Of a DNA stretch of 64,000 nucleotides, positions 1-64,000 are shown one piece after another. The DNA comes from an uncultured delta proteobacterium (GTDB lineage Bacteria > Desulfobacterota > Binatia > UBA9968): the NCBI GenBank assembly GCA_963771465.1, contig CAVYTU010000014.1:64001-128000 (forward strand). Direction: 5' to 3'. The notes under the pieces were generated by a model that saw only the letters and a program-made list of their open reading frames with translations, did not search any database and was not told where the DNA came from. Made by a program: the position numbers and the translations under genes. Position 1 is the stretch's first letter; each line of letters starts with the position of its first letter.

Positions 1-462
1 GAACTCGGCCGGAGAAATTCCCTCAATCGCCAACGATTTCATAAAACCTAATTGTTGGCTCGAATTCAACGCTTGCAGCGCGGTGGTCGATTCGGACCCA
101 TCGATCACCACCTGTACCTGAGCCTGGCGGCCGTTGACGAGGTTGGCAGAATAGTCAGGTGGAATTTTGATGCCGACTTTGGCCCGGCCGCTGACGATGG
201 CAGACTGAAGCTCACGATCGGAATGAACTGCGCCGATGATTTTGAAGTAGCGGGTGTTTTCAAATTCTTTGATTAGCTGGCGGCTCTCCGCGTCGCGATT
301 GAGATCGAACACCACCGTATTGACGTATTTGACGTCGGTGTCGATGGCGTAGCCGAAAATCAACAGCTCGATGAGCGGAATCGCCATCACAAAGCGCGTC
401 GCCGGATCGCGCTTGATGTGGATGATTTCCTTTTTGAGGATCGCCCAAAGACCGCGGAACAT
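1..462 (-). CDS. ABC-2 type exporter permease (5' part; truncated by window start)
   Basis: Read by hand: MFRGLWAILKKEIIHIKRDPATRFVMAIPLIELLIFGYA..., the typical ABC-2 permease N-terminus; directly downstream of the ABC ATPase. Confidence 0.85.
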   Translation of the reverse strand, partial: MFRGLWAILKKEIIHIKRDPATRFVMAIPLIELLIFGYAIDTDVKYVNTVVFDLNRDAESRQLIKEFENTRYFKIIGAVHSDRELQSAIVSGRAKVGIKIPPDYSANLVNGRQAQVQVVIDGSESTTALQALNSSQQLGFMKSLAIEGISPAEF

Positions 463-464
463 CG

Positions 465-1415
465 TCACCTCCGCGTATCGTTGCGATGTATTCGCGTCAG
501 CGTGACAAAGACATCTTCCAAAGAAGGTGGCACAGCCCGGCAATGAACCTCGTTCCCGTCCAGTTGTTTGAAGTGGCTTTCCAATGCGGCTGCGTCGGTG
601 CCTCGGCGCGCCAGCGCGTGAATCGCTTCGCCGAAGATCGTCGCATCGAGAACGGCCGGATGCTGCCGCACTAGCGGAAGCAAATGCGTGGCATCATCGC
701 TGGCAATTTCAAACCAACTGGAATCATCGGGCGTCAGTTCCGGCAAGCGCTTCAAGTCTTGTGGCCGGCCCAGGGCGAGCAGTTTCGAGAGGTAAATGTA
801 GGCGACCCGCGAGCAGCGCTCGGCTTCGTCCATGTAATGGGTCGTAACGAACAACGTCGTGCCCTCAGCGGCGAGACGAAACAGTAAATCCCAAATCTCC
901 CGGCGCGCCACCGGATCGATGCCCGCCGTCGGTTCGTCGAGAAAAACAATCTTCGGATCGTGCAGTAAGGAACAAGCGAGCGCTAAACGTTGCTTGTAAC
1001 CGCCCGAGAGCGTGGCGGCCAATTGCTCCATGCGCCCTTCCAGACCGGCCAACTCCACTACTGTGCGCCGCCGCGCCGTCATGTTCGGTTTGCCCAGGCC
1101 GTAAATCGCGCCATAAAAATCGATGTTCTCTTCCACCGTCAGATCTTCGTAGAGGCTGAACCGCTGCGACATGTAGCCGATGCGCTTCTTGATCTCTTCG
1201 GTTTGCTTGACGATATCGAGGCCGGCGAGTTCCGCCCGCCCGGCAGTCGGCTGCAGCAAACCGCAGAGCATGCGAATCACGGTCGACTTGCCGGAGCCAT
1301 TGGGACCGAGAAAGCCAAAAATCTCTCCCGCTTCAATCTCCAAGTCGAGATTGTCGACCGCGGTCAGCGCGCCGAATTTTTTCGTAAGCCCTTCGGCCTT
1401 AATGACGATGCTCAT
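465..1415 (-). CDS. ABC exporter ATP-binding protein
   Basis: Walker A GPNGSGKS, signature LSGGYKQR, Walker B VFLDEP; start MSIVIK chosen (ORF track extends to 1442). Confidence 0.93.
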   Translation of the reverse strand: MSIVIKAEGLTKKFGALTAVDNLDLEIEAGEIFGFLGPNGSGKSTVIRMLCGLLQPTAGRAELAGLDIVKQTEEIKKRIGYMSQRFSLYEDLTVEENIDFYGAIYGLGKPNMTARRRTVVELAGLEGRMEQLAATLSGGYKQRLALACSLLHDPKIVFLDEPTAGIDPVARREIWDLLFRLAAEGTTLFVTTHYMDEAERCSRVAYIYLSKLLALGRPQDLKRLPELTPDDSSWFEIASDDATHLLPLVRQHPAVLDATIFGEAIHALARRGTDAAALESHFKQLDGNEVHCRAVPPSLEDVFVTLTRIHRNDTRR

Positions 1416-1501
1416 GGACTTCCAGCGAGGCGCATTAGGCACCGTTCATCGGCAAGAGCGCTGCGTGTTTTTCGACCGCTGACTTTCTGATTTGTGACGT
1501 C

Positions 1502-2641
1502 TTAGCGCTTTTCGATCGTCACGTCCGCGCTCATGCCGGGACGCAGGACGTTATCCTGGTCGTCGATCACCACTTCGGTCTGAAACACTTGCAGCGCCCG
1601 CTCTTCATGAGTCTGGACATTGCGCGGGGTAAACTCGCCTTGCCGAAAAATACGCCGCACGGTGCCGCGAAAATCTTTTCCTGGGAATGAGTCGACGCGT
1701 ACTTTGACTGGCAGTCCAGGTTGAACGAAGCCCAACTGCGCTTCGGGCAGATAGGCGCGCACCCACAACGTACCGATTCTGAGCAGCGTCGCCACCGGTT
1801 TACCGGCGCCGACCAGATCGCCGGGTTCGAGATCCAAGGTATCGATCAAAGCGTCCACCGGCGCCTTGATCACAGTCTCTTCCAATTGCGTCTGGATCAC
1901 CTGAACCCGCGCCCGCGCGCCTTCCATCTCCGACTTAGCTTGAGCGATTTCCTCCTTGCGAAAGCCGCTTCTCAGTTGACGCCGTTTTGCATCAGCCTCC
2001 GCCAAACGCTGGCGCGCCCGTTCGATTTCTTCCTTGCGCGTGCCCGCGAGTAGGAGATTGTAATGCTCGCGGACCGCTGCCATTTTTTGTTCGGCTTCAT
2101 CGGCCTTAGCCAGCGCGTCGTCGTATTCTTGCTTGGCAATCAGTTCGCGCTTGGCGAGTCCATCCATGCGTTGTAAAAACGTCTGCGCGTTCTCAGCCTG
2201 CGCTTTGGCCGCTTTCCACTCGGCGGCCGCCTGGTCGATCTCTTGCTGACGCGGCCCGGAGACTAATTGATCCATTTCTGCTTGCGCTTGCTTCACCGCC
2301 GCCTCAGCCTGTTCGATCTCTTCCTTGCGAAAACCTGCCGTGAGCAGCGCGTATTTCGCTTCCGCTTGACCCAATCCAGCTTGCGCCTCGGCATAGGACG
2401 CGTCGATCTCTTTCGGCTCCAAGAGCACAAGTGTCTCGCCAGCCTTAACAGCCTGGCCTCGTTTAGCGACGACCTTGAGCACCCGGCCGCCGATTTTCGA
2501 GCCGACGTGAATGTCGTCAGCTTCAATGACACCCGAAATCACGATAGCGCTGTCATTGCTGCTAGCATTCCAAAAATAATAGCCGGTAACCATCGCCAAA
2601 GCTGCGGCGACTGTAATGAGAATGACCTTGTTGCGGTTCAT
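1502..2641 (-). CDS. HlyD-family membrane fusion (efflux adaptor) protein
   Basis: N-terminal TM, lipoyl-like halves (VGSKIGGRV...IKAPVDA), long coiled coil, EFTPRNVQT motif. Confidence 0.9.
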   Translation of the reverse strand: MNRNKVILITVAAALAMVTGYYFWNASSNDSAIVISGVIEADDIHVGSKIGGRVLKVVAKRGQAVKAGETLVLLEPKEIDASYAEAQAGLGQAEAKYALLTAGFRKEEIEQAEAAVKQAQAEMDQLVSGPRQQEIDQAAAEWKAAKAQAENAQTFLQRMDGLAKRELIAKQEYDDALAKADEAEQKMAAVREHYNLLLAGTRKEEIERARQRLAEADAKRRQLRSGFRKEEIAQAKSEMEGARARVQVIQTQLEETVIKAPVDALIDTLDLEPGDLVGAGKPVATLLRIGTLWVRAYLPEAQLGFVQPGLPVKVRVDSFPGKDFRGTVRRIFRQGEFTPRNVQTHEERALQVFQTEVVIDDQDNVLRPGMSADVTIEKR

Positions 2642-2677
2642 GAGTCACAAGAGTGCGAATAACGGAGCGACAGGCGT

Positions 2678-3550
2678 TTAAAAAGCTTTGTATTCCTTAT
2701 CCTCGCGGCTCTCGGTTTCGAGCTGGATGGTGATGTGCTCGATGTGAAAGCGCTCTTTGAGGGTGTCTTCGATACCGTTCAGCACCTGGTGAAAATCGCC
2801 GCCGTTTTCCACCACCGCATGGGCGCTGAGCGTGTAGATATCGGAAGTTACCGCCCACACGTGCAGGTCATGAACCTTGGCGACGCCGTCGACGGATTCG
2901 ATGGTCTCGCGCACCTCTTCCAGGCGGATGCCTTTGGGCACGGCTTGCATCAAGACGCTGAGAGAATCTTTGATTAAGCTCCACGACGAAAAAAGAATCA
3001 GCGCGCCGATAAAAACACTGATCAGCGGATCGGCGAGATACCAGCCGGTGCTCAACATGATCAGACCCGCGACGATCGCCCCCACCGAACCAATGGCATC
3101 GCTCAAGACGTGCAGGAACGCGCCGCGGACATTGAGATTGTGACGATGGCCGCCGTGGAGAATCACGGCAGCGGCGATATTGACCGCCAAGCCGAATACC
3201 GCGACGACCATCATGCCGTAGCTCTCGACCACGGGCGGATTGAAGAAGCGCTGGTAGGCCGCCGCGAAAATAACTCCCACGATCAGCCATAACGTCAAAC
3301 CGTTAAACAGCGCGGCGAGAATCTCGACGCGATGAAAGCCGAAAGTGCTATGATGGGTCGCGGGCCGTTGGGCCATGCGAAAGGCGAACAAGCTTAGCGC
3401 CATGGCGCCGATATCGGAAAGCATATGGCCGGCGTCGGACAGTAAGGCCAAGCTGTTGGTTAAGAAGCCGGCGATCAGCTCGGCGAAAAAATACAGCGCA
3501 CTGATCGCCAGAGCCCACTTCAGCCGCTGTGTCTCACTATGCCGCGCCAT
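2678..3550 (-). CDS. Cation diffusion facilitator (CzcD/ZitB-like Zn/Co/Cd exporter)
   Basis: SLALLSDAGHMLSD, AFLHVLSD and VHDLHVW motifs. Confidence 0.92.
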   Translation of the reverse strand: MARHSETQRLKWALAISALYFFAELIAGFLTNSLALLSDAGHMLSDIGAMALSLFAFRMAQRPATHHSTFGFHRVEILAALFNGLTLWLIVGVIFAAAYQRFFNPPVVESYGMMVVAVFGLAVNIAAAVILHGGHRHNLNVRGAFLHVLSDAIGSVGAIVAGLIMLSTGWYLADPLISVFIGALILFSSWSLIKDSLSVLMQAVPKGIRLEEVRETIESVDGVAKVHDLHVWAVTSDIYTLSAHAVVENGGDFHQVLNGIEDTLKERFHIEHITIQLETESREDKEYKAF

Positions 3551-3685
3551 GAAGTCTATCGGCTGGAAACAAAGTAATCACTGACTCAGTATGGCCCAAC
3601 ATTTCGCCAGAAGAAAGCACGCCGGCAAATACAGAAATGAGACGGATCCTTCCCCGTTCTGTATCCCTGTCTCAAGTCTTATTCT

Positions 3686-4843
3686 TTAATCCTGGTTGTT
3701 TTTGAGCATCATGAAAAACAGTCTTCCCGGCCGATTCATATATCCAGCCATCCCACCCGGCTCCTCGCCGGTGCCGAAATAGATATCGGCGCGCTGCAAG
3801 CCGCGGATCGCGCCGCCGGTATCCTGGTTGAGCATCAAGCGCCGCATCGGCCGCCAGCCGGCCAATCGCCCGGCTGCATCGATGACGGGAATCTCCGTTT
3901 CGACTAAAGCGAGCGCGCCCTTGGGAAAAAGCCGGTAATCGGTCGCAATGCTTCTGCCCGCGGTCACCGGCACTTCGAGACTGCCGAGCGGGCCGCCGGC
4001 GACCACGCGAAAGAAAACGTAACTTTCGTTGTAAGCGAAAATCTCGTCGCGTTCCTGCGGATTGTCATTGAGATATTGGCGCAGCCGCTGCATCGACATC
4101 GCTTCTTTGGCGATTTTGCCGTTGTCGATGAGCAATCGGCCGATGCTTCGATAAGGCAGACCATTTTGTGCCGCATAGCCGACGCTCACCTGACCGCCGT
4201 CCGGCAGACGGACAATCCCCGAGCCCTGAATATGCAGAAAAAAAACATCGATCGAATCTTTCACCCAAGCGATCTCCAAGCCGCGTCCCTTGAGCGCGCC
4301 CAATGCGTCAATCTCTCGGCGCGTGTAATAAGGAACCAAACCTTCTTGCTCCATGCGCCCGACGCTTCTCTCTCCGTTCTGCGCCGACTCGGCCACCATC
4401 AGGTCGAGCGGTTTTGCGTAAATCGGAAAGCGGTAATCCTCGGTCGCCACCAGACTGCCTTCAATCACCGGCTGGTAATAGCCAGTGAACAAGACCTTGG
4501 ACATTTCCGGATCGGCATGGGAAGGAATCCATTCGAAGCGCGCCGCGATCTCACGAGCCAGACATTCTCGGCAGCTCCATCGGCTCAACAACTGCTCGAA
4601 GGCAATCAGCGAACGTCGCACCTCGGCGGCAGTTAGTTCGCGCGGCTCCACGCCAACGATACGATCGGGCGGCAACCTTTCTAGATAGGCAAGGCTATGG
4701 CGAATCGCCGCGCGCAACGACTCGGCGTCAAGATCGTCACCCATCAGTGTCGGAGCCGACGCCGGCGGCAGCGCGCAACTCGACAGCAACAAAATCAAAA
4801 CAATCCACTGGCAAGTTGCGAGACACTTGCAGCGACGAACCAT
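3686..4843 (-). CDS. mltA: Membrane-bound lytic murein transglycosylase A
   Basis: FTGYYQP, FFLHIQGSG, DTGGAIRG...DIYFG motifs; lipobox-like LLSSC. Confidence 0.9.
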   Translation of the reverse strand: MVRRCKCLATCQWIVLILLLSSCALPPASAPTLMGDDLDAESLRAAIRHSLAYLERLPPDRIVGVEPRELTAAEVRRSLIAFEQLLSRWSCRECLAREIAARFEWIPSHADPEMSKVLFTGYYQPVIEGSLVATEDYRFPIYAKPLDLMVAESAQNGERSVGRMEQEGLVPYYTRREIDALGALKGRGLEIAWVKDSIDVFFLHIQGSGIVRLPDGGQVSVGYAAQNGLPYRSIGRLLIDNGKIAKEAMSMQRLRQYLNDNPQERDEIFAYNESYVFFRVVAGGPLGSLEVPVTAGRSIATDYRLFPKGALALVETEIPVIDAAGRLAGWRPMRRLMLNQDTGGAIRGLQRADIYFGTGEEPGGMAGYMNRPGRLFFMMLKNNQD

Positions 4844-4863
4844 TTGCGCCAGAGTTAGCAGCG

Positions 4864-5232
4864 TTGAATCACCAAGAGATTAGAAAAGAAGTGGCGCGGA
4901 TTCTCGACAAATTGCCGCGCCGTTTTCGTGAGCAGCTGCACAACCTCGAGATCGTCGTCGAAGAGCGGCCGTCCGAAGAGTTACTCCGCAGCGAAGGACT
5001 CGACCCGCGCTGCGACACTTTGTACGGCATTTATGAAGGCATCCCACTGCCCGAACGATCGGTTCTCGACCTGCCATTACTACCCGATAAAATCACCATA
5101 TTCGCCGAACCGCTGCTAGAAGATTTTCCCGACCCGCAAGAACTGCGTGAAGAAATCCGCCTCACAGTGATCCACGAAATCGCCCACTATTTCGGCATGG
5201 ACGACGACGAGATCGAGGATCTGGGTTACTAA
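4864..5232 (+). CDS. Minimal zincin-like metallopeptidase
   Basis: LYGIYEG...PDKITIF...TVIHEIAHYFG (HExxH); TTG start chosen to avoid overlap with mltA. Confidence 0.85.
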   Translation: MNHQEIRKEVARILDKLPRRFREQLHNLEIVVEERPSEELLRSEGLDPRCDTLYGIYEGIPLPERSVLDLPLLPDKITIFAEPLLEDFPDPQELREEIRLTVIHEIAHYFGMDDDEIEDLGY

Positions 5233-5236
5233 AAAA

Positions 5237-5314
5237 TGCTGAGTCCTGAGTGCTGAGTTCTGGGTCCTCAGACCGGAATTTTAACTCAGGACTCAGCACT
5301 GTGAACTCAGGACT
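5237..5314. repeat. Heptamer-periodic inverted repeat between convergent genes
   Basis: TGCTGAG/TCCTGAG units on the left arm, CTCAGGA/CTCAGCA on the right arm. Confidence 0.8.
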
Positions 5315-5317
5315 TCT

Positions 5318-6406
5318 TTAATCCCTAATATCCTGCAAAAACCACTCGGTCGGCAGCTCGCGGCCGACCTTGGCCTGCTTCGCCAGCTCGACGACTTTTC
5401 CGGCGCAGGCGGCGAACTGCAGGCCCTGTGTGCCGGCGTTGATGAAAAAGGTCACCTGCTGGTTGTTCGTTCGGCCCGGAACTCTCCCGGCTCGGATGTC
5501 CATGAAATATTTGAAGTAGTCGCCTTTGTAATTATCCACCGTCGGGTTGGGAATGCGCGCGCGTTCTTCGGGTTGGCCGGCGATGTAGCCCGCGTTGCCA
5601 TGCAAACGCACCATACCTTCGTCCATGGCTTCGATGGTGTTTTTGCCGAGTTTGACCGACAGGTCGCATCGCTTGATCACGCTAGGGCCGACCTCGCAAG
5701 CCCGAACGCAGGTGATATGCGCGCCCTCTTTGAGCCATTCGGGGTTGTCGAAAACAGTTTGCGTGGAATCCGTGCAGGTTGCCACGATGTCGGACTCGCG
5801 CACGACTTTTTCCGGCGCGTCCACCGCGACCACTTCGATATCCAGCTTGCCGGTCATCTCTTTCGCGAAGCGCTCGCGGTTCGCCTTCGTCGGGCTGTAG
5901 ACTTTGACTTTTTTTAGTTTGCGCACTTCGTAAAACGCCTCTAAGTAACTGCGCGCCATGCCGCCGGAACCGAAGATGCCGACATCGCAGGCATCTTCGC
6001 GCGCTAAGAATTTCGCGCCCAAACCGGCGCAGCCGCCGACCCGCATATGCTGCAACAGTCCGTCATTGATCATCGCCAGCGGCTCGCCGTTACGAACGCT
6101 AAAAACCATGACCAAGCCGCACCAGGTTCCCGGCTGCATGCAGTATTTTTCCTCAGTCTCGCCGTTGGGCCAGTAGACGATGTCGGACTTCATGCGGATC
6201 GCGAACACGCCGATCTTGCGGCTCGCCCCTTCCATCGTCCCCCAACGGTAATATCCGTCCGGCCGGTCACACGGCATCCAAAGATCCAGGCGCGGCCGGT
6301 ACACCGCGTCGCCCTTGAGCAAATCATCGTAGCCGTCCTCCAGCGCGGCGAGGCAGTCTTTCATGGTAAATAGTTTTTCGACTTCTTGGTTGTTGATCAG
6401 CAGCAT
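5318..6406 (-). CDS. Ornithine cyclodeaminase / mu-crystallin family protein
   Basis: GIFGSGGMA Rossmann motif, DIVATCT, C-terminal GTQGLQFAA. Confidence 0.85.
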   Translation of the reverse strand: MLLINNQEVEKLFTMKDCLAALEDGYDDLLKGDAVYRPRLDLWMPCDRPDGYYRWGTMEGASRKIGVFAIRMKSDIVYWPNGETEEKYCMQPGTWCGLVMVFSVRNGEPLAMINDGLLQHMRVGGCAGLGAKFLAREDACDVGIFGSGGMARSYLEAFYEVRKLKKVKVYSPTKANRERFAKEMTGKLDIEVVAVDAPEKVVRESDIVATCTDSTQTVFDNPEWLKEGAHITCVRACEVGPSVIKRCDLSVKLGKNTIEAMDEGMVRLHGNAGYIAGQPEERARIPNPTVDNYKGDYFKYFMDIRAGRVPGRTNNQQVTFFINAGTQGLQFAACAGKVVELAKQAKVGRELPTEWFLQDIRD

Positions 6407-6553
6407 AGAAATCCTCCTGCACTTGCCTTACAACAATGGCTGCTATTTGCAAAGCTTCGTTGCTGGAAATTCACTGAAATCTCGGATTTTGATTTGACAA
6501 CTCCCGGCCATTGTCGCAAAAATAAGCCGAAATTTGACCGGGAGGAGAAAACG

Positions 6554-7465
6554 TTGAAGATTCTCAGATTCAATGACGACCGCATCGGCGTCATCAAAGA
6601 TGGCAACATGGTCGTGGACGTGAGCGACACCGTGAGCGCCCGTAAGGCCAAAGGGCCGCAGCGCGTGATGGAAGAAATCATCGAGGGTTGGCGCAAATAC
6701 CGCAAGCGCTTTGAAAAAGTCCTGGCGGAGCAAAGCGGCGTGCCGCTCGACAGCGTGCAACTGCGCAGCCCGTTCGCCCGACCCGGCAAATTTCTCGCCG
6801 CGTTCAGCAACTACATCGACCGGCCGGAACGGACCGCTGATAATTTTCCCAACGAATATTTTTACAAATCTCCCGATCTCGTCGGTCCCGGCGAAGCCGT
6901 CGAATTGCGAGACATCCCCGCTTGCGTGGTGTATCAACCCGAAGCCGAATTTGCGTTCGTCATCGGTAAAACCGCCAAAGATGTGACCGAAAAGAAAGCC
7001 CTCGATCATGTTTTCGGTTATGTGCCGATGTTCGATATTTCCACCAGAGGTCTGACGCGGCGCACCCAGTTCATCGGCAAAGGGCAAGGATCGCACGGCT
7101 GCTGCGGCCCGTGGATCATCACCAAGGATGAAATCCCCGATCCGCACAATGTCGTCGTCAAGTCATGGACCAACGGTGAGCCGCGGCAAAACTACAACAC
7201 CAGTGCCATGGCGCATAAGCTGCCGAACCAGATCGCCTGGCTGTCGAAATTTCTCACCCTCAGCCCCGGCGATGTCGTCGCGACGGGAACTTTTCATGAA
7301 GGTCTGATGCCGGTCAACGTCGGCGACACCATCGAGATCGAATTCGAAAACATGGGCCGGGCGAAATTCAATATCAAAGGCAACAGCCCACGCAAAGACG
7401 TACCGTGGCTCCCCGGCAAAAACCAGCCAACGCCGCCGCCAGGCGGTGGCATGCATATCGTCTGA
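6554..7465 (+). CDS. Fumarylacetoacetate hydrolase family protein
   Basis: PEAEFAFVIG, DISTR, GPWIITKDE, TLSPGDVVATGT; GGAGGAG RBS before TTG at 6554. Confidence 0.88.
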   Translation: MKILRFNDDRIGVIKDGNMVVDVSDTVSARKAKGPQRVMEEIIEGWRKYRKRFEKVLAEQSGVPLDSVQLRSPFARPGKFLAAFSNYIDRPERTADNFPNEYFYKSPDLVGPGEAVELRDIPACVVYQPEAEFAFVIGKTAKDVTEKKALDHVFGYVPMFDISTRGLTRRTQFIGKGQGSHGCCGPWIITKDEIPDPHNVVVKSWTNGEPRQNYNTSAMAHKLPNQIAWLSKFLTLSPGDVVATGTFHEGLMPVNVGDTIEIEFENMGRAKFNIKGNSPRKDVPWLPGKNQPTPPPGGGMHIV

Positions 7466-7476
7466 GGAATGGGCCA

Positions 7477-7534
7477 ATGGAGTATTGGAGTGATGGAGTA
7501 CTGGGTTTCCGAATTCCCAACACTCCATTATTCC
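7477..7534. repeat. Octamer-periodic inverted repeat
   Basis: ATGGAGTA-TTGGAGTG-ATGGAGTA...CAACACTC-CATTATTC. Confidence 0.75.
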
Positions 7535-8295
7535 GTTCTTCTCGCCATTCCCCGCTGCCAGGGCAGTAACCACCGGACCACTAGATTAAAAAGCTGATTA
7601 AGGCTGTAGCCGAGCAGTGCTAAAGCCAGCATCCCCGCGTACATCTGGGCGACTTTGAAACGGCGCTGTGCGTCAAGGACGAAGTATCCGATGCCATCGG
7701 TGCTGCCAACCATTTCCGAGATCACCACGAGTATCAGCATGATCGGCAAACTGACACGCAGACCGGTGACGATCTGCGGCGAGCACGCGGGTAAAACCAC
7801 GTGCCAGATAATCTTACGTTGGGACAGACCAAATGTACGCGCAGTGTTAAGCAAAACCCAATCAAGGCCGCGCACGCCGTCGATGGTGTTCAGCAGGATT
7901 GGCCAGGCGCAGGAAAAAAAGATCACGAAAATTTTCATCTCATCGCCCAGACCGAAGAACAACAAGGCGACCGGGATCACCACCGGCGGCGGCACCGGTC
8001 GAAGCATTTCGACGACGACTTCGAGCAAGCGATAAATCCGTTGTGACAACCCCATTAAAATCCCCAATGGAATAAACACGGCGGCGGCGAGAAAATAACC
8101 CGCCGCGGCGCGTTTCATGCTGGCGAGAATTTGCCAAGGTATCTGTCCGGAAACAACCAACTCGGAGAATATTTTAGAAATCCTGCTCGGCGGCGGAATG
8201 ATCAACGCATTGATCCACTCGGTTTGCGCCAGGATCTCCCAGATAACCAGCAGTGCCAGCAGAAATAGCGGCCCAGTGAATTTCGCTGCCGCCAT
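7528..8295 (-). CDS. NitT/TauT-family ABC importer permease
   Basis: SsuC/TauC-like TM pattern, EAA-loop-like segment ARTFG...VVLP. Confidence 0.9.
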   Translation of the reverse strand: MAAAKFTGPLFLLALLVIWEILAQTEWINALIIPPPSRISKIFSELVVSGQIPWQILASMKRAAAGYFLAAAVFIPLGILMGLSQRIYRLLEVVVEMLRPVPPPVVIPVALLFFGLGDEMKIFVIFFSCAWPILLNTIDGVRGLDWVLLNTARTFGLSQRKIIWHVVLPACSPQIVTGLRVSLPIMLILVVISEMVGSTDGIGYFVLDAQRRFKVAQMYAGMLALALLGYSLNQLFNLVVRWLLPWQRGMARRTE

Positions 8296-8296
8296 T

Positions 8297-9076
8297 TTAG
8301 GCCGTCCCCCGCGCCATCATGCCGTGACGCCAGTACATGGCTTTGGCTTCCAGCATCAAGAAAAGCCGGTTGAGCAGATATCCCAGCAGCGCGACTACCA
8401 CAATACCGGCATACATATTGGCGCTGTTCATGCCGCGTTCCTCGTCGAGAATATAAAAACCGAGCCCCTTGCTGCCGGCAATCATCTCGGCAGTGGTCAC
8501 TAAGATCAGCGCGATCGATAGACCGATACGTAAGCCGGTCACGATGTAAGGCGACGCCCCGGGCAGAATGATCTGCCAAAGAATCCGCCCTCTGCCGAGA
8601 CCGAATGTCCGCCCGGTATCGATCAGTGTACCGTCGATATGGCGCACGCCGTCGATGGTATTGATCAGCACCGGCCACAGACTGGCGTAAACCGTTACCG
8701 CCACGATCATGGCATCGCCGATGCCAAGCAGCAAAATCGCCACCGGAATGATCGCCACCGACGGCATCGGCCTGAGCAACTCAATCACCGTCGCCAACAA
8801 GCCATGCAAAAAGCGAAAATAGCCGAGCACCACGCCGAGCGTCACCGCCAGCGCCGCGGCGAGCAAATAGCCTTGCAGGAATCGTCCTACTGTGACGGCG
8901 CAATGTTGGGCCATCGAACCGGACGAGATCGCCTGCGCCAGCGCGGCGAGAATCTGACTGATCGGCGGAAAATAAAGTTGCAACTGCGGCGTCCCACGGG
9001 CGCCAAGCTCCCAAACCAGCAGCGCCGTGCCGAAGACGAGCCAGCCCGGCCAGTTGAATTTCTTGCGCTCGTTCAC
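8297..9076 (-). CDS. NitT/TauT-family ABC importer permease
   Basis: LRPMPSVAIIP, GRTFG...IILPGA, AEMIAGSKGLG. Confidence 0.9.
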   Translation of the reverse strand: MNERKKFNWPGWLVFGTALLVWELGARGTPQLQLYFPPISQILAALAQAISSGSMAQHCAVTVGRFLQGYLLAAALAVTLGVVLGYFRFLHGLLATVIELLRPMPSVAIIPVAILLLGIGDAMIVAVTVYASLWPVLINTIDGVRHIDGTLIDTGRTFGLGRGRILWQIILPGASPYIVTGLRIGLSIALILVTTAEMIAGSKGLGFYILDEERGMNSANMYAGIVVVALLGYLLNRLFLMLEAKAMYWRHGMMARGTA

Positions 9077-9942
9077 GGCGCGCTCTGATTGCCGATCTGG
9101 CGATAGATTTCGTTGCGCAGCTCCATGAAGCGCGCTGCGGCGCGCGTCGTCACTTGATGGCGCGGGCGAGAAAAGTCAATTTTTACTTCCTGGATGATTC
9201 GCGACGGCCGCCGGCCGAGCACCCAAATGCGGTCCGAGAGATAAATCGCTTCTTCGATATCGTGCGTGATAAAAAGAATCGTGGTCTTAAGCTCCGCCCA
9301 GAGTCGGAGCAGCGTGTCTTCCAGCTCAAGCCGCGTCAGGGCGTCGAGCGAGCCGAACGGTTCGTCCATCAACAACACTTCCGGTTCGTAGGCGAGCGCG
9401 CGGGCGATAGCAACGCGCTGCTGCATGCCGCCGGACAGCTCCCAGGGATAATACTTTTCAAATCCCTTGAGACCGACGAGCTCGACTAGCGCGCGCGCCT
9501 TCGTGTCAGCATCGCGGGATGGATGGCCACGCGCATCGAGACCGAAACGGACGTTGCCTAGCACGGAACGCCACGCGAAGAGCGACTTGTTGTACTCCTG
9601 AAACAGCAACACCAAACCGGGCGGCGGCCCGGTGACGGTTTGGCCGTTAACGATCACGCGGCCGGCGCTCGGCGCCAGCAAGCCAGCGATCGCCATGAGC
9701 AATGTCGTCTTGCCGCACCCCGACGGACCGACAAAAGAAACGAACTCACCCGCTTCGACCTGGCAAGTGATGTCGCCGATCGCAACGGTCGTCTCGCCGC
9801 CGGCTTGCCGGTAGCTTTTCGAGAGATTCTGGATTTCGAGAATCGGCACGGGCGGGGGGAAGACTGGAGTGTTGGAATGATGGAATACTGGAGTATTGGG
9901 TTTTTCCGAACCCATTACTCCAACATTCCAATACTCCATCAC
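9073..9942 (-). CDS. NitT/TauT-family ABC importer ATPase
   Basis: GPSGCGKT, LSGGMQQR, LLMDEPF; the true start may be GTG near 9849 because the N-terminal extension is an octamer repeat. Confidence 0.92.
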   Translation of the reverse strand: MMEYWNVGVMGSEKPNTPVFHHSNTPVFPPPVPILEIQNLSKSYRQAGGETTVAIGDITCQVEAGEFVSFVGPSGCGKTTLLMAIAGLLAPSAGRVIVNGQTVTGPPPGLVLLFQEYNKSLFAWRSVLGNVRFGLDARGHPSRDADTKARALVELVGLKGFEKYYPWELSGGMQQRVAIARALAYEPEVLLMDEPFGSLDALTRLELEDTLLRLWAELKTTILFITHDIEEAIYLSDRIWVLGRRPSRIIQEVKIDFSRPRHQVTTRAAARFMELRNEIYRQIGNQSAP

Positions 9943-9948
9943 TCCAAT
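9862..9948. repeat. Octamer-periodic inverted repeat (same family as 7477-7534)
   Basis: CTGGAGTG-TTGGAATG-ATGGAATA-CTGGAGTA...CATTACTC-CAACATTC-CAATACTC-CATCACTC. Confidence 0.8.
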
Positions 9949-9955
9949 CTAATGA

Positions 9956-10918
9956 TTACGCTTTCCTCGCCAAATCGCTCAATACATCTTTCGCCTTGAG
10001 CGCGCGGGAAATCATTTTGTACTTGTAGGTCAAATCCATCGTCACTTGGACATCTTTCTCGTTGACCGCTTTTTCAAATAGCGGCAAGCCGATCCTACCA
10101 GCGAAATCCGGGTTGAGCCCGGCCCACTTGATCATCGCCGCGCGCGCGCCGTCCTTGTCCGCGCGGATCGCATCGACACCCTTGTTGATCGCGCGCACGA
10201 ACGCTTGACTGGTCTCTTTGTTCTTTTGCAGCCATTTCTCCGACGCAAACCAACTTGCGATTAGGAATCTTGGTAACACGTCGCCCCACGGATTGGACAA
10301 TACCCGCGTCTCCGGCCGGCGCGCCGCCACCGCGGCAAAAGGTTCCTGCACGCTGATGGCGTCGACTTTGCCGGCCACCAACGCGGGCTCCATTTGCGGG
10401 AATGGAATTTCAACGAATTTGATCTTGCTCGCATTACCACCGTTCTTGTCGACCCAGGCCAGCGCCATCAGATGGACGATGTTATTAAGCGTGTTGACCG
10501 CGACGGTCTTGCCTTCGAGATCCTTGGCGCTTTTTATGGGAGCATCTTTGCCGACCACGATCGCGTGGGTCTCGTTGCTGCCGCGCACGTTGGTTGCGCC
10601 GCCGGCGATGAGCTTAAAATCGAAACCTTCGGCATGCGCCTGATAAAGCGAAATCACATTCGTCCAGCCAAATTGTAAATCGCCGGAGGTCACGCCTTGC
10701 ACGATCACCGCGCCGCCCGCCATCGGCACGGTTTCCAACTCGATGCCTTCAGCTTTGAAAAACCCCTTTTCCATCGCCATGAACATCGGGGAGCAATCGA
10801 CGATCCTCATGTAGCCCAACTTGCCCTTGGTCTGTGCCCAACTGAGATCGCGTGCGAGGGTCAACCCGGCGACGCCGACAGTGACTTTGATGAGAAAATG
10901 CCGACGGGAGATTGTCAT
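9956..10918 (-). CDS. NMT1/SsuA-like ABC substrate-binding protein with Tat-like signal
   Basis: MTISRRHFL twin-arginine motif; KGFFKAEGIE, DLEGKTVAV. Confidence 0.88.
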   Translation of the reverse strand: MTISRRHFLIKVTVGVAGLTLARDLSWAQTKGKLGYMRIVDCSPMFMAMEKGFFKAEGIELETVPMAGGAVIVQGVTSGDLQFGWTNVISLYQAHAEGFDFKLIAGGATNVRGSNETHAIVVGKDAPIKSAKDLEGKTVAVNTLNNIVHLMALAWVDKNGGNASKIKFVEIPFPQMEPALVAGKVDAISVQEPFAAVAARRPETRVLSNPWGDVLPRFLIASWFASEKWLQKNKETSQAFVRAINKGVDAIRADKDGARAAMIKWAGLNPDFAGRIGLPLFEKAVNEKDVQVTMDLTYKYKMISRALKAKDVLSDLARKA

Positions 10919-11038
10919 AGCGCTGGCTCCTAAGCTAGTTTGCTGATGAACTGAATTCCGCAAACGCCTATTCCTTAGTACAAGCGCTGAAATAAAGAAA
11001 GCAACGCCGCCCGAACGCCGATTGCTGGGCCAGCGCCG

Positions 11039-12958
11039 TCAGAGATTAGCACAAGACAACTTTATCGGACCCGGTTGCTTGGCCAGCTGTTGAATAAGCA
11101 TGGTTTGCAAGTCCTTTACCGTCTCGCGTTCCCGCTCCGCCAAATTGACCCGCTCATCGGGATCGTTGGCCAGATCGTAGAGTTCGAGCCACCCGTCATT
11201 GCAGGCGGCTATCAGTTTGAACCGGTGCCACCAAATTGCCAATTTGGTAGGTAAGACATAGTTGACCTTACTGTCAGGATGCTTGTAATTGAGTGCAATC
11301 GTGGCAACTTCAGCCGGGGACGATTCACGATCGAGCGCCTGCCCATCCATCCAATCTGGAATTGTTACGCCCAAGGTCTTAAGAATCGTAGGGGCGATAT
11401 CAATGGTTTGAGTCAGCCCCGACACTCGGGCGCCGCTCTTTTGCCCAGGAAAGCGAATCACCAGTGGCACCCAAGTTGAGTTTTCGTACAGTTCTTCGCC
11501 GTGGTAGAGGTAACCGCGTTCGAAGGAGTCGCCGTGATCCCCTGTGATAATTATTAGCGCCTCGTCGAACCAGGGTTGCCGGCGAAGAAAACCGAAGAAG
11601 TCGCCCAGCGCCGCGTCGACGGTGCGCACCGACGCCTCATATTCCGCCTTGTACGAATCCACCTCCGGCTGTAGCGCACTGTCATAGTGTTTATAGATTT
11701 CTAGTTCGGTATTTCTCTTATCGACGAATTGGCTCCTCAGCTTCCGAGCCAACATGGACAATGACGGCATGACCTTCGATTCATGAGGTTCGTGGATATG
11801 GATGAACAGAAAAAACGGCCGCCGCGCGCCGGTAATCATCGTCGTCGTCTGCTCTAAGGTATCGTTCAAGTGTCCATAGGTAGACGTTCGTTTGGGAAAA
11901 CCGAGCCAGGGAAACAACAAACGCAAATCCTGATACATCCGGCCGCCAAGAAAAGTTGGGTAGATGCCCAAATCGCGTAGCCAGCTCAGCGTGAGAAATC
12001 TAAACGCGAAGCTTTCCGGTTGACTGAGCGCGGCGGAAAAGCCCAAAGAGTGCAAAGTCGCTTCAAGACTGCTCGTCACCGCCGCCGTGGTATAGCCGTG
12101 ACTGCGAAGGATTTGCAGTAAATTTTGATCGCTCGGATACGCCGGTAATTCGCGGCTGAGCCGGGCTTGATGGAGCGAATGTTTTCCTGTGAGCAACGCC
12201 GTCAGAGAGGGAATCGTCATCGTCGCGTTCGCATGCGTGTCGAGATAGACGCTGCTGACTTTACCGAATTGCTCGATCATCGGCGTGACGACACCCTTAG
12301 GGCTATATAAAGATAAGCTTTGCGCTCGCAACGAATCAGCGACGATCACGATTACGTTTGGAGCGTGTTGGTTCGGCTTAGCTGACTCTGATGGCGCTGC
12401 TGCTACTTCCTGTCGCGCGGAAAAAGTATCAGCAATTTTAATCCCGAGAACCGCCACCGACGCGATAAAAATCGGCAGCACGGCGTACCAAAAACAGTCA
12501 CTCCAGGACGGCAAATCATCGGCTGCCGCACGAGCTGACCGGGATCTTTGGCGTCTGGCCAGGATGTACGCGCCAGCGATTAACAAAATTATGCCGCAAT
12601 GAACCACGTAACCGTCGCCGACCAACCATGGCCAGCTGGCGAGCCAACGCATTAGATAGAACGCGCTCACGAGAACACAGCCTACGCGACAAACGAATTC
12701 GTTACTCTGGAACACGGATAATGGCGGCAAGAACAGGGCGATTAGCGAAACGAACGCCGCAAGCACGACGACCCAGAAAATCAACGTCCAGAGAATCGAC
12801 GCAGCATCAGCCAGGCTGTCCATGACTGGCTCGAAATCCGTGCCGTAGACCGATTGGAGCGCCAGAATCCAGAGATACGCCACGACGCAAAGCCAAGGCC
12901 TGACAATCACGCCGTAGGCGCAAAGAACGGTTTTGATTCGCTGCTTCACCGGGCCCAT
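11039..12958 (-). CDS. Membrane-anchored sulfatase / alkaline-phosphatase-superfamily protein
   Basis: Several N-terminal TMs, PNVIVIVADSLRA, TIPSLTALLTG, TGDHG, LYDLANDPDE. Confidence 0.85.
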   Translation of the reverse strand: MGPVKQRIKTVLCAYGVIVRPWLCVVAYLWILALQSVYGTDFEPVMDSLADAASILWTLIFWVVVLAAFVSLIALFLPPLSVFQSNEFVCRVGCVLVSAFYLMRWLASWPWLVGDGYVVHCGIILLIAGAYILARRQRSRSARAAADDLPSWSDCFWYAVLPIFIASVAVLGIKIADTFSARQEVAAAPSESAKPNQHAPNVIVIVADSLRAQSLSLYSPKGVVTPMIEQFGKVSSVYLDTHANATMTIPSLTALLTGKHSLHQARLSRELPAYPSDQNLLQILRSHGYTTAAVTSSLEATLHSLGFSAALSQPESFAFRFLTLSWLRDLGIYPTFLGGRMYQDLRLLFPWLGFPKRTSTYGHLNDTLEQTTTMITGARRPFFLFIHIHEPHESKVMPSLSMLARKLRSQFVDKRNTELEIYKHYDSALQPEVDSYKAEYEASVRTVDAALGDFFGFLRRQPWFDEALIIITGDHGDSFERGYLYHGEELYENSTWVPLVIRFPGQKSGARVSGLTQTIDIAPTILKTLGVTIPDWMDGQALDRESSPAEVATIALNYKHPDSKVNYVLPTKLAIWWHRFKLIAACNDGWLELYDLANDPDERVNLAERERETVKDLQTMLIQQLAKQPGPIKLSCANL

Positions 12959-13055
12959 TCAACGGTTATCAAACCAGTTGTTTTAAGTCCCGTCGAGAAT
13001 TGTTGGAGAGATGACAGCGTCACTTCGCGAAATTGTCGACGCCCCATGAAAGAGA

Positions 13056-13295
13056 CTATAAGTGGACAAATTGTTTAGCCAGAAATTCTTTAACCTGGGC
13101 AATGTACTGCTTGATGTATCTGAGCATATAGAAGAACAAACCTAACGCGCCATAAAACATGACGTAGAGAACCTGGGAGAGCATGCCGCTGGTTCCTGGA
13201 TCGATGTAGGCCAGCACATCGCAGGGCAGGATCAATCCCCAGGCCATTATCCAAAAGGCGCGGTGAGATCCGCTCCATGGTCTATCACTGCGCAT
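13056..13295 (-). CDS. Small membrane protein with AYIDPG motif
   Basis: GAAGGAGA RBS; signal-like segment, then AYIDPGTSGML, a TM helix and a basic tail. Confidence 0.65.
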   Translation of the reverse strand: MRSDRPWSGSHRAFWIMAWGLILPCDVLAYIDPGTSGMLSQVLYVMFYGALGLFFYMLRYIKQYIAQVKEFLAKQFVHL

Positions 13296-13426
13296 ACGCG
13301 TATCTCCTTCCGTGCTCACGGGCCACTTCCATATCAAAAATAACTTGTTTGTCAAAACGCCGATCCAACCGCCAATATCGATTGGCCGTCGCACCACCGA
13401 ATCTCCCTAATTGACAATGCCGCTGG

Positions 13427-14872
13427 TCATTTTTCGCAAAGAAAAAACTTCCTCCCAGCGGGAAACGATGGCGTGACCGTGACCAACCTAAAGTGCTGTT
13501 TCAGGCAACTTTCGACATCATCGGCGGTGTAATCATCAAGGTGAGGCACGACGCTGGCACCCATCTTTGGCTTAAGAGCGGTCACAAATTCCAACAATAG
13601 CCAGCGCTCGCCCAGCGCCGCAAAGTTCTCGCAGATACGCGCTATCGGCAGGCGCTGCGATGCCACCACATGGTGCACCACCGCTAGGCCCATGACCAGT
13701 TCACTCTTGAACCGTTCGATCGGTCCTGGGCAAGCAACCCCACCGCGGCCAGCTGTTGGTGCCGAGCTAAAGACATTGACCACGAGTGGCAAGATATTGA
13801 GCCCATCTGCGCACGCCGTCTCATAACAGAACGACAACGCCGCCGGATCCGCTTCGCATGCAGTCACGCGCGCTCCGCTTTTGGCGGCAACTGCAGAATA
13901 ATCGCCCGGTGTTGGCCCCTACGTCGAGCACACTGTTAGGGCTTCAGGTCGCTGAGTATTTTGCCGACCGCCTGGTGCTTCGAGTGCCAGTCGCCGGGCG
14001 ACAAATCGGTTTGGAAGTATTTCTGGTCGTGGCTTTCGTAGTAGCGCGCCCAATGACTAGTCCGATGGTTCAGCTTGAGGCTCTCGATATTTTTGCGTAG
14101 TGAAGCAAAAAACTTGAGCTTGAGTCTTCCTTGTCCTGGTCCGCTGTTGGCAGATTTGGAGATCGAGAGAAAACGTTGTTGCATGTCATCCGGCAAATGC
14201 TCAAAGAGTTTGCCCGCGACCTTTGGAATCGCCACACCGAGAGTGCGTCGCGGATGGCGCAGTTTGAAAGATGCCGGCAACGCGGCGAGCAAATCGCCAT
14301 CGCTGACACCGCCGAGATAATCGCGCATGAGCCAACGCGCGATGTGATCCGGCCCGCCGCATACAAGTACAAAGGAAAGAGAAAAAAATTGCAGAACTGC
14401 TGATACGGCGCCCACAAAATATCGTCCCGCGCCGGGACAATTGAGCCGGCATCAATATAGACCGGCTTTGTGCCGTCGAAAAGAACGTTCCACGGATGGC
14501 CGTCCTGAAGCGTCAGTCCGTGCTCGGCTAAGCGAATACAAAGATCGAGAGTCGCAGCGCTGCGTCTCTGCAGCATCGCCGGCGGCCATTCATAGCAGTA
14601 GGATTGCACCGCCACGCGGCGATGATGCAGCACGGCGTTACCTGCCTCAGTGGTAAAGCGGGTCAATTCGCTTTCGACCAACAGCCCATCGCGCACCAGG
14701 TCAGCGATCACGCCGAGCTCAGACCAATGTTTCCAGCGCGCCGCATATTCCGGCTCTAGCGCGCGATAAAGCTCACCGCGCCATTCAAACACCCGTCCAT
14801 TGGGATCGACGAAGGATTCGCTCAGCCAGCGCTGTTCTCTGCCGCAGGAATCGTCTCGTTGGAGTTCGCCAT
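13427..14872 (-). pseudogene. Class I SAM-dependent methyltransferase, frameshifted in this sequence (possibly by read errors)
   Basis: Reconstructed across frames: SFVDPNGRVF, SYCYEWP, LTLQDGHPWNVLF, VLDVGANTG (motif I), LAVVHH, LLLEF; about four frame changes, at least two in C/G homopolymers (~13937, ~13908). Confidence 0.75.
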
Positions 14873-14963
14873 GGAGTCAGTATAAATGTTGTGACAAGTT
14901 GACTGAGTGCGCTATCTTTATTGATTCGATTGAGGTCTAAGAGCTTTGCGGCGTTGGGTAGGC

Positions 14964-15740
14964 TTACGCCGACGGCAGCCAACCGACTATACTGATTTGC
15001 CGCCCGGTTTCGCCACCCTGGCGCCGGTACGAGTAGAAATCTTTCGGCGCGCAGCTCGTGCATGGGCCGATCTCGTGGAGCTGTTTGCCTGGCACACCGG
15101 CGGCGCGGAGAATATCGCGATTGAGCCGGCGCAGATTGACGAATGACTTGCCATCTTTGACGGCAATGCTGGGAGTCGTCAGCTTGCCCCACTTTTTCAT
15201 CAGCGGTGCGGCAACATCGTCTTTGACTTCATAGCAGCACGCGCCGATCGACGGCCCGAGCGCCACTTCCAAATCCGCGGCTTCAATATTGTTTTGATCT
15301 TTGAATAGCCGCACGGTTTTCTCCGCAATCCCCGCCAACGTGCCGCGCCAACCGGCGTGCACCGCAGCCGCCAATCTTTGCTTCGGCGCAATGATTAACA
15401 GCGGCACACAGTCGGCCGTGAGAACTCCCAGGTAGACATCGTTCTCGCCGGTGATCATGCCGTCGGCCTCGCCCGCTTCTTTTAGCTGTTTGTCTTTGAT
15501 CTCAATAATATTATCGCCATGCACCTGGCGCATGGTGACAACCTTGCCGTCGTGTATGCCCACCGCCTGCTTCATGTCGCAAACGTTTTGGCTGACGATC
15601 TTCGGGTCGTCGCCGACCCGATAGGAGACATTGAGTCCGGAGTAAACGCCGACACTCTTGCCGCCGCGCCGGCCCATGAAGCCGTGCAGCAAACCCAAAT
15701 GCGTTTGCCACTGCGGAACCGTCAGGTGCGTGATTTCCAT
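14964..15740 (-). CDS. pgeF: YfiH/PgeF family purine nucleoside phosphorylase / peptidoglycan editing factor
   Basis: QVHG, LTADCVP, HAGWRG, GPSIGACCYEV, FYSYRR. Confidence 0.93.
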   Translation of the reverse strand: MEITHLTVPQWQTHLGLLHGFMGRRGGKSVGVYSGLNVSYRVGDDPKIVSQNVCDMKQAVGIHDGKVVTMRQVHGDNIIEIKDKQLKEAGEADGMITGENDVYLGVLTADCVPLLIIAPKQRLAAAVHAGWRGTLAGIAEKTVRLFKDQNNIEAADLEVALGPSIGACCYEVKDDVAAPLMKKWGKLTTPSIAVKDGKSFVNLRRLNRDILRAAGVPGKQLHEIGPCTSCAPKDFYSYRRQGGETGRQISIVGWLPSA

Positions 15741-15895
15741 TAGGCGGTATTATGTGGACTCCATCCGAGAGTTGCAAGGCGCAAACGCGCCCGGTCATCT
15801 CACGCTGACCATAGAAAACCGCAGAAACAATCAAGCAGATAGGCGTTCTTCGATCTTGCCGAAGCCCACCGAGGCGAGTAAATTGGCAACTAACA

Positions 15896-18800
15896 ATGGC
15901 CAACGGCAACTACACTGAGACGCTCCGACAGCCTGGCTTTCTCGCCTTTTTCTGGACCCAGTTCTTGGGTGCGTTCAACGATAATTTTTTGAAGATCGTC
16001 GTCTCGTTCGTCGCCTTGAATCTGGCCACCAGCGCGAGCGCGAACTACGTCGAGCTGATCGCGTTTCTGTTCATTCTTCCGTCGGCGCTATTTTCCGGTT
16101 ACGCCGGCCATCTCGCCGACGTCTACAGCAAGCGGACTATTTTAGTCACGGTGAAGCTGTGGGAAATCGCCATCATGGTTTTTGCGCTCACGGCGTTTTT
16201 CTTTGGTCAGATTCAACTCATGTTGGGTGCAGTGTTCTTGATGGGGCTGCACGCCGCATTCTTCAGTCCGGCCAAGTACGGCATCCTGCCGGAGATGCTG
16301 CCGGAAAAAGATTTGTCGCGCGGTAATGGACTTCTGGAAATGAGCACCTTCATGGCGATCATTTTGGGCACGTCGCTCGGCAGCGCGATTTTTTCCGTCT
16401 GGAAATATAACTTGCCGCTGATCGGCCTGGTGATGATCGCCATCGCGGTCTTGGGCTATTGGACCAGCTTGGGAATCTCCCATGTTCCACCATCAGGCGC
16501 GGCGAAACTATTGCGGCTCAATCCGTTCAGCGAGATCGCCGACGGTCTGCGCCGTTTGCGTTCCGAGCGTCCGCTTTGGCTCACCGTGATCGGCATCTCT
16601 TATTTTTGGTTTCTCGGCGCGCTGGTCCAAATCAACATACTTTTCTTCGGCAAAGAACTGCTCCACCTGGACGAGTTTCACATCGGCCTGCTCGGCACCT
16701 TCCTCGCCATCGGCATCGGCATCGGCAGTCTCGCCGCCGGCCGGCTGTCGGGCGATCATATCGAATTGGGCCTGGTGCCGCTCGGATCAGTTGCCATGGG
16801 TCTCTGTCTAGCCTTGGTCGCATGGTCGGCACCGTCTTATCCGGCCACGGCACTCGCGCTCGTGCTTCTTGGTTTTTCCGCTGGACTCTTCGCTGTGCCC
16901 TTGAATGCGTTGTTGCAGCAGCGCAGCGGCAAGGAAGAAAAAGGCCAGCTGATCGCGACCAATAATTTCATGAACACCATCGGCATCGCACTCGCAGCGG
17001 CAACCCACTGGCTGCTTAAATCGCCGTTACAATTGTCGCCGGATACGATCATTTTGCTGATTGGCTTAATCACCCTCGGCGGCACTGTGATCATTCTCTA
17101 TCTGCTACCCGACTATTTCGTGCGCTTTGTCCTCTGGCTTATTACCCACACCGTCTATCGCATTCGAGTGGTCGGCGACGACAAGATCCCGCTTCACGGC
17201 CCCGCGCTTTTGATATCGAATCACGTCTCCTTCGTCGACGCGATCTTGATCGGCGCCTCGCTACCGCGCTTCGTCCGTTTCATGCTGCACCGGGAGTACT
17301 ATGATCGCAAATCGCTCAATTGGTTTTTCCGCCTGATGCGCTCGATCCCGGTTTCGGCCACCAATCGGCGCGATATCATCGAGTCGATCAAGCGCGCGCG
17401 CAACGAATTGGAAAAAGGCCACGCCGTTTGCATCTTCGCCGAGGGCGCGATCAGCCGCACCGGTCGCTTGCTGCCACTCAAACGGGGCTTTGAAAGGATC
17501 GTCGATGGCACCAACGTGCCGATCGTGCCGGTGCACTTGGACCAGCTATGGGGCAGCATATTTAGTTTCAAGAACGGCCGCTTCTTTTGGAAATGGCCGG
17601 GCAAGGCGCCCTATCCCGTGACGGTTTCATTTGGCGCGGCCTTGCCGCCGACCGCCACCGTGAATCAAGTGCGCAACGCAATTTTAGAATTGGAAAGCGA
17701 AGCGGTGGAATACCGGCGCAGCGCCAGCGATCTGTTGCACACCAAATTCGTCGCAATGGCCAAGCGCCGTTGGCGCTCGTTCTGCATGGCCGATACCACG
17801 GGCACGGAACTGACCTATGGAAAAACTCTCATCGCCAGCCTCTTGTTCGCGCGCTGGGTGCGGACCCATTGCCCCAATCAGGCCATGGTCGGCGTGATGC
17901 TTCCGGCCACGGTCGGCGGCTCGCTGGTCAATATCGCAATCTTGTTCGCCGGCAAAGTGCCGGTCAATTTGAATTTCACTTCCGGCGCCGAGGCGATGAC
18001 CGCGGCCATCGCCCAATGCAAGATCAAGACGATCATCACTTCCGAGGCTTTCTTAAGTAAAGCCAATCTCGAAACCATGGAAGGCATGGTTTTCGTCGAA
18101 CAGATTCGCAGCTCGTTTACCGAAGCTCAGAAATTGACGACCGCCGCGAAAGCCTTTCTGATGCCGGCGCTCTGGTTGAACCGCCGCGCCGTCAAACAGC
18201 AACGTCCCCACGATCTGGCGACGATCATTTTTTCCAGCGGCAGCACGGGAACGCCTAAAGGCGTCATGCTGTCACACCACAACATTATTTCGAACATTGA
18301 AGGGATACGCCAGGTGATCCACTTCACGCCGAGCGATCGGATCATGGGCGTATTGCCGCTGTTTCATTCCTTTGGCTTTACCGCCACGCTCTGGTTGCCG
18401 CTGCTCGCCGGCTTTGGCGCCGTTTATCATCCCAATCCGACGGACGCCAAGACCATCGGCGAGACCGTGCAGAAATATCGAGCGACTTTGCTGATCAGCA
18501 CGCCGACTTTTTTTGTCAGCTATTGGCGCCGCTGCAGCAAGGAAGAATTTGCCAGCTTGCGCTATGTCATCGCCGGCGCGGAAAAACTGCGCGAGCAAAT
18601 CGCCAAAGGCTTTCAAGAAAAATTTGGCCTGACCATTCTCGAAGGCTACGGCTGTACCGAACTGGCGCCGGTGGTCGCGGTCAACACGCCCGATGTTACC
18701 GACGGCAAGGAAAAACAGGTCGGCCACAAGCCCGGCACCGTCGGCCACCCGATTCCCGGGGTCGCCGCCAAAGTCATCGATCCCGACACCGGACAGCCGC

Positions 18801-19288
18801 TGGGGCCTGGCGAAGAAGGACTCTTATTGATCAAAGGCCCCAATGTCATGCTCGGCTATTTGAACCAGGGAAGTCTCACCGACCAGGTCATGCGGCGCGG
18901 CTGGTACGTCACCGGAGATATCGTGGCGATCGATGAAGACGGCTTTATCAAGATCACCGATCGCCTATCACGCTTCAGCAAGATCGGCGGCGAAATGGTA
19001 CCGCACATGAAAGTCGAAGAGGCGATCAACGAGGTGCTTGGCAGCGCCGTATCCGTGGTCACCGCCCTGCCCGACCCGCAGCGCGGCGAGAAACTCGTCG
19101 CCTTTTACACCCAGAACGGTTTCAGTCGAGACGTCCTGTGGAGCAAGCTCAATCAAACCGAGCTGCCCAAACTATGGATCCCCAAACGCGAAAATATCCA
19201 CGCCATCGACGCCATCCCGATCCTCGGCTCGGGCAAGGCCGACCTCAAAAAAGTCAAAGCGATGGCGCTGGAACGCGCGGCGAGCTAA
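15896..19288 (+). CDS. aas: LplT-Aas fusion: MFS lysophospholipid flippase + acyltransferase + acyl-ACP synthetase
   Basis: TQFLGAFNDN and FSPAKYGILPE (LplT); NHVSFVD and FAEG (PlsC); FSSGSTGTPKG, EGYGCTE, YVTGD (AMP-binding). Confidence 0.93.
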   Translation: MANGNYTETLRQPGFLAFFWTQFLGAFNDNFLKIVVSFVALNLATSASANYVELIAFLFILPSALFSGYAGHLADVYSKRTILVTVKLWEIAIMVFALTAFFFGQIQLMLGAVFLMGLHAAFFSPAKYGILPEMLPEKDLSRGNGLLEMSTFMAIILGTSLGSAIFSVWKYNLPLIGLVMIAIAVLGYWTSLGISHVPPSGAAKLLRLNPFSEIADGLRRLRSERPLWLTVIGISYFWFLGALVQINILFFGKELLHLDEFHIGLLGTFLAIGIGIGSLAAGRLSGDHIELGLVPLGSVAMGLCLALVAWSAPSYPATALALVLLGFSAGLFAVPLNALLQQRSGKEEKGQLIATNNFMNTIGIALAAATHWLLKSPLQLSPDTIILLIGLITLGGTVIILYLLPDYFVRFVLWLITHTVYRIRVVGDDKIPLHGPALLISNHVSFVDAILIGASLPRFVRFMLHREYYDRKSLNWFFRLMRSIPVSATNRRDIIESIKRARNELEKGHAVCIFAEGAISRTGRLLPLKRGFERIVDGTNVPIVPVHLDQLWGSIFSFKNGRFFWKWPGKAPYPVTVSFGAALPPTATVNQVRNAILELESEAVEYRRSASDLLHTKFVAMAKRRWRSFCMADTTGTELTYGKTLIASLLFARWVRTHCPNQAMVGVMLPATVGGSLVNIAILFAGKVPVNLNFTSGAEAMTAAIAQCKIKTIITSEAFLSKANLETMEGMVFVEQIRSSFTEAQKLTTAAKAFLMPALWLNRRAVKQQRPHDLATIIFSSGSTGTPKGVMLSHHNIISNIEGIRQVIHFTPSDRIMGVLPLFHSFGFTATLWLPLLAGFGAVYHPNPTDAKTIGETVQKYRATLLISTPTFFVSYWRRCSKEEFASLRYVIAGAEKLREQIAKGFQEKFGLTILEGYGCTELAPVVAVNTPDVTDGKEKQVGHKPGTVGHPIPGVAAKVIDPDTGQPLGPGEEGLLLIKGPNVMLGYLNQGSLTDQVMRRGWYVTGDIVAIDEDGFIKITDRLSRFSKIGGEMVPHMKVEEAINEVLGSAVSVVTALPDPQRGEKLVAFYTQNGFSRDVLWSKLNQTELPKLWIPKRENIHAIDAIPILGSGKADLKKVKAMALERAAS

Positions 19289-19500
19289 CTCCGATTAAGC
19301 TGTGTTGATCGAGGTGTGACCCTGGAGGAACGAAGGCAGCGGCGCGAATGTTTCATTTTGTGCTCCAAGCTCGGCACGATGCTTGACCTTTGCGCTGCTG
19401 ATCTCATGAGCAACTCGCCGCGCGTGCATCTTCAAGGCACACTGCTTTGCCTTCGTTCCGGAAGGGTTGCGCCTCGATCGAAGTTTCACACAAATACGGG
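19289..19500 (+). mobile_element. MITE-like repeat, copy 1
   Basis: Homologous to 21421-21673 and 30017-30257; flanked by CTAA/CTAA; internal 32-bp inverted repeat at 19307-19338 / 19448-19479. Confidence 0.75.
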
Positions 19501-19559
19501 CTAACACCGACAATGAATTTCATGCCAAGCGACCACCGCGGAGCGTAGGAGCTAAGCCA

Positions 19560-21420
19560 ATGATATCGACAGCGGAAATCCGCGCCGTATATGAACACGC
19601 AACGACCGAGTTTATCGAGGCGCGTGAGTTCCAAGTGCTGGTTTCCGGCCGAGCGTCGGGAGATTTTGTCCGTCAGTTTTTACTCAACGTTTTTCGCACG
19701 CATTATCTGTCGGCCCATATCGTCGCGCTTTGCTTCGCGGCGCTGCCGTCCAATGCGGCGGCGCTGTTGAAAGAAAATCTCCTCGAAGAAATGGGCCACT
19801 CCGCAGACGAGCCACCCCATTCGGCGTTGTTGCTCAAGCTCGCTGAAGGTATCGGCTGTTCGCCGCAGGAAATTGACAAACTCATCGACGACGCGCGCCG
19901 CCGGGTTGCGGTCTTTTGTGCCACTCGAGTGCCGTTGGCCACCCTGCGTGAAATCTGTCTCGCCGTGCTGCTGGAAACGCTCTCCTTTGAGTTCATGCTG
20001 TCGCGCTGCTCGGGACAAATCGCCACGGCTTTACGCGAGCACTACGGCGTCGCCAAAGCGGCGCTCAAGTGGTTTGAGCTTCACTCCGAAGTGGACATTC
20101 GCCACGCCGAGGAAGGGCTGACGGTGATCGAAGACTACCTCGCGTTTCATCAGATCGGTGATCCGACCTTCGACCTCATCCAGCGTGCGGCTCTTGGCAA
20201 AGTCTTCAGCAAGCATTATTTCCCGGCCGAGGAGCGCGCTTTTGCTTTGCCCGTCGAAAGCAAGAACGCGTCACGCATCGAGGCGATCACCATCTATAAA
20301 CTGAAAATTCCATTTCATCAGGCCTTTCATCACGCCACCCAGCGCCGCGAGGAAAGCGACGCAGTGATCGTGCGGATCAAAGACGCCAGCGGGCAGATCG
20401 GTTACGGCGAAGCGCTGCCGCGTCCCTACGTCACCGGCGAAACCACCGCATCGATGATCGCTCATCTGCGCGGACGGCTGGCGCCGCAGATTTTCGCTCC
20501 CACATGGGTCGCGGGTTGGGCGACCTTCGAGCTTCTCGACTCCTGTCGCGCCGAGTGGACGCGAAGTCATGACAGCGCGGTCAGCGCTTGGAACGCGGCG
20601 TTTTGCGCCGTCGAATTGGCATTGCTCGACTGGAGTTTGAAAAGTCTCAGCCACTTCGCTGTCCGCATTCCTGCCACCGGCACGAAACCAAGTCATCTAC
20701 AGCGGCGTCATTTCTTCCGACAATCCAGCGGAAGCAGCGGCGTTGGCCAAGCGAATGGTCAAATTTGGTTTGCGTCAACTCAAGATCAAAGTCGGCACAT
20801 CGGACGACTACGACCGGGTCGCCGCGGTGCGCCAAGCCGTAGGGCCGGAAGTCGCATTGCGCGCCGATGCCAATGGCGCCTGGAGCGCGGCGCAAGCGGT
20901 CGAGGAATTGCACCGGCTCAAGCCTTTTAACTTACAAGTGATCGAACAACCGGTGCCGCCAGGCGATCTCGCTGGAATGAGAAAAGTCCGAGCGGAAACC
21001 GGCCTGCCGGTGATGGCCGACGAGTCGCTCGTGACCATCGAGCAAGCGCGCCATCTGATCGACGCGCGCGCCTGCGACTATTTCAACATACGCCTGTCCA
21101 AGTGCGGCGGCGTCACCGGCAGCCTGGCGATCGCCAAACTCGCCGCGCAAGCCGGCATCAAAATCCAGGTCGGCGCACAGGTCGGCGAGACGGCGATCCT
21201 TTCCGCCGCCGGCAGGACCTTTGCCGCTCATTTGCCGACGCTCGCGTTCGCCGAGGGTTCCTTCGGCACCTGGTTATTAAGCGAAGACATCGCCTTCGAA
21301 GACGTGAGCTTCGGTTACGCCGGCGTCGCGCCACTGCTCGCAAGCCGCGGCCTCAGCGTGACGGTCAAAGACGAAACCTTGGAACGGCTTGCCGTCGAAA
21401 AGATCGAGCTCAGTCGCTAG
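19560..21420 (+). CDS. Heme-oxygenase-like di-iron oxidase (CADD/PqqC-like) fused to an enolase-superfamily (MLE/dipeptide epimerase-like) domain; one +1 frameshift at 20640-20643
   Basis: ENLLEEMG...PPH and WFELHSEVDIRH; then GYGEALPRPYVTGET, KIKVG, RADANGAW, IEQP, MADES, NIRLSKCGG; removing one A from AAAA at 20640-20643 joins the two ORFs; AGGAG RBS. Confidence 0.8.
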
Positions 21421-21673
21421 CCCGGACTATTCATGCCACGAGGAAACCTGACGACACTCTGTTATCGAGGTGCGACCCCAAAGAACCAAAACGTCGGACG
21501 AGGGCAGGGGCGCGAATGTTTCATTTTGTGCTCGGCACTCGGTACGATGTTTAACCTTTTCCCTGCTGATCTCATTAGCAAGTTGTCCCGCGTGCATCTT
21601 CAAGGCACAGCTGCTTTGCCTTCGTTCCGGAGGGGTTGCACCTCGATCGTAGTTTTGCCGCGAATAATTCGCG
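21421..21673 (+). mobile_element. MITE-like repeat, copy 2
   Basis: CTAG-CCCGGACTATTC ... GAATAATTCGCG-CTAG imperfect terminal inverted repeats; shared core. Confidence 0.78.
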
Positions 21674-21683
21674 CTAGGCGGTT

Positions 21684-23372
21684 ATGACGTTGGCCCACCG
21701 CGCCGCGCTCTTGCTGAGCGGCCTTCAATGGAATCGCTGGGAGCGCCAAACACGCGATCCGGCTGCCGCGCAAAAACAGCTACTGCGAGAAATCGTTCAG
21801 CGCAATCAATCCACCGCCTTCGGCAGAGATCACGGCTTTAGCTCGATCAAAAGCGTCAAAGATTTCCGCCGCCAGGTGGCGATCGGCGATTATGAAAGTT
21901 TTCGGCCTTATATCGAGCGCGCCAAGCAAGGTGAAAAAGCAGTGCTGACCAGCGAGCCGATACTGATGTTCACCATGACCAGCGGCAGCACCGGCGAGCC
22001 GAAGTTGATCCCCGTAACCGAATCGACGCGTGCGACCCATACCAGACTGACGCGACTTTGGTACAGCCGGGCGTTCCAAGATCATCCGGGGTCGGGTGCG
22101 GGAAAAGTTTTCGGGCTGGTGGGCCGAATGGTCGAAGGGCACACCGCCGGTGGTATCCCCTACGGTGCGGCGTCGGGCCTGATTTATCAATCCAGCCCGG
22201 CTTGGATCAAACGCACGCACGCGCTGCCTTATGAAATCGCCGAGATCAAAGATTTCCAAACCAAGTATTACGCCGCGATGCGGGTCGCCATCGAACAGGA
22301 TGTCACCTTCCTGGGCACGCCCAATCCGAGCACGATACTTCGGCTCGTCGAAACTGCCGATCATTTTCGCGCGGAGATTATCAAAGACATACACGACGGC
22401 AGCTTGTCGAATCGTATTGAATTGGCGGGGGATGTTCGACTGGCGTTGGCGAAATATTTATCGCCGAACCGACAGCGTGCGCAACAATTGGAACAATCGC
22501 TGGCGGGGACCGGACGGCTTCGTCCCATCGACTACTGGCCCCATTTGCGGCTCATCGGTTGCTGGAAAGGTGGCAGCGTCGGCGTTCGTCTCAAAGAATT
22601 GGTCGCTTGGTTCGGCAACCAAGTGCCGGCACGTGACCTCGGCTACATGGCCAGTGAGGCGCAGATGTCGCTGCCGGTGAGCGACAGCGGTTCGGCTGGT
22701 ATTTTAGCGGTCGATGGGAATTTTTATGAGTTCATCCCAGAGTCGGAAATCGCCAGCGCCCATGCCATAGCGCTTGGCTGCGACGAGCTTGAATCAGGCG
22801 GCGTGTATTATCCGATCCTCACCACCGCCGCCGGTCTCTATCGCTACGACATCAACGACGTGATCCGTGTCACCGGCTTTCACGGCAAAACTCCGTTGGT
22901 GGAATTCCTCCGCAAAGGTCGCGATGTCACCAACATCACCGGCGAAAAATTGCACGTCAATCACGTGATCCAGGCGATGGAACAGGCTCAACGCGCCACG
23001 GGCGCCGTGGTGCGGCACTTTCGCGCTTTCGCGGACATGGAAAATTCCCGCTATGCCTTCATGGTTGAGTGCGACGGCGCTAAGGCCAACGACGCAACAC
23101 TCAGCCATTTACTCGCCGAACTGGACGCGTGCCTGTTCGAGATCAATGTCGAATATGCCGATAAACGAAAATCGGCGCGACTCCAAGCGCCCGTACTCTG
23201 CGTCATGAAACACGGCTGGTATGAGCGCAAGGCCGCTGTTGCGCTCCACGCTGGCGCGCGCGACGTCCAGTTCAAAGCGCAGCTGTTGAGCGTCATACCG
23301 GAAGATCCGAGCGAGATCATGGCGCTGTTACAAAATTCGAACTCTGCTGATATCTCCAAAAGACACGATTGA
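21684..23372 (+). CDS. GH3-family acyl-adenylate-forming amide synthetase
   Basis: TAFGRDHGF, TSGSTGEPKLIP, GYMASEA, FYEFIP, GLYRYDINDV, ITGEKL. Confidence 0.9.
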   Translation: MTLAHRAALLLSGLQWNRWERQTRDPAAAQKQLLREIVQRNQSTAFGRDHGFSSIKSVKDFRRQVAIGDYESFRPYIERAKQGEKAVLTSEPILMFTMTSGSTGEPKLIPVTESTRATHTRLTRLWYSRAFQDHPGSGAGKVFGLVGRMVEGHTAGGIPYGAASGLIYQSSPAWIKRTHALPYEIAEIKDFQTKYYAAMRVAIEQDVTFLGTPNPSTILRLVETADHFRAEIIKDIHDGSLSNRIELAGDVRLALAKYLSPNRQRAQQLEQSLAGTGRLRPIDYWPHLRLIGCWKGGSVGVRLKELVAWFGNQVPARDLGYMASEAQMSLPVSDSGSAGILAVDGNFYEFIPESEIASAHAIALGCDELESGGVYYPILTTAAGLYRYDINDVIRVTGFHGKTPLVEFLRKGRDVTNITGEKLHVNHVIQAMEQAQRATGAVVRHFRAFADMENSRYAFMVECDGAKANDATLSHLLAELDACLFEINVEYADKRKSARLQAPVLCVMKHGWYERKAAVALHAGARDVQFKAQLLSVIPEDPSEIMALLQNSNSADISKRHD

Positions 23373-23797
23373 ATCCGTCCATGCACGGTCCCGTCCTCGC
23401 CCTGCTGACACTCCTCTTCGCGCTCCGTGTTTTGGGTCAAGCACTCGTCGCGTTTGTCGGCGTTGCTTGGTTGCCAGTCATGGAACAATGGTTTTCCGGA
23501 CTGATTCCCTACCCAACACTTCTCATGATCCAACTCCTCATGCTCATTCTCATGGTGAAAATCACCGGCGAAATCTGGCGCGGCGTAGGCACATTCGCCA
23601 TCCGACGGCCGCACTGGTCACAGTTTTTAATAAGATTTAGCGCCGTCTACGCCGGCGCCATGGTCTTGCGCTATGTTTTGACGATGATTTTACATCCGGA
23701 GAAGCGCTGGCTCGGGGATGTCATCCCAATCATTTTTCACTTCGTGCTGGCAGGGTTCATATTCGTGCTCGGCCACTATCATCGACGCGCACGCTGA
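23369..23797 (+). CDS. Small integral membrane protein (about 4 TM), unknown function
   Basis: Hydrophobic ORF overlapping the GH3 stop by 4 nt; SGLIPYPTLL, IPIIFHFVLA. Confidence 0.7.
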   Translation: MNPSMHGPVLALLTLLFALRVLGQALVAFVGVAWLPVMEQWFSGLIPYPTLLMIQLLMLILMVKITGEIWRGVGTFAIRRPHWSQFLIRFSAVYAGAMVLRYVLTMILHPEKRWLGDVIPIIFHFVLAGFIFVLGHYHRRAR

Positions 23798-23848
23798 TTG
23801 CATGGGCATACATCGCGTGTTAGAAACTTGCTAGTTTTGGAGGATGAA

Positions 23849-24829
23849 ATGGATTTCCAGCAACTGGCGGACAAAGCACTCAACGGCATACTTCCCGAGC
23901 GGGATGAATTGAAAGCAATTCTCAACGCGCCGGACGAACAACTGCCGGAGATATTGAGCGCGGCCTTTAGAGTGCGCCATCACTATTACGGCAAGCGCGT
24001 GCAAATTCATGTCTTGCAGAATGCCAAGAGCGGCTTGTGTCCGGAGGACTGCCACTATTGCTCGCAATCCTCGGTCTCCGAAGCGCCCGTCGAGAAATAT
24101 CCTTTCATGTCCAAAGAGAAATTGGTGGAAAACGCCAGACAGGCCAAAGCCGCCGGCGCCGTGCGCTTTTGCATCGTCAACAGCGGCCGCGGCCCGACCC
24201 ATAAAGAAATCGACGAGATCGCCGACGCCGTGCGCGAGATCAGATCACAAACCGGGATGAATGTTTGCTGCTCGCTCGGCTTGATGAACGAAGACAAGAC
24301 GCAGAAACTAGCGGCCGCCGGCGTCGGCAGGGTCAATCACAATTTGAACACCAGCCGGGAGCGCCACGCCGAGATCGTCACCACTCACACCTACGACGAC
24401 CGCTTGGCGACGATTGAAAGCGTCAAGAGCGCCGGAATCGGCACTTGTTCTGGTGGGATTATCGGCATGGGCGAGAGCGACGACGACATTATCAACCTGG
24501 CGATGACGTTGCGCGCCATGGATATCGACTCGATCCCAGTGAATTTTCTGAACTCGATCCCCAAGACGCCGTTCGAACAAAAGCGCGAACTCACCCCGCA
24601 GCGCTGTTTGAAAACCCTCTGCCTGTTTCGTTTCGTCAATCCAGGCAAAGAAATCCGCGTCGCCGGCGGCCGTGAAGTCAATCTGCGATCGCTGCAGCCG
24701 CTGAGCCTATATCCGGCGAACTCAATGTTCGTCAACGGATATCTCACGACGCCCGGCCAAGACGCTAGCGACGCCCATCAAATGATCCGCGACTTGGGCT
24801 TCGAGCTCGATCAGCCGGCGGCGATCTAG
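23849..24829 (+). CDS. bioB: Biotin synthase
   Basis: CPEDCHYCSQS radical-SAM motif, NHNLNT, CSGGIIGMGE, SIPVNFL, YLTT; GGAGG RBS. Confidence 0.95.
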   Translation: MDFQQLADKALNGILPERDELKAILNAPDEQLPEILSAAFRVRHHYYGKRVQIHVLQNAKSGLCPEDCHYCSQSSVSEAPVEKYPFMSKEKLVENARQAKAAGAVRFCIVNSGRGPTHKEIDEIADAVREIRSQTGMNVCCSLGLMNEDKTQKLAAAGVGRVNHNLNTSRERHAEIVTTHTYDDRLATIESVKSAGIGTCSGGIIGMGESDDDIINLAMTLRAMDIDSIPVNFLNSIPKTPFEQKRELTPQRCLKTLCLFRFVNPGKEIRVAGGREVNLRSLQPLSLYPANSMFVNGYLTTPGQDASDAHQMIRDLGFELDQPAAI

Positions 24830-24887
24830 GCACAGGTGTGACCGAGAATTAAAAGCGCCCTTTAAACGCAACTCCAAGGAGACTACC

Positions 24888-25397
24888 GTGCGATATGTTA
24901 TCTTTCTCGTCACACTTCTAACAACCGTCAGCGCTGCATCGGCGGCATCGTTCGATGCGCCGAAGCGGAAATCCGGTTTGTGGGAAATCAAAATGTCGAA
25001 TGCCGCTGCCCAGGGCACAACCATGCAGCAGTGCATCGACCAAAGCACCGACGACTTGATGAAGAATAATATGGCGGGAATGGAGAAGCCATCTTGCTCG
25101 AAAAACGAGATGCGCCGCGATGGCGGCAAGATCGTCTCCGAATCCGTCTGTAAGGTCGGCGCCAGCACTGCTACGACCCGCGCGGTTTTTACCGGCCAAT
25201 TCGACACGGCATACAAGGCGGATATCAAGAGCACGTATGAACCGCCGCTTCACGGCATGAAAGAGTCGACATCCGTACTTGACGCGAAATGGCTAGGAGC
25301 GTGTAAGCCGGGACAAAAAGCCGGCGACATTTCGATGCCCGGCATGCCGAATATGAACATGAACGACATGATGAAGAAGCTGCCGAAGCAGCCCTGA
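24888..25397 (+). CDS. Exported DUF3617-like protein
   Basis: Signal peptide; RKSGLWEI...QQCID...AKWLGAC. Confidence 0.75.
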   Translation: MRYVIFLVTLLTTVSAASAASFDAPKRKSGLWEIKMSNAAAQGTTMQQCIDQSTDDLMKNNMAGMEKPSCSKNEMRRDGGKIVSESVCKVGASTATTRAVFTGQFDTAYKADIKSTYEPPLHGMKESTSVLDAKWLGACKPGQKAGDISMPGMPNMNMNDMMKKLPKQP

Positions 25398-25642
25398 AGT
25401 TGTCGCGCTAACGTTGGATGGGTCAAGCAAGACGTACTCATCGAATCCTCCTTTGCTCGGATCGCCACGAGGACGTAATCATGGTGCGGGCCGCGCTCTC
25501 AGTTGCAAACTCGCTGCGAAATGCCTAATCTCCTGTCGGATCGCGCCGACATAAATCTGCAGAGTTTTCGAGGGAAAAACTATCTAGTAAGCAATAATAT
25601 AGTTTGGGAGAACCTAAACCTTCATTAACGGAGGAGAACCTT

Positions 25643-26905
25643 ATGATCTCACGAACTTCGTCCCAGATTCGCTTGCTGTTAGCCGGATTAGTTACTTCGC
25701 TAGGATTAACGTTACCACCCATTATTCAATCACAAGAAAAGCCGCCGCCCAACGTCCAGCCCACGCCAACGACAGTTCCTGGTCGCCCCGATATTCCCAA
25801 CGCTGAAATAGCCAAGACGCTGCGCGGCGTGCCGTCACCGCCATTGCCGACACCAGCGGAGAAACTACAGATCGGCCAGCTGAAAATGGCCAAGGGTTTC
25901 AAGCTCGAAGTTTATGCCAGCGGCATCGCCAACGCGCGCTCGCTGCGCATCGGCGACAAAGGCACCGTCTTCGTCAGCAACCGCCAACTCGATAAGGTCT
26001 ACGCGATCGCCGAGCGCAACGGCAAGCGCGAGACCAAAGTGATCGCGTCCGGCTTGGACCGGCCCAACGGGCTCGCCTTTCATAGCGGCACGCTGTACAT
26101 CGGCGAAGGCACCAAAATTTCCAAGCTGGAAAAGATCGAAGATAGTCTCGACAACCCGGGCAAACCCACCGTCATTTACAGCGAACTACCGAATCAACAA
26201 TCGCACGGGTGGAGGTATATCGCCATCGGACCGGACAACAAGCTCTACATAAACGTCGGCGCGCCGTGCAACATCTGCGAACCGCCGGAGACCAACGCAC
26301 AGATTCGCCGCATCAATCTTGATGGCAGCGGCGCGGAAGTGTTTGCTCGCGGCGTGCGCAATTCGGTGGGCTTCGACTGGCATCCGATCACCAAGGATTT
26401 CTATTTCACGGATAATGGCCGTGACTGGCTGTCGGAAGACCTGCCGGAGGATGAGCTCAACCGTGTCACCAAGGTTGGCCAGCATTTTGGATTTCCCTAT
26501 TGTCACCAGGGCAACTTCACGGACCGCGACGTTGGCTGGGGCCGCTCCTGCACCGAGTTCACGCCGCCGGTCGCCTTGATCGGCCCCCACAGCGCCGCGC
26601 TCGGCATGCGCTTCTACACCGGCAACATGTTTCCACGCGAATACCGTAACGCCATCTTGATCGCCCGTCACGGCTCGTGGAATCGCACCCAAAAAATCGG
26701 CGGCGACATCATCGTGGCCAAATTGAATGTAAACGGCACGGTAAAATCGGTTGAGCCGTTCATCACCGGCTTTTTGCACAACAACGAATACTGGGGCCGG
26801 CCGGTCGACGTCCATGTCATGAAAGATGGCTCTATGTTGATCTCGGACGACTATGCCGGCGCGGTTTACCGCGTCACCTACAACCCGCAGGTCGCCAGCC
26901 GTTAA
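25643..26905 (+). CDS. Glucose/sorbosone dehydrogenase family beta-propeller protein
   Basis: GAPCNIC, GVRNSVGFDW, TDNGRD, HGSWNR, GRPVDV, ISDD. Confidence 0.9.
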   Translation: MISRTSSQIRLLLAGLVTSLGLTLPPIIQSQEKPPPNVQPTPTTVPGRPDIPNAEIAKTLRGVPSPPLPTPAEKLQIGQLKMAKGFKLEVYASGIANARSLRIGDKGTVFVSNRQLDKVYAIAERNGKRETKVIASGLDRPNGLAFHSGTLYIGEGTKISKLEKIEDSLDNPGKPTVIYSELPNQQSHGWRYIAIGPDNKLYINVGAPCNICEPPETNAQIRRINLDGSGAEVFARGVRNSVGFDWHPITKDFYFTDNGRDWLSEDLPEDELNRVTKVGQHFGFPYCHQGNFTDRDVGWGRSCTEFTPPVALIGPHSAALGMRFYTGNMFPREYRNAILIARHGSWNRTQKIGGDIIVAKLNVNGTVKSVEPFITGFLHNNEYWGRPVDVHVMKDGSMLISDDYAGAVYRVTYNPQVASR

Positions 26906-26919
26906 GCGATCAGCATCTC

Positions 26920-26952
26920 CGCCGCGGGCAACTCAGCCCGCGGCGCTTTTTC
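26920..26952 (+). terminator. Intrinsic terminator
   Basis: CGCCGCGGGC-aactca-GCCCGCGGCG followed by CTTTTT. Confidence 0.7.
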
Positions 26953-27138
26953 CCTTCTCGTCTCAATTGAAGATCAAACTCGGTCGCCGTTACTCACTCG
27001 CGCTGGCGTTAACAGCGCTCTCAATATCGTTTCGCTGCGATGGGCGGACGTGATGCATCCTCTGACCGATGCGAATCTCCAGGATCTTGCACACCATCTC
27101 GCCCGGCTGTAATACGAACGCCATTCGTGGCGCCAGCT

Positions 27139-28017
27139 TCACTTCCACCAACTGATCAGAATCACGCCGCCGACGATCAGCGCCGCGCTGACGACGATCC
27201 TCAGCGTCACGCGCTCGACGCCGCGCAAGAATATCGCTGTCAAAATGAGCGAGAATAAAGGACCCGTGCTGCTGATCGGAATGACGACCGAGACCTTGCC
27301 GAGATCGAGCGCGTAGTAGATGCAAGTCATGGCTAAACTGACGGTCACGCCGGCGGCGAGAAACCACCAGAAACACTGCCGGTTCATCTTCCAGCTTTCT
27401 TGAGTTTTCTCGACGTACCAGAGCGTCAGCACGGACACGACTAACGACGAACTCGCGGTGACGGCGGCGGCGAGCAAGGGATGGGGCACGGCGGCAAGGC
27501 CGAACTTGCGCACCACCTGAGAAGTCCCGGCCAATGCCGACGCGGCGATCGGATACCAGAGGTAAATCGCCGAGCCGGCGAGTTGCATCGAATCACGGCG
27601 CCATGACAGAAGAATAATTCCGGCGATAATCATCAAAGTCGCGGCGAGGATCGGCAGGGTGAGGTCTTCGCCGAGAAAAATAATCGCCATGAGGGCGCTA
27701 AAGAGCGGCGTGCTGGCGCGAATCGGATCGGTGATCGCTACGCCGAGCGTGTCGATGCCTTTGTAAGTCAGCAAGCGCGTCAATCCCGGTTGGAAAAAGC
27801 CCACGCCGACGAAGATCAAAATCGAAGCCGCGGTAACGTTCGCCATCGGCACAAGCAAGAGCGCCATGGCCCAAAGAAACACGATGTTGATCAACAGGCT
27901 GCTGATCACACCGGTCGCCGGATTCGAATAGCGCAGCGCTTTTTTAGTGAAGAGATTGTGCAGCGCAAACAGAAACGCGTTAGCAAGAGCGTAAAACTCA
28001 GCGGGGATATCGGTCAT
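27139..28017 (-). CDS. DMT/EamA family transporter
   Basis: Two EamA repeats, about 10 TMs, FLGE and FLRGVE motifs. Confidence 0.88.
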   Translation of the reverse strand: MTDIPAEFYALANAFLFALHNLFTKKALRYSNPATGVISSLLINIVFLWAMALLLVPMANVTAASILIFVGVGFFQPGLTRLLTYKGIDTLGVAITDPIRASTPLFSALMAIIFLGEDLTLPILAATLMIIAGIILLSWRRDSMQLAGSAIYLWYPIAASALAGTSQVVRKFGLAAVPHPLLAAAVTASSSLVVSVLTLWYVEKTQESWKMNRQCFWWFLAAGVTVSLAMTCIYYALDLGKVSVVIPISSTGPLFSLILTAIFLRGVERVTLRIVVSAALIVGGVILISWWK

Positions 28018-28146
28018 GCGTTGGAGCGAAGCCGGGGGGTCGTGACTTGCCAGTGAACTCAATTGCAGACCGAGCTATACAAGCTCGACTAGGAAAGCGC
28101 AACTAAAAGGCTGGCCGGCAAGAGCGAGACGGGTGCGGCTTTTGAA

Positions 28147-30000
28147 TCAATTTTTGACGCTAGCCAGAATAACCTCAGCCGCCTTTTCGCCGATCATATA
28201 GACTGCGCTGACGATGAAGAAACCGGGGATGCGCGGGAACACCGAGGCATCGACGACACGCAGTCCGTGGACACCGTGGACACGAAAGTCGCTGTCGAGC
28301 ACACCACCTTGTTCCCTCGGCCCGATGGGACAGCTGCACGAGGCGTGATGGCCCCAGGCGTTGTCGCGCACGAATTCTCTCAGTTCATCGTCTGTTTGGC
28401 ATCGCTCGCCGGGCAATTCCTCGGCAGCGATCAAGCCTTTTCCCCTTAAATCTTTAGTCATCGCCCGGACAAAGCGAATCCCCTCGACCACGGCGTCCAA
28501 GTCTTTACCGTCGCGATCGCTCCCTTCGTCGAAATAACGGAAGTCGATCTTCGGTGGTTGGCGTGGATCGGCCGATTGTAAAGTTACCGTGCCGGCACGA
28601 TTGAGCGTGCGTGCCTTGAGGATAATCCAGCTCAAGTAGTTTTGCCGTTCGGCGATCAACTTCGAATAGCCTGGGAAATACCCGCGAAAGTTTCCCACCA
28701 GACCGGCGCAAAACAGATCGGGAATTTTATCGTACTTAGATTGCATGACAATCGCGAGCACGCTGCCGTTGGCCGTGTAGACGCCTTTTTTTTGCGTCTG
28801 CCATTCACGAAACTGAGAGTCTCCGTTGGTGAATTTGGCGCCGGCTAACATTTGCCAATCGTCTTTCATTCGATTGACGACGCTGACTTCGTAGCGGTCT
28901 TGGAGATTTTTGCCAACTCCCGCAAGGTCCATTTTGGTTTCGATGCCGTGGCGGGCCAATTCCTGCCGCGGACCGATACCGGAAAGCATCAACAACTGTG
29001 GCGTATTGAATGCGCCGCCGCAAAGTATGACTTCTCTAATCGCCTTAGCCTGCCGTCTTTCGCCGGCAGCGTTGCTGGGATTGGTATGCGCCCGGTACAA
29101 TCGCTCGCCCTTGAGATACTCCACGCCGCTCGCACGATGGTCGCGGTCGAGAAGAACCCGAGTCACCAGTGCGTCACATTCGATGTGTAACTTGTCAGGA
29201 AATTTCTCGGCGACGCTCAGCACTCTTTCGCGGCTACCGATGCGGACATGGCCGTGCGTCGTCAGCGGCACCAAGCGCAGCCCGGCTGCACTGGCTTTCA
29301 CCTGCCGCCAGTCGTTGGGATCACCGCGGGTTTTGAAGAAACCGCGCAGCCGTTCGAGACGAGCGCCGATTTGCGAAGAGGCGTCCACGGCCAACTGTTC
29401 CAAGACTTTTCGCAAGCGGCGATTGCCGAGCGATTCCATCGGCATCGCCAACTCGGTGGTCAACCAACCGTCAAAGCCATGGCGCGCCGGGTTAAAACCG
29501 GTGAGCTTGGAGATCCAGCGTTTGAGCGGACGGTGCTGGCAGTTCTCGATCCGTTCGAAGTAGCGGCGCATATTGTCCGCGCGCCACGTCGAGTCGCCGG
29601 TCGACGCGGCGATGTCGTCCCAATCCGCGTTATGCGGATAAATGAGAATCATCGCGTTGTGCGCCGTGCAACCGCCGAGTGTGCCAGCGCGCGGGTAGAG
29701 CACGCCGCGTTGTGCCGCGCTATATTTGCCATCTTTCTTTTGGCGCTCTTCGTCGGCGTAGTGATTGACGAAGTAATCCCAACGCAGCGCCGGATTTTCC
29801 GACGCGAAGGCGTGGAAGGCCGGTACTTGGTAGTCTTGCGGCAGTCTCGAATCGGTTAGCTGAAACGGATCGCCGCCGGCTTCGAGCAGCAACACCGTGC
29901 GGCCCGCTTCAGCTAACCGCGCCGCCAGCGTACCGCCGCCCGCTCCCGAACCGACAACGATAAATTCGTATTCACCAGAGGGAGCGGTAGCTTCAGACAT
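28147..30000 (-). CDS. GMC family FAD oxidoreductase
   Basis: IVVGSGAGGG, YPRAGTLGGCTAHNAMI, GAFNTPQLLMLSGIG, WGHHASC, LRVVDASVFP. Confidence 0.93.
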   Translation of the reverse strand: MSEATAPSGEYEFIVVGSGAGGGTLAARLAEAGRTVLLLEAGGDPFQLTDSRLPQDYQVPAFHAFASENPALRWDYFVNHYADEERQKKDGKYSAAQRGVLYPRAGTLGGCTAHNAMILIYPHNADWDDIAASTGDSTWRADNMRRYFERIENCQHRPLKRWISKLTGFNPARHGFDGWLTTELAMPMESLGNRRLRKVLEQLAVDASSQIGARLERLRGFFKTRGDPNDWRQVKASAAGLRLVPLTTHGHVRIGSRERVLSVAEKFPDKLHIECDALVTRVLLDRDHRASGVEYLKGERLYRAHTNPSNAAGERRQAKAIREVILCGGAFNTPQLLMLSGIGPRQELARHGIETKMDLAGVGKNLQDRYEVSVVNRMKDDWQMLAGAKFTNGDSQFREWQTQKKGVYTANGSVLAIVMQSKYDKIPDLFCAGLVGNFRGYFPGYSKLIAERQNYLSWIILKARTLNRAGTVTLQSADPRQPPKIDFRYFDEGSDRDGKDLDAVVEGIRFVRAMTKDLRGKGLIAAEELPGERCQTDDELREFVRDNAWGHHASCSCPIGPREQGGVLDSDFRVHGVHGLRVVDASVFPRIPGFFIVSAVYMIGEKAAEVILASVKN

Positions 30001-30016
30001 TGGAACGATTTTCTCT

Positions 30017-30257
30017 GCCGGATGCATTCAGGCTACGGGGAAACCTGACGACACGGGTTGATCGAGGTGTGACCCTGGAGGAACGAAGGCACCGGCGCGA
30101 ATGTTTCATTTTGAGCTCAGCGCTGGGCACGATCTTTGACCCTTTCGCCGCTGATCCATTCGCAAGTCGCCCGCATGCAATCTTCAAGGCACAACTGCTT
30201 TGCCTTCGTTCCGGAAGGGTTGCACCTCGATCAACGTTTTACCGCGCATAATCCGGG
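30017..30257 (+). mobile_element. MITE-like repeat, copy 3
   Basis: Same core as copies 1 and 2; right end ATAATCCGGG-CTAG overlaps the stop of the 817-aa gene; left end degenerate. Confidence 0.75.
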
Positions 30258-32711
30258 CTAGAAGGTTTTCAAGAATTCGATCAACGCGCGCTTGTCGTCA
30301 TCGCTCAACGCCTGCGTTTCCTTGGAAAAGCCAGTGCCAAAGTAATGACCTTTATTGGCGACGAAGTCAGGGCACTTGCTCACTTTCAACAGATCGGGAA
30401 CCAATCCCTTAAATACTTCGGCTGCCTCCTTTTCGCTCTTGCCCTCAACCGCCTTGAGATCAGCTTTCATCCTCAGCAGCAACTTACCCAGATCGAGCTT
30501 GTTGGTATCGAGGTCGATGTTGGTCAACAAGTTCACCGGCGTCCCTTTCGGGATCGGGCCGATCTGAATTCCCTCTTCGCTGAAGAGCCAGGGAAACCAG
30601 CGGTTCAGCCAGCCGCCCCAGCTCAGCATTTTTTCCAGCAGCGGCGAGACGAAACCGGGCGCGACTTTGATATAGCTGGTTTCGGTCGTGCGAAAGATGA
30701 ATCCTGGCACCTTGTCGCCGAGAATCGGATCTTTGTCGCGTTTCTCCGGCCAGAGCATTTTCTCGATGGAGTCGTTAAACGAATCCAGACGGGAATCCAC
30801 CGACGGATTCGCGTTGAACTTGCCCACGGAGTTATTTAACAGAAACGGCGCCGTCGACCACAAGCTGATCAACGACGGCACGCGTGTATAGCCACGGCCG
30901 CCGGCGGGCATGTCATATTCCCAAGGACTGCCGTCGATGGGGTTATGCACGGTGAGCTTGCCCACCGACGGCAGGTCTTTATAAGTCTGCGACGAAAAAT
31001 TGTCCCAGATATTGCCGCCGAGCGCGTTGGTCGCTAGCGGGCTGCACGCGTTGGTCTGCAACAGCGTCACCGGGATGCGCCGCTCGGTGGACAGATAATT
31101 GTCGGCGAGAAAATCATCGGCCATGACCATGTCCGTCATCTTCTTTTTGAAGTCGTCGGTCTTGGTCCAGCCCCAGTATTGATCCCAGTTCTTGTCGTCC
31201 ACTCCGGCCGGCGCATCGGGAATCTTGCTCGAATGGCAACGCGCGCAGTTCTCGGCGAATACTACCTTGCCGCGAGTCAGCTGGGCTTTATCCTTGGATA
31301 GATGCTTTTCCCCGCCGGGCGCGTCCTTCAGCGAGTCGGGCTTGGCGGTCTTGAGAAAGAACAGCGCGACATCCGGCGTCTGTTCCTGTGTGGCGTTCCA
31401 GTAGCTGGAGTTCTTGTTGGCGTCGGCGATCTTGATCGGCGTGACTTTCTGGCCGCCCACCAGCGCGTTGAAATGAAGCAGCCATTCTTCGCTGAACAGG
31501 CCGATGTTAATATAGACTCGGTTCAAGGCGCCGAGTATCCCCACCGAGTCGGCGCCGTCTTTTAATACATGCGCCGTCCAGACTTTGTCCGGCTCTTTGA
31601 AATACTGCGACAGCGCCGCAGTGCGTTTGTAGTGCTGGAACTGTTTGTTATCGCGGCCGCCGCCGGCCAATGTTTCTTCGCCCCAACGTTCGGCGATCTT
31701 GAGCCGCGCGCCGACGTTATAAACCGCGTTCATGGTGCGCGGGTTGTTAATATAATCCGTCGATACAAACGAGGTGTCGAGCGTGCCCGGCAACGAAGTA
31801 TGGATCAGCTGGTAGATGAAATTCGCCGGGTCGTTTTCCCAAAACAGCACGCGGTCCACCCAAAAATATTGCGACCCGGGATTGGAATTGATGTTTTCCC
31901 ACTTGGGATTTTCCGGGTTCTCCGGCGGTTTCACCGGGCTTGGACCGACATGGCAAAAGCCGCAGGACATGCCGACACGATAGGGACGAACCAAATCTTT
32001 CTGGCCGTAATACTTCGGGTCGGTGTAAAATTTCTCCGCATCCCATTTCTTTTGCGCCGCCTCGTCGAAATCCGGGTTGGGAAACAAACGCAAACCGACG
32101 ATCCCGGTGGCGTAACCGTAATAAGAACCCACCGGCAGATTCTTGCCGCGCGCGCCGATCTTCACGCCGGGATACTTTTGCTCGTTCTCGAACGGATCGG
32201 CCGGGCAATCCTTGCCGCGCGTGTCGAGCCACAAACCGAACCGATCGGAACGCGGCCCGTTCGCCTTCTCGAAGCAGGGCTCGTTGACGACGCCGAGATA
32301 TTCCCAGCGTTTGTCGCGAGTCAGATGCGGCATCTTGGGGTGTGACGAGATAATTTTTAATAGATCGACGACACCGAAACTCTTGTTGACCAAGTGATCC
32401 CAGAAGCGATCGTTGCCGCCGCTCCAAACGATCCAGTTATTGCGTCCTTTGACCTCGTCGGCGGTCAGCGCAACGCCGCCGTCCATGGCTTTGAAATAAT
32501 CCTCGTCGGCCGCCGGAAAACTTTTCGCGTCGCGCCCGACTACGAGCGCTTCATCCTTCACAGTGCCAAACTCCGGCTTAGACTTACCGCATCCGGTGAC
32601 AGCCACAATCGCCAGAAAAAACAGCCAAGCTGCCGACAATCGTAAATTCATCGTCCCCAAACTCCTTCCCATACGTCGGTTCCCCATCACGGTCGAAAGC
32701 GATTTATTCAA
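30258..32711 (-). CDS. Large di-heme c-type cytochrome (RoxA/MauG-superfamily-related), probable lipoprotein
   Basis: CGFCH and CARCH; SLWSTAPFLLNNSVG; GHYFG...LIEFLKTF; lipobox-like AVTGC (start may be 32651). Confidence 0.8.
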   Translation of the reverse strand: MNKSLSTVMGNRRMGRSLGTMNLRLSAAWLFFLAIVAVTGCGKSKPEFGTVKDEALVVGRDAKSFPAADEDYFKAMDGGVALTADEVKGRNNWIVWSGGNDRFWDHLVNKSFGVVDLLKIISSHPKMPHLTRDKRWEYLGVVNEPCFEKANGPRSDRFGLWLDTRGKDCPADPFENEQKYPGVKIGARGKNLPVGSYYGYATGIVGLRLFPNPDFDEAAQKKWDAEKFYTDPKYYGQKDLVRPYRVGMSCGFCHVGPSPVKPPENPENPKWENINSNPGSQYFWVDRVLFWENDPANFIYQLIHTSLPGTLDTSFVSTDYINNPRTMNAVYNVGARLKIAERWGEETLAGGGRDNKQFQHYKRTAALSQYFKEPDKVWTAHVLKDGADSVGILGALNRVYINIGLFSEEWLLHFNALVGGQKVTPIKIADANKNSSYWNATQEQTPDVALFFLKTAKPDSLKDAPGGEKHLSKDKAQLTRGKVVFAENCARCHSSKIPDAPAGVDDKNWDQYWGWTKTDDFKKKMTDMVMADDFLADNYLSTERRIPVTLLQTNACSPLATNALGGNIWDNFSSQTYKDLPSVGKLTVHNPIDGSPWEYDMPAGGRGYTRVPSLISLWSTAPFLLNNSVGKFNANPSVDSRLDSFNDSIEKMLWPEKRDKDPILGDKVPGFIFRTTETSYIKVAPGFVSPLLEKMLSWGGWLNRWFPWLFSEEGIQIGPIPKGTPVNLLTNIDLDTNKLDLGKLLLRMKADLKAVEGKSEKEAAEVFKGLVPDLLKVSKCPDFVANKGHYFGTGFSKETQALSDDDKRALIEFLKTF

Positions 32712-32727
32712 GCATCAATCGACAACG

Positions 32728-34191
32728 TCACATCGTCTTGAGATATTCGATGAGCGCGTCTTTATCCTTGGCAGGTAGATTGGTGCCATATTCATGGCCG
32801 TGATTGCCGCTAGCGCGTTCGCTGACGTCAAATTTGGTCCCCACCCGTTGCGCTTCCGCTCCTTGGGTGACGAAACCGACATCGCCGGGATCGTAGACAT
32901 CATAACCGCGATAAAATATTTTCGGCCGTTCGGCAACGGGCTTGAGCATATCGCGCAGGGTCGGCACCGAGCCGTTGTGCAGGTAGGGCGCGCGCAGCCA
33001 AATCCCATCGAGAAAGGCGGCGATATAGCCGCTCGGCTCGATCTCAACGAGGCCTTTTCGCTCGATGCCGAAACTTTTTACCATCTTGTTGGAATCGATC
33101 GCCGCCTGTTTGCTCCAGGTCGCTAAGCGCTCTTTGTCCGTGCCAACTTCTTCCACCGGTACACGCGTGCCCGTGCGGTCGCTGCGATGACAGCTGGCAC
33201 AATTGTGATCGAATACTGTTTTGCCGGCAGCGGCTAGTTCTTGATCGATTGGAAATGGATATTTAGGCGCCGGCACTTCACTGAGATATTTTACCAGCCA
33301 ATCGACCTGGGTGAGAAACTCAGCGCGGTCTTTCGGCTCGGCGCTGAGCAGACCGAGCGCGGAGTCGATGATCACCGAGCGTGCGTCATGGCTGTCGCCG
33401 GCGAGATTCATCAGCATGCCTTTTTCTGGTTGGTACTTTTTGAGATTCCACACCGACGGCATATCCGTTGGACCGATGCTGTTATCCATCGGCGCGTTAA
33501 GCAAGAAATATTTAGTCAAATTCATCGCGTCATCGCGGCCGCGGCCCCACAGAGGGAAATCCTTATGGTAGACCCATTTGAACTGCGCCTCGCGCTCCAT
33601 CAGGCGTTTCTTGGTAATCGGAATCAGCAGGTAGCGGTAAATCAAGCGATCGAGAAACGGCAATTCGTAAACCAGCGCGATCTCGCGCATGATCTCGTCC
33701 GCATTGAAGCGCGGGTCTTTGGCGCAGTCGACGACGAAACGAAAAAATGCCTGCAGGTCAAGCGTGTGGTTGGGTCCGGTGGCGACGAAGACCGGATTCT
33801 CGTTGGGACTCTTGCGGTAGCTCGCCGTGTGGCAAGAAGCGCAGTTATTAGCGACCCGCGGAAAGCCGATGACCTTCTTGGTGAAACCGATGGGCAACTC
33901 CTGCCCTTGCTCCCACGCGACTCCTAATGATGCGTAACCGCCCGGGCCGGGAAGTTTTTCCGGAAACATCCGCGGCAGCACGAAAAATATCCAGTACGGG
34001 ATGCCGGCGTCATTTTCAGCGCCGATGGAACCGTACTTGAAGCGCATTTCCGCAGTGGCCGTCACCCAATCGGGCTGCGCTTCTTCACGGAAGAACTTGT
34101 ACCAGCCGATGGCAGCGCCGACGGCGCCGAATAGAATTAGAAGGGCGAGGCAGATTTTCCATACGGACATTTTCTTTCCCGCATCAGCCAT
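32728..34191 (-). CDS. Membrane-anchored di-heme c-type cytochrome, RoxA-like
   Basis: Two CASCH motifs, LDGIWLRAPYLHNGSVPTL, GNHGHEYG. Confidence 0.85.
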   Translation of the reverse strand: MADAGKKMSVWKICLALLILFGAVGAAIGWYKFFREEAQPDWVTATAEMRFKYGSIGAENDAGIPYWIFFVLPRMFPEKLPGPGGYASLGVAWEQGQELPIGFTKKVIGFPRVANNCASCHTASYRKSPNENPVFVATGPNHTLDLQAFFRFVVDCAKDPRFNADEIMREIALVYELPFLDRLIYRYLLIPITKKRLMEREAQFKWVYHKDFPLWGRGRDDAMNLTKYFLLNAPMDNSIGPTDMPSVWNLKKYQPEKGMLMNLAGDSHDARSVIIDSALGLLSAEPKDRAEFLTQVDWLVKYLSEVPAPKYPFPIDQELAAAGKTVFDHNCASCHRSDRTGTRVPVEEVGTDKERLATWSKQAAIDSNKMVKSFGIERKGLVEIEPSGYIAAFLDGIWLRAPYLHNGSVPTLRDMLKPVAERPKIFYRGYDVYDPGDVGFVTQGAEAQRVGTKFDVSERASGNHGHEYGTNLPAKDKDALIEYLKTM

Positions 34192-34230
34192 TTTACCTCC
34201 GTGTCATTCCCGTCAGGGCCAACCCACGGC

Positions 34231-35760
34231 TCAAAACGTTTTGAGATATTCAACCAGCGCGTCTTTTTCCGCGGGCGTCAGCTCGGTGCCGTAACCTTTG
34301 CCCTCATGCCCTTTGTTGGAATTGCCCGGTTGTTTGATTTCGTCGGTATCGTAAAGAAAATATTTCTTGCCTTGCTCCGCCGCCACATCTGCAACGAAGC
34401 CGACCCTCTTTTGATCATAGACGTCGTAACCGCGATAAAATGTCTTGGGCCGCTTATCGCTCGGCTCCAGCAAATCGCGCAAGGTTGGCACCGAGCCGTT
34501 GTGCAAATACGGCGAGCGCAACCAAAGACCGTCGAGGGGACTGTTGGCATAACCGAAGGTCTTGCGGAAATGGCTGAAACGCTCAGCGCCGTAACCGGCA
34601 AAAATTAGGTTTTGATTGACCGCGACATCGTAGGTGTAGGAATCGAGTCGGCGCGTGTCAGTCGCGATCTCGCTGATCGGCACGACTTTCCCGGCCAATT
34701 CGCCGCGGAAGTCTTTGCCGTCGGCGCCATGACAGCCGGCACAGTAATTTTTGTAGATCGGCGCACCCTGGCCGGCTAAATTTTTATCTATTTTGAACGG
34801 ATAGGGCGGCGCATCGAGTTTACGCAACCAATCGGCGACCCGTTGCAAACTGCGCCGATCGCCGGTCGGCGGCGTGATGCCGGTGCCCATCGCCGCGCTG
34901 CGATTGCGCTCCTCCAGCGAAACGTTGTTGCCGTCCCAATGTAAGTTCATTTTCAAGCTCTCGCGCTGGCCCTGGTTCCAAATCGACGGGAAATCCGTAG
35001 TGCCGATGATTTCTTGGGGCGATAATTGCTCCGGCGGAAAGCTGAAATAGACTTTCAGCGGGTTGAAGGTGTCTACTCTTCCCGGTCCCCATTCCGGCTG
35101 CTGTTTGATGAATTCGAGGCGGTCGCGCAACGTGAGCAAACGTTCGCGCATGTAGTAGATACCGTAGAATCGCAGCACCAAACGATCGATCAGCGGCGTT
35201 TTGCCGAGTCCCTCACGTTTTCGAATAATGTCGATCTGGCGCAGTATATCCTGCGGCGTGAAGCGGCGGTCTTCACCGGTGGCAAACAGGAATCGCATGA
35301 AGCCGCGGAAATCGAAAGTATTGGCCGGCATGGCGGCATAAACTTTCGGCTCGCTCTGCGGCGTTTCGCGCACCGTGCCGGCGTGGCAAAAGGCACAATT
35401 GAGCCAGACCACGTCGAAGCCTAGATAGCGGCGCTGGGACATGCCGACCGGCAGCTGTTTGCCCTTCTCGAAAACGAACCCGACCGACTGCCAGCCGCTT
35501 TTATCGCCAGGTAGCTTATCGCGAAACAGTTCTGGCAGCGCCCGCCAAATCCAGTAAGGAATGCCGAACTCATGCTCACTGCCGAGCGAACCGTATTTGA
35601 AGTGATCGAGATCGTCGCGATACTCAACCGGCCGATCGGCGCCAAAGCGGCCGACGAGCACAAGCACTACGATAGAAGCTACAGCAAGAATTATTGTAGC
35701 GGAAAGTCCGAAGCGATAAAAAAAACGCTGGGATGCCGACATCGAGTTGTTATTCTCCAT
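34231..35760 (-). CDS. Membrane-anchored di-heme c-type cytochrome, RoxA-like (paralog of 32728-34191)
   Basis: CAFCH and CAGCH, LDGLWLRSPYLHNGSVPTL, FKYGSLG and GIPYWI shared with the neighbouring gene. Confidence 0.85.
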   Translation of the reverse strand: MENNNSMSASQRFFYRFGLSATIILAVASIVVLVLVGRFGADRPVEYRDDLDHFKYGSLGSEHEFGIPYWIWRALPELFRDKLPGDKSGWQSVGFVFEKGKQLPVGMSQRRYLGFDVVWLNCAFCHAGTVRETPQSEPKVYAAMPANTFDFRGFMRFLFATGEDRRFTPQDILRQIDIIRKREGLGKTPLIDRLVLRFYGIYYMRERLLTLRDRLEFIKQQPEWGPGRVDTFNPLKVYFSFPPEQLSPQEIIGTTDFPSIWNQGQRESLKMNLHWDGNNVSLEERNRSAAMGTGITPPTGDRRSLQRVADWLRKLDAPPYPFKIDKNLAGQGAPIYKNYCAGCHGADGKDFRGELAGKVVPISEIATDTRRLDSYTYDVAVNQNLIFAGYGAERFSHFRKTFGYANSPLDGLWLRSPYLHNGSVPTLRDLLEPSDKRPKTFYRGYDVYDQKRVGFVADVAAEQGKKYFLYDTDEIKQPGNSNKGHEGKGYGTELTPAEKDALVEYLKTF

Positions 35761-35934
35761 GAGCCGTCAGCCTCCGTCGGGCGTAATACACACCTGCAAC
35801 ACACGATTACTATCACCGTCGACGATCGAACTTAGCGCTGCTCCAAGCAAATGAACCGCCGGCACTTGATCATCGCGTGGCCGTAATAGGCCAAACCGCA
35901 ACCCGTAAGACGGCCTTGCGAAGAGGAATTTAAT

Positions 35935-36378
35935 CTAATACGTCGCTTGAAATTTCAGCGCAAAATCGATCAGCCGAGTCTTGTCCCAGTAAACTTTTCC
36001 CAGGTAAAGACCGGGCTCAATCTGGCGAATCTCGTCGCGTATCCACTGCGCGACGATCGAAGTATCCGAGTAATCGAGGACGATGCACTCTTTGCCGTCG
36101 AGCCAACTCGGCCCTTTGTAGACCTTGGCAAGAATCGCATTGAGCCCGAAAGGAAGAATCTTGTTTTTCAGCACGCCTTTTTTGGCGTCGAAGACTTTTC
36201 CTTGCCAGGCGAAGTGGCTGACGAAGCGCGCGATATTCGAACTGAACGCCGTGCCGGGAGCGACGATCGCGGTGCCTTCGGCTTCGCCGTCGGGAATATT
36301 GCCCACCTGACTGTTGGTGAAAATCGAGTCAAGTTCCGCTTGGGAAAGCGTTAGGAGTTTCGCAACATCGTAGGCCAT
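35935..36378 (-). CDS. Conserved hypothetical protein heading the di-heme/GMC cluster
   Basis: GAGGAGG RBS; WQGKVF...SWLDGKECIVLDY...IRDEIRQIEPGLYLGK. Confidence 0.75.
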   Translation of the reverse strand: MAYDVAKLLTLSQAELDSIFTNSQVGNIPDGEAEGTAIVAPGTAFSSNIARFVSHFAWQGKVFDAKKGVLKNKILPFGLNAILAKVYKGPSWLDGKECIVLDYSDTSIVAQWIRDEIRQIEPGLYLGKVYWDKTRLIDFALKFQATY

Positions 36379-36580
36379 TGGAATGCCCTCCTCATTTCGC
36401 GCGACGAATTTTAACCTGAGTAAACGAAATTTGACAAAATTAATTTCACATAACCATGTGCAATTCGTCAAGAAAAATCTATGATCAATGTTCGTCAACG
36501 AAATAAAAATTGCGCCAATGGCATCCGATGCAATTGCGCAATCTCGTCGATTTTGTCAGATTAGAAACAACCGAAGTCCA

Positions 36581-36790
36581 ATGGGAACAAAAACAGCAAT
36601 CCTTTCCATCGCCGACTTAAAAAACGAGAACCTTCCCGTTCTTCGCGACGCGTTCAACGCCGTTCCCGGAGTCGTGAAGATCGATTTCAACATCGAACGC
36701 AGCGTCGCCGTCCTCGACTTCGACCCGAGCCAATCCCACATCGATGATTTTTTGCGCGCAGCGTTAAAGGCCGGATTTCAGGTGCTGTAG
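36581..36790 (+). CDS. HMA-like small domain protein lacking CxxC
   Basis: 69 aa with HMA-like pattern (AVPGVVKIDFN...AVLDFDP...LKAGF) and no cysteines. Confidence 0.6.
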   Translation: MGTKTAILSIADLKNENLPVLRDAFNAVPGVVKIDFNIERSVAVLDFDPSQSHIDDFLRAALKAGFQVL

Positions 36791-36904
36791 TACTTCGAAG
36801 GTGGAGGGTCGAGGATAGAAATTATCTATTCTCCATTTTTTCATTCTCCACTCTCGACACGAGTGTGACCCCACGATTGCGTTATCGCGATAACCTAGTG
36901 TAAG

Positions 36905-37100
36905 GGTGAGATCGGCAAACCGACTCACCGGAGGTAAAATTATTTGCGGCTCGCGTGACCTCGATGGTACTGATCAGGTAAGGTTACCGCGAGCCACGCC
37001 ATCCAACCGAGCCCATTAAGTCTGACTCCGCTCTGGCGTCAATCTCGACGCACAATTTCGAGCCCGAACGGTTTCAAACCGCGCGGGCTATTTTGTTTTC
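36905..37100 (+). ncRNA. Candidate structured RNA / leader upstream of the SBP array (family unrecognised)
   Basis: Four stem-loops, the last followed by ATTTTGTTTT; no long ORF. Confidence 0.35.
37061..37100 (+). terminator. Intrinsic terminator
   Basis: AGCCCG-aa-CGGTTT-c-AAACCG-cg-CGGGCT + ATTTTGTTTT. Confidence 0.6.
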
Positions 37101-37171
37101 TCAGAAGCGAATTCGGAAGTGGCCTTTTGTCCGCTGTTGTAAAAAGTTCACGCAAATTGGGAGAGAAGCAT

Positions 37172-37236
37172 GTGAATAAAAAACTACTGACATGGACAGA
37201 ATTCTGAAGGGCACAAAGCGCGCCGTGATCAAGTGA
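37172..37236 (+). pseudogene. Collapsed relic of an ABC_sub_bind gene
   Basis: Encodes DRILKGTK and RA-VIK* pieces matching the C-termini of the neighbouring paralogs. Confidence 0.55.
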
Positions 37237-37282
37237 TAGAGGTCAGAGATCAGAAGTCAGGTGTCGCGAGGAGAGAGATTGC

Positions 37283-38262
37283 ATGAGTAAAAGGGTAATG
37301 CGTCTTGCGGTTAGCTCCATGCTCTTCGCGCTTAGCGTGTCCGCCGAAGCGCAGCAGTCAGGGAAAATTCACCGCATCGGTTTCCTGGATGCCAGCACTG
37401 CTTCTGGTAGTGCGGCGCTCGTGGAGGTGTTCCGCGAGGAGATGCGCAAGCTTGGGTGGATTGAGGGAAAAAATCTCACCATTGAGTACCGATTTGCCGA
37501 GCAAAAGCGTGAGCGTGTCCCTGAACTTGCGACGGATCTGGTTCGTCTTAAGGTTGATCTAATTGTGGTCACAGGGGCACCACAGACGTTGGCGGCGAAG
37601 AAAGCGACTACGACCATCCCCATCGTAATGGTCAGCGTTGGCGACCCCGTGGGTTTAGGTTTGATTTCCAGCCTGGCGCGGCCGGGAGGCAATGTCACCG
37701 GCTTTGCGAGTTTATCACCCGAGCTAAATACGAAGAGATTGGAGATACTTAAGGACGCGGTCCCAAAGCTAACTCGAGTTGGACTTCTGATGCAGCAGGA
37801 AAGCGGCCTACACCAACTGAAAGAGCTTAGGGCTGCGGCTGTGGCTTTGAAGCTCAAATTGGAAGAGATAGACACTCCCTTCGACGCCAAAGGTTTGGAG
37901 CGCGCTTTTCAAACTGCAAGCGAAAGCAGGTAGGCGCAGTTATGACGCCCACCAGTCGCCAATTTTTCGCCGAACGAAAGCGGATCGTCGAGCTTGCCTG
38001 AAACACCGCTTGCCGGCTATATATTTTCAGAAGGAGTTTGTCGATGAGGGCGGCCTCATGTCCTACGGCGAGGATTACGCTGACCTGTTCCGCCGCTCCG
38101 CCCATTACGTCGATAAGATTCCTCAAGGGAACGAAACCTGCCGATCTGCCCGTACAACAGGCGACGAAGTTTGAATTCATCATCAACCTCAAGGCGGCAA
38201 AACAAATTGGTCATACGATTCCAGTCGAATTGCTCGCGCGGGCGAATCAAGTGATCAAATAA
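37283..38262 (+). pseudogene. ABC_sub_bind-type substrate-binding protein, copy 1 (frameshifted, possibly by read errors)
   Basis: [42 protein letters not shown]; +/-1 changes near 37918, 37997 and 38121. Confidence 0.8.
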
Positions 38263-38318
38263 CATGTTGGATTGAGATTGTATCTGAGGACAAGGACGTA
38301 AAGAATTTGAAGACTGCG

Positions 38319-39346
38319 ATGGGTGTTCAATCCGATTATCTAAAATCGAAAATTAAAAATCTGAAATTGGCTGGGCTTTCTGCCTCGTTATCGCCTTCGA
38401 GTATTGGCGCAGCGGCGAGGCGCAGCAGCCGAAGAAAGTTCCGCGGATAGGGTATCTATCGTCGGGCGATCCAGCTAGTGAGTCCACCCGTGCCGAGGCA
38501 ATTCGGCTGGCTCTGCGCGAGCGTGGCTACATAGAAGGACAGAACATCGCCATCGAGTACCGATATGCGGAGGGGAAGCTCGATCGGCTCCCTGAGCTTG
38601 CGGCCGAGCTGGTGCGTCTCAAGGTTGATATCATCGTGGTAGCAGGAGGGAGCCATACTGATCCGGGCGGCCAAGAATGCGACCAAGACGATTCCCATCG
38701 TTATGGCGGGCGCTGGGGTCGATCCTGTCGAGGCAGGCCTAATTGAAAGCCTTGCCCGTCCCGGCGGCAACGTCACCGGCCTTACAAACCTTGACAGAGA
38801 ACTAGGCGGTAAGCGGCTGGAGCTGTTCAAAGAAGCCGTTCCCAAACTTGCCCGTGTCGCGGTTCTCTACGATCCGGCCATTCCGGCCACTGTACGCGAG
38901 GTGAAAGAGGTTCTCCCAGTCGCGGCGCGCGCGCTGGGGTTGACTCTTCAGCCTTGGGAGGTACGAGATGCGGACGATTTCGAGAAGGTATTCGCTGCGC
39001 TAAACAAGCAGCGCCCGGATGGACTCTACGTGCTCGGCGGCCCGCTAATAAGTACTAACCAAAAGCGGATTGTGGGCTTTGCGTTAAAGAGCCGGTTACC
39101 GTCGATGTACAACAACAGAGAAGCTGTAGATGCCGGTGGGCTCATGTCCTACGGGGCGGACCAAGCGGAGAGCTACCGGCGCGTCGCATATTACGTGGAC
39201 AGAATCCTGAAGGGAGCCAAGCCTGCCGACTGCCGGTCGAGCAGCCGATGAAGTTCGAACTGGTGTTCAATCTCAAGACCGCGAAGCAGATCGGCATCAC
39301 GATTCCGCAGTCGGTGCTCTACCGAGCGGATAAGGTGATCAAGTGA
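38319..39346 (+). pseudogene. ABC_sub_bind-type substrate-binding protein, copy 2 (frameshifted, possibly by read errors; start approximate)
   Basis: [43 protein letters not shown]. Confidence 0.8.
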
Positions 39347-39390
39347 CAGAGATCAGAGATCAGGTTTCAGCAAAAGCGAGGAAAAGATTT

Positions 39391-40377
39391 ATGAGTAAAA
39401 AGGTAATTCGCCTTGCGCTTAGCACCATGCTCTTCGCGCTAAGCTTCTCCGCCGACGCGCAGCAGCCAACGAAAATCCCCCGGATAGGATACCTCACCGG
39501 CACATCCTGGGGCCTTAGCTCAACCCGTATTGACACCCTTCGCCAGGGTCTTCGCGAGCTGGGGTATGTTGAAGGGAAGAATTTCATCATTGAATATCGT
39601 TCTGCCGAGGGAAAGCTCGATCGCTTCCCCGCGCTGGCGGCCGAGCTGGTGCGGCTCAAGGTGGACATCATCGTGTCGGCTGGTCTTGGACCAACCCGTG
39701 CCGCCAAGGACGCGACAGCTACTATTCCCATAGTGATGACCAATGAAGGCGACCCGGTTGGAACCGGGATCGTCGCGAGCCTCGCGCGGCCTGGCGGGAA
39801 TATTACGGGCCTATCCACTCTTGCCCCGGAATTAAGCGGAAAGCGGCTGGAGCTTTTGAAAGAGATCGTACCTAAACTTTCCCGCGTCGCCGCTTTTCGG
39901 ACTTCAACCCAGCCAAGCACCGCACAAACGATACACGAGGTAGAGCTTGCCGCAAAGGAGTTAGGCGTTCAGCTTCAATATCTAGATGTAGTGGATCCCA
40001 AAGACATTGCGGCCGCATTCCGAGCCGCAGGCAAAGGGCGGGCTGAGGCAGGCCTTTGGATGGTGGCAGGCGGCGTCGGTAATGTTCACCAAACACAGGT
40101 CGTAGAACTTGCGGTGAAGGGTCGGCTCCCGGTGATATACCAGAGTCCCAGATTGGTCGAAGCCGGGGGACTAATGACTTACGGCGTGAACCTCAACGAC
40201 TTGGACCGGCGCGCGGCTATTTATGTGGACAAAATTTTGAAAGGCACCAAACCAGCTGACTTGCCCGTGGAGCAGCCGATGAAGTTTGAGTTCGTCGTCA
40301 ATCTGAAAGCCGCAAAGCAGATCGGCCTGACAATTCCGCCGAATGTGTTGGTCAGAGCGGACAAGGTGATCAAGTAG
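39391..40377 (+). CDS. ABC_sub_bind-type substrate-binding protein, copy 3 (intact)
   Basis: Signal peptide, [37 protein letters not shown]. Confidence 0.9.
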   Translation: MSKKVIRLALSTMLFALSFSADAQQPTKIPRIGYLTGTSWGLSSTRIDTLRQGLRELGYVEGKNFIIEYRSAEGKLDRFPALAAELVRLKVDIIVSAGLGPTRAAKDATATIPIVMTNEGDPVGTGIVASLARPGGNITGLSTLAPELSGKRLELLKEIVPKLSRVAAFRTSTQPSTAQTIHEVELAAKELGVQLQYLDVVDPKDIAAAFRAAGKGRAEAGLWMVAGGVGNVHQTQVVELAVKGRLPVIYQSPRLVEAGGLMTYGVNLNDLDRRAAIYVDKILKGTKPADLPVEQPMKFEFVVNLKAAKQIGLTIPPNVLVRADKVIK

Positions 40378-40417
40378 GCAACAGGCGTCAGGTGATGGGT
40401 TGAAATGTAAATTGGCG

Positions 40418-40843
40418 CTAAGAGCCCTCTTGATGCAGAACGGTCACATGTCTTTTGAAGCGATACTGTCGGAAGTGAACGTCAAAAGCGAAAGCATGAT
40501 CAAGCCGGTGATGATCGATCAACGCGAAGCTGGTGCAATCGACAAAGCTAAATTCTTTGTCGTCGTATCGTATAAAAATCGCCCTTGCTGTGTTTTCGAT
40601 GGCGTCGCTCACGTGGAGGACTTTGATCCCCGTCTGATCGAAACGTTTCATGAATCCAACCGCCGCGTCGTGGCTGACTTTGAAGCGGATCAAAGTGTAG
40701 GCTTCGGCAAGGACGAAATTCGATGTTAGGAGCTGAGCGTGAGCTTCGATTAGTTGCGCGTGAACTGACTTGGCAGCGGAATGATAATCGTCGTCTTCGT
40801 CAGCGAGAGCAAGAAACGCTCCGGTATCGAGAAATACCTTCAA
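40418..40843 (-). CDS. vapC: VapC-like PIN-domain toxin
   Basis: VFLDTGAF, VLAEAY, SFVDCTSF, AFAFDVHF. Confidence 0.88.
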   Translation of the reverse strand: MKVFLDTGAFLALADEDDDYHSAAKSVHAQLIEAHAQLLTSNFVLAEAYTLIRFKVSHDAAVGFMKRFDQTGIKVLHVSDAIENTARAIFIRYDDKEFSFVDCTSFALIDHHRLDHAFAFDVHFRQYRFKRHVTVLHQEGS

Positions 40844-41118
40844 GGGTTATATTTCTGGCGATAGAGGTAATCGTCGTGATTTTTAGCGAGGTCGTGAGTA
40901 CCGCTCTTAAATAGCCCGACGATACACTGTGCAGGATGAGAGTTGACATCGGCTTGGCGAGTGACTTGCCGGCGCTTGCGCGTTGATTTTGCGACTCGCT
41001 TCAACGGTTTCTCGCTCTCGATCACGGTCAGCTTAACTCTTTGCTTATTTTTGAGGCGAACTTTTTCGAGAGGCTTGAATACTCCGTTCTCATACATCGC
41101 GTTAAAAGCTCTTGCCAT
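40840..41118 (-). CDS. DUF104/AF2212-like antitoxin
   Basis: AMYENGVFKPL...VKLTV; C-terminal DLAKNHDDYLY; overlaps the toxin start by 4 nt. Confidence 0.8.
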   Translation of the reverse strand: MARAFNAMYENGVFKPLEKVRLKNKQRVKLTVIESEKPLKRVAKSTRKRRQVTRQADVNSHPAQCIVGLFKSGTHDLAKNHDDYLYRQKYNP

Positions 41119-41233
41119 GAGTGACCTCGTTGGAATAGGAAATTGCGTGAATCAAAGTCTATAGACCGGTCCTGGCTCTGTCAAATACAACGGGGCCATA
41201 ATGCTCTGACGGTCGAGAATAAAAACATCGGGG

Positions 41234-41294
41234 GCAGATCGGCCTGACGATGCCGCCGAATGTGCTGGTGAGAGCGGATAAGGTGATCAGGTAA
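41234..41294 (+). pseudogene. Isolated 3' end of an ABC_sub_bind gene
   Basis: 54/61 nt identical to 40317-40377; encodes QIGLTMPPNVLVRADKVIR*. Confidence 0.75.
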
Positions 41295-41446
41295 CACGAA
41301 CTGGACGACGACTCGACCAGAGAGCGGTGCTAAAGGTGGGGTTTCGGTGCTGTAAGAATTTGAATGCGGTCGACGATGGAGGAGATCGATCGAGGATGGC
41401 GATTTCGATCCTCTATCTTCCACCCTCGATCATCGGCCCGCTCTGA

Positions 41447-42802
41447 TCAATTCCCTGCGACTGTCATCTTCGAGATCTTCACCGTCGGCGCGACGATGCG
41501 GCCGCGCATCTCGAGGTCGTTGCCGACCATTTCAATGTTTTGAAACATTTCTTTTAGATTACCGGCGACGGTGATCTCTTCGACCGGGTAAGCAAGCGCG
41601 CCGTTTTCGATCCACAATCCGGCGGCGCCGCGCGAGTAGTCGCCGGTCACCATGTTGACGCCGGAGCCGATCATCTCGGTAACGTAGAGTCCGTTTTTCA
41701 CCGAGCCAATGATTTGTTCCGGCGAATCTTTGCCGGCGGCCAGATAGAAATTCGCCGGCGAGGCGCCCGGCGGCTCTCCTACCGAACGAGAAGCGTTGCC
41801 GGTTGAAGCCATGCCGAGCTTTTTACCGCTGTAAGTATCGAGCAGATAACTTTTAAGTTCGCCTTTTTCGACGACGAATTTCTTTTGGATGGGTAATCCT
41901 TCGGCGTCGAATGGCCGTGAGCCGAGCGCGCCGGGGATAGTGCCGTCGTCGATGACGTTGAGTAAATCCGAGCCGATCTTGGTGTTGAGCTTGCCGGCCA
42001 AGAAAGAGGCGCCTTTGTACAGCGAATAACCGTTTATCGCCGATGCCAAGCTGCGTAGCAGCGAGGCGGCCATATCGGGATCGAAGACGATCGGCACTTC
42101 GCAAGTTTTCACTTTCCGTCCACCGAGCCGTCGCAGTACCCGTTGCGCGGCTTTTTCGCCGACATGTTTTGACGACTCGAGCTTGGCGAATTTACGATTG
42201 GACGAATACCAATAGTCACGCTGCATCGCGCCGTTATGTTTCGCCACCGGCGACACCGCGTGTCCGAAAGTCGAGCCGGAGTATTCGCCGGCAAAGCCGT
42301 GACTGCTGACGTAGATCACGCGGCCATACTGGTTGGAGAACTCGGCGCCTTCGGAGTTGGTGATACGGGAATCGAAAGCCAACGCATTTTTTTCGGTGTC
42401 GAGGGCGATTTGGATTTTTTCGTCCACCGAGACATGACGCGCCGAATCGTCGAGCAGATCGAGATCCGGCAGATCGCGCGCCAGCATCTCCGCCGCCGGC
42501 AATCCGCCGTGCGGATCTTGTGCCGTGACGCGCGCCATCCTGACCGTGTCGTCGACTAGCTTTTCAATGGAATTTTGCGAAATATCCGAAGTTGACGCCG
42601 AAGCCGAGCTGTTGCCGAGAAAGAGTCGAAGACCGAGCCGCTTCTCGCCGGCCTGGCTGATTTTTTCCACTTCGCCCATGCGCACGGTGACGAAAAACGA
42701 CTCGCTCTCCGCCATCACGACGTCGCCCGTTGACGCGCCTTTTTCTTTGGCTTGACGCAAAATTTCTCGACCCAAGTCTTGAGTCAATTCCAATCGTTCC
42801 AT
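41447..42802 (-). CDS. pmbA: TldE/PmbA metalloprotease subunit
   Basis: MQRDYWYS, PFDAEG, STGNASR, TGDYSRGAAG, EITVAGNL. Confidence 0.93.
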   Translation of the reverse strand: MERLELTQDLGREILRQAKEKGASTGDVVMAESESFFVTVRMGEVEKISQAGEKRLGLRLFLGNSSASASTSDISQNSIEKLVDDTVRMARVTAQDPHGGLPAAEMLARDLPDLDLLDDSARHVSVDEKIQIALDTEKNALAFDSRITNSEGAEFSNQYGRVIYVSSHGFAGEYSGSTFGHAVSPVAKHNGAMQRDYWYSSNRKFAKLESSKHVGEKAAQRVLRRLGGRKVKTCEVPIVFDPDMAASLLRSLASAINGYSLYKGASFLAGKLNTKIGSDLLNVIDDGTIPGALGSRPFDAEGLPIQKKFVVEKGELKSYLLDTYSGKKLGMASTGNASRSVGEPPGASPANFYLAAGKDSPEQIIGSVKNGLYVTEMIGSGVNMVTGDYSRGAAGLWIENGALAYPVEEITVAGNLKEMFQNIEMVGNDLEMRGRIVAPTVKISKMTVAGN

Positions 42803-42819
42803 GTTCTCTCGTTTCTTAG

Positions 42820-42931
42820 TTCAAATCGTTCAACACTTTTAGATCATCCCAGCCCTCACCTGTTTCCCCGCGTCGCGGGGGAGGACGATGGAGGGGATTG
42901 AACTGAGCGGAGCGGTTGAACGGCTTGAACA
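42820..42931. repeat. Nonamer-periodic inverted repeat enclosing a REP-like palindrome
   Basis: GTTCAAATC-GTTCAA ... TTGAACGGC-TTGAAC around TCCCCGCG-t-CGCGGGGGA. Confidence 0.65.
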
Positions 42932-42939
42932 TTATTTTA

Positions 42940-44385
42940 TTACGCCGCCGTTCCGCCGACCGTCAGTCCGTCAATCTTGATCGTCGGCAGTCCGACTCCC
43001 ACCGGCACCGACTGTCCGTCCTTGCCGCAGGTACCGACACCTTCGTCGAGCTTGAGATCGTTACCGACCATCGACACGCGGGTCAGCACGTCCGGGCCGT
43101 TGCCGATCAAGGTCGCGCCTTTGACTGGCTTGGTCACTTTTCCATCTTCGATCAAGTAAGCCTCGCTGGCCGAGAAGACGAACTTGCCGCTGGTGATGTC
43201 GACCTGACCGCCGCCGAAGGAAACCGCGTAAAGCCCCTTCTTTACCGAGCGCAAAATATCTTCCGGCGCCGACTCGCCGGCGAGCATGAAAGTATTAGTC
43301 ATGCGCGGCATGGGAATGTGCGCGTAGCTTTCGCGCCGGCCGTTGCCGGTGAGCGCCATTTTCATCAAGCCGGCGTTGAGCTTGTCTTGCAGATAGCCTT
43401 TGAGAATGCCTTTTTCGATCAGCACCGTTCGCCCGGTGGGCGTGCCTTCGTCGTCGACGTTGATCGAGCCGCGCCGCGATGGAATCGTGCCGTCGTCGAT
43501 CACCGTGCAAAGCTCCGACGCGACTTTTTCTCCGATCCGATCGGAGAATGCCGAAGTTTTCTTGCGGTTAAAATCGCCTTCCAAGCCGTGGCCGATCGCT
43601 TCGTGGAGGAGAATTCCCGGCCAGCCGGGACCGAGGACAACGTCCATCGTTCCAGCGGGCGCATCGACGGCGCTTAGATTCAAAATCGCCTGGCGTACGG
43701 CCTCGCGGCCGTAGCGTTGGTAGTCTCTATTATCGACGAAGAAACCGAACTCGACCCGGCCGCCGCCGCCGAAACTGCCGATCTGGCGGTTGCCGTTTTC
43801 CTCGACGATACAGGTGACGTTCAAGCGCGTCAGCGGCTGAATATCGCCGACAACCATGCCCTGGGAATTGGCCACCAGCACGACTTTGTACTCGGCGCCG
43901 ATGGAGGCGAATACGTTTTTGATGCGCGGGTCGAGGGCGCGGGTGAATTTATCGATCTCGTAGAGCAGCTCGACTTTCCTTTCCAACGCCACGTCGTTCA
44001 CCGGCGTCTTGACCGGATAGAGGTCGTGGCTCGCGCCGCGCGGCTGACCGACCGAAGCCGGAACTTGCGACGATCGATTCTGCGCGATGTACTGCGCCGT
44101 GCGTGCGGCGATGGCAAGATTTTCGATCGTAATGTCGTCGGTGTAGGCGTAACCGGTCTTCGCCTCCGCCAGCACGCGCACGCCGACGCCGTTAGCCGTC
44201 GACTGGGCGCAGTTTTTGACCATCCCCTCTTCCAGGCTGACGCCTTCGTTGCGCCGATACTCAAAAAACAGGTCCGCGTATTCGGCCTTCTTAGCGAGTG
44301 CCGCGTCGAGCACCTTGGCCAAATCGCCCGTGTCGATACCGAAGTTGCGGTTAAAAAACGCTGCTGGCAAATTTTCCTGTGGCAT
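42940..44385 (-). CDS. tldD: TldD metalloprotease
   Basis: GWPGILLHEAIGHGLEGDFNRK, PMPRMTNT, GTCGKDGQSVPVGVG; AGGGGG RBS before MPQEN. Confidence 0.96.
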   Translation of the reverse strand: MPQENLPAAFFNRNFGIDTGDLAKVLDAALAKKAEYADLFFEYRRNEGVSLEEGMVKNCAQSTANGVGVRVLAEAKTGYAYTDDITIENLAIAARTAQYIAQNRSSQVPASVGQPRGASHDLYPVKTPVNDVALERKVELLYEIDKFTRALDPRIKNVFASIGAEYKVVLVANSQGMVVGDIQPLTRLNVTCIVEENGNRQIGSFGGGGRVEFGFFVDNRDYQRYGREAVRQAILNLSAVDAPAGTMDVVLGPGWPGILLHEAIGHGLEGDFNRKKTSAFSDRIGEKVASELCTVIDDGTIPSRRGSINVDDEGTPTGRTVLIEKGILKGYLQDKLNAGLMKMALTGNGRRESYAHIPMPRMTNTFMLAGESAPEDILRSVKKGLYAVSFGGGQVDITSGKFVFSASEAYLIEDGKVTKPVKGATLIGNGPDVLTRVSMVGNDLKLDEGVGTCGKDGQSVPVGVGLPTIKIDGLTVGGTAA

Positions 44386-44732
44386 GGCGTCCCCCTTCCT
44401 AAACTTTGTACCACATATGAATCCTGCGAATAAGCCCGGATTCCGCGGTTGCAAAGTTAAATTGCTTAGTTGGCAAGCCGTTCCAATAGCTCGCTCGCGG
44501 GGCAACGATATTGGTACCTGCCCAGAGGCACAGGCCCATTGTCCCAATTACGGAAGGTTCACGCTTCGCTCGTTGCTTCAATTTCAACTGCGCAATCCGG
44601 CTTCAGGGCAGTGAACGGTTACTAAATTGTTAAAGGATCGCGCTGACACGTCCGATCTTCTGTTTTTGCTGTTGATCGTTTGATATTCTTGGGCTAACAT
44701 CCAGCTACGAAATTTTGACAAGGTAGAGGGTT

Positions 44733-45800
44733 ATGGCGCAAAAGAAAATCGTTCACATCGTCGGCACCGGCACTATCGGCGAACCGCTGGTTGGCATCCT
44801 TTCCACGTTTAAGGAGCCATTTGGCATCGACGAAGTGACCTTTCACAAGCGCACGCCGCTACTGACCGACCGTTCGAAAGTCATGGTATCGTGCAACAAG
44901 GGCGCTAAGCTCGCCGTCGACAAAGAGCGCTGGCACAAATTCGTCGACATGGGCATGGCGCCGACCTTCGAAGCCGAAGAGGCGATTGAGCGCGCCAGCG
45001 TCATCATCGACTGCACGCCGGTGGGCAATGAGAATAAGGAAAAACTTTACAACAAATACGCCGGCAACGGCCGCGGTTTTATCGCCCAGGGCAGTGAAGA
45101 CGGCTTCGGCAAGAAATACGCCCGCGGCATCAACGACAAAGCGCTGGTCAGAGGCCAGGATCAATTTATTCAGGTGGTCAGCTGCAACACGCACAATTTG
45201 GCCGTGTTGATCGACACCATCGCGTTGGGGCCGGAGAAGGAAGACAATCTGGCCGAAAGCCGTTTCGTTTGCATGCGCCGCGCCAACGATTTAAGCCAGG
45301 AAGGCGATTTTATCCCGGCGCCGGAAGCGAGCAAGCATGACGACTCTAAGTTCGGCACCCATCAGGGACGCGATGCTCACGAACTGTTCGGAACCCTGGG
45401 ATTCGATTTGAATATTTTCTCGTCCGCTTTGAAGCTCAATACTCAGTACATGCACACGATTCACTTCAATCTCCGACTGCGCCGCGCCATCGACAAGGAC
45501 GAGTTGATGCGCCGCTTCCAATCGACCCGCCGGGTCGCGTTGACCAATAAAAAATCGTCCGCGTCGGTTTTTTCATTCGGACGCGACCATGGCCTGTTCG
45601 GCAGGATATTGAATCAGACGGTGATCGTCAGCCAGAGCCTCGCCATCCATAACGACAAGGAAATCATCGGCACCTGCTTCACACCCCAGGACGGCAACTC
45701 TTTGTTGAGCAGCTTGGCCGCCACTCTGTGGTTCCTCTATCCTGACTCCTATGAGGAGAGGCTTGCCCCGGTGCGGCCTTATTTCTTCGACGAAATCTAA
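44733..45800 (+). CDS. Class II (archaeal-type) glyceraldehyde-3-phosphate dehydrogenase-like protein
   Basis: VGTGTIG, IIDCTP, IAQGSE, VVSCNT, RRAND, YMH: order and spacing match archaeal GAPDH motifs. Confidence 0.75.
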   Translation: MAQKKIVHIVGTGTIGEPLVGILSTFKEPFGIDEVTFHKRTPLLTDRSKVMVSCNKGAKLAVDKERWHKFVDMGMAPTFEAEEAIERASVIIDCTPVGNENKEKLYNKYAGNGRGFIAQGSEDGFGKKYARGINDKALVRGQDQFIQVVSCNTHNLAVLIDTIALGPEKEDNLAESRFVCMRRANDLSQEGDFIPAPEASKHDDSKFGTHQGRDAHELFGTLGFDLNIFSSALKLNTQYMHTIHFNLRLRRAIDKDELMRRFQSTRRVALTNKKSSASVFSFGRDHGLFGRILNQTVIVSQSLAIHNDKEIIGTCFTPQDGNSLLSSLAATLWFLYPDSYEERLAPVRPYFFDEI

Positions 45801-45820
45801 AGTATCGTTGTTACTTTAGG

Positions 45821-45851
45821 AAAAAAGGGCGAGCCAATCTCGCCCTCTTTT
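45821..45851. terminator. Bidirectional terminator
   Basis: AAAAA-AGGGCGAG-ccaat-CTCGCCCT-CTTTT between convergent genes. Confidence 0.7.
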
Positions 45852-46314
45852 ATTCCCTGACGTTTATTTGAGGGAGGCCGTCGAAGCGCACGGCGTCGCC
45901 GGCTTTGATGGCGTGGCGTTTCGCCAAGCCGCCGTTGATTTCCAAGACAAACTGGCTCGGCGCGGTCACCGAGCGCGGATCCAATGAAAACGGCACCGTT
46001 TGCTCGACAATGCCGACGATCTTGCGCTCGCGATTGATGAAGATCATATCCAAGGGCAGCGGCGTATTTTTCATCCAGAAAGACTGCTGGGATTCCGCCG
46101 GAAAAAGAAAAATCATACCGCGGTCAGCCGCCAAATCGCGGCGATACTGAAGCCCCATCTCGCGCTTCGAAGGCGTGTCGGCGATTTCAACGCCGAAGCT
46201 GACAGTGCGCCCGTCCTTGGTGGTAATCGTCACTTTGGGCTCGGCTTGGCAAGCCGTCACACTTGCGATCAAGGGGATGAGGAGCCCGATGATTAGAATT
46301 GGGTTTTTAACCAT
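45850..46314 (-). CDS. DUF192 family protein
   Basis: GMIFLF, FWMKNTPLPLDMIF, VLEINGG. Confidence 0.9.
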   Translation of the reverse strand: MVKNPILIIGLLIPLIASVTACQAEPKVTITTKDGRTVSFGVEIADTPSKREMGLQYRRDLAADRGMIFLFPAESQQSFWMKNTPLPLDMIFINRERKIVGIVEQTVPFSLDPRSVTAPSQFVLEINGGLAKRHAIKAGDAVRFDGLPQINVRE

Positions 46315-46315
46315 G

Positions 46316-48313
46316 TCACTTAGCTAAATTCTTAGCGACGATTTCGGCGATATCGAACACTTCCATCGCTATCTCCGGCTCTTCCTTGGCGGTCTCTTCA
46401 GTGATCATGCGCATGCAGAACGGACAGCCCGTGGCGACCGTTTTCGCCCCCGTTTGCTTGAGCTCGCGATAGCGATTGGTACTGACCCGCTCAGCGCCCT
46501 TCTCTTCATCTTTCCAAAACTGACCGCCGCCGGCGCCGCAGCAAAAACTGTTGCTGCGATTGCGGCTTGGTTCCATCAATTTCGCGCCCGTAGCTTGAAT
46601 CAAACCGCGCGGCTCGTCGAAGATGCCGTTATGCCGGCCGAGATAGCAAGGATCATGATAAGTGATGGAATCGTTAGCATCGCCGCTAAGCTTGAGCTTC
46701 CCCGCTTTGATCAATTCGTCGATGAAATCGCTATGGTGCTTGACGACAAAGTTGCCGCCGAACTGCGAATACTCATTGCCGATGGTGTGAAAGCAATGCG
46801 GGCACGTGGTCACGATCGTCTTGGGTTTAATCTGGTTTAGCACGGCCACGTTTGCTTCGGCCATCTGCACGAATAAATACTCGTTGCCGGTGCGCCGGGC
46901 GGTGTCGCCGGTACATTTTTCTTCCTTGCCGATCACCGCCCAATTAATCCGCGCCGCGTTGAAAAGTTCCGCCATGCTGCGGGCGATTTTTTGCGCCCGC
47001 GGATCGAACGCCACGGCGCAGCCTACCCAATAGAGCACTTCAGGATCGGGGTTTTCCGCCAGCGTCGGCACGGTAAACGGCAATCCTTTTGTCCATGCCA
47101 CACGCTCGTCGGTGGACATGCCCCATGGGTTGCCGGCACGCTCCATGTGATTGAAGGTGTTTTGCAAACCTTTGGGGAACTCGGCCGCGCCCAACACACG
47201 CTCGCGGCGCACGTCGATGATATGGAGCATCTGCTCGTTGCCCACCGGACAGACTTCGATGCAGGCATTGCAAGTCGTGCAAGCCCACGCCGATTCTTCA
47301 TTGAGCGCGAAATCGAGCAACCGCCGGGGGCTTTCCTGACCCGTGGAAAAGCTCGGGAAGATCTTATTTAATTCATAACGCTCGTTGATCAACATGGCCG
47401 CCGGACTGAGCGCCTTGCCGGTGGCGCTGGCGGGACAGACATCCTGACAGCGGTTGCACATGATGCAGCTGTAGGAGTCCAACAGCCGCGGCCAGGTAAA
47501 ATCCTCCAACTTGGCCGCGCCGAAGACTTCTTCGTTCTCAAAATCCATCGGCTGGAGCACGCCGGGCTTGGTTTTTTTCAACGCCAGATTGATCGGCGCG
47601 AGAAAGATATGAATATGCTTGGAGCGCGGAAAATAGGGCAGAAAAAGCAAGATCGAAGCGAGCGCGCCCCACCAGAAAAAATGATTGAGCACCTCGAGTG
47701 TGCCGGGCGCAGTAGCGCTAAAGAAAACCGCGAAGAGCGAGCTCACGGGCTGAAACCAATCGCTCCCCTGCTGTGCCACCTGAGTCGCCTTAAACATCAG
47801 CCGGCAGCCGACATGAAAAATGATGAAGCTGGCGACGATCGTGGAATCGCGGAAGATGCCCGCGCGTACTTCTGGCTCCACCGGCGTGTTGTCGGCGAAG
47901 GCGAAATCTTTCGGTCGGACGAACAGACGTCGCACGACCATGGCGACAATCCCGGTCAGTACGCCTGCGGTTAGACAGTCGGCTACCAAGTTGAAAAAAT
48001 TCCACGCGCCACCGCGTGGATGAATGCCAAGGAAGCCTTCGATCAGGTCGACAAGATTGACGAGAAAATAAAAAACGAAGCCGTAAAAGATCAGCGCATG
48101 AAAAAAAGATATCAGCGGTCTGGTCTTGAACACTGATTGCTGGGTTAGGACAATCCATAGCGCGCGCCTGATTCGCTTGGGCAGGTCGTCGATGCGCGCA
48201 TCCGGCTTGCCGCGGGCGATGGCGCGGTACACGTCATAGAGTTTCGTGCCGCCCAAGTAGCCGGAGCCTAGCAGTAACAGCAAAAAAACAATTTTCTCCA
48301 AAGTCGTCAGCAT
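46316..48313 (-). CDS. Membrane Fe-S oxidoreductase (FadF/HdrD-like: TM domain + 2x4Fe-4S + CCG domains)
   Basis: CIMCNRCQDVCP, CTTCNACIEVCP, YHDPCYLGR, CCGAGGG, CPFC. Confidence 0.9.
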   Translation of the reverse strand: MLTTLEKIVFLLLLLGSGYLGGTKLYDVYRAIARGKPDARIDDLPKRIRRALWIVLTQQSVFKTRPLISFFHALIFYGFVFYFLVNLVDLIEGFLGIHPRGGAWNFFNLVADCLTAGVLTGIVAMVVRRLFVRPKDFAFADNTPVEPEVRAGIFRDSTIVASFIIFHVGCRLMFKATQVAQQGSDWFQPVSSLFAVFFSATAPGTLEVLNHFFWWGALASILLFLPYFPRSKHIHIFLAPINLALKKTKPGVLQPMDFENEEVFGAAKLEDFTWPRLLDSYSCIMCNRCQDVCPASATGKALSPAAMLINERYELNKIFPSFSTGQESPRRLLDFALNEESAWACTTCNACIEVCPVGNEQMLHIIDVRRERVLGAAEFPKGLQNTFNHMERAGNPWGMSTDERVAWTKGLPFTVPTLAENPDPEVLYWVGCAVAFDPRAQKIARSMAELFNAARINWAVIGKEEKCTGDTARRTGNEYLFVQMAEANVAVLNQIKPKTIVTTCPHCFHTIGNEYSQFGGNFVVKHHSDFIDELIKAGKLKLSGDANDSITYHDPCYLGRHNGIFDEPRGLIQATGAKLMEPSRNRSNSFCCGAGGGQFWKDEEKGAERVSTNRYRELKQTGAKTVATGCPFCMRMITEETAKEEPEIAMEVFDIAEIVAKNLAK

Positions 48314-48538
48314 AGCGATCGCACCGACCTCCGTTTCACGCCCTTCCTACTTAACGTTGCTGGAAACAGTTTGTCAAAACGGAATAGATTCGCTGGCAGG
48401 CTTTCATCGACCACAACCGCATCCAAGACAATTTGATTGGCGATTAAATCTAGTCGCCGGCCCCATGAGCCCGACTAGATTACCTAAACTGGGTCGAACG
48501 ACGGGTAGATGCTGTCGACGCGCGCGCGGCTCGGCATC

Positions 48539-49318
48539 CTAGCCGGGATAACCTAACCGCTTCGACAGTTCGCTCCCGGCCTTGAGCAAAGCCGGGGCGA
48601 TCTCACCATGGATCGCGTCATCGGTAAGCCGATGTCCCGGTCCCACGACCGCAAGAGTTCCGACCAGGGAGCGGGTGTAATCACGGATTGGCACGGCTAC
48701 GCCATTAACGTCTTCGGTAAACTCCCCGCATTCGATGGCATAGCCGGATTCACCAACTTTGATCATCTGCTCGCGCAAACGTCCTTGATCAACGATCGTC
48801 TTATCGGTGTAACGCGGCAATTTCTCGGGCAGACTCTGACTGGCGCTGCCGTCCGCTTCGAAAACCAAGTGCACCTTGCCCGCTGCGGTGCAGTGCGCCG
48901 GCAAAACCGTGCCGAGAAACGATACCACGCGCACCGCCCGTGGCGGTTCGACGAACTCCAGCGGAATGATCGAGCTTCCTTTACGAACCGCGACATAGGC
49001 GCTTTCTCTGGTCGCTTTGGACAAATCCGCGAGAATCGCTCTGGACTGCAACAGCAAACCCATTTGATGGATAAACGTCTGACCCAGCTGCAAACATTTC
49101 AAACCCAAGCGGTAGTTTTCCGAAATCCGGTTCTGTTCGATATAACCGCGCGCTTCGAGTGTCGCCAGCAGACGGAATACATTGTTCTTGTGGAGTTTGA
49201 GCCGTTTGCTTAACTCGGTCACACCGATCTCGTCGACATTGGCGTAAAACTGCTCCAACACGTCGAGTGCATGTGAAACGGATTGAATGACATAATTAGC
49301 CTTCTCGCGCCGAACCAT
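48539..49318 (-). CDS. IclR family transcriptional regulator
   Basis: IQSVSHALDVLE HTH, HCTAAGK, VAVPIRD. Confidence 0.92.
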   Translation of the reverse strand: MVRREKANYVIQSVSHALDVLEQFYANVDEIGVTELSKRLKLHKNNVFRLLATLEARGYIEQNRISENYRLGLKCLQLGQTFIHQMGLLLQSRAILADLSKATRESAYVAVRKGSSIIPLEFVEPPRAVRVVSFLGTVLPAHCTAAGKVHLVFEADGSASQSLPEKLPRYTDKTIVDQGRLREQMIKVGESGYAIECGEFTEDVNGVAVPIRDYTRSLVGTLAVVGPGHRLTDDAIHGEIAPALLKAGSELSKRLGYPG

Positions 49319-49517
49319 ACTTCATCCCCCAATGATTTTTGTTAACTAACCGAGCTGTTTTCAGGCCACCCGATGGGCCGGGCCAAAAAAGCGTTTTAAC
49401 CTAACCCAGAGGTTCGCGCTTGTCAATTCGCTGACTGGAGAATTAAAACGACCTCAAATTGCGTCACAAACTGCCACCAAACAGAGTCTGCTCATGGCAT
49501 GACAGCCCGGCTATGGC

Positions 49518-49546
49518 TTGACGGTTCAAGGCCGATCCGGCAATAT
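49518..49546 (+). promoter_or_regulatory. Putative sigma70 promoter of the trp leader
   Basis: TTGACG-17 nt-CAATAT just upstream of the leader ORF. Confidence 0.5.
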
Positions 49547-49553
49547 GGAGATC

Positions 49554-49634
49554 ATGAACGGTTTTTTGGGAGCAGATAAATCAATGTTCGGCTGGTGGCA
49601 CTGGCGCGCAAAACCGCGTCAGCGCCATGGCTAA
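49554..49634 (+). CDS. trpL: Trp attenuator leader peptide MNGFLGADKSMFGWWHWRAKPRQRHG
   Basis: GGAG RBS, TGG-TGG-CAC-TGG codons, located upstream of a terminator and trpE. Confidence 0.85.
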   Translation: MNGFLGADKSMFGWWHWRAKPRQRHG

Positions 49635-49660
49635 GAGTCGTCCCAGCAAATAAAGTAGGA

Positions 49661-49698
49661 AAGGGCCATAGGTGATCGACTTATGGCCCTTTTTATTT
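49661..49698 (+). terminator. trp attenuator terminator
   Basis: AAGGGCCATAGGT-gatcg-ACTTATGGCCCTT + TTTATTT. Confidence 0.88.
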
Positions 49699-49820
49699 CT
49701 TATTGACCCGTCATTTCAGCGGGAACCAAAGATGGGATTTGCCACAGGACGCGAGCACCCATTGGTCAAGAAACCGATAAACCGCCGGGAAGTGGCTTAG
49801 CAATTTAGCTTGTCGCAAAA

Positions 49821-51308
49821 ATGATACAACCGAACTTCAAAGAATTCTGCCAGCTGGCTAAGCAAGGCAACTTGATTCCAGTCTATCAAGAGTTGTTGAT
49901 GGACTTGGAAACGCCGCTGTCTTTTTTTAAGCGACTGGAGCGTGACCGCTACGCCTTCCTGCTGGAAAGCGTCGAAGGCAGCGAGCGCTGGGCGCGCTAC
50001 TCTTTTCTCGGCACCCGGCCAGAGCGGGTTTTCAAAGCGCGCGGCGACCAGGTCGAGATTATCGAGAACGGCAAAGCAAATAAATTCACTTCTGCGGCGC
50101 CGCTGCAGTTACTCGAAGAGCTGATGAAAGGCTACCGGCCGGTGCCGCTGGCCGGTATGCCGCCATTTTTCGGCGGCGCTTTGGGCTATGTCGCCTACGA
50201 CGCGGTGGCGCAGTTTCACGACATCAAGAACGACAAAAAAGATCCCCTCGGCATGCCGGAAATATTCTTTTTATTCGTGCAGACGCTGATCGCGTTCGAC
50301 AATTTGAAACACACGATCAAAGTCATCGACAACGCCCACGTGGAGCCAACAACCAACTTGCGCCGCGCTTATGACGCGTCGGTCAAACGCATCCGCAAAG
50401 TGATCTCCAGCCTGCAAAAAAAGCCGCGCGGCATCGAACCGCGGGAGTTAAACCAAGGCATGGGCACGCGAAAGTTCCGCTCCAATCTCACCCAGGATAA
50501 GTTCCAACAAGCCGTGGCGCACGCTAAGGAATACATCAAAGCCGGCGATATCATTCAGGCCGTGCTGTGCCAGCGGCTCGAAACCGAGACCGACAGCGAT
50601 CCTTTTGAAATCTATCGCGCGCTCCGTTACGTCAACCCGTCGCCCTATATGTTTTACCTTGAGCTCGATGATTTAAGGGTCGTCGGCTCGTCACCGGAAA
50701 CCATGGTGCGACTCACCGGGGACATCATTGAACTTCGCCCCATCGCCGGCACGCGCCGGCGCGGCGCCACGCCGGATGAAGAGAGCGCGCTCGAAGCCGA
50801 GCTGCTTGCCGATCCGAAGGAACGGGCTGAACACATCATGCTCGTCGATCTCGGTCGAAACGACGTCGGCCGGGTCGCCGTGATCGGCAGCGTTGAAGTG
50901 AACGAATTGATGGCCATCGAGCGCTATTCCCACGTGATTCACATTGTCTCGAATGTACGCGGTAAGCTGGCCACCGGCAAGACCGCTTTCGATCTCTTCG
51001 TCGCGTCCTTTCCGGCAGGGACGGTTTCCGGCGCGCCCAAAGTCCGGGCCATGCAGATTATCAGCGAGTTAGAGCCGCAAAAGCGCGCACTCTACGCTGG
51101 CGCCATCGGCTACTTCGGCTACAATGGCAACCTCGACACCTGCATCGTCATTCGCACCATCGTCATGAAGGGGAAAAAAGTTTTTATCAACGCCGGAGCC
51201 GGCATCGTCGCCGACTCCGATCCCGCCCTCGAGTATCAAGAGACGTTGAACAAAGCGCGCGCCATGCTTAAAGCCGTCGAGCTCGCCGAACAGTGGAGAA
51301 AGCGATGA
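49821..51308 (+). CDS. trpE: Anthranilate synthase component I
   Basis: FLLESVEG, NPSPYMFY, PIAGTRRRG, EHIMLVDLGRND, FPAGTVSGAPK. Confidence 0.96.
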   Translation: MIQPNFKEFCQLAKQGNLIPVYQELLMDLETPLSFFKRLERDRYAFLLESVEGSERWARYSFLGTRPERVFKARGDQVEIIENGKANKFTSAAPLQLLEELMKGYRPVPLAGMPPFFGGALGYVAYDAVAQFHDIKNDKKDPLGMPEIFFLFVQTLIAFDNLKHTIKVIDNAHVEPTTNLRRAYDASVKRIRKVISSLQKKPRGIEPRELNQGMGTRKFRSNLTQDKFQQAVAHAKEYIKAGDIIQAVLCQRLETETDSDPFEIYRALRYVNPSPYMFYLELDDLRVVGSSPETMVRLTGDIIELRPIAGTRRRGATPDEESALEAELLADPKERAEHIMLVDLGRNDVGRVAVIGSVEVNELMAIERYSHVIHIVSNVRGKLATGKTAFDLFVASFPAGTVSGAPKVRAMQIISELEPQKRALYAGAIGYFGYNGNLDTCIVIRTIVMKGKKVFINAGAGIVADSDPALEYQETLNKARAMLKAVELAEQWRKR

Positions 51309-51868
51309 TCCTGCTCATCGATAATTACGATTCGTTCACTTATAACCTGTATCACTATCTCGGCGAACTGGGAGCCGATGTTAAAGTTTATCGCAACGAC
51401 AAAATAACGCTTGATGAAATCGCCGCATTGCGGCCGGAAAAAATCGTCATCTCACCGGGACCCTGCACGCCGAAAGAAGCCGGCATCTCCTGCGACACGA
51501 TCAAACGATTCGGCGCGGCCATGCCGATCCTCGGCGTTTGTTTGGGCCATCAGGCCATCGGCGCCGCCTACGGCGGGACCATTATCCGCGCGCCGTCGAT
51601 TATGCACGGCAAGCTATCCGACGTAAGCCATGACTCCAAGACCATTTTCCGGGACGTCAAGAATCCCTTCGCCGCCATGCGCTACCACTCGTTGGTGATC
51701 GATCCGAAAAGTTTGCCCGACGAGCTAACCGCCAGCGCGCGTACTGCCGACGGCGTCATTATGGCGGTGCGGCATAAAACCTTTCCGGTCGAAGGCGTGC
51801 AGTTCCATCCGGAATCGATTCTTGCGGAAGATGGCAAAAAGCTGCTGAAGAACTTTCTCGACCTGTAA
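51305..51868 (+). CDS. trpG: Anthranilate synthase component II
   Basis: IDNYDSFTYN, SPGP, GVCLGHQ, QFHPES; ATGA overlap with trpE. Confidence 0.95.
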   Translation: MILLIDNYDSFTYNLYHYLGELGADVKVYRNDKITLDEIAALRPEKIVISPGPCTPKEAGISCDTIKRFGAAMPILGVCLGHQAIGAAYGGTIIRAPSIMHGKLSDVSHDSKTIFRDVKNPFAAMRYHSLVIDPKSLPDELTASARTADGVIMAVRHKTFPVEGVQFHPESILAEDGKKLLKNFLDL

Positions 51869-51882
51869 TCAGCCCGTCATCC

Positions 51883-52302
51883 ATGAAGCTCCTCTGTTTC
51901 CAGGCCAAACGCTTCCGTTGGAAGACTCATTCAAAAACTCTGCCGCAAGCTGTCGATACCGAGATCGAAGTGGAAGTCCGGCAAACGGTTGTGATCTTCA
52001 TCCACTTGGAAGCCAGCGACGCCGAGGAAGTCCGCACAAGTTCGGTGCAACGTCAGGTCTTGAAGCACATCAAATGGCTCGCCAATAAGCGCGAGCTGAA
52101 AAACATCGTGCTCCACTCGTTTACCCATCTCGGCGGCGCCACTGCCGAGCCCGCCTTCGCGGAATCATTTATCACTACGCTGAGTCAACGCTTGAGCGAG
52201 ACCGGCTATAACGTATCGGCCACACCGTTCGGTTATTTCTGCGAATGGGATCTCGAAGTCTTCGGCGATAGTCTGGCAAAAGTTTGGAAAGAAATTCGCT
52301 GA
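51883..52302 (+). CDS. Stand-alone archaeal-type threonyl-tRNA synthetase editing domain protein
   Basis: FIHLE, IVLHSFTHL, TPFGY, GDSLAK align with archaeal FxxVE, YPxAHL, PFGYYK, GHPL motifs. Confidence 0.75.
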   Translation: MKLLCFQAKRFRWKTHSKTLPQAVDTEIEVEVRQTVVIFIHLEASDAEEVRTSSVQRQVLKHIKWLANKRELKNIVLHSFTHLGGATAEPAFAESFITTLSQRLSETGYNVSATPFGYFCEWDLEVFGDSLAKVWKEIR

Positions 52303-52419
52303 ATCCTAGTCCGTGACTCTGATCGCGGCCAGAAGACGAGTCTCCAAAGATCGCGAACGCCCCACATTTTTGGAAAGTATGTTATGATGCAAACGCGTCT
52401 ATGAGCTTGGAGGTCAGAA

Positions 52420-52971
52420 ATGTTTCGAGGTAAGCCTAAGATTGCCTATGGCCTATTGGTCGGAGTTATTTTCCTAAGCTTTTCGGCGTGCAAGGAAAAA
52501 GAAAAAGTCGACGGGATGAGGGCGCTTCCCGACTTAAACGAGCACGCCCGCGCTTACACGACCGTCGAAAGTACCAAGGTCCGCACGGGACCGGGGCCGC
52601 AATTTAAGGTGATCGCCGACATTCCCACTGACGCCAAGGTCACCGCGGTGGGCAGAGACGGCGACTGGTTGTTGATCGTTTCCAAAAAAGGCAATTCGCC
52701 CGGCTTTATCGAAATGGCGGCGGTGCAAGGCGGCGGCAGCGAAAGACGGGATGCGTCGCGAGTGGCGGCGGAGGGCAAGTACCAAACGATCAACGAGACA
52801 CAGGTGCGCAGCGGTCCAGGACTCCATTACCCGGTGGTCGCCGATCTTACCAAAGGCACCAAAATCACGGTTGTCGATAATGAAAACGGCTGGCTAAAAG
52901 TTGAGTCAAAACGGGGCAACAAGCCAGGCTACGTTGACGCGAGCTTCGCGCGACCAACGGAAGGGCCGTAA
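52420..52971 (+). CDS. Lipoprotein with two SH3b-like domains
   Basis: Lipobox FSAC; VRTGPG/VRSGPG...WL...PG(F/Y) twice. Confidence 0.8.
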   Translation: MFRGKPKIAYGLLVGVIFLSFSACKEKEKVDGMRALPDLNEHARAYTTVESTKVRTGPGPQFKVIADIPTDAKVTAVGRDGDWLLIVSKKGNSPGFIEMAAVQGGGSERRDASRVAAEGKYQTINETQVRSGPGLHYPVVADLTKGTKITVVDNENGWLKVESKRGNKPGYVDASFARPTEGP

Positions 52972-52995
52972 CCTCGTCTGCTGAATTCTCATAAA

Positions 52996-53964
52996 TCACA
53001 GCTTCAGCAAGCGCGCCGCCGTGCCACCCAAGATATCTTCTTTGCTCTGCGCGCCGAGCGGCAGCTGGCGAATGGTCTCGATATAATTGCGCAGTTCGGT
53101 CATGCCCTTCCCCGTGTCCGTATTTACGCCGGTGAAGTCCTGCGGATAATCGCTGGCGAAGACCAGCCGCTCCGGCTGTATGCCCTCAAGCGCGCAGTTG
53201 AGCGCGACGGTGCCGCCTTCGAATCCGGCCATGTCGAAAAAAACCATGTTGTAATATTCGCTGAAGGAGCGCTTGAGCGTGCCGAATCGATACCCCTTGC
53301 CCACCAAGCGGTCTTTCACCGCGGCGATGCCGCCGCCGAAGTGCGCCATGACTATTTTCAAGTTTGGATAGCGGTCGAAAATACCGCCGGCGATCAAGCG
53401 CGTGGTCGCAACGGTTAGATCGACTTCCCGCCCCAAAACTCGCGGCAAGTCATAATCTTTGAGATGTTCATAGCCGGTCGGTACCAGAGCGGGATGCACG
53501 AACACCGGCGCGTCCAACTCACACACGAGTTCGTAGAGATCGTAAAGTTTTGGCGAGTCGAGCGACAAGCCGCTCACCTGCGATGTTATCGTGACCCCGC
53601 GCAGGCCGAGATCGGTCAACGCCCGGCGCAATTCCGCCAGCGCCGGCTTGCCTTCCAACACCGGCGCCTGCGCCAAGCCGACGAAGCGGCGCGGATATTT
53701 TTTTTGGATCGCAGCAAGATCGTCGTTGATAAAGCGGCATTCGTCCAACGGCGCCGACCAACCGAGCAAACAGGACAGCACCGAGATATCGACGCCGGCT
53801 TGATCCATGTCTACGAGCTGTAAATCTAGGTCGTATAATCTTTGATGCATCGTCGTCGCCGGCAAGCCGCCTTCTTGCAGCAGGGTTCTACCCGTTTCGG
53901 AATAAAGTCCGCGCCGCTTGGCCAGTTCAACTGGAATATAGTGATGTTGAAAATCAACGACCAT
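52996..53964 (-). CDS. Amidohydrolase_2 family protein (ACMSD-like)
   Basis: DFQHH, VFVHP, AHFGG, FASDYP. Confidence 0.88.
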   Translation of the reverse strand: MVVDFQHHYIPVELAKRRGLYSETGRTLLQEGGLPATTMHQRLYDLDLQLVDMDQAGVDISVLSCLLGWSAPLDECRFINDDLAAIQKKYPRRFVGLAQAPVLEGKPALAELRRALTDLGLRGVTITSQVSGLSLDSPKLYDLYELVCELDAPVFVHPALVPTGYEHLKDYDLPRVLGREVDLTVATTRLIAGGIFDRYPNLKIVMAHFGGGIAAVKDRLVGKGYRFGTLKRSFSEYYNMVFFDMAGFEGGTVALNCALEGIQPERLVFASDYPQDFTGVNTDTGKGMTELRNYIETIRQLPLGAQSKEDILGGTAARLLKL

Positions 53965-53979
53965 TATTGCTCCATCCTT

Positions 53980-55407
53980 TTAGAAATTAGCTTTCATTGT
54001 CGAGCTGTGCCGGCTTTGCAGCGTCACAGCCACAGCTAGTAACCCGACCGGCACCAAGCACGCAAACGCGAACTGTTGAGCGCTGGCGAATACCGCGCCA
54101 TCCGTCCAAAGTCGTGAACCGCCGGCGCCTTCCATCAATGCGACCGTGATGGTAATGCCGATGGTTCCCGCGGCCGTCCCGAAAGAGCTGAGCATGGCGG
54201 CGAGTACGCCGTAATCTTCCGGGCGCGCGGAAGCGAAGGCAATTTTCTGATTGGCCGGCGTGAAAACCCCGATGCCGACGCCGATCAAGGCCAGCACCGC
54301 GCCGACAACGATGTAATGAGAAGCATGGCCAAGCGCCGCATAGCAAGCGATACCAGCCACCAGCAAGCCGATCCCCAAAGTGTTGATCATCCTAGCGTCG
54401 AAGCGATCAGCCAAACGTCCGCTAATCGGCGACGCCAGTGCGGTGGACAGCGGCAAGATCGCCAATAGTAATCCAGACGTGATGACTGACGCGCCCAGGA
54501 CGTTTTGCAAATAGAGCGGCGCGGCGAGCGCGATGGGATGATTGATCAGATGACTGAGCACGACGGTGAGAAGCGCAGCGGCAAGCAGGCGATCTTTAAA
54601 GATTGCGACATCGATCAGGGGTTTTGCGGCACGACGTTCAATCCAAACGAAACTCAGCAAACCGAGCGCCGCGACGGCGAATGCGCCGAGCACTGGCATC
54701 GATAGCCAGCCCTGACTGCCGCCGAAAGTCAGTCCGATGAGCAACGCGGGATAACCGACGAGGAGCGCCGCAGCGCCCCATATGTCGAAAATTTCCCGCT
54801 GGATCTCCTCGCCCGGACCATGAAATATTTTCAGCACAGCGAGCGTCACCACCGAGCCGACGGCGAAGTTCATCCAGAAGATCCACGGCCAGCCGCCCAA
54901 ATGAAGCAAGAAGCCGCCGACCGCTGGGCCGGTCATGCGGCCGATCGCGATCGCCGACGCAAAGAGGCCGAGCACACGACCGCGCCTTTCCGGCGCAAAA
55001 CTTGTAGCGAGAATTGCCGTTGACATCGGCAATGCCATCGCCAGCCCCAGCGCCATCACAGCGCGCGCACCCAGCAGTTGTAGGAACGAAGTCGAAATTC
55101 CGCCCAAACCGGCGCCGCCGGCATAAAAGGCCACGCCAACTTTGTAGAGCCGGCGCTGACCGAAATTGCCACCAAGCCTGCCGAAACAAAATGACAGACT
55201 GGAAATTGTCACTACGCCCATCAGCGTGATCCATTGGATCTCGGACAAACTGTTGGCGAATTGTTTTTGCATCGCCGGCAGCGCCACACCGATACTGCCG
55301 AAGCTGTTGAAAAATAAAAAAGCCGCGAGGCAGGTAACCGTGAGGATGGCTCGCTCTTCGGCGGGCGAGCACGCCGGCGCAACCGTAGTGGGGTGATCAT
55401 TAGACAT
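53980..55407 (-). CDS. MFS transporter (DHA2-like)
   Basis: About 14 TMs, GPAVGGFL, WPWIFWMN, GRLADRF. Confidence 0.88.
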   Translation of the reverse strand: MSNDHPTTVAPACSPAEERAILTVTCLAAFLFFNSFGSIGVALPAMQKQFANSLSEIQWITLMGVVTISSLSFCFGRLGGNFGQRRLYKVGVAFYAGGAGLGGISTSFLQLLGARAVMALGLAMALPMSTAILATSFAPERRGRVLGLFASAIAIGRMTGPAVGGFLLHLGGWPWIFWMNFAVGSVVTLAVLKIFHGPGEEIQREIFDIWGAAALLVGYPALLIGLTFGGSQGWLSMPVLGAFAVAALGLLSFVWIERRAAKPLIDVAIFKDRLLAAALLTVVLSHLINHPIALAAPLYLQNVLGASVITSGLLLAILPLSTALASPISGRLADRFDARMINTLGIGLLVAGIACYAALGHASHYIVVGAVLALIGVGIGVFTPANQKIAFASARPEDYGVLAAMLSSFGTAAGTIGITITVALMEGAGGSRLWTDGAVFASAQQFAFACLVPVGLLAVAVTLQSRHSSTMKANF

Positions 55408-55714
55408 CGGGCTGTTGTGATAGCGCTGCGGACTAGCCATGTGAATAGCCGATGTTTACTGCGATCTCCAGCTCTTCTCTTTTTTCCCTCCGGATCGATC
55501 CCAACCCTGCCGCAACGGGCGGAAAAGCATTTTCGAACGGGTAGTTACAATTTTTACCTTTATTCACGATTTTGTTCGCTCCAAAGTTCTTGCACGGTCA
55601 GGAAATGGCCCTAAATCAGCGGTTTAGCCGTTCTTTTCGAATTTTGTGCTTGGCATAACTTTGGCGAAGTTGGATAATAAAACCGATCTTAACCAGCGTT
55701 AAGGAGCCCCTCAA

Positions 55715-57283
55715 ATGGAGAGTACATTTATTTGGATCGTCATATTTGCCGGCGCGGCGATCGCGTTGCTGGCCGTATTCTTGGTCGCGTCTGAACGGGA
55801 GCTTAAGAAAAAACGCCAGGAAGTCGACGAGCTTGGGGCCAAGTTGGGCGAGCAGCCGGCGGAAGTTGCCGCGCCGACCATGGCCATGGCGATGCCAGCA
55901 GTGGACAGCGAAAAGCTCGACGCATTGCAGGCGAAAACTCGGCAGCTTGAAAATGAGCTTGCGACAGCTATGAGTAAGTTGGAATTGAGCCGAAGAACCA
56001 TTGAGGAGTTACAAGACGATCAACGGCGCAGCGAAGCGACCCAGTCCAACGCCCAGTGGTTGCAGACTTCCAACGATCAGCTCAAATCCGAAATCGAAGA
56101 CTTGAAACAACGCGCGCTAACGAGCGAGGCCAGGATCAATGAATCCGCGCCGCATAATCAGGACGCCAGTGAAAGCCAACGACAGTTGGAGGCCCAAGTC
56201 GCGACCTTGCAACAACAGCTCACGGCAAATCAGTCAAAGCTCCGCGAATTCGACTCTATCGAACAGAAGCTGGCTAATGCCGAATCCATCGAAACCAGCC
56301 ATCGTGACGCGCGCCGAGGGCTGGAAACTCGGATCGCCGATTTGGAACAAGAGTTATCGTCACGCGCGGAAAAACTGCGTGAGTTGGACGCACTGCGGCA
56401 GCGGCTGGCCGAAGCCGAAAATAGCCAGCACACGCTGCGCGAGGAAAATCGGCGCTACAGCGACGAGATCGCTCGTTGGCAACAACGGGGTAACGAAGCG
56501 GAAGAGAGCCGACGGCGCCTCGCCGAATTGCGTGAGCCTTTCGACACGTTGCTCGCCAAGCAAGCAGCTTTGGAAGAGCGCCAGCGCGAATTCAAAGGCG
56601 AGCTATTGGCGTTCGCTCAAGTCATGTCCAATCCGACCGAACATTCGCGCCCGGCCGGCACCGATGATCAATCGAGAAGTGCAAACGCCGCGGTAGATAT
56701 CGCTCCACCGACAGCGGCAATGCTTGACGATTCCACTGTGGTCGTTGCGCCAACCCAGCTGGTTGCGGCCGAGACGATGGAGAAACCGAAACGGCGCTTC
56801 GGCATCTTTCCGATGGTGCTTATCGTCGCTGCGGGCGGGGCATTGATGGCAAACCTATGGAATTCACAAACCGTCGAAACGTCCACGCCGACGCTGACCG
56901 CCGTCCTGACGCCGGCGAGCGTGAAAAAAGATGTGGCGCCAAAAGTAGCCGTCGGCGAATCCGAACCCGACGCCACCAGCGCACCGGCACCGATTGCTGC
57001 GAAAGAACCAAGCAAAAGTCCAGCGAAAGAAACCAACGAGAAAGCCAAACCGGTACCAACCGCGAGCAATCAAACGCGCTTAACGGGGACCTATGAGATA
57101 ACTCAACTGAGCCGGGTTTATGCCGCGCCCAGTGAGAAATCGCAACTGGTCGGCGACATCGAGCCGGGCGTGAAAGTCAACGTGGTCAACGGCAAAGACG
57201 GCTGGCTGGAAATTCACTCCAAGTATGGCCGCCCGCCCGGCTTCATTCGCCGCGAGTCGGCGCGGGTTGCACCACAGAACTGA
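55715..57283 (+). CDS. Membrane-anchored coiled-coil protein with C-terminal SH3b-like domain
   Basis: N-terminal TM, about 280 aa heptad-rich region, second TM, P/A/K/T linker, GWLEIHSKYGRPPGFI. Confidence 0.8.
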   Translation: MESTFIWIVIFAGAAIALLAVFLVASERELKKKRQEVDELGAKLGEQPAEVAAPTMAMAMPAVDSEKLDALQAKTRQLENELATAMSKLELSRRTIEELQDDQRRSEATQSNAQWLQTSNDQLKSEIEDLKQRALTSEARINESAPHNQDASESQRQLEAQVATLQQQLTANQSKLREFDSIEQKLANAESIETSHRDARRGLETRIADLEQELSSRAEKLRELDALRQRLAEAENSQHTLREENRRYSDEIARWQQRGNEAEESRRRLAELREPFDTLLAKQAALEERQREFKGELLAFAQVMSNPTEHSRPAGTDDQSRSANAAVDIAPPTAAMLDDSTVVVAPTQLVAAETMEKPKRRFGIFPMVLIVAAGGALMANLWNSQTVETSTPTLTAVLTPASVKKDVAPKVAVGESEPDATSAPAPIAAKEPSKSPAKETNEKAKPVPTASNQTRLTGTYEITQLSRVYAAPSEKSQLVGDIEPGVKVNVVNGKDGWLEIHSKYGRPPGFIRRESARVAPQN

Positions 57284-57452
57284 TCCGCTACTGCGTTCTC
57301 CGCGCAACGACGGCCAATCCTATTCCCGTTTCCCTCCCGTTCGTTCATCCCGGATTCCTTAGGAACTGACGCACAAATTGTCTCCGGCCCGCTAGACGCT
57401 GGCGCAATTGCCGTGCTATGACTCGGACATCCTAATTAAACAGGAGGTCAAC

Positions 57453-57833
57453 ATGGCAAGACGAAAATGCGTTCATGTCAAAGGCATGGAACATGGCGCG
57501 CCGATTCCCAATGGCGTGGTGATCGGCAACATGGTTTTCTCCTCAGCGATCGGCGGTAAAGATGCCAAAACCGGCGTACTGTCGGAAAATCCGGATGAAC
57601 AGGCTGAAGCTATGTTTCGTAACCTGGCGCTGTTCATGGAAAACGCCGGCGGCTCGGTCGACAACATCGCCCATGTGAAACTCTATCTGAAAGATGAAAA
57701 ATACCGCGACAACGTCAACGCCCCGTGGGAAAAAATGTTCCCCGACGAGCACGATCGCCCGGCACGCCATGCGCTCAAAGTCGACCTGCGCGGTAAGAAT
57801 CTGTTTCAAATCGAAATAATCGCAGTGCTGTAA
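57453..57833 (+). CDS. RidA/YjgF family protein
   Basis: QAEAMFRNL, DRPARH, QIEIIA; AGGAGG RBS. Confidence 0.85.
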   Translation: MARRKCVHVKGMEHGAPIPNGVVIGNMVFSSAIGGKDAKTGVLSENPDEQAEAMFRNLALFMENAGGSVDNIAHVKLYLKDEKYRDNVNAPWEKMFPDEHDRPARHALKVDLRGKNLFQIEIIAVL

Positions 57834-57865
57834 TCAATTCATAAATTTCACCGAGGAGAAAACCT

Positions 57866-58252
57866 ATGCCCATAGAAATCATCGACATGGTCGATTTCGC
57901 TCACAAGGAAAAAAAGCGCAAAGAGATTTTCAACACGCCGCGCTTTCATGCCTGGATGCACTACTACCAACCGGGGCATAAAGACGAGCTGCACTGCCAT
58001 AACGCCGATCAAACGTTTTTCGTCATCGACGGCGAATGCACCATGCATTTCCCCGACGGCGGCAAAGCCGTGCTCACGCCAGGGATGGCCGCGACCATAA
58101 CCGGCGGCTCGTTCTATCAGCTGGAGAATGCCAGCGACAAACCGATGATTATGATGGGCAACCGCTCCGGCCCATCGGAGAACATTCAGATCATCGACTA
58201 TGTCACGCGCAAAGATATCCGCCAGAAAGTCCAAGCGAACGTCAACGTTTAG
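57866..58252 (+). CDS. Cupin domain protein
   Basis: LHCHNADQTFFVIDGE motif; GAGGAG RBS. Confidence 0.8.
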   Translation: MPIEIIDMVDFAHKEKKRKEIFNTPRFHAWMHYYQPGHKDELHCHNADQTFFVIDGECTMHFPDGGKAVLTPGMAATITGGSFYQLENASDKPMIMMGNRSGPSENIQIIDYVTRKDIRQKVQANVNV

Positions 58253-58343
58253 TAAAGATTGCGTCCCAGTCGTTTCAATCGTTCCGGCTGTTGCAATTGC
58301 ATCGAAGGCTGGAAACGATTGGAGCGGCTGGAACCCAAGGCTC

Positions 58344-59348
58344 TTACAGCCTATAAAGCTTCTTTGGATTTTCGCGGCCGATCTTCCGCTTCGACGCCGC
58401 GGGAATATCGTCACGATCCAAAAACTCTTGGACGGCTTTCTTCATGCTGACGATGCCTTCGTGGGGAAAGTCGGAAGCCCAGAACAGGCACTCATCACCG
58501 AGCAATTCTAAATCACGGCCGGTGGTCATCTCTTCGCCGCACTGAAAATAAATCTGGCCGCGCTCGATCAGCTTCGCCGGCGGCACGGCTTCGCCCATGC
58601 GGTTGCCCATTTTGCTCATCAGGTACGGCACCCAACCGCAGCCGGCTTCTAGAAAAGCAATTTTCAAATCCGGCAAGCGGCCGAGCAATCCAGAAAACAT
58701 GAAATTGGTGAACTGGCGCATCTGCGGCCAGACATGCGCCAAGGTCGCCGCCTCGCCGCGCCACATGAATAGATCGTTGTTGCGTAGAGAATTTTGCGAA
58801 TGCACGGCGAGCATACAGCCCAAACGATTTGCCTCTTCGTATACCGGATGAAACTCTGGATGTCCCAGCGGCCGCGGTAAGCCGTCAGCCGGCAACACCG
58901 CGCCGACCATGGCGTAATCCTTCACGACTCGGCGCAGCTCGACCACGGCCGCGGGTACATCCTGCAAAGGCAGAACCGCGACGCCTTTCAAGCGCGCATC
59001 ATGGCGCAGAAATTTATCGTGCAGATAATCGTTGTAGGCGCGACTTAAATCGACGGCGAATTCCGTCATGCCGACCTGGCCGATATGCATGAAGCGCGTC
59101 GGATAGACGACCGCCGCTTCGATATTGCCTTGATCGAGCGCCTGCTGCCAATCCGCCAGGGTGGGAATCAAGAATGAAGCGCCGATGCCGGCGCGACCCG
59201 CCTGGCGATGCCAGCCGTGATGCGGCAGTAGCGGAAAATAAAGCACCGCCTCGCGCCGCGCCTGATAGTAGTCCGGCAAGTACTCAAACACATCGCTCTC
59301 GACCTCGCGAATATGGCCGTCGGCGTCGATCATTTTCCAGTCTTGCAT
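58344..59348 (-). CDS. Amidohydrolase_2 family protein
   Basis: IDADGH, LAVH, FLEAGCGW, WASDFPH. Confidence 0.88.
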   Translation of the reverse strand: MQDWKMIDADGHIREVESDVFEYLPDYYQARREAVLYFPLLPHHGWHRQAGRAGIGASFLIPTLADWQQALDQGNIEAAVVYPTRFMHIGQVGMTEFAVDLSRAYNDYLHDKFLRHDARLKGVAVLPLQDVPAAVVELRRVVKDYAMVGAVLPADGLPRPLGHPEFHPVYEEANRLGCMLAVHSQNSLRNNDLFMWRGEAATLAHVWPQMRQFTNFMFSGLLGRLPDLKIAFLEAGCGWVPYLMSKMGNRMGEAVPPAKLIERGQIYFQCGEEMTTGRDLELLGDECLFWASDFPHEGIVSMKKAVQEFLDRDDIPAASKRKIGRENPKKLYRL

Positions 59349-59368
59349 TACCAGCTCCTTTGCCGCGG

Positions 59369-59400
59369 CGAATCGGCAGGGCGCGATGAATCGCGCCTAC
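59369..59400. repeat. REP-like palindrome
   Basis: GCAGGGCGCGAT-ga-ATCGCGCCTAC. Confidence 0.5.
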
Positions 59401-59455
59401 AAGTTCAATTTTCGATTCTGCGCTCTTTGCGTTCTTTGCGGCTAATTATTCCGAT

Positions 59456-60211
59456 TCAGCCGTCGGCGATCATTTCGCCGAACTTGCCGCAAAACTCGCC
59501 GATGGATCCATTGTGGACAAAGTCCGCCGTGTCATCCAACGGGCCTTCTTCGCGATTGATAATGGCTAACAGCGCACCGTTGCGTTTGGCGACCACCGGG
59601 AAGGACGCTGCCGGCTGCACTTGCAGCGATGAACCCATGACGAGGAAAATTTCCGCTTGCTCGGTCCACTCCTGCGCCGTGCGCATGGCCTGCTCGGGCA
59701 TCGCCTGACCGAACGAAACCGTCGCCGATTTTAGGATACCGTCGCAGCTATCGCACTTGGGCGAAGAAAAATCGCCGACAAGTCGATTGATGATCAGCTC
59801 CGGTTCGAACTCTTTGCTGCAGTTCATACAAATGATCTTTCGGTTCGAGCCGTGCAGCTCAACGATCTGGTCATCCGGCAGCCCGGCCACGCTGTGCAGC
59901 CCGTCGACATTTTGCGTAATCAGCCCGATCAGTTTTTCCTTAACGCTGAGCGATTGGACGAAGTAATGGCCGACGTTGGGTTTGGCGCTTTTATATTGCT
60001 CCCAGCCATCGAGGCGGCGCTTCCAAGCTTCCATGCGCGCGGCTTCGCTGCTCATGTATTCTTGGAACGTTATCGGCCGATAACGCGTCCACAGACCACC
60101 GGGACTGCGAAAGTCTGGAATACCGGATTCGGTGCTAATACCGGCGCCGGTAAAAACCACGATCTGGTCGCTCTGACGAATTTTTACGGCAAATTCTTCA
60201 ATCTTGATCAT
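59456..60211 (-). CDS. cobB: Sir2/CobB-type NAD-dependent protein deacylase
   Basis: GAGISTESGIPDFR, TQNVDGLH, ELHG, two CxxC, GSSLQV; start MIKIEE. Confidence 0.9.
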   Translation of the reverse strand: MIKIEEFAVKIRQSDQIVVFTGAGISTESGIPDFRSPGGLWTRYRPITFQEYMSSEAARMEAWKRRLDGWEQYKSAKPNVGHYFVQSLSVKEKLIGLITQNVDGLHSVAGLPDDQIVELHGSNRKIICMNCSKEFEPELIINRLVGDFSSPKCDSCDGILKSATVSFGQAMPEQAMRTAQEWTEQAEIFLVMGSSLQVQPAASFPVVAKRNGALLAIINREEGPLDDTADFVHNGSIGEFCGKFGEMIADG

Positions 60212-60255
60212 GGCAAAACTTATAGAACAGCCAGAGTGGCGATGACAACTGAAAA

Positions 60256-61509
60256 TCAGCCCGCGCCGTTGCCGGCATCCGGTAATTTGAGGGACAGCGC
60301 AATAATGCCCCCGGCCGTGATCAAAATCCCGGTGATCATGAACCCTAAGGAAAAAAGCTTCGCGTCGCCCATCACACCGATAAAAGTCGGAATTGCGCCG
60401 CCGCCGATCAGATAGCCAAATGGAATCGTGAAACCGACCGCGAGATTGCGCGCCTGAGGCGGCGCAAGCACCGCCAAAGCGGCAAATCCCGCCGGGAAAA
60501 ACCACACCGCGAGCGCCGGTTGGATAATCACCGCGGCGTTCATCCAGCCGTCAGAGACTGTACCGAGCAGCAACGTTAAAATACCCGTAACGATCAAGCT
60601 CACGACCATCGTCCGCTTCGGTCCGAGCCGGTCCGAAACCCAACCACCAAGCACGCCGAATATCGGACCGTAGGAGCGCGAGAATGCTGTAACGGTGTTC
60701 GCCCAACTCGCATCCACATGGCGTTCGCTGACGAGGTAGAGCGGCAACATGGCGTAAATACCGACCGTGGAGCTCACGCCCATGCCGAAGAGAATCAGCA
60801 TGATCCAGAATGCCGGCGAGCGGACGAGCACGCCAAAGGCGTTCGATGCCGGTGATTCGCCGGCGAATCGGCCACCCCGACCGTAACGAAAGTAAGCAAT
60901 GGTGATAAGCGCCGAGAAAAACCCCAACACGGCCAGCGCCGCGCGCCAAGTCGAGTGACTAAGAAACAGTTCGGCGACAAACGGTCCGGTGAAAAACGCC
61001 AGATTGGGCGCCAGCTCGTGGATGGCGATCGCCTTGCCCCAGTGGCGCTGATCGACTAGCGCGGTAATCGTCGCGATCGCCGACGGCATGTAAAGTCCGG
61101 CGGCCAACCCTAACGCGTACAAGCCGGCGCGCATCGACCCAAGGCTGACCGAAGTCGACAGCAGCAAAAGCGCCGCTCCCACGCCGGCGCCGGAGATAAG
61201 AATGGTAAAGCGATGGGTCGTGCGCGATGACAGAAATCCCGAGCCGAGCAAACCGCTTAAATAGCCGGCGGAGATGAGAAAGAAAAAGAATCCCGCTTGG
61301 CCGTGGCTGATCGCCAATTCTTTTTCAATGGTCGGCAGGAGCGGAGAGAAAATAACCCGAGAAATAAAGTTGAGGAGAAAAATCAGCACGAGAAAGACCA
61401 GCGGAGCGATTTGCCGCCAAAACGAATCGGCCTGTGCACCGGTGGCTTGAACGATTTCCGGCGCGGCGCTTTTCTTCGTCGTCAGCTTTGAGGTATCTTC
61501 GCGTTGCAT
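60256..61509 (-). CDS. MFS transporter
   Basis: About 12 TMs, GWVSDRLG, WGKAIAIHE. Confidence 0.88.
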   Translation of the reverse strand: MQREDTSKLTTKKSAAPEIVQATGAQADSFWRQIAPLVFLVLIFLLNFISRVIFSPLLPTIEKELAISHGQAGFFFFLISAGYLSGLLGSGFLSSRTTHRFTILISGAGVGAALLLLSTSVSLGSMRAGLYALGLAAGLYMPSAIATITALVDQRHWGKAIAIHELAPNLAFFTGPFVAELFLSHSTWRAALAVLGFFSALITIAYFRYGRGGRFAGESPASNAFGVLVRSPAFWIMLILFGMGVSSTVGIYAMLPLYLVSERHVDASWANTVTAFSRSYGPIFGVLGGWVSDRLGPKRTMVVSLIVTGILTLLLGTVSDGWMNAAVIIQPALAVWFFPAGFAALAVLAPPQARNLAVGFTIPFGYLIGGGAIPTFIGVMGDAKLFSLGFMITGILITAGGIIALSLKLPDAGNGAG

Positions 61510-61585
61510 AAATTATCGGCGACTCTCAATGTCTACAACGCTGTGATAAAAGAAGCCAATGCAGCGGCCACGCTCAGGAGGAATC

Positions 61586-62575
61586 ATGCTCGGTAGAAAA
61601 CTTGCGATGATGACTATTTTTATGATCGCCAACATCTTTTCGAGCGCGGCATTTTGCGCCACTACTCAGACATCCCTACGTCTACTCTATCCCAGCTTCG
61701 CCGGCAGCTGGGCGACGGCGTGGATTGCCAAAGAAGCAGGTTATTTCAGCGCTGAAGGTTTAGATGTCGAACTGATCCGCGTCGGCGGCAGCACGCGCAT
61801 GGTTGCCGCCATGCTCGGCGGCAGCGCGCCAATCATTCAGGCTGGTGCCATCGCGGCGCTCACCGCCAACGTCGCCGGCGGCGATGTCGTGATCATCGGG
61901 TCCACGGGCACCGTCTCACCCTTTCGCCTGATCGCGCGCCCCGAGATCAAGCAACCGTCAGACTTGAGAGGCAAGAAAGCCGGCATCACAACTTTCGGCT
62001 CGACCTCGGACCAAGTCGTGCGAATCGCGCTCAAGCAATTCAATCTCGAACCGAGCAAAGATGTCGCGCTGCTCACCTTCGGCGCGCAACCGGAGGCGTT
62101 CGCGGCGTTGATGAGCGGCATGGTCCAAGTCGCCGCGCTGAGCTACCCGCTTTATCCGAAGGCGGTGAAAAGCGGCATGCGTGAGCTGGTCAACTTTGCC
62201 GATCTCGGCGTCGAGGATATCAACGGCACCGTGATTACGACGCGCGCCTTCATCATTCAGCAGCGCGACACGGCCCTCCGTTTCATGCGCGCCTTCACGC
62301 GCGGCATGCAACGCTATCGCACGGATAAGGAATTCAGCAAGAAAATCCTGGGCAAATACGGCAAGATCAACGACGAAGAAACTTTAGAAGGCACCTGGCA
62401 AGACTACGCGCCGACGTTGCAGAAAAGTCCGCGCCCGTCGGTCAAGGCGATTCAGTTTATGATCGAGAACCAGTTTCCCGGAAAAAAACCACTACCGAAA
62501 CCGGAGCAATTCGTCGACTTCTCAATCGTCGAGCAGTTGGAGAAAAGCGGTTTCGTCGACGCGCTCTACAAGTAA
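61586..62575 (+). CDS. NMT1/SsuA-like substrate-binding protein (orphan)
   Basis: AKEAGYFSAEGLDVE, DLRGKKAGIT; AGGAGG RBS. Confidence 0.88.
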   Translation: MLGRKLAMMTIFMIANIFSSAAFCATTQTSLRLLYPSFAGSWATAWIAKEAGYFSAEGLDVELIRVGGSTRMVAAMLGGSAPIIQAGAIAALTANVAGGDVVIIGSTGTVSPFRLIARPEIKQPSDLRGKKAGITTFGSTSDQVVRIALKQFNLEPSKDVALLTFGAQPEAFAALMSGMVQVAALSYPLYPKAVKSGMRELVNFADLGVEDINGTVITTRAFIIQQRDTALRFMRAFTRGMQRYRTDKEFSKKILGKYGKINDEETLEGTWQDYAPTLQKSPRPSVKAIQFMIENQFPGKKPLPKPEQFVDFSIVEQLEKSGFVDALYK

Positions 62576-62628
62576 TCCCGCAGGGTAGGAGGAAACTCGG
62601 GCCTCGACATTCGGCGATTACTCGATCG

Positions 62629-62940
62629 CTACTTGCCCTGCACCTGCAAGTTATTGACGACGCCTTTGACACCGCCGACGCCGCGGGTGACCTGTTCGGC
62701 GCGAGCACGATCGGCAGCCGATTCGACGACGCCTGATAACTGGACGACAGAGCGATTGGTATCGACCTGAACGCGCGTCAGCGTGGTGCCTTTCTCGGCG
62801 GCAAGCTTCGTTTTGACCGTTGTGGTGATCGTCGTGTCATCGATATTCTCGCCCATGGTTTCACCCGTGATCGCCTGACAGCCGGTGAGCAGCAACATCA
62901 AGGCGATTGCCGGAAATATTTTCTTTATCGACGTTAGCAT
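62629..62940 (-). CDS. BON-domain lipoprotein
   Basis: Lipobox LLTGC, DDTTITTTVK, VQLSG, GVKGVVNNL. Confidence 0.88.
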   Translation of the reverse strand: MLTSIKKIFPAIALMLLLTGCQAITGETMGENIDDTTITTTVKTKLAAEKGTTLTRVQVDTNRSVVQLSGVVESAADRARAEQVTRGVGGVKGVVNNLQVQGK

Positions 62941-63192
62941 CGTAAAAACCTCCAATCCTTTGATACAAACTGAGCCCTTATACTTCCCGAACCGTACCGT
63001 TGCAAGACGAAAAATAGCTTACGCCACATTGCGCGCCAACTAGCGGATATGATCTATCGACTCCTTGAGCTCCGGCGCATCCTCGCGCGGCACGCACTCG
63101 CCGCAAATTAGGTCTCGTATTATTGAGCTAAACATTCAGCATTGAAAGCTACGCTGCTTTGATGCAGCGAATTCATGAATGGCTGCGACACT

Positions 63193-64000
63193 TCACACAT
63201 CTCCCCACACATCCCGCGCCACCTCCACGACTAACTTCATTTTCGCGATCTGATCGTCGACCGTCAATTTGTTGCCCAACACCGTGCTGGAAAAACCGCA
63301 CTGCGGGCTAATGCCCAACTGTTCGAGGGGGACCAACTTCGCCGCCTCATCGATGCGCCGTTTGAGATCGTCGGGATTTTCCAGCGTCCCCGTCTTTGTC
63401 GTCACCAAACCGAGAATCAGCTTCTTATCCTTCGGCATGTAGCGCAGCGGCGCGAAGTTGCCGGCACGCGGCGTGTCAAATTCCAAGAAGTAGCCGTCGA
63501 CTTTCAATTCATTGAACAGCACTTCCGCCACCGGATCGTAGCCGCCTTCAGCAACCCAGGCACTGGCGAAATTGCCGCGGCATAGATGCGTGCATACGGA
63601 CATATTCGCCGGCCGGTCTTTGATGCAATCGTTGATCAGGTTCGCATACAAAGAAGGCAGCTTGTCGGGATCTTCGCCGATCTTTTTTGCGCCTTCACGC
63701 ATCTTGGGGTCGCAGAGATAAGCGAAGTTCACATCGTCGATTTCTAAATACGTGCAGCCGGCGGCGCCAAGCTGAGCGATTTCTTCGCTAAACACCCGTG
63801 CCAAGTCGGTAAAGAATTCTTCCATCTCCGGATAAGCGACCTTATCGACGCCGCCTCGGCCGGTACGGAAGTGAACCAGCGATGGCGAGGGAATGCACTG
63901 CTTCGCCGTCTGCTTGGTCACTGAAGCGAGAAATTTGAAATTCTCAACTTCAATGCCGGCGCGTGGATGCCCTAACTTTCCCGTCACGACGAATTGGGTC
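63193..64000 (-). CDS. Cobalamin-independent methionine synthase II family protein (C-terminal part; truncated by window end)
   Basis: HLCRGN, FLEFD, SPQCGFSS zinc ligands. Confidence 0.88.
   Translation of the reverse strand, partial: TQFVVTGKLGHPRAGIEVENFKFLASVTKQTAKQCIPSPSLVHFRTGRGGVDKVAYPEMEEFFTDLARVFSEEIAQLGAAGCTYLEIDDVNFAYLCDPKMREGAKKIGEDPDKLPSLYANLINDCIKDRPANMSVCTHLCRGNFASAWVAEGGYDPVAEVLFNELKVDGYFLEFDTPRAGNFAPLRYMPKDKKLILGLVTTKTGTLENPDDLKRRIDEAAKLVPLEQLGISPQCGFSSTVLGNKLTVDDQIAKMKLVVEVARDVWGDV

Follow-up and report, generated by a model that had tools for sequence, protein, structure and literature searches.

Plant GH3 enzymes conjugate jasmonate, auxin or benzoates to amino acids, and to our knowledge OlsH is the only characterised bacterial member of the family. 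According to PMC12493201, OlsH forms N-acyl ornithine from a free fatty acid, ATP and ornithine, so a bacterial GH3 can acylate an amino acid with a free fatty acid and needs neither ACP nor CoA to do so. The OlsH-OlsI system of Singulisphaera acidiphila and the locus described here both have a GH3-family enzyme in a small gene cluster, OlsH standing at the head of its own. Unlike that system, the window (the whole stretch of 64,000 nucleotides that was analysed) has no OlsI-type α/β-hydrolase, and the partner of its GH3 is a diiron-oxidase-enolase protein. Heme-oxygenase-like (HO-like) diiron oxidases (HDOs) of the SznF type likewise carry a second, fused domain (PMC7848743); in the present fusion the partner is an enolase-superfamily domain. 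Our literature search found no paper on the combination of an HDO-enolase protein with a GH3, and in the literature searched there was no description of an HDO fused to an enolase-superfamily or crotonase domain.

Organization of the cassette

The window is DNA of a soil bacterium and carries an HDO-enolase fusion gene, a GH3 gene and a gene for a small membrane protein (TM142) in series on the plus strand, all present where the original prediction had placed them. Coordinates below refer to the plus strand unless stated otherwise. The HDO domain (~225 aa, 19560–20249, PF14518) is followed in frame by a linker and an enolase-superfamily N-terminal capping domain (20250–20648), until one extra base at 20648 breaks the frame; the enolase-superfamily barrel continues in the +1 frame (20650–21420). 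An intact GH3 acyl-acid amido synthetase of 562 aa (21684–23372) and TM142 (23381–23797) come next. The upstream neighbour at 15896–19288 encodes an LplT (MFS)-acyltransferase-acyl-ACP synthetase fusion of the Aas type (1130 aa), and the downstream neighbour, outside the core, is the biotin synthase gene bioB (23798–24829; TIGR00433, 399 bits against a cut-off of 225). RNA-library contigs (X15) align to the HDO, GH3 and TM142 genes with 0–2 differences, which may reflect expression or DNA carry-over.

Copies of a dispersed repeat lie on both sides of the fusion gene. The 263 nt between fusion and GH3 (21421–21683) have 37 matches with 71–87% identity across the contigs of the genome and no match in Rfam. 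A genome search identified a MITE-like copy between aas and the fusion (19330–19486, G000:C14:83330-83486), which is 87% identical to the 21421–21683 copy. The upstream repeat has inverted arms at 19307–19338 and 19448–19479, with excess contig depth there, and the downstream one likewise has inverted arms. In relatives the GH3 gene begins ~10 nt past the fusion, and the gap of 263 nt in the window is the repeat itself, a point overlooked by the original prediction.

The HO-like diiron domain

The ORF at 19560–20930 matches PF14518 (Haem_oxygenas_2) with 62.8 bits against a cut-off of 28.9. The AlphaFold model of the domain (pLDDT 85.5) is all-helical, and a Foldseek search of the PDB ranks CADD (1rcw/8va9) first, with an E-value of 7e-6 and TM-scores of 0.67–0.72, followed by HrmI, TenA, PqqC, UndA and HmuO, with FlcD also among the matches. 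Structure prediction thus agrees with the HO-like fold proposed for the N-terminal domain. The helical fold and the pattern of three histidines and three carboxylates (E..H, E, HxxxDxxH) are common to the domain and CADD, HrmI, UndA and FlcD, whereas its identity to the solved HO-like diiron oxidases is merely 13–19%, with 19% to CADD.

Both ligand motifs claimed at the outset are found, as E76-E77-x9-H87 and H175-x3-D179-x2-H182. The proposed ligands are E77 (19788–19790), H87 (19818–19820), E144 (19989–19991), H175 (20082–20084), D179 (20094–20096) and H182 (20103–20105), and these six residues are invariant in 19 sequences, the separate-gene Chloroflexota forms included, and likewise in 14 separate-gene forms. 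Judging from the alignment, the carboxylate of core helix 2 is more likely E144 than E139, because E144 is invariant and E139 is a Gln in the Chloroflexota forms. The clade is small: a search of 1.84 billion representatives gives 122 clusters at E ≤ 1e-3. One representative (P0190) carries a crotonase domain as the partner in place of the enolase.

The enolase domain

The in-frame fusion of the HDO to an enolase capping domain is borne out by PF02746, which the read-through homologues carry at this place; the capping region (residues 240–360 of P0009) was aligned with HMMER to 3jva, 2p88 and 1jpm. In the frame 20743–21420, MR_MLE_C is matched with an E-value of 3e-52, and LKIKVG, the D/E/D ligands and NIRLSK are all present. 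The closest solved relatives are the dipeptide epimerases 3jva and 1jpm and the racemase 2p88 (profile E-values of 1e-53 to 1e-50). Aligned to the PDB sequences 3jva, 1jpm/YkfB, 3q45 and 2p88, the domain matches column by column in the KxK motif, the D/E/D Mg ligands and the ...SKCGG... segment. In P0002 numbering, these are K14/K16 (20782–20790) for KxK, and D42 (20866–20868), E68 (20944–20946) and D93 (21019–21021) for the Mg ligands.

The main difference lies in the strand-6 lysine place, which is taken by Arg117 of P0002 (21091–21093). In the HMMER alignments this Arg occupies the same column as the Lys in the ...NIK... segment of the dipeptide epimerases, which we take to be the second catalytic base, and the substitution read from the original sequence is thereby confirmed together with the retained KxK and D/E/D residues. 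The Arg is invariant (R511 in alignment A1, R271 in alignment A7) and is found in fused, separate-gene and stand-alone forms of the enolase. Given an invariant Arg in place of the opposite-face Lys, the domain is probably not a two-base racemase. Presumably the DxD ammonium-binding motif of the dipeptide epimerases is replaced as well (AEGSFG segment). A further departure from the listed dipeptide epimerases and N-succinyl amino acid racemases is the O2-activating domain, to which this enolase domain is joined by fusion or coupling.

The GH3 enzyme and the membrane protein

The GH3 protein is complete as predicted, with all three GH3 Pfam domains (PF03321, GH3_M and GH3_C), and its nucleotide motifs TSGSTGEPK, GYMASE and GLYRYDIND fit the motif definitions in PMC12493201. 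The best PDB match is JAR1 (residues 18–551, E-value 3e-38), with IAA-amido synthetases and GH3.12 also matched. The three-domain architecture is common to the enzyme and the plant GH3s (JAR1, GH3.5/6/8, GH3.12/PBS3), and the alignment to JAR1 is full-length; the window GH3 differs in being bacterial and in standing in an operon with an oxidase-enolase. Since the best solved relative is plant JAR1, the acid could be something other than a plain fatty acid. In NCBIfam the sole match, for this enzyme and for four cassette GH3s, is the OlsH (lyso-ornithine-lipid synthetase) model; the window GH3 reaches 115.5 bits where the cut-off is 620, and is therefore not an OlsH equivalent. The 69-sequence GH3 tree of PMC12493201 includes no Binatia, Chloroflexi or delta-proteobacterial sequences.

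TM142 had been described as a translationally coupled protein with about four transmembrane segments. Its model (142 aa, pLDDT 87.2) does show four long helices; its start is closely spaced after the GH3 gene rather than overlapping it. This start is most likely ATG 23381, 8 nt past the GH3 stop, because the homologues and the Atlas record begin there. Searches of Pfam and NCBIfam gave no match for TM142, and its motifs are conserved across 23 homologues.

Conservation and physical coupling

The trio of HDO, enolase and GH3 is strongly conserved, and the adjacency first noticed in the window holds across genome neighbourhoods. Among the 120 best homologues, 112 are intact fusions of 599–633 aa (~620) carrying PF14518 and PF13378. 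GH3 lies directly downstream of the fusion in 23/23 genome loci extending far enough. In a set of 80 metagenome loci picked via the HDO domain alone, 57 have 1300 nt or more of downstream sequence, and in 56 of these the HDO is followed by an enolase, fused to it in 40 and encoded by its own adjacent gene in 16. Of the 33 loci with 3200 nt or more, 32 have GH3 after HDO-enolase. In the Chloroflexota locus L025 the genes for HDO and enolase overlap by ATGA. One locus, L113, has an HDO gene without enolase or GH3 downstream, which counts against the module proposed below.

Modelling supports the binding of the separate HDO and enolase proteins to each other. The predicted complex, built with our own alignments as input, reached an ipSAE of 0.83 in 3/3 runs, the best of 3 controls giving 0.20; the ipSAE mark applied is reached by 58/80 solved complexes and 2/110 mismatched pairs. 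Contact agreement was at least 91% and partner pLDDT at least 90, and in the model the C-terminal helices of the HDO contact the N-terminus of the enolase, as the topology of the fusion demands.

TM142 is frequent beside the trio and not universal. It follows GH3 in 19/22 genome loci and 14/26 metagenome loci with room for it, lies upstream of the HDO gene in L117, and is absent from the other 12 of those 26, which counts against the module proposed below. The LplT-Aas protein is an NF006386 equivalog (1400 bits against a cut-off of 1221) with the Pfam domains MFS_1, Acyltransferase and AMP-binding, so the fusion reported upstream on the same strand is real. Its link to the cassette stands in part: aas is upstream in 18/26 genome loci, and is not upstream in L008, L015 and L025, lies 5.5 kb off in L003, and is missing in the Chloroflexota loci and most separate-gene loci, which weakens the stated link and counts against the module proposed below. 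In L117, of another family, a 40%-identical LplT-Aas paralogue precedes a separate-gene cassette. The gene bioB directly follows the cassette in many loci; it is not beside it in L008, L015, L024, L025 or the separate-gene metagenome loci, and in L003 it adjoins aas with the cassette ~4 kb away. Both flanks mostly represent lineage synteny.

The frame break in the fusion gene

The break had been attributed to a homopolymer slip. This proved wrong, as it does not lie in the AAAA run at 20640–20643 and is due to the single extra base at 20648. Homologues read through the site as LKSL[T/D]TSLSAF, and contigs from two other soil studies (X1 and X4) lack one base there (AGTCT[C]AGCC); in the near-identical X1 contig of 448 nt the extra base is the sole difference from the window. 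The X2 and X15 contigs lie outside the site. With 112 of the 120 best homologues intact and an intact allele in two soil data sets, decay of the family is ruled out, and the extra base is either an assembly error or a strain-level lesion.

If the insertion were real, the barrel of the fusion would not be made and the pathway would be inactive in this strain, the cassette being a pseudogene here and functional elsewhere in the family. We regard this as a minority possibility. An independent public assembly (P0008, a 108,711-bp contig) shares the break: its product is likewise truncated to 456 aa, ends in an identical out-of-frame tail and differs by 3 aa, and its GH3 is called only from Met199. 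Other lineages (L026, P0032, P0207) have remnants that lost large internal parts. This makes the cassette dispensable, and it may truly be broken in the strain. Repeats have invaded both flanks of the fusion gene, and the cassette is patchy, with an HDO profile match in 6/151 sampled genomes of the class, 4 of them strong. Against this stand the X1 and X4 contigs, and the rest of the gene, which has no stops or further frame breaks and retains every catalytic residue. Moreover, a second gene in the window (13430–14837, minus strand) changes frame three times in 1.4 kb, a pattern characteristic of consensus errors, so the assembly has local indel errors, and other long-contig assemblies show similar breaks, such as the L008 GH3 split in two ORFs. 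A consensus error is more likely than a real lesion.

Proposed pathway and alternatives

By analogy, the cassette probably makes a modified fatty-acyl amino acid, and we put at roughly even chances its reading as a conserved three-enzyme biosynthetic module for an oxidised or eliminated N-acyl amino acid. This reading is preferred because OlsH, the only characterised bacterial GH3 known to us, makes N-acyl ornithine. The acyl-amino-acid or lipid product of the original prediction is supported, and gains a precedent in OlsH (PMC12493201). GH3 would adenylate a carboxylic acid in its free form, for which a fatty acid or a derivative of one is the likeliest candidate, and join it to an amino acid. 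The enolase, of the dipeptide-epimerase/N-acylamino-acid-racemase branch, would hold the free α-carboxylate of the amino acid via Mg2+ while its KxK lysine takes the α-proton; with Arg opposite, an enolate for elimination or hand-over is more likely than two-base racemisation. The diiron domain could use O2 to oxidise the same molecule, by hydroxylation, desaturation or oxidative decarboxylation. HDO and enolase would work physically joined, within a single fusion protein or, when encoded by two neighbouring genes, as a complex; loci that have TM142 probably use it to handle the lipophilic product at the membrane. The substrates assigned to the HDO, Arg-type enolase and GH3 clades are all proposed by analogy, and we infer the order of steps, the chemistry, the product and the role of TM142.

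The resemblance of the GH3 to JAR1, the IAA-amido synthetases and GH3.12 also suits a module that alters or inactivates a carboxylic acid of exogenous origin or with a signalling role, instead of making a lipid. Such an acid, hormone-like, aromatic or derived from ring cleavage, would be transformed by the diiron domain together with the enolase part, acting as an MLE-like cycloisomerase or eliminase, and conjugated to an amino acid by GH3. The enolase part does score against the muconate cycloisomerase model TIGR02534, and the window holds glucose/sorbosone-dehydrogenase-like and laccase-like (Cu-oxidase_4) genes close by. However, the score is 152.7 bits against a cut-off of 334.95, the closest solved enolases act on N-blocked amino acids as epimerases or racemases, not as cycloisomerases, and the cassette loci show no conserved association with genes for ring cleavage or aromatic pathways, their sole conserved extras being the membrane protein and a carboxyl-methyltransferase-family gene. 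We consider this account rather unlikely. Those same solved relatives would suit a true N-acyl amino acid epimerase giving a D-amino-acid lipid or conjugate, with the diiron domain as an independent tailoring hydroxylase, and a class IV (D-amino-acid/branched-chain) aminotransferase gene follows TM142 in L008, L015 and L006 and is also close by in L003. The second proton transfer would then fall to some residue other than the missing Lys, since the opposite-face base is an invariant Arg in all three enolase forms, and the aminotransferase is limited to one sub-lineage; this is unlikely. A role in vitamin or cofactor synthesis, either of a biotin precursor or by a CADD-like/PqqC-like aromatic route, is suggested by bioB directly 3′ in many loci, by CADD as the nearest solved fold and by a weak match to the CADD family model TIGR04305. 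The match is 31 bits against a cut-off of 200 and the identity to CADD is low, the cassette occurs without an adjacent bioB in the loci named above, and the cassette loci show no conserved association with further bio genes or with pab or pqq genes, so we disfavour this role as very improbable.

For the N-acyl amino acid module, the occasional partners of the cassette add some context. The LplT-Aas gene upstream in most genome loci, and its paralogue in L117, give the cassette a lipid setting. A carboxyl-methyltransferase-family gene (PF04072) follows GH3 in L059, L065 and L098, which is compatible with a product bearing a free carboxylate. Stand-alone Arg-type enolase genes adjoin FadL/TodX genes in L118 and L120, in convergent rather than co-oriented arrangement, and in the single locus L122 a cassette-type GH3 occurs together with an α/β-hydrolase and an Arg-type enolase.

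Organization and conservation of the cassette

On the plus strand of the window, an open reading frame starting at the ATG at 19560 encodes a heme-oxygenase-like diiron oxidase (HDO) domain of PF14518 (the 'iron-containing redox enzyme' family) before the reading becomes nonsense, and an enolase-superfamily barrel (MR_MLE_C, E 3e-52) lies in a second frame at 20743-21420 (+). A complete GH3 gene with three GH3 Pfam domains (21684-23372, +) comes next and is directly followed by a hydrophobic ORF of 142 residues on the same strand, the small membrane protein (23381-23797). The motifs named in the original prediction were all found, namely E76-E77-x9-H87 and H175-x3-D179-x2-H182 in the HDO domain and LKIKVG, the D/E/D ligands and NIRLSK in the enolase part. 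NCBIfam and Pfam annotation of the window genes identified BioB at 23798-24829 (+), and the LplT-acyltransferase-acyl-ACP-synthetase fusion (LplT-Aas) that had been placed upstream on the same strand is indeed located at 15896-19288 (+), with Pfam MFS, acyltransferase and AMP-binding domains and a score of 1400.3 bits against the NF006386 equivalog cut-off of 1221.

A query made from the 364 in-frame residues of the window fusion was scored on 8000 candidates and matched 588 proteins at E<=1e-3, the cassette being common in soil metagenomes. Among the 120 best homologues, 112 are 599-633 residues long and carry both PF14518 and PF13378; the remaining eight are accounted for by the cluster to which the window's protein belongs, by fragments and by a single chimera. 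Gene order was compared at 26 genome loci of species representatives: GH3 begins about 10 nt past the fusion in all 23 that reach far enough, and the small membrane protein is next in 19 of the 22 with room. The fusion and the gene adjacency predicted originally are thus kept elsewhere.

Against circularity, metagenome contigs were searched with an alignment of eight stand-alone HDO sequences only, and 80 loci were returned. The enolase is downstream of the HDO in 56 of the 57 loci that continue for 1300 nt or more (40 fused, 16 separate and adjacent) and GH3 in 32 of the 33 that continue for 3200 nt or more, with the locus L113 being the sole exception in both counts. Of the 26 loci that extend 4600 nt or more downstream, 14 have the small membrane protein. 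In the Chloroflexota-labelled loci L024 and L025 the HDO is a separate gene of 234 residues, and in L025 its stop codon TGA overlaps the ATG of the enolase. Genes that are fused in some lineages and separate but adjacent in others are a classic sign of functional coupling, and since the HDO and the enolase are fused in the window and separate neighbours elsewhere, the two are taken to be functionally coupled. The trio of HDO, enolase and GH3 is very probably a real functional unit.

Frame break in the fusion gene

The break in the fusion gene had originally been ascribed to a homopolymer slip. Intact homologues of 619 residues read LKSL[T/D]TSLSAF over the junction, and the break therefore comes from one surplus base, in AGTCT[C]AGCC around 20648, rather than from the AAAA run at 20640-20643. 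Such a base could be an error of the assembly or a real lesion at the strain level. Contigs of four public sequencing runs were aligned to 19300-23800, with position 20648 being covered in X1 and X4, not in X2 or X15. In X1, a 448-nt contig is the same as the window apart from one base omitted at 20648, and a contig of X4, which comes from a different study, omits the same base; without it, the frame continues into homologue-like sequence. Local consensus errors in the assembly are suggested by a methyltransferase-like gene at 13430-14837 (-), which has three frame changes relative to its 474-residue relatives (e.g. L012:4186-5610), two of them within 40 nt, and comparable breaks occur in the cassettes of other long-contig assemblies, such as L008, in which GH3 is read as two ORFs. 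What counts against an assembly error is a 108,711-bp contig from another public assembly, which gives the same truncated product of 456 residues with three amino acid differences and an identical out-of-frame tail, and in which GH3 is called only from Met199. On balance, we consider an assembly error to be clearly the likelier of the two. Whichever applies to the window, the fusion family is not decayed.

A dispersed repeat of ~160-260 nt, with 37 matches of 71-87% identity across the contigs of the source genome, has copies at 19330-19486, 21421-21683 (263 nt) and 30026-30267; it carries inverted arms of 16-35 nt and looks MITE-like. The first two copies lie on the same strand and bracket the fusion gene, and the 263-nt spacer is absent in relatives. 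Joints in the aligned contigs between 19300-19480 and 21460-21590 are attributed to these repeat copies and not to a gene deletion. An Rfam search of 19000-25000, the two repeat copies included, gave no match at E<=1.

The HDO domain

The AlphaFold model of the HDO domain, built with 19 sequences, is all-helical (pLDDT 85.5, pTM 0.85). In a Foldseek search of the PDB, which gave five matches at E<=0.001, the best match was CADD (E 7e-6, TM 0.67-0.72), followed by HrmI, a TenA homologue, PqqC, UndA and the heme oxygenase HmuO, and the heme-oxygenase-like fold expected for the N-terminal domain is borne out by this model. The PF14518 score of the window domain is 62.8 bits, with a gathering score of 28.9. 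Residues E77, H87, E144, H175, D179 and H182 are invariant in the 19 sequences and in 14 separate-gene forms, and as putative ligands they fit the three-His/three-carboxylate pattern (E..H; E; HxxxD/ExxH), with the helices being assigned by motif rather than by superposition. Since E139 is a Gln in the Chloroflexota HDOs, E144 appears the likelier metal ligand. Judged by sequence and model, the window domain is a member of the HDO superfamily and is predicted to be diiron and O2-activating.

A protein of the representative library, P0190 (572 residues), is a fusion in which an HDO domain of the window's HDO clade (29% identity) comes after an enoyl-CoA hydratase/isomerase (crotonase) domain. 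Crotonase is the other classic enolate-forming scaffold, and P0190 is, as far as its predicted domains tell, a second pairing of this HDO clade with such a scaffold.

The enolase domain and its predicted complex with the HDO

MR_MLE_C scores 177.9 bits on the window barrel against a cut-off of 29.4, and the capping domain PF02746 is present on the read-through homologues. The closest solved sequences are the dipeptide epimerases 3jva, 1jpm and 3q45 together with the Bacillus cereus racemase 2p88. LKIKVG, ADAN, IEQP and MADES align column for column with 3jva, 2p88 and 1jpm, corresponding to KxK of strand 2 and the D/E/D Mg2+ ligands, and KxK and D/E/D are invariant in the alignments of fused (A1) and separate-gene (A7) forms. 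From these alignments, the enolase part is assignable to the MLE (muconate-lactonizing-enzyme) subgroup of the enolase superfamily.

In the three PDB alignments an Arg is aligned with the Lys of ...NIK... at the end of strand 6, which we take to be the second catalytic base in two-base epimerases and racemases (1,1-proton transfer). This Arg is invariant in 21 fused forms (R511), 13 separate forms (R271) and five stand-alone relatives from the window's phylum; by its conservation, it is a family trait and not a lesion. Because the defining residue of the two-base enzymes is absent, the label of dipeptide epimerase or N-acylamino acid racemase was not assigned to the domain.

The separate HDO and enolase were modelled as a complex from our own alignments, and all three runs gave an ipSAE of 0.83, with the best of three controls reaching 0.20; 58 of 80 solved complexes attain this ipSAE mark, as do 2 of 110 mismatched pairs. 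Contact agreement was at least 91% and partner pLDDT at least 90. In the predicted interface, HDO residues 116-129 and 200-234 face enolase residues 12-18, 154-163 and 331-351, and the C-terminal helices of the HDO are in contact with the N-terminus of the enolase, an arrangement that the fusion requires. The model supports, and does not prove, that the separate HDO and enolase bind each other.

Stand-alone Arg-type enolases are present in the window's phylum within the stretches L118:5432-7815, L120:5281-7798 and L122:5323-9310, and in L118 and L120 FadL/TodX outer-membrane transporter genes are convergent with them.

GH3 and the small membrane protein

The original prediction of a full GH3 protein agrees with the three Pfam domains found over its length (PF03321 246.9 bits, GH3_M 72.0 and GH3_C 55.8, with a cut-off of 23.6 for each) and with a full-length alignment to JAR1 (residues 18-551, E 3e-38). 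The nucleotide-binding motifs of AtGH3.11, as defined in the accessible text of PMC12493201, are SSGTSQGRPK, YGSSE and GLYRYRLGD; by-eye comparison with these definitions gives TSGSTGEPK, GYMASE and GLYRYDIND as their window counterparts. The only NCBIfam match of the window GH3 is the model of the lyso-ornithine lipid synthetase OlsH, NF052613, and three other cassette GH3s likewise match this model alone, at 98-124 bits. With 115.5 bits, far under the cut-off of 620, equivalog identity is rejected, and the window GH3 is therefore a relative of OlsH and not its equivalent. GH3-dependent synthesis of N-acyl amino acids as aminolipid precursors in bacteria was published in 2025, and the 69-sequence tree of that paper includes no GH3 from Binatia, Chloroflexi or delta-proteobacteria (PMC12493201).

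In L122, a cassette-type GH3 is divergent from a pair formed by an alpha/beta-hydrolase (PF12146) and an Arg-type enolase, with no HDO; this hydrolase-GH3 arrangement, a single case, recalls the pairing of OlsH with OlsI. An ORF of 734 residues in L122 was considered as a new fusion and rejected, its first 350 residues being low-complexity read-through of GC-rich DNA unlike the HDO profile; the true upstream gene is the alpha/beta-hydrolase.

The small membrane protein has strongly conserved motifs and a confident four-helix model. It matched no Pfam or NCBIfam family, an Atlas search returned only clusters of 'hypothetical protein', the best Foldseek match of its model in the PDB had E 2.5, and a wide VIA-align search gave a best Z of 6.5 to generic helical bundles, under the meaningful level for helical proteins.

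A gene of the leucine-carboxyl-methyltransferase family (PF04072) directly follows GH3 at L059:9560-10591, L065:4615-5559 and L098:9573-10484, and at L025:8904-9797(-) it is divergent and upstream of the cassette. The cassettes with PF04072 encode the HDO and the enolase separately and lack the small membrane protein.

Proposed mechanism

GH3 would join a free acid, probably fatty or fatty-acid-derived, to an amino acid to give an N-acyl amino acid. In the enolase domain, the free alpha-carboxylate would be held via Mg2+ and the alpha-proton taken by the KxK lysine, and because the base of the opposite face is missing, elimination or hand-over of the enolate may follow instead of racemisation. 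The joined diiron site would then oxidise the same molecule with O2, and the membrane protein, together with the carboxyl methyltransferase in other lineages, might handle the product. We give this outline, from GH3 through the enolase to diiron oxidation of an N-acyl amino acid, about an even chance of being right. The crotonase-HDO fusion P0190 fits the idea of enolate formation plus oxidation.

A stronger version, which we put forward as a speculation more probably wrong than right, is that the HDO and the one-base (Lys-to-Arg) enolase constitute a single undescribed machine, an enolisation-coupled oxygenase, in which the enolate is passed directly to the O2-activated diiron site. The Mg2+-stabilised enolate of the N-acyl amino acid would in that case become a lipoamino acid in dehydro, alpha-oxidised or oxidatively decarboxylated form. 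If true, many uncultured soil bacteria (those with Binatia, Chloroflexota and delta-proteobacterium labels) would be making a membrane lipid or signal of a new class. The fusion P0190 hints at 'enolate maker plus HDO' as a general design.

The original statement that no described pathway with this combination is known agrees with a full-text literature search, in which neither an HDO-enolase fusion nor an HDO-GH3 cluster was found; the accessible part of the HDO network paper mentions only cupin fusions, and its supplementary clusters could include the clade (PMC7848743). Each superfamily is well known, and the cassette is a small biosynthetic cluster that is widely conserved, has yet to be characterised and pairs enzymes in an unusual way. 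It would be a second and chemically richer bacterial GH3 pathway, and would lead directly to a metabolite of groups that are scarcely or not at all represented in culture. HDO enzymes serve as a model for the diversification of enzyme chemistry, as does the enolase superfamily; no paper on a conserved physical pairing of the two was found, and in this pairing one of the two catalytic bases is also gone from the enolase half. Because it consists of three soluble enzymes with one fusion, and intact alleles are available, the cassette is a clean test case for function discovery.

Flanking genes and distribution

Most loci labelled Binatia or delta-proteobacterium have the aas (LplT-Aas) and bioB genes flanking the cassette, with exceptions: neither is beside it in L008 and L015, in L003 aas adjoins bioB and the cassette is ~4 kb off, and the Chloroflexota loci and most separate-gene loci are without both. 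Because aas and bioB are not always beside the cassette, the flanks are read as mainly lineage synteny. A link to biotin was rejected, given that the cassette is found without bioB and bioB without the cassette alongside. A true lipid link is favoured by L117 (G221:C25), a locus from another family of the window's class, in which a separate-gene cassette is downstream of an LplT-Aas paralogue (40% identical); the order on the minus strand (12727-3377) is the paralogue, ~2 kb of unknown ORFs, the small membrane protein, HDO, enolase and GH3. The small membrane protein is thus upstream of the cassette in L117, not downstream.

A class IV aminotransferase is encoded after the small membrane protein at L008:14154-15146, L015:14247-15233 and L006:4622-5083, in one sub-lineage whose cassette is without the aas/bioB flanks, and is upstream of the cassette at L003:6787-7779, where aas and bioB are present. 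Being restricted to these four loci, it was rejected as a core member.

The cassette is an accessory trait with a patchy distribution. In a sample of 201 genomes of the phylum, the whole-fusion profile gave only enolase-part matches outside the source genome (40 of the 201 genomes), and among the phylum matches listed profile positions 1-219, the HDO part, were matched only in the source genome. The HDO profile was therefore used on the class, where 6 of 151 sampled genomes were matched, four of them strongly: the source genome, a congener with an open frame of 628 residues, a genome of another genus with an open frame of 675 residues, and one of another family with the separate-gene form. Records in which the cassette is also found carry the labels Binatia, Chloroflexota (Limnocylindria, Dehalococcoidia, Tepidiformaceae) and others. 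The HDO clade is small, with 122 clusters at E<=1e-3 among 1.84 billion representatives.

Remnants with internal deletions were seen in L026 and in the proteins P0032 and P0207. In L026:10001-11211, P0032 and P0207, an HDO fragment runs straight into the C-terminal portion of GH3, and both the enolase barrel and the N-terminus of GH3 have been deleted. The three cases are independent and are either decayed cassette remnants or assembly chimeras. In the RNA library X15, contigs lie on the HDO, GH3 and membrane-protein genes of the window with 0-2 differences, which is a hint of cassette transcription only.
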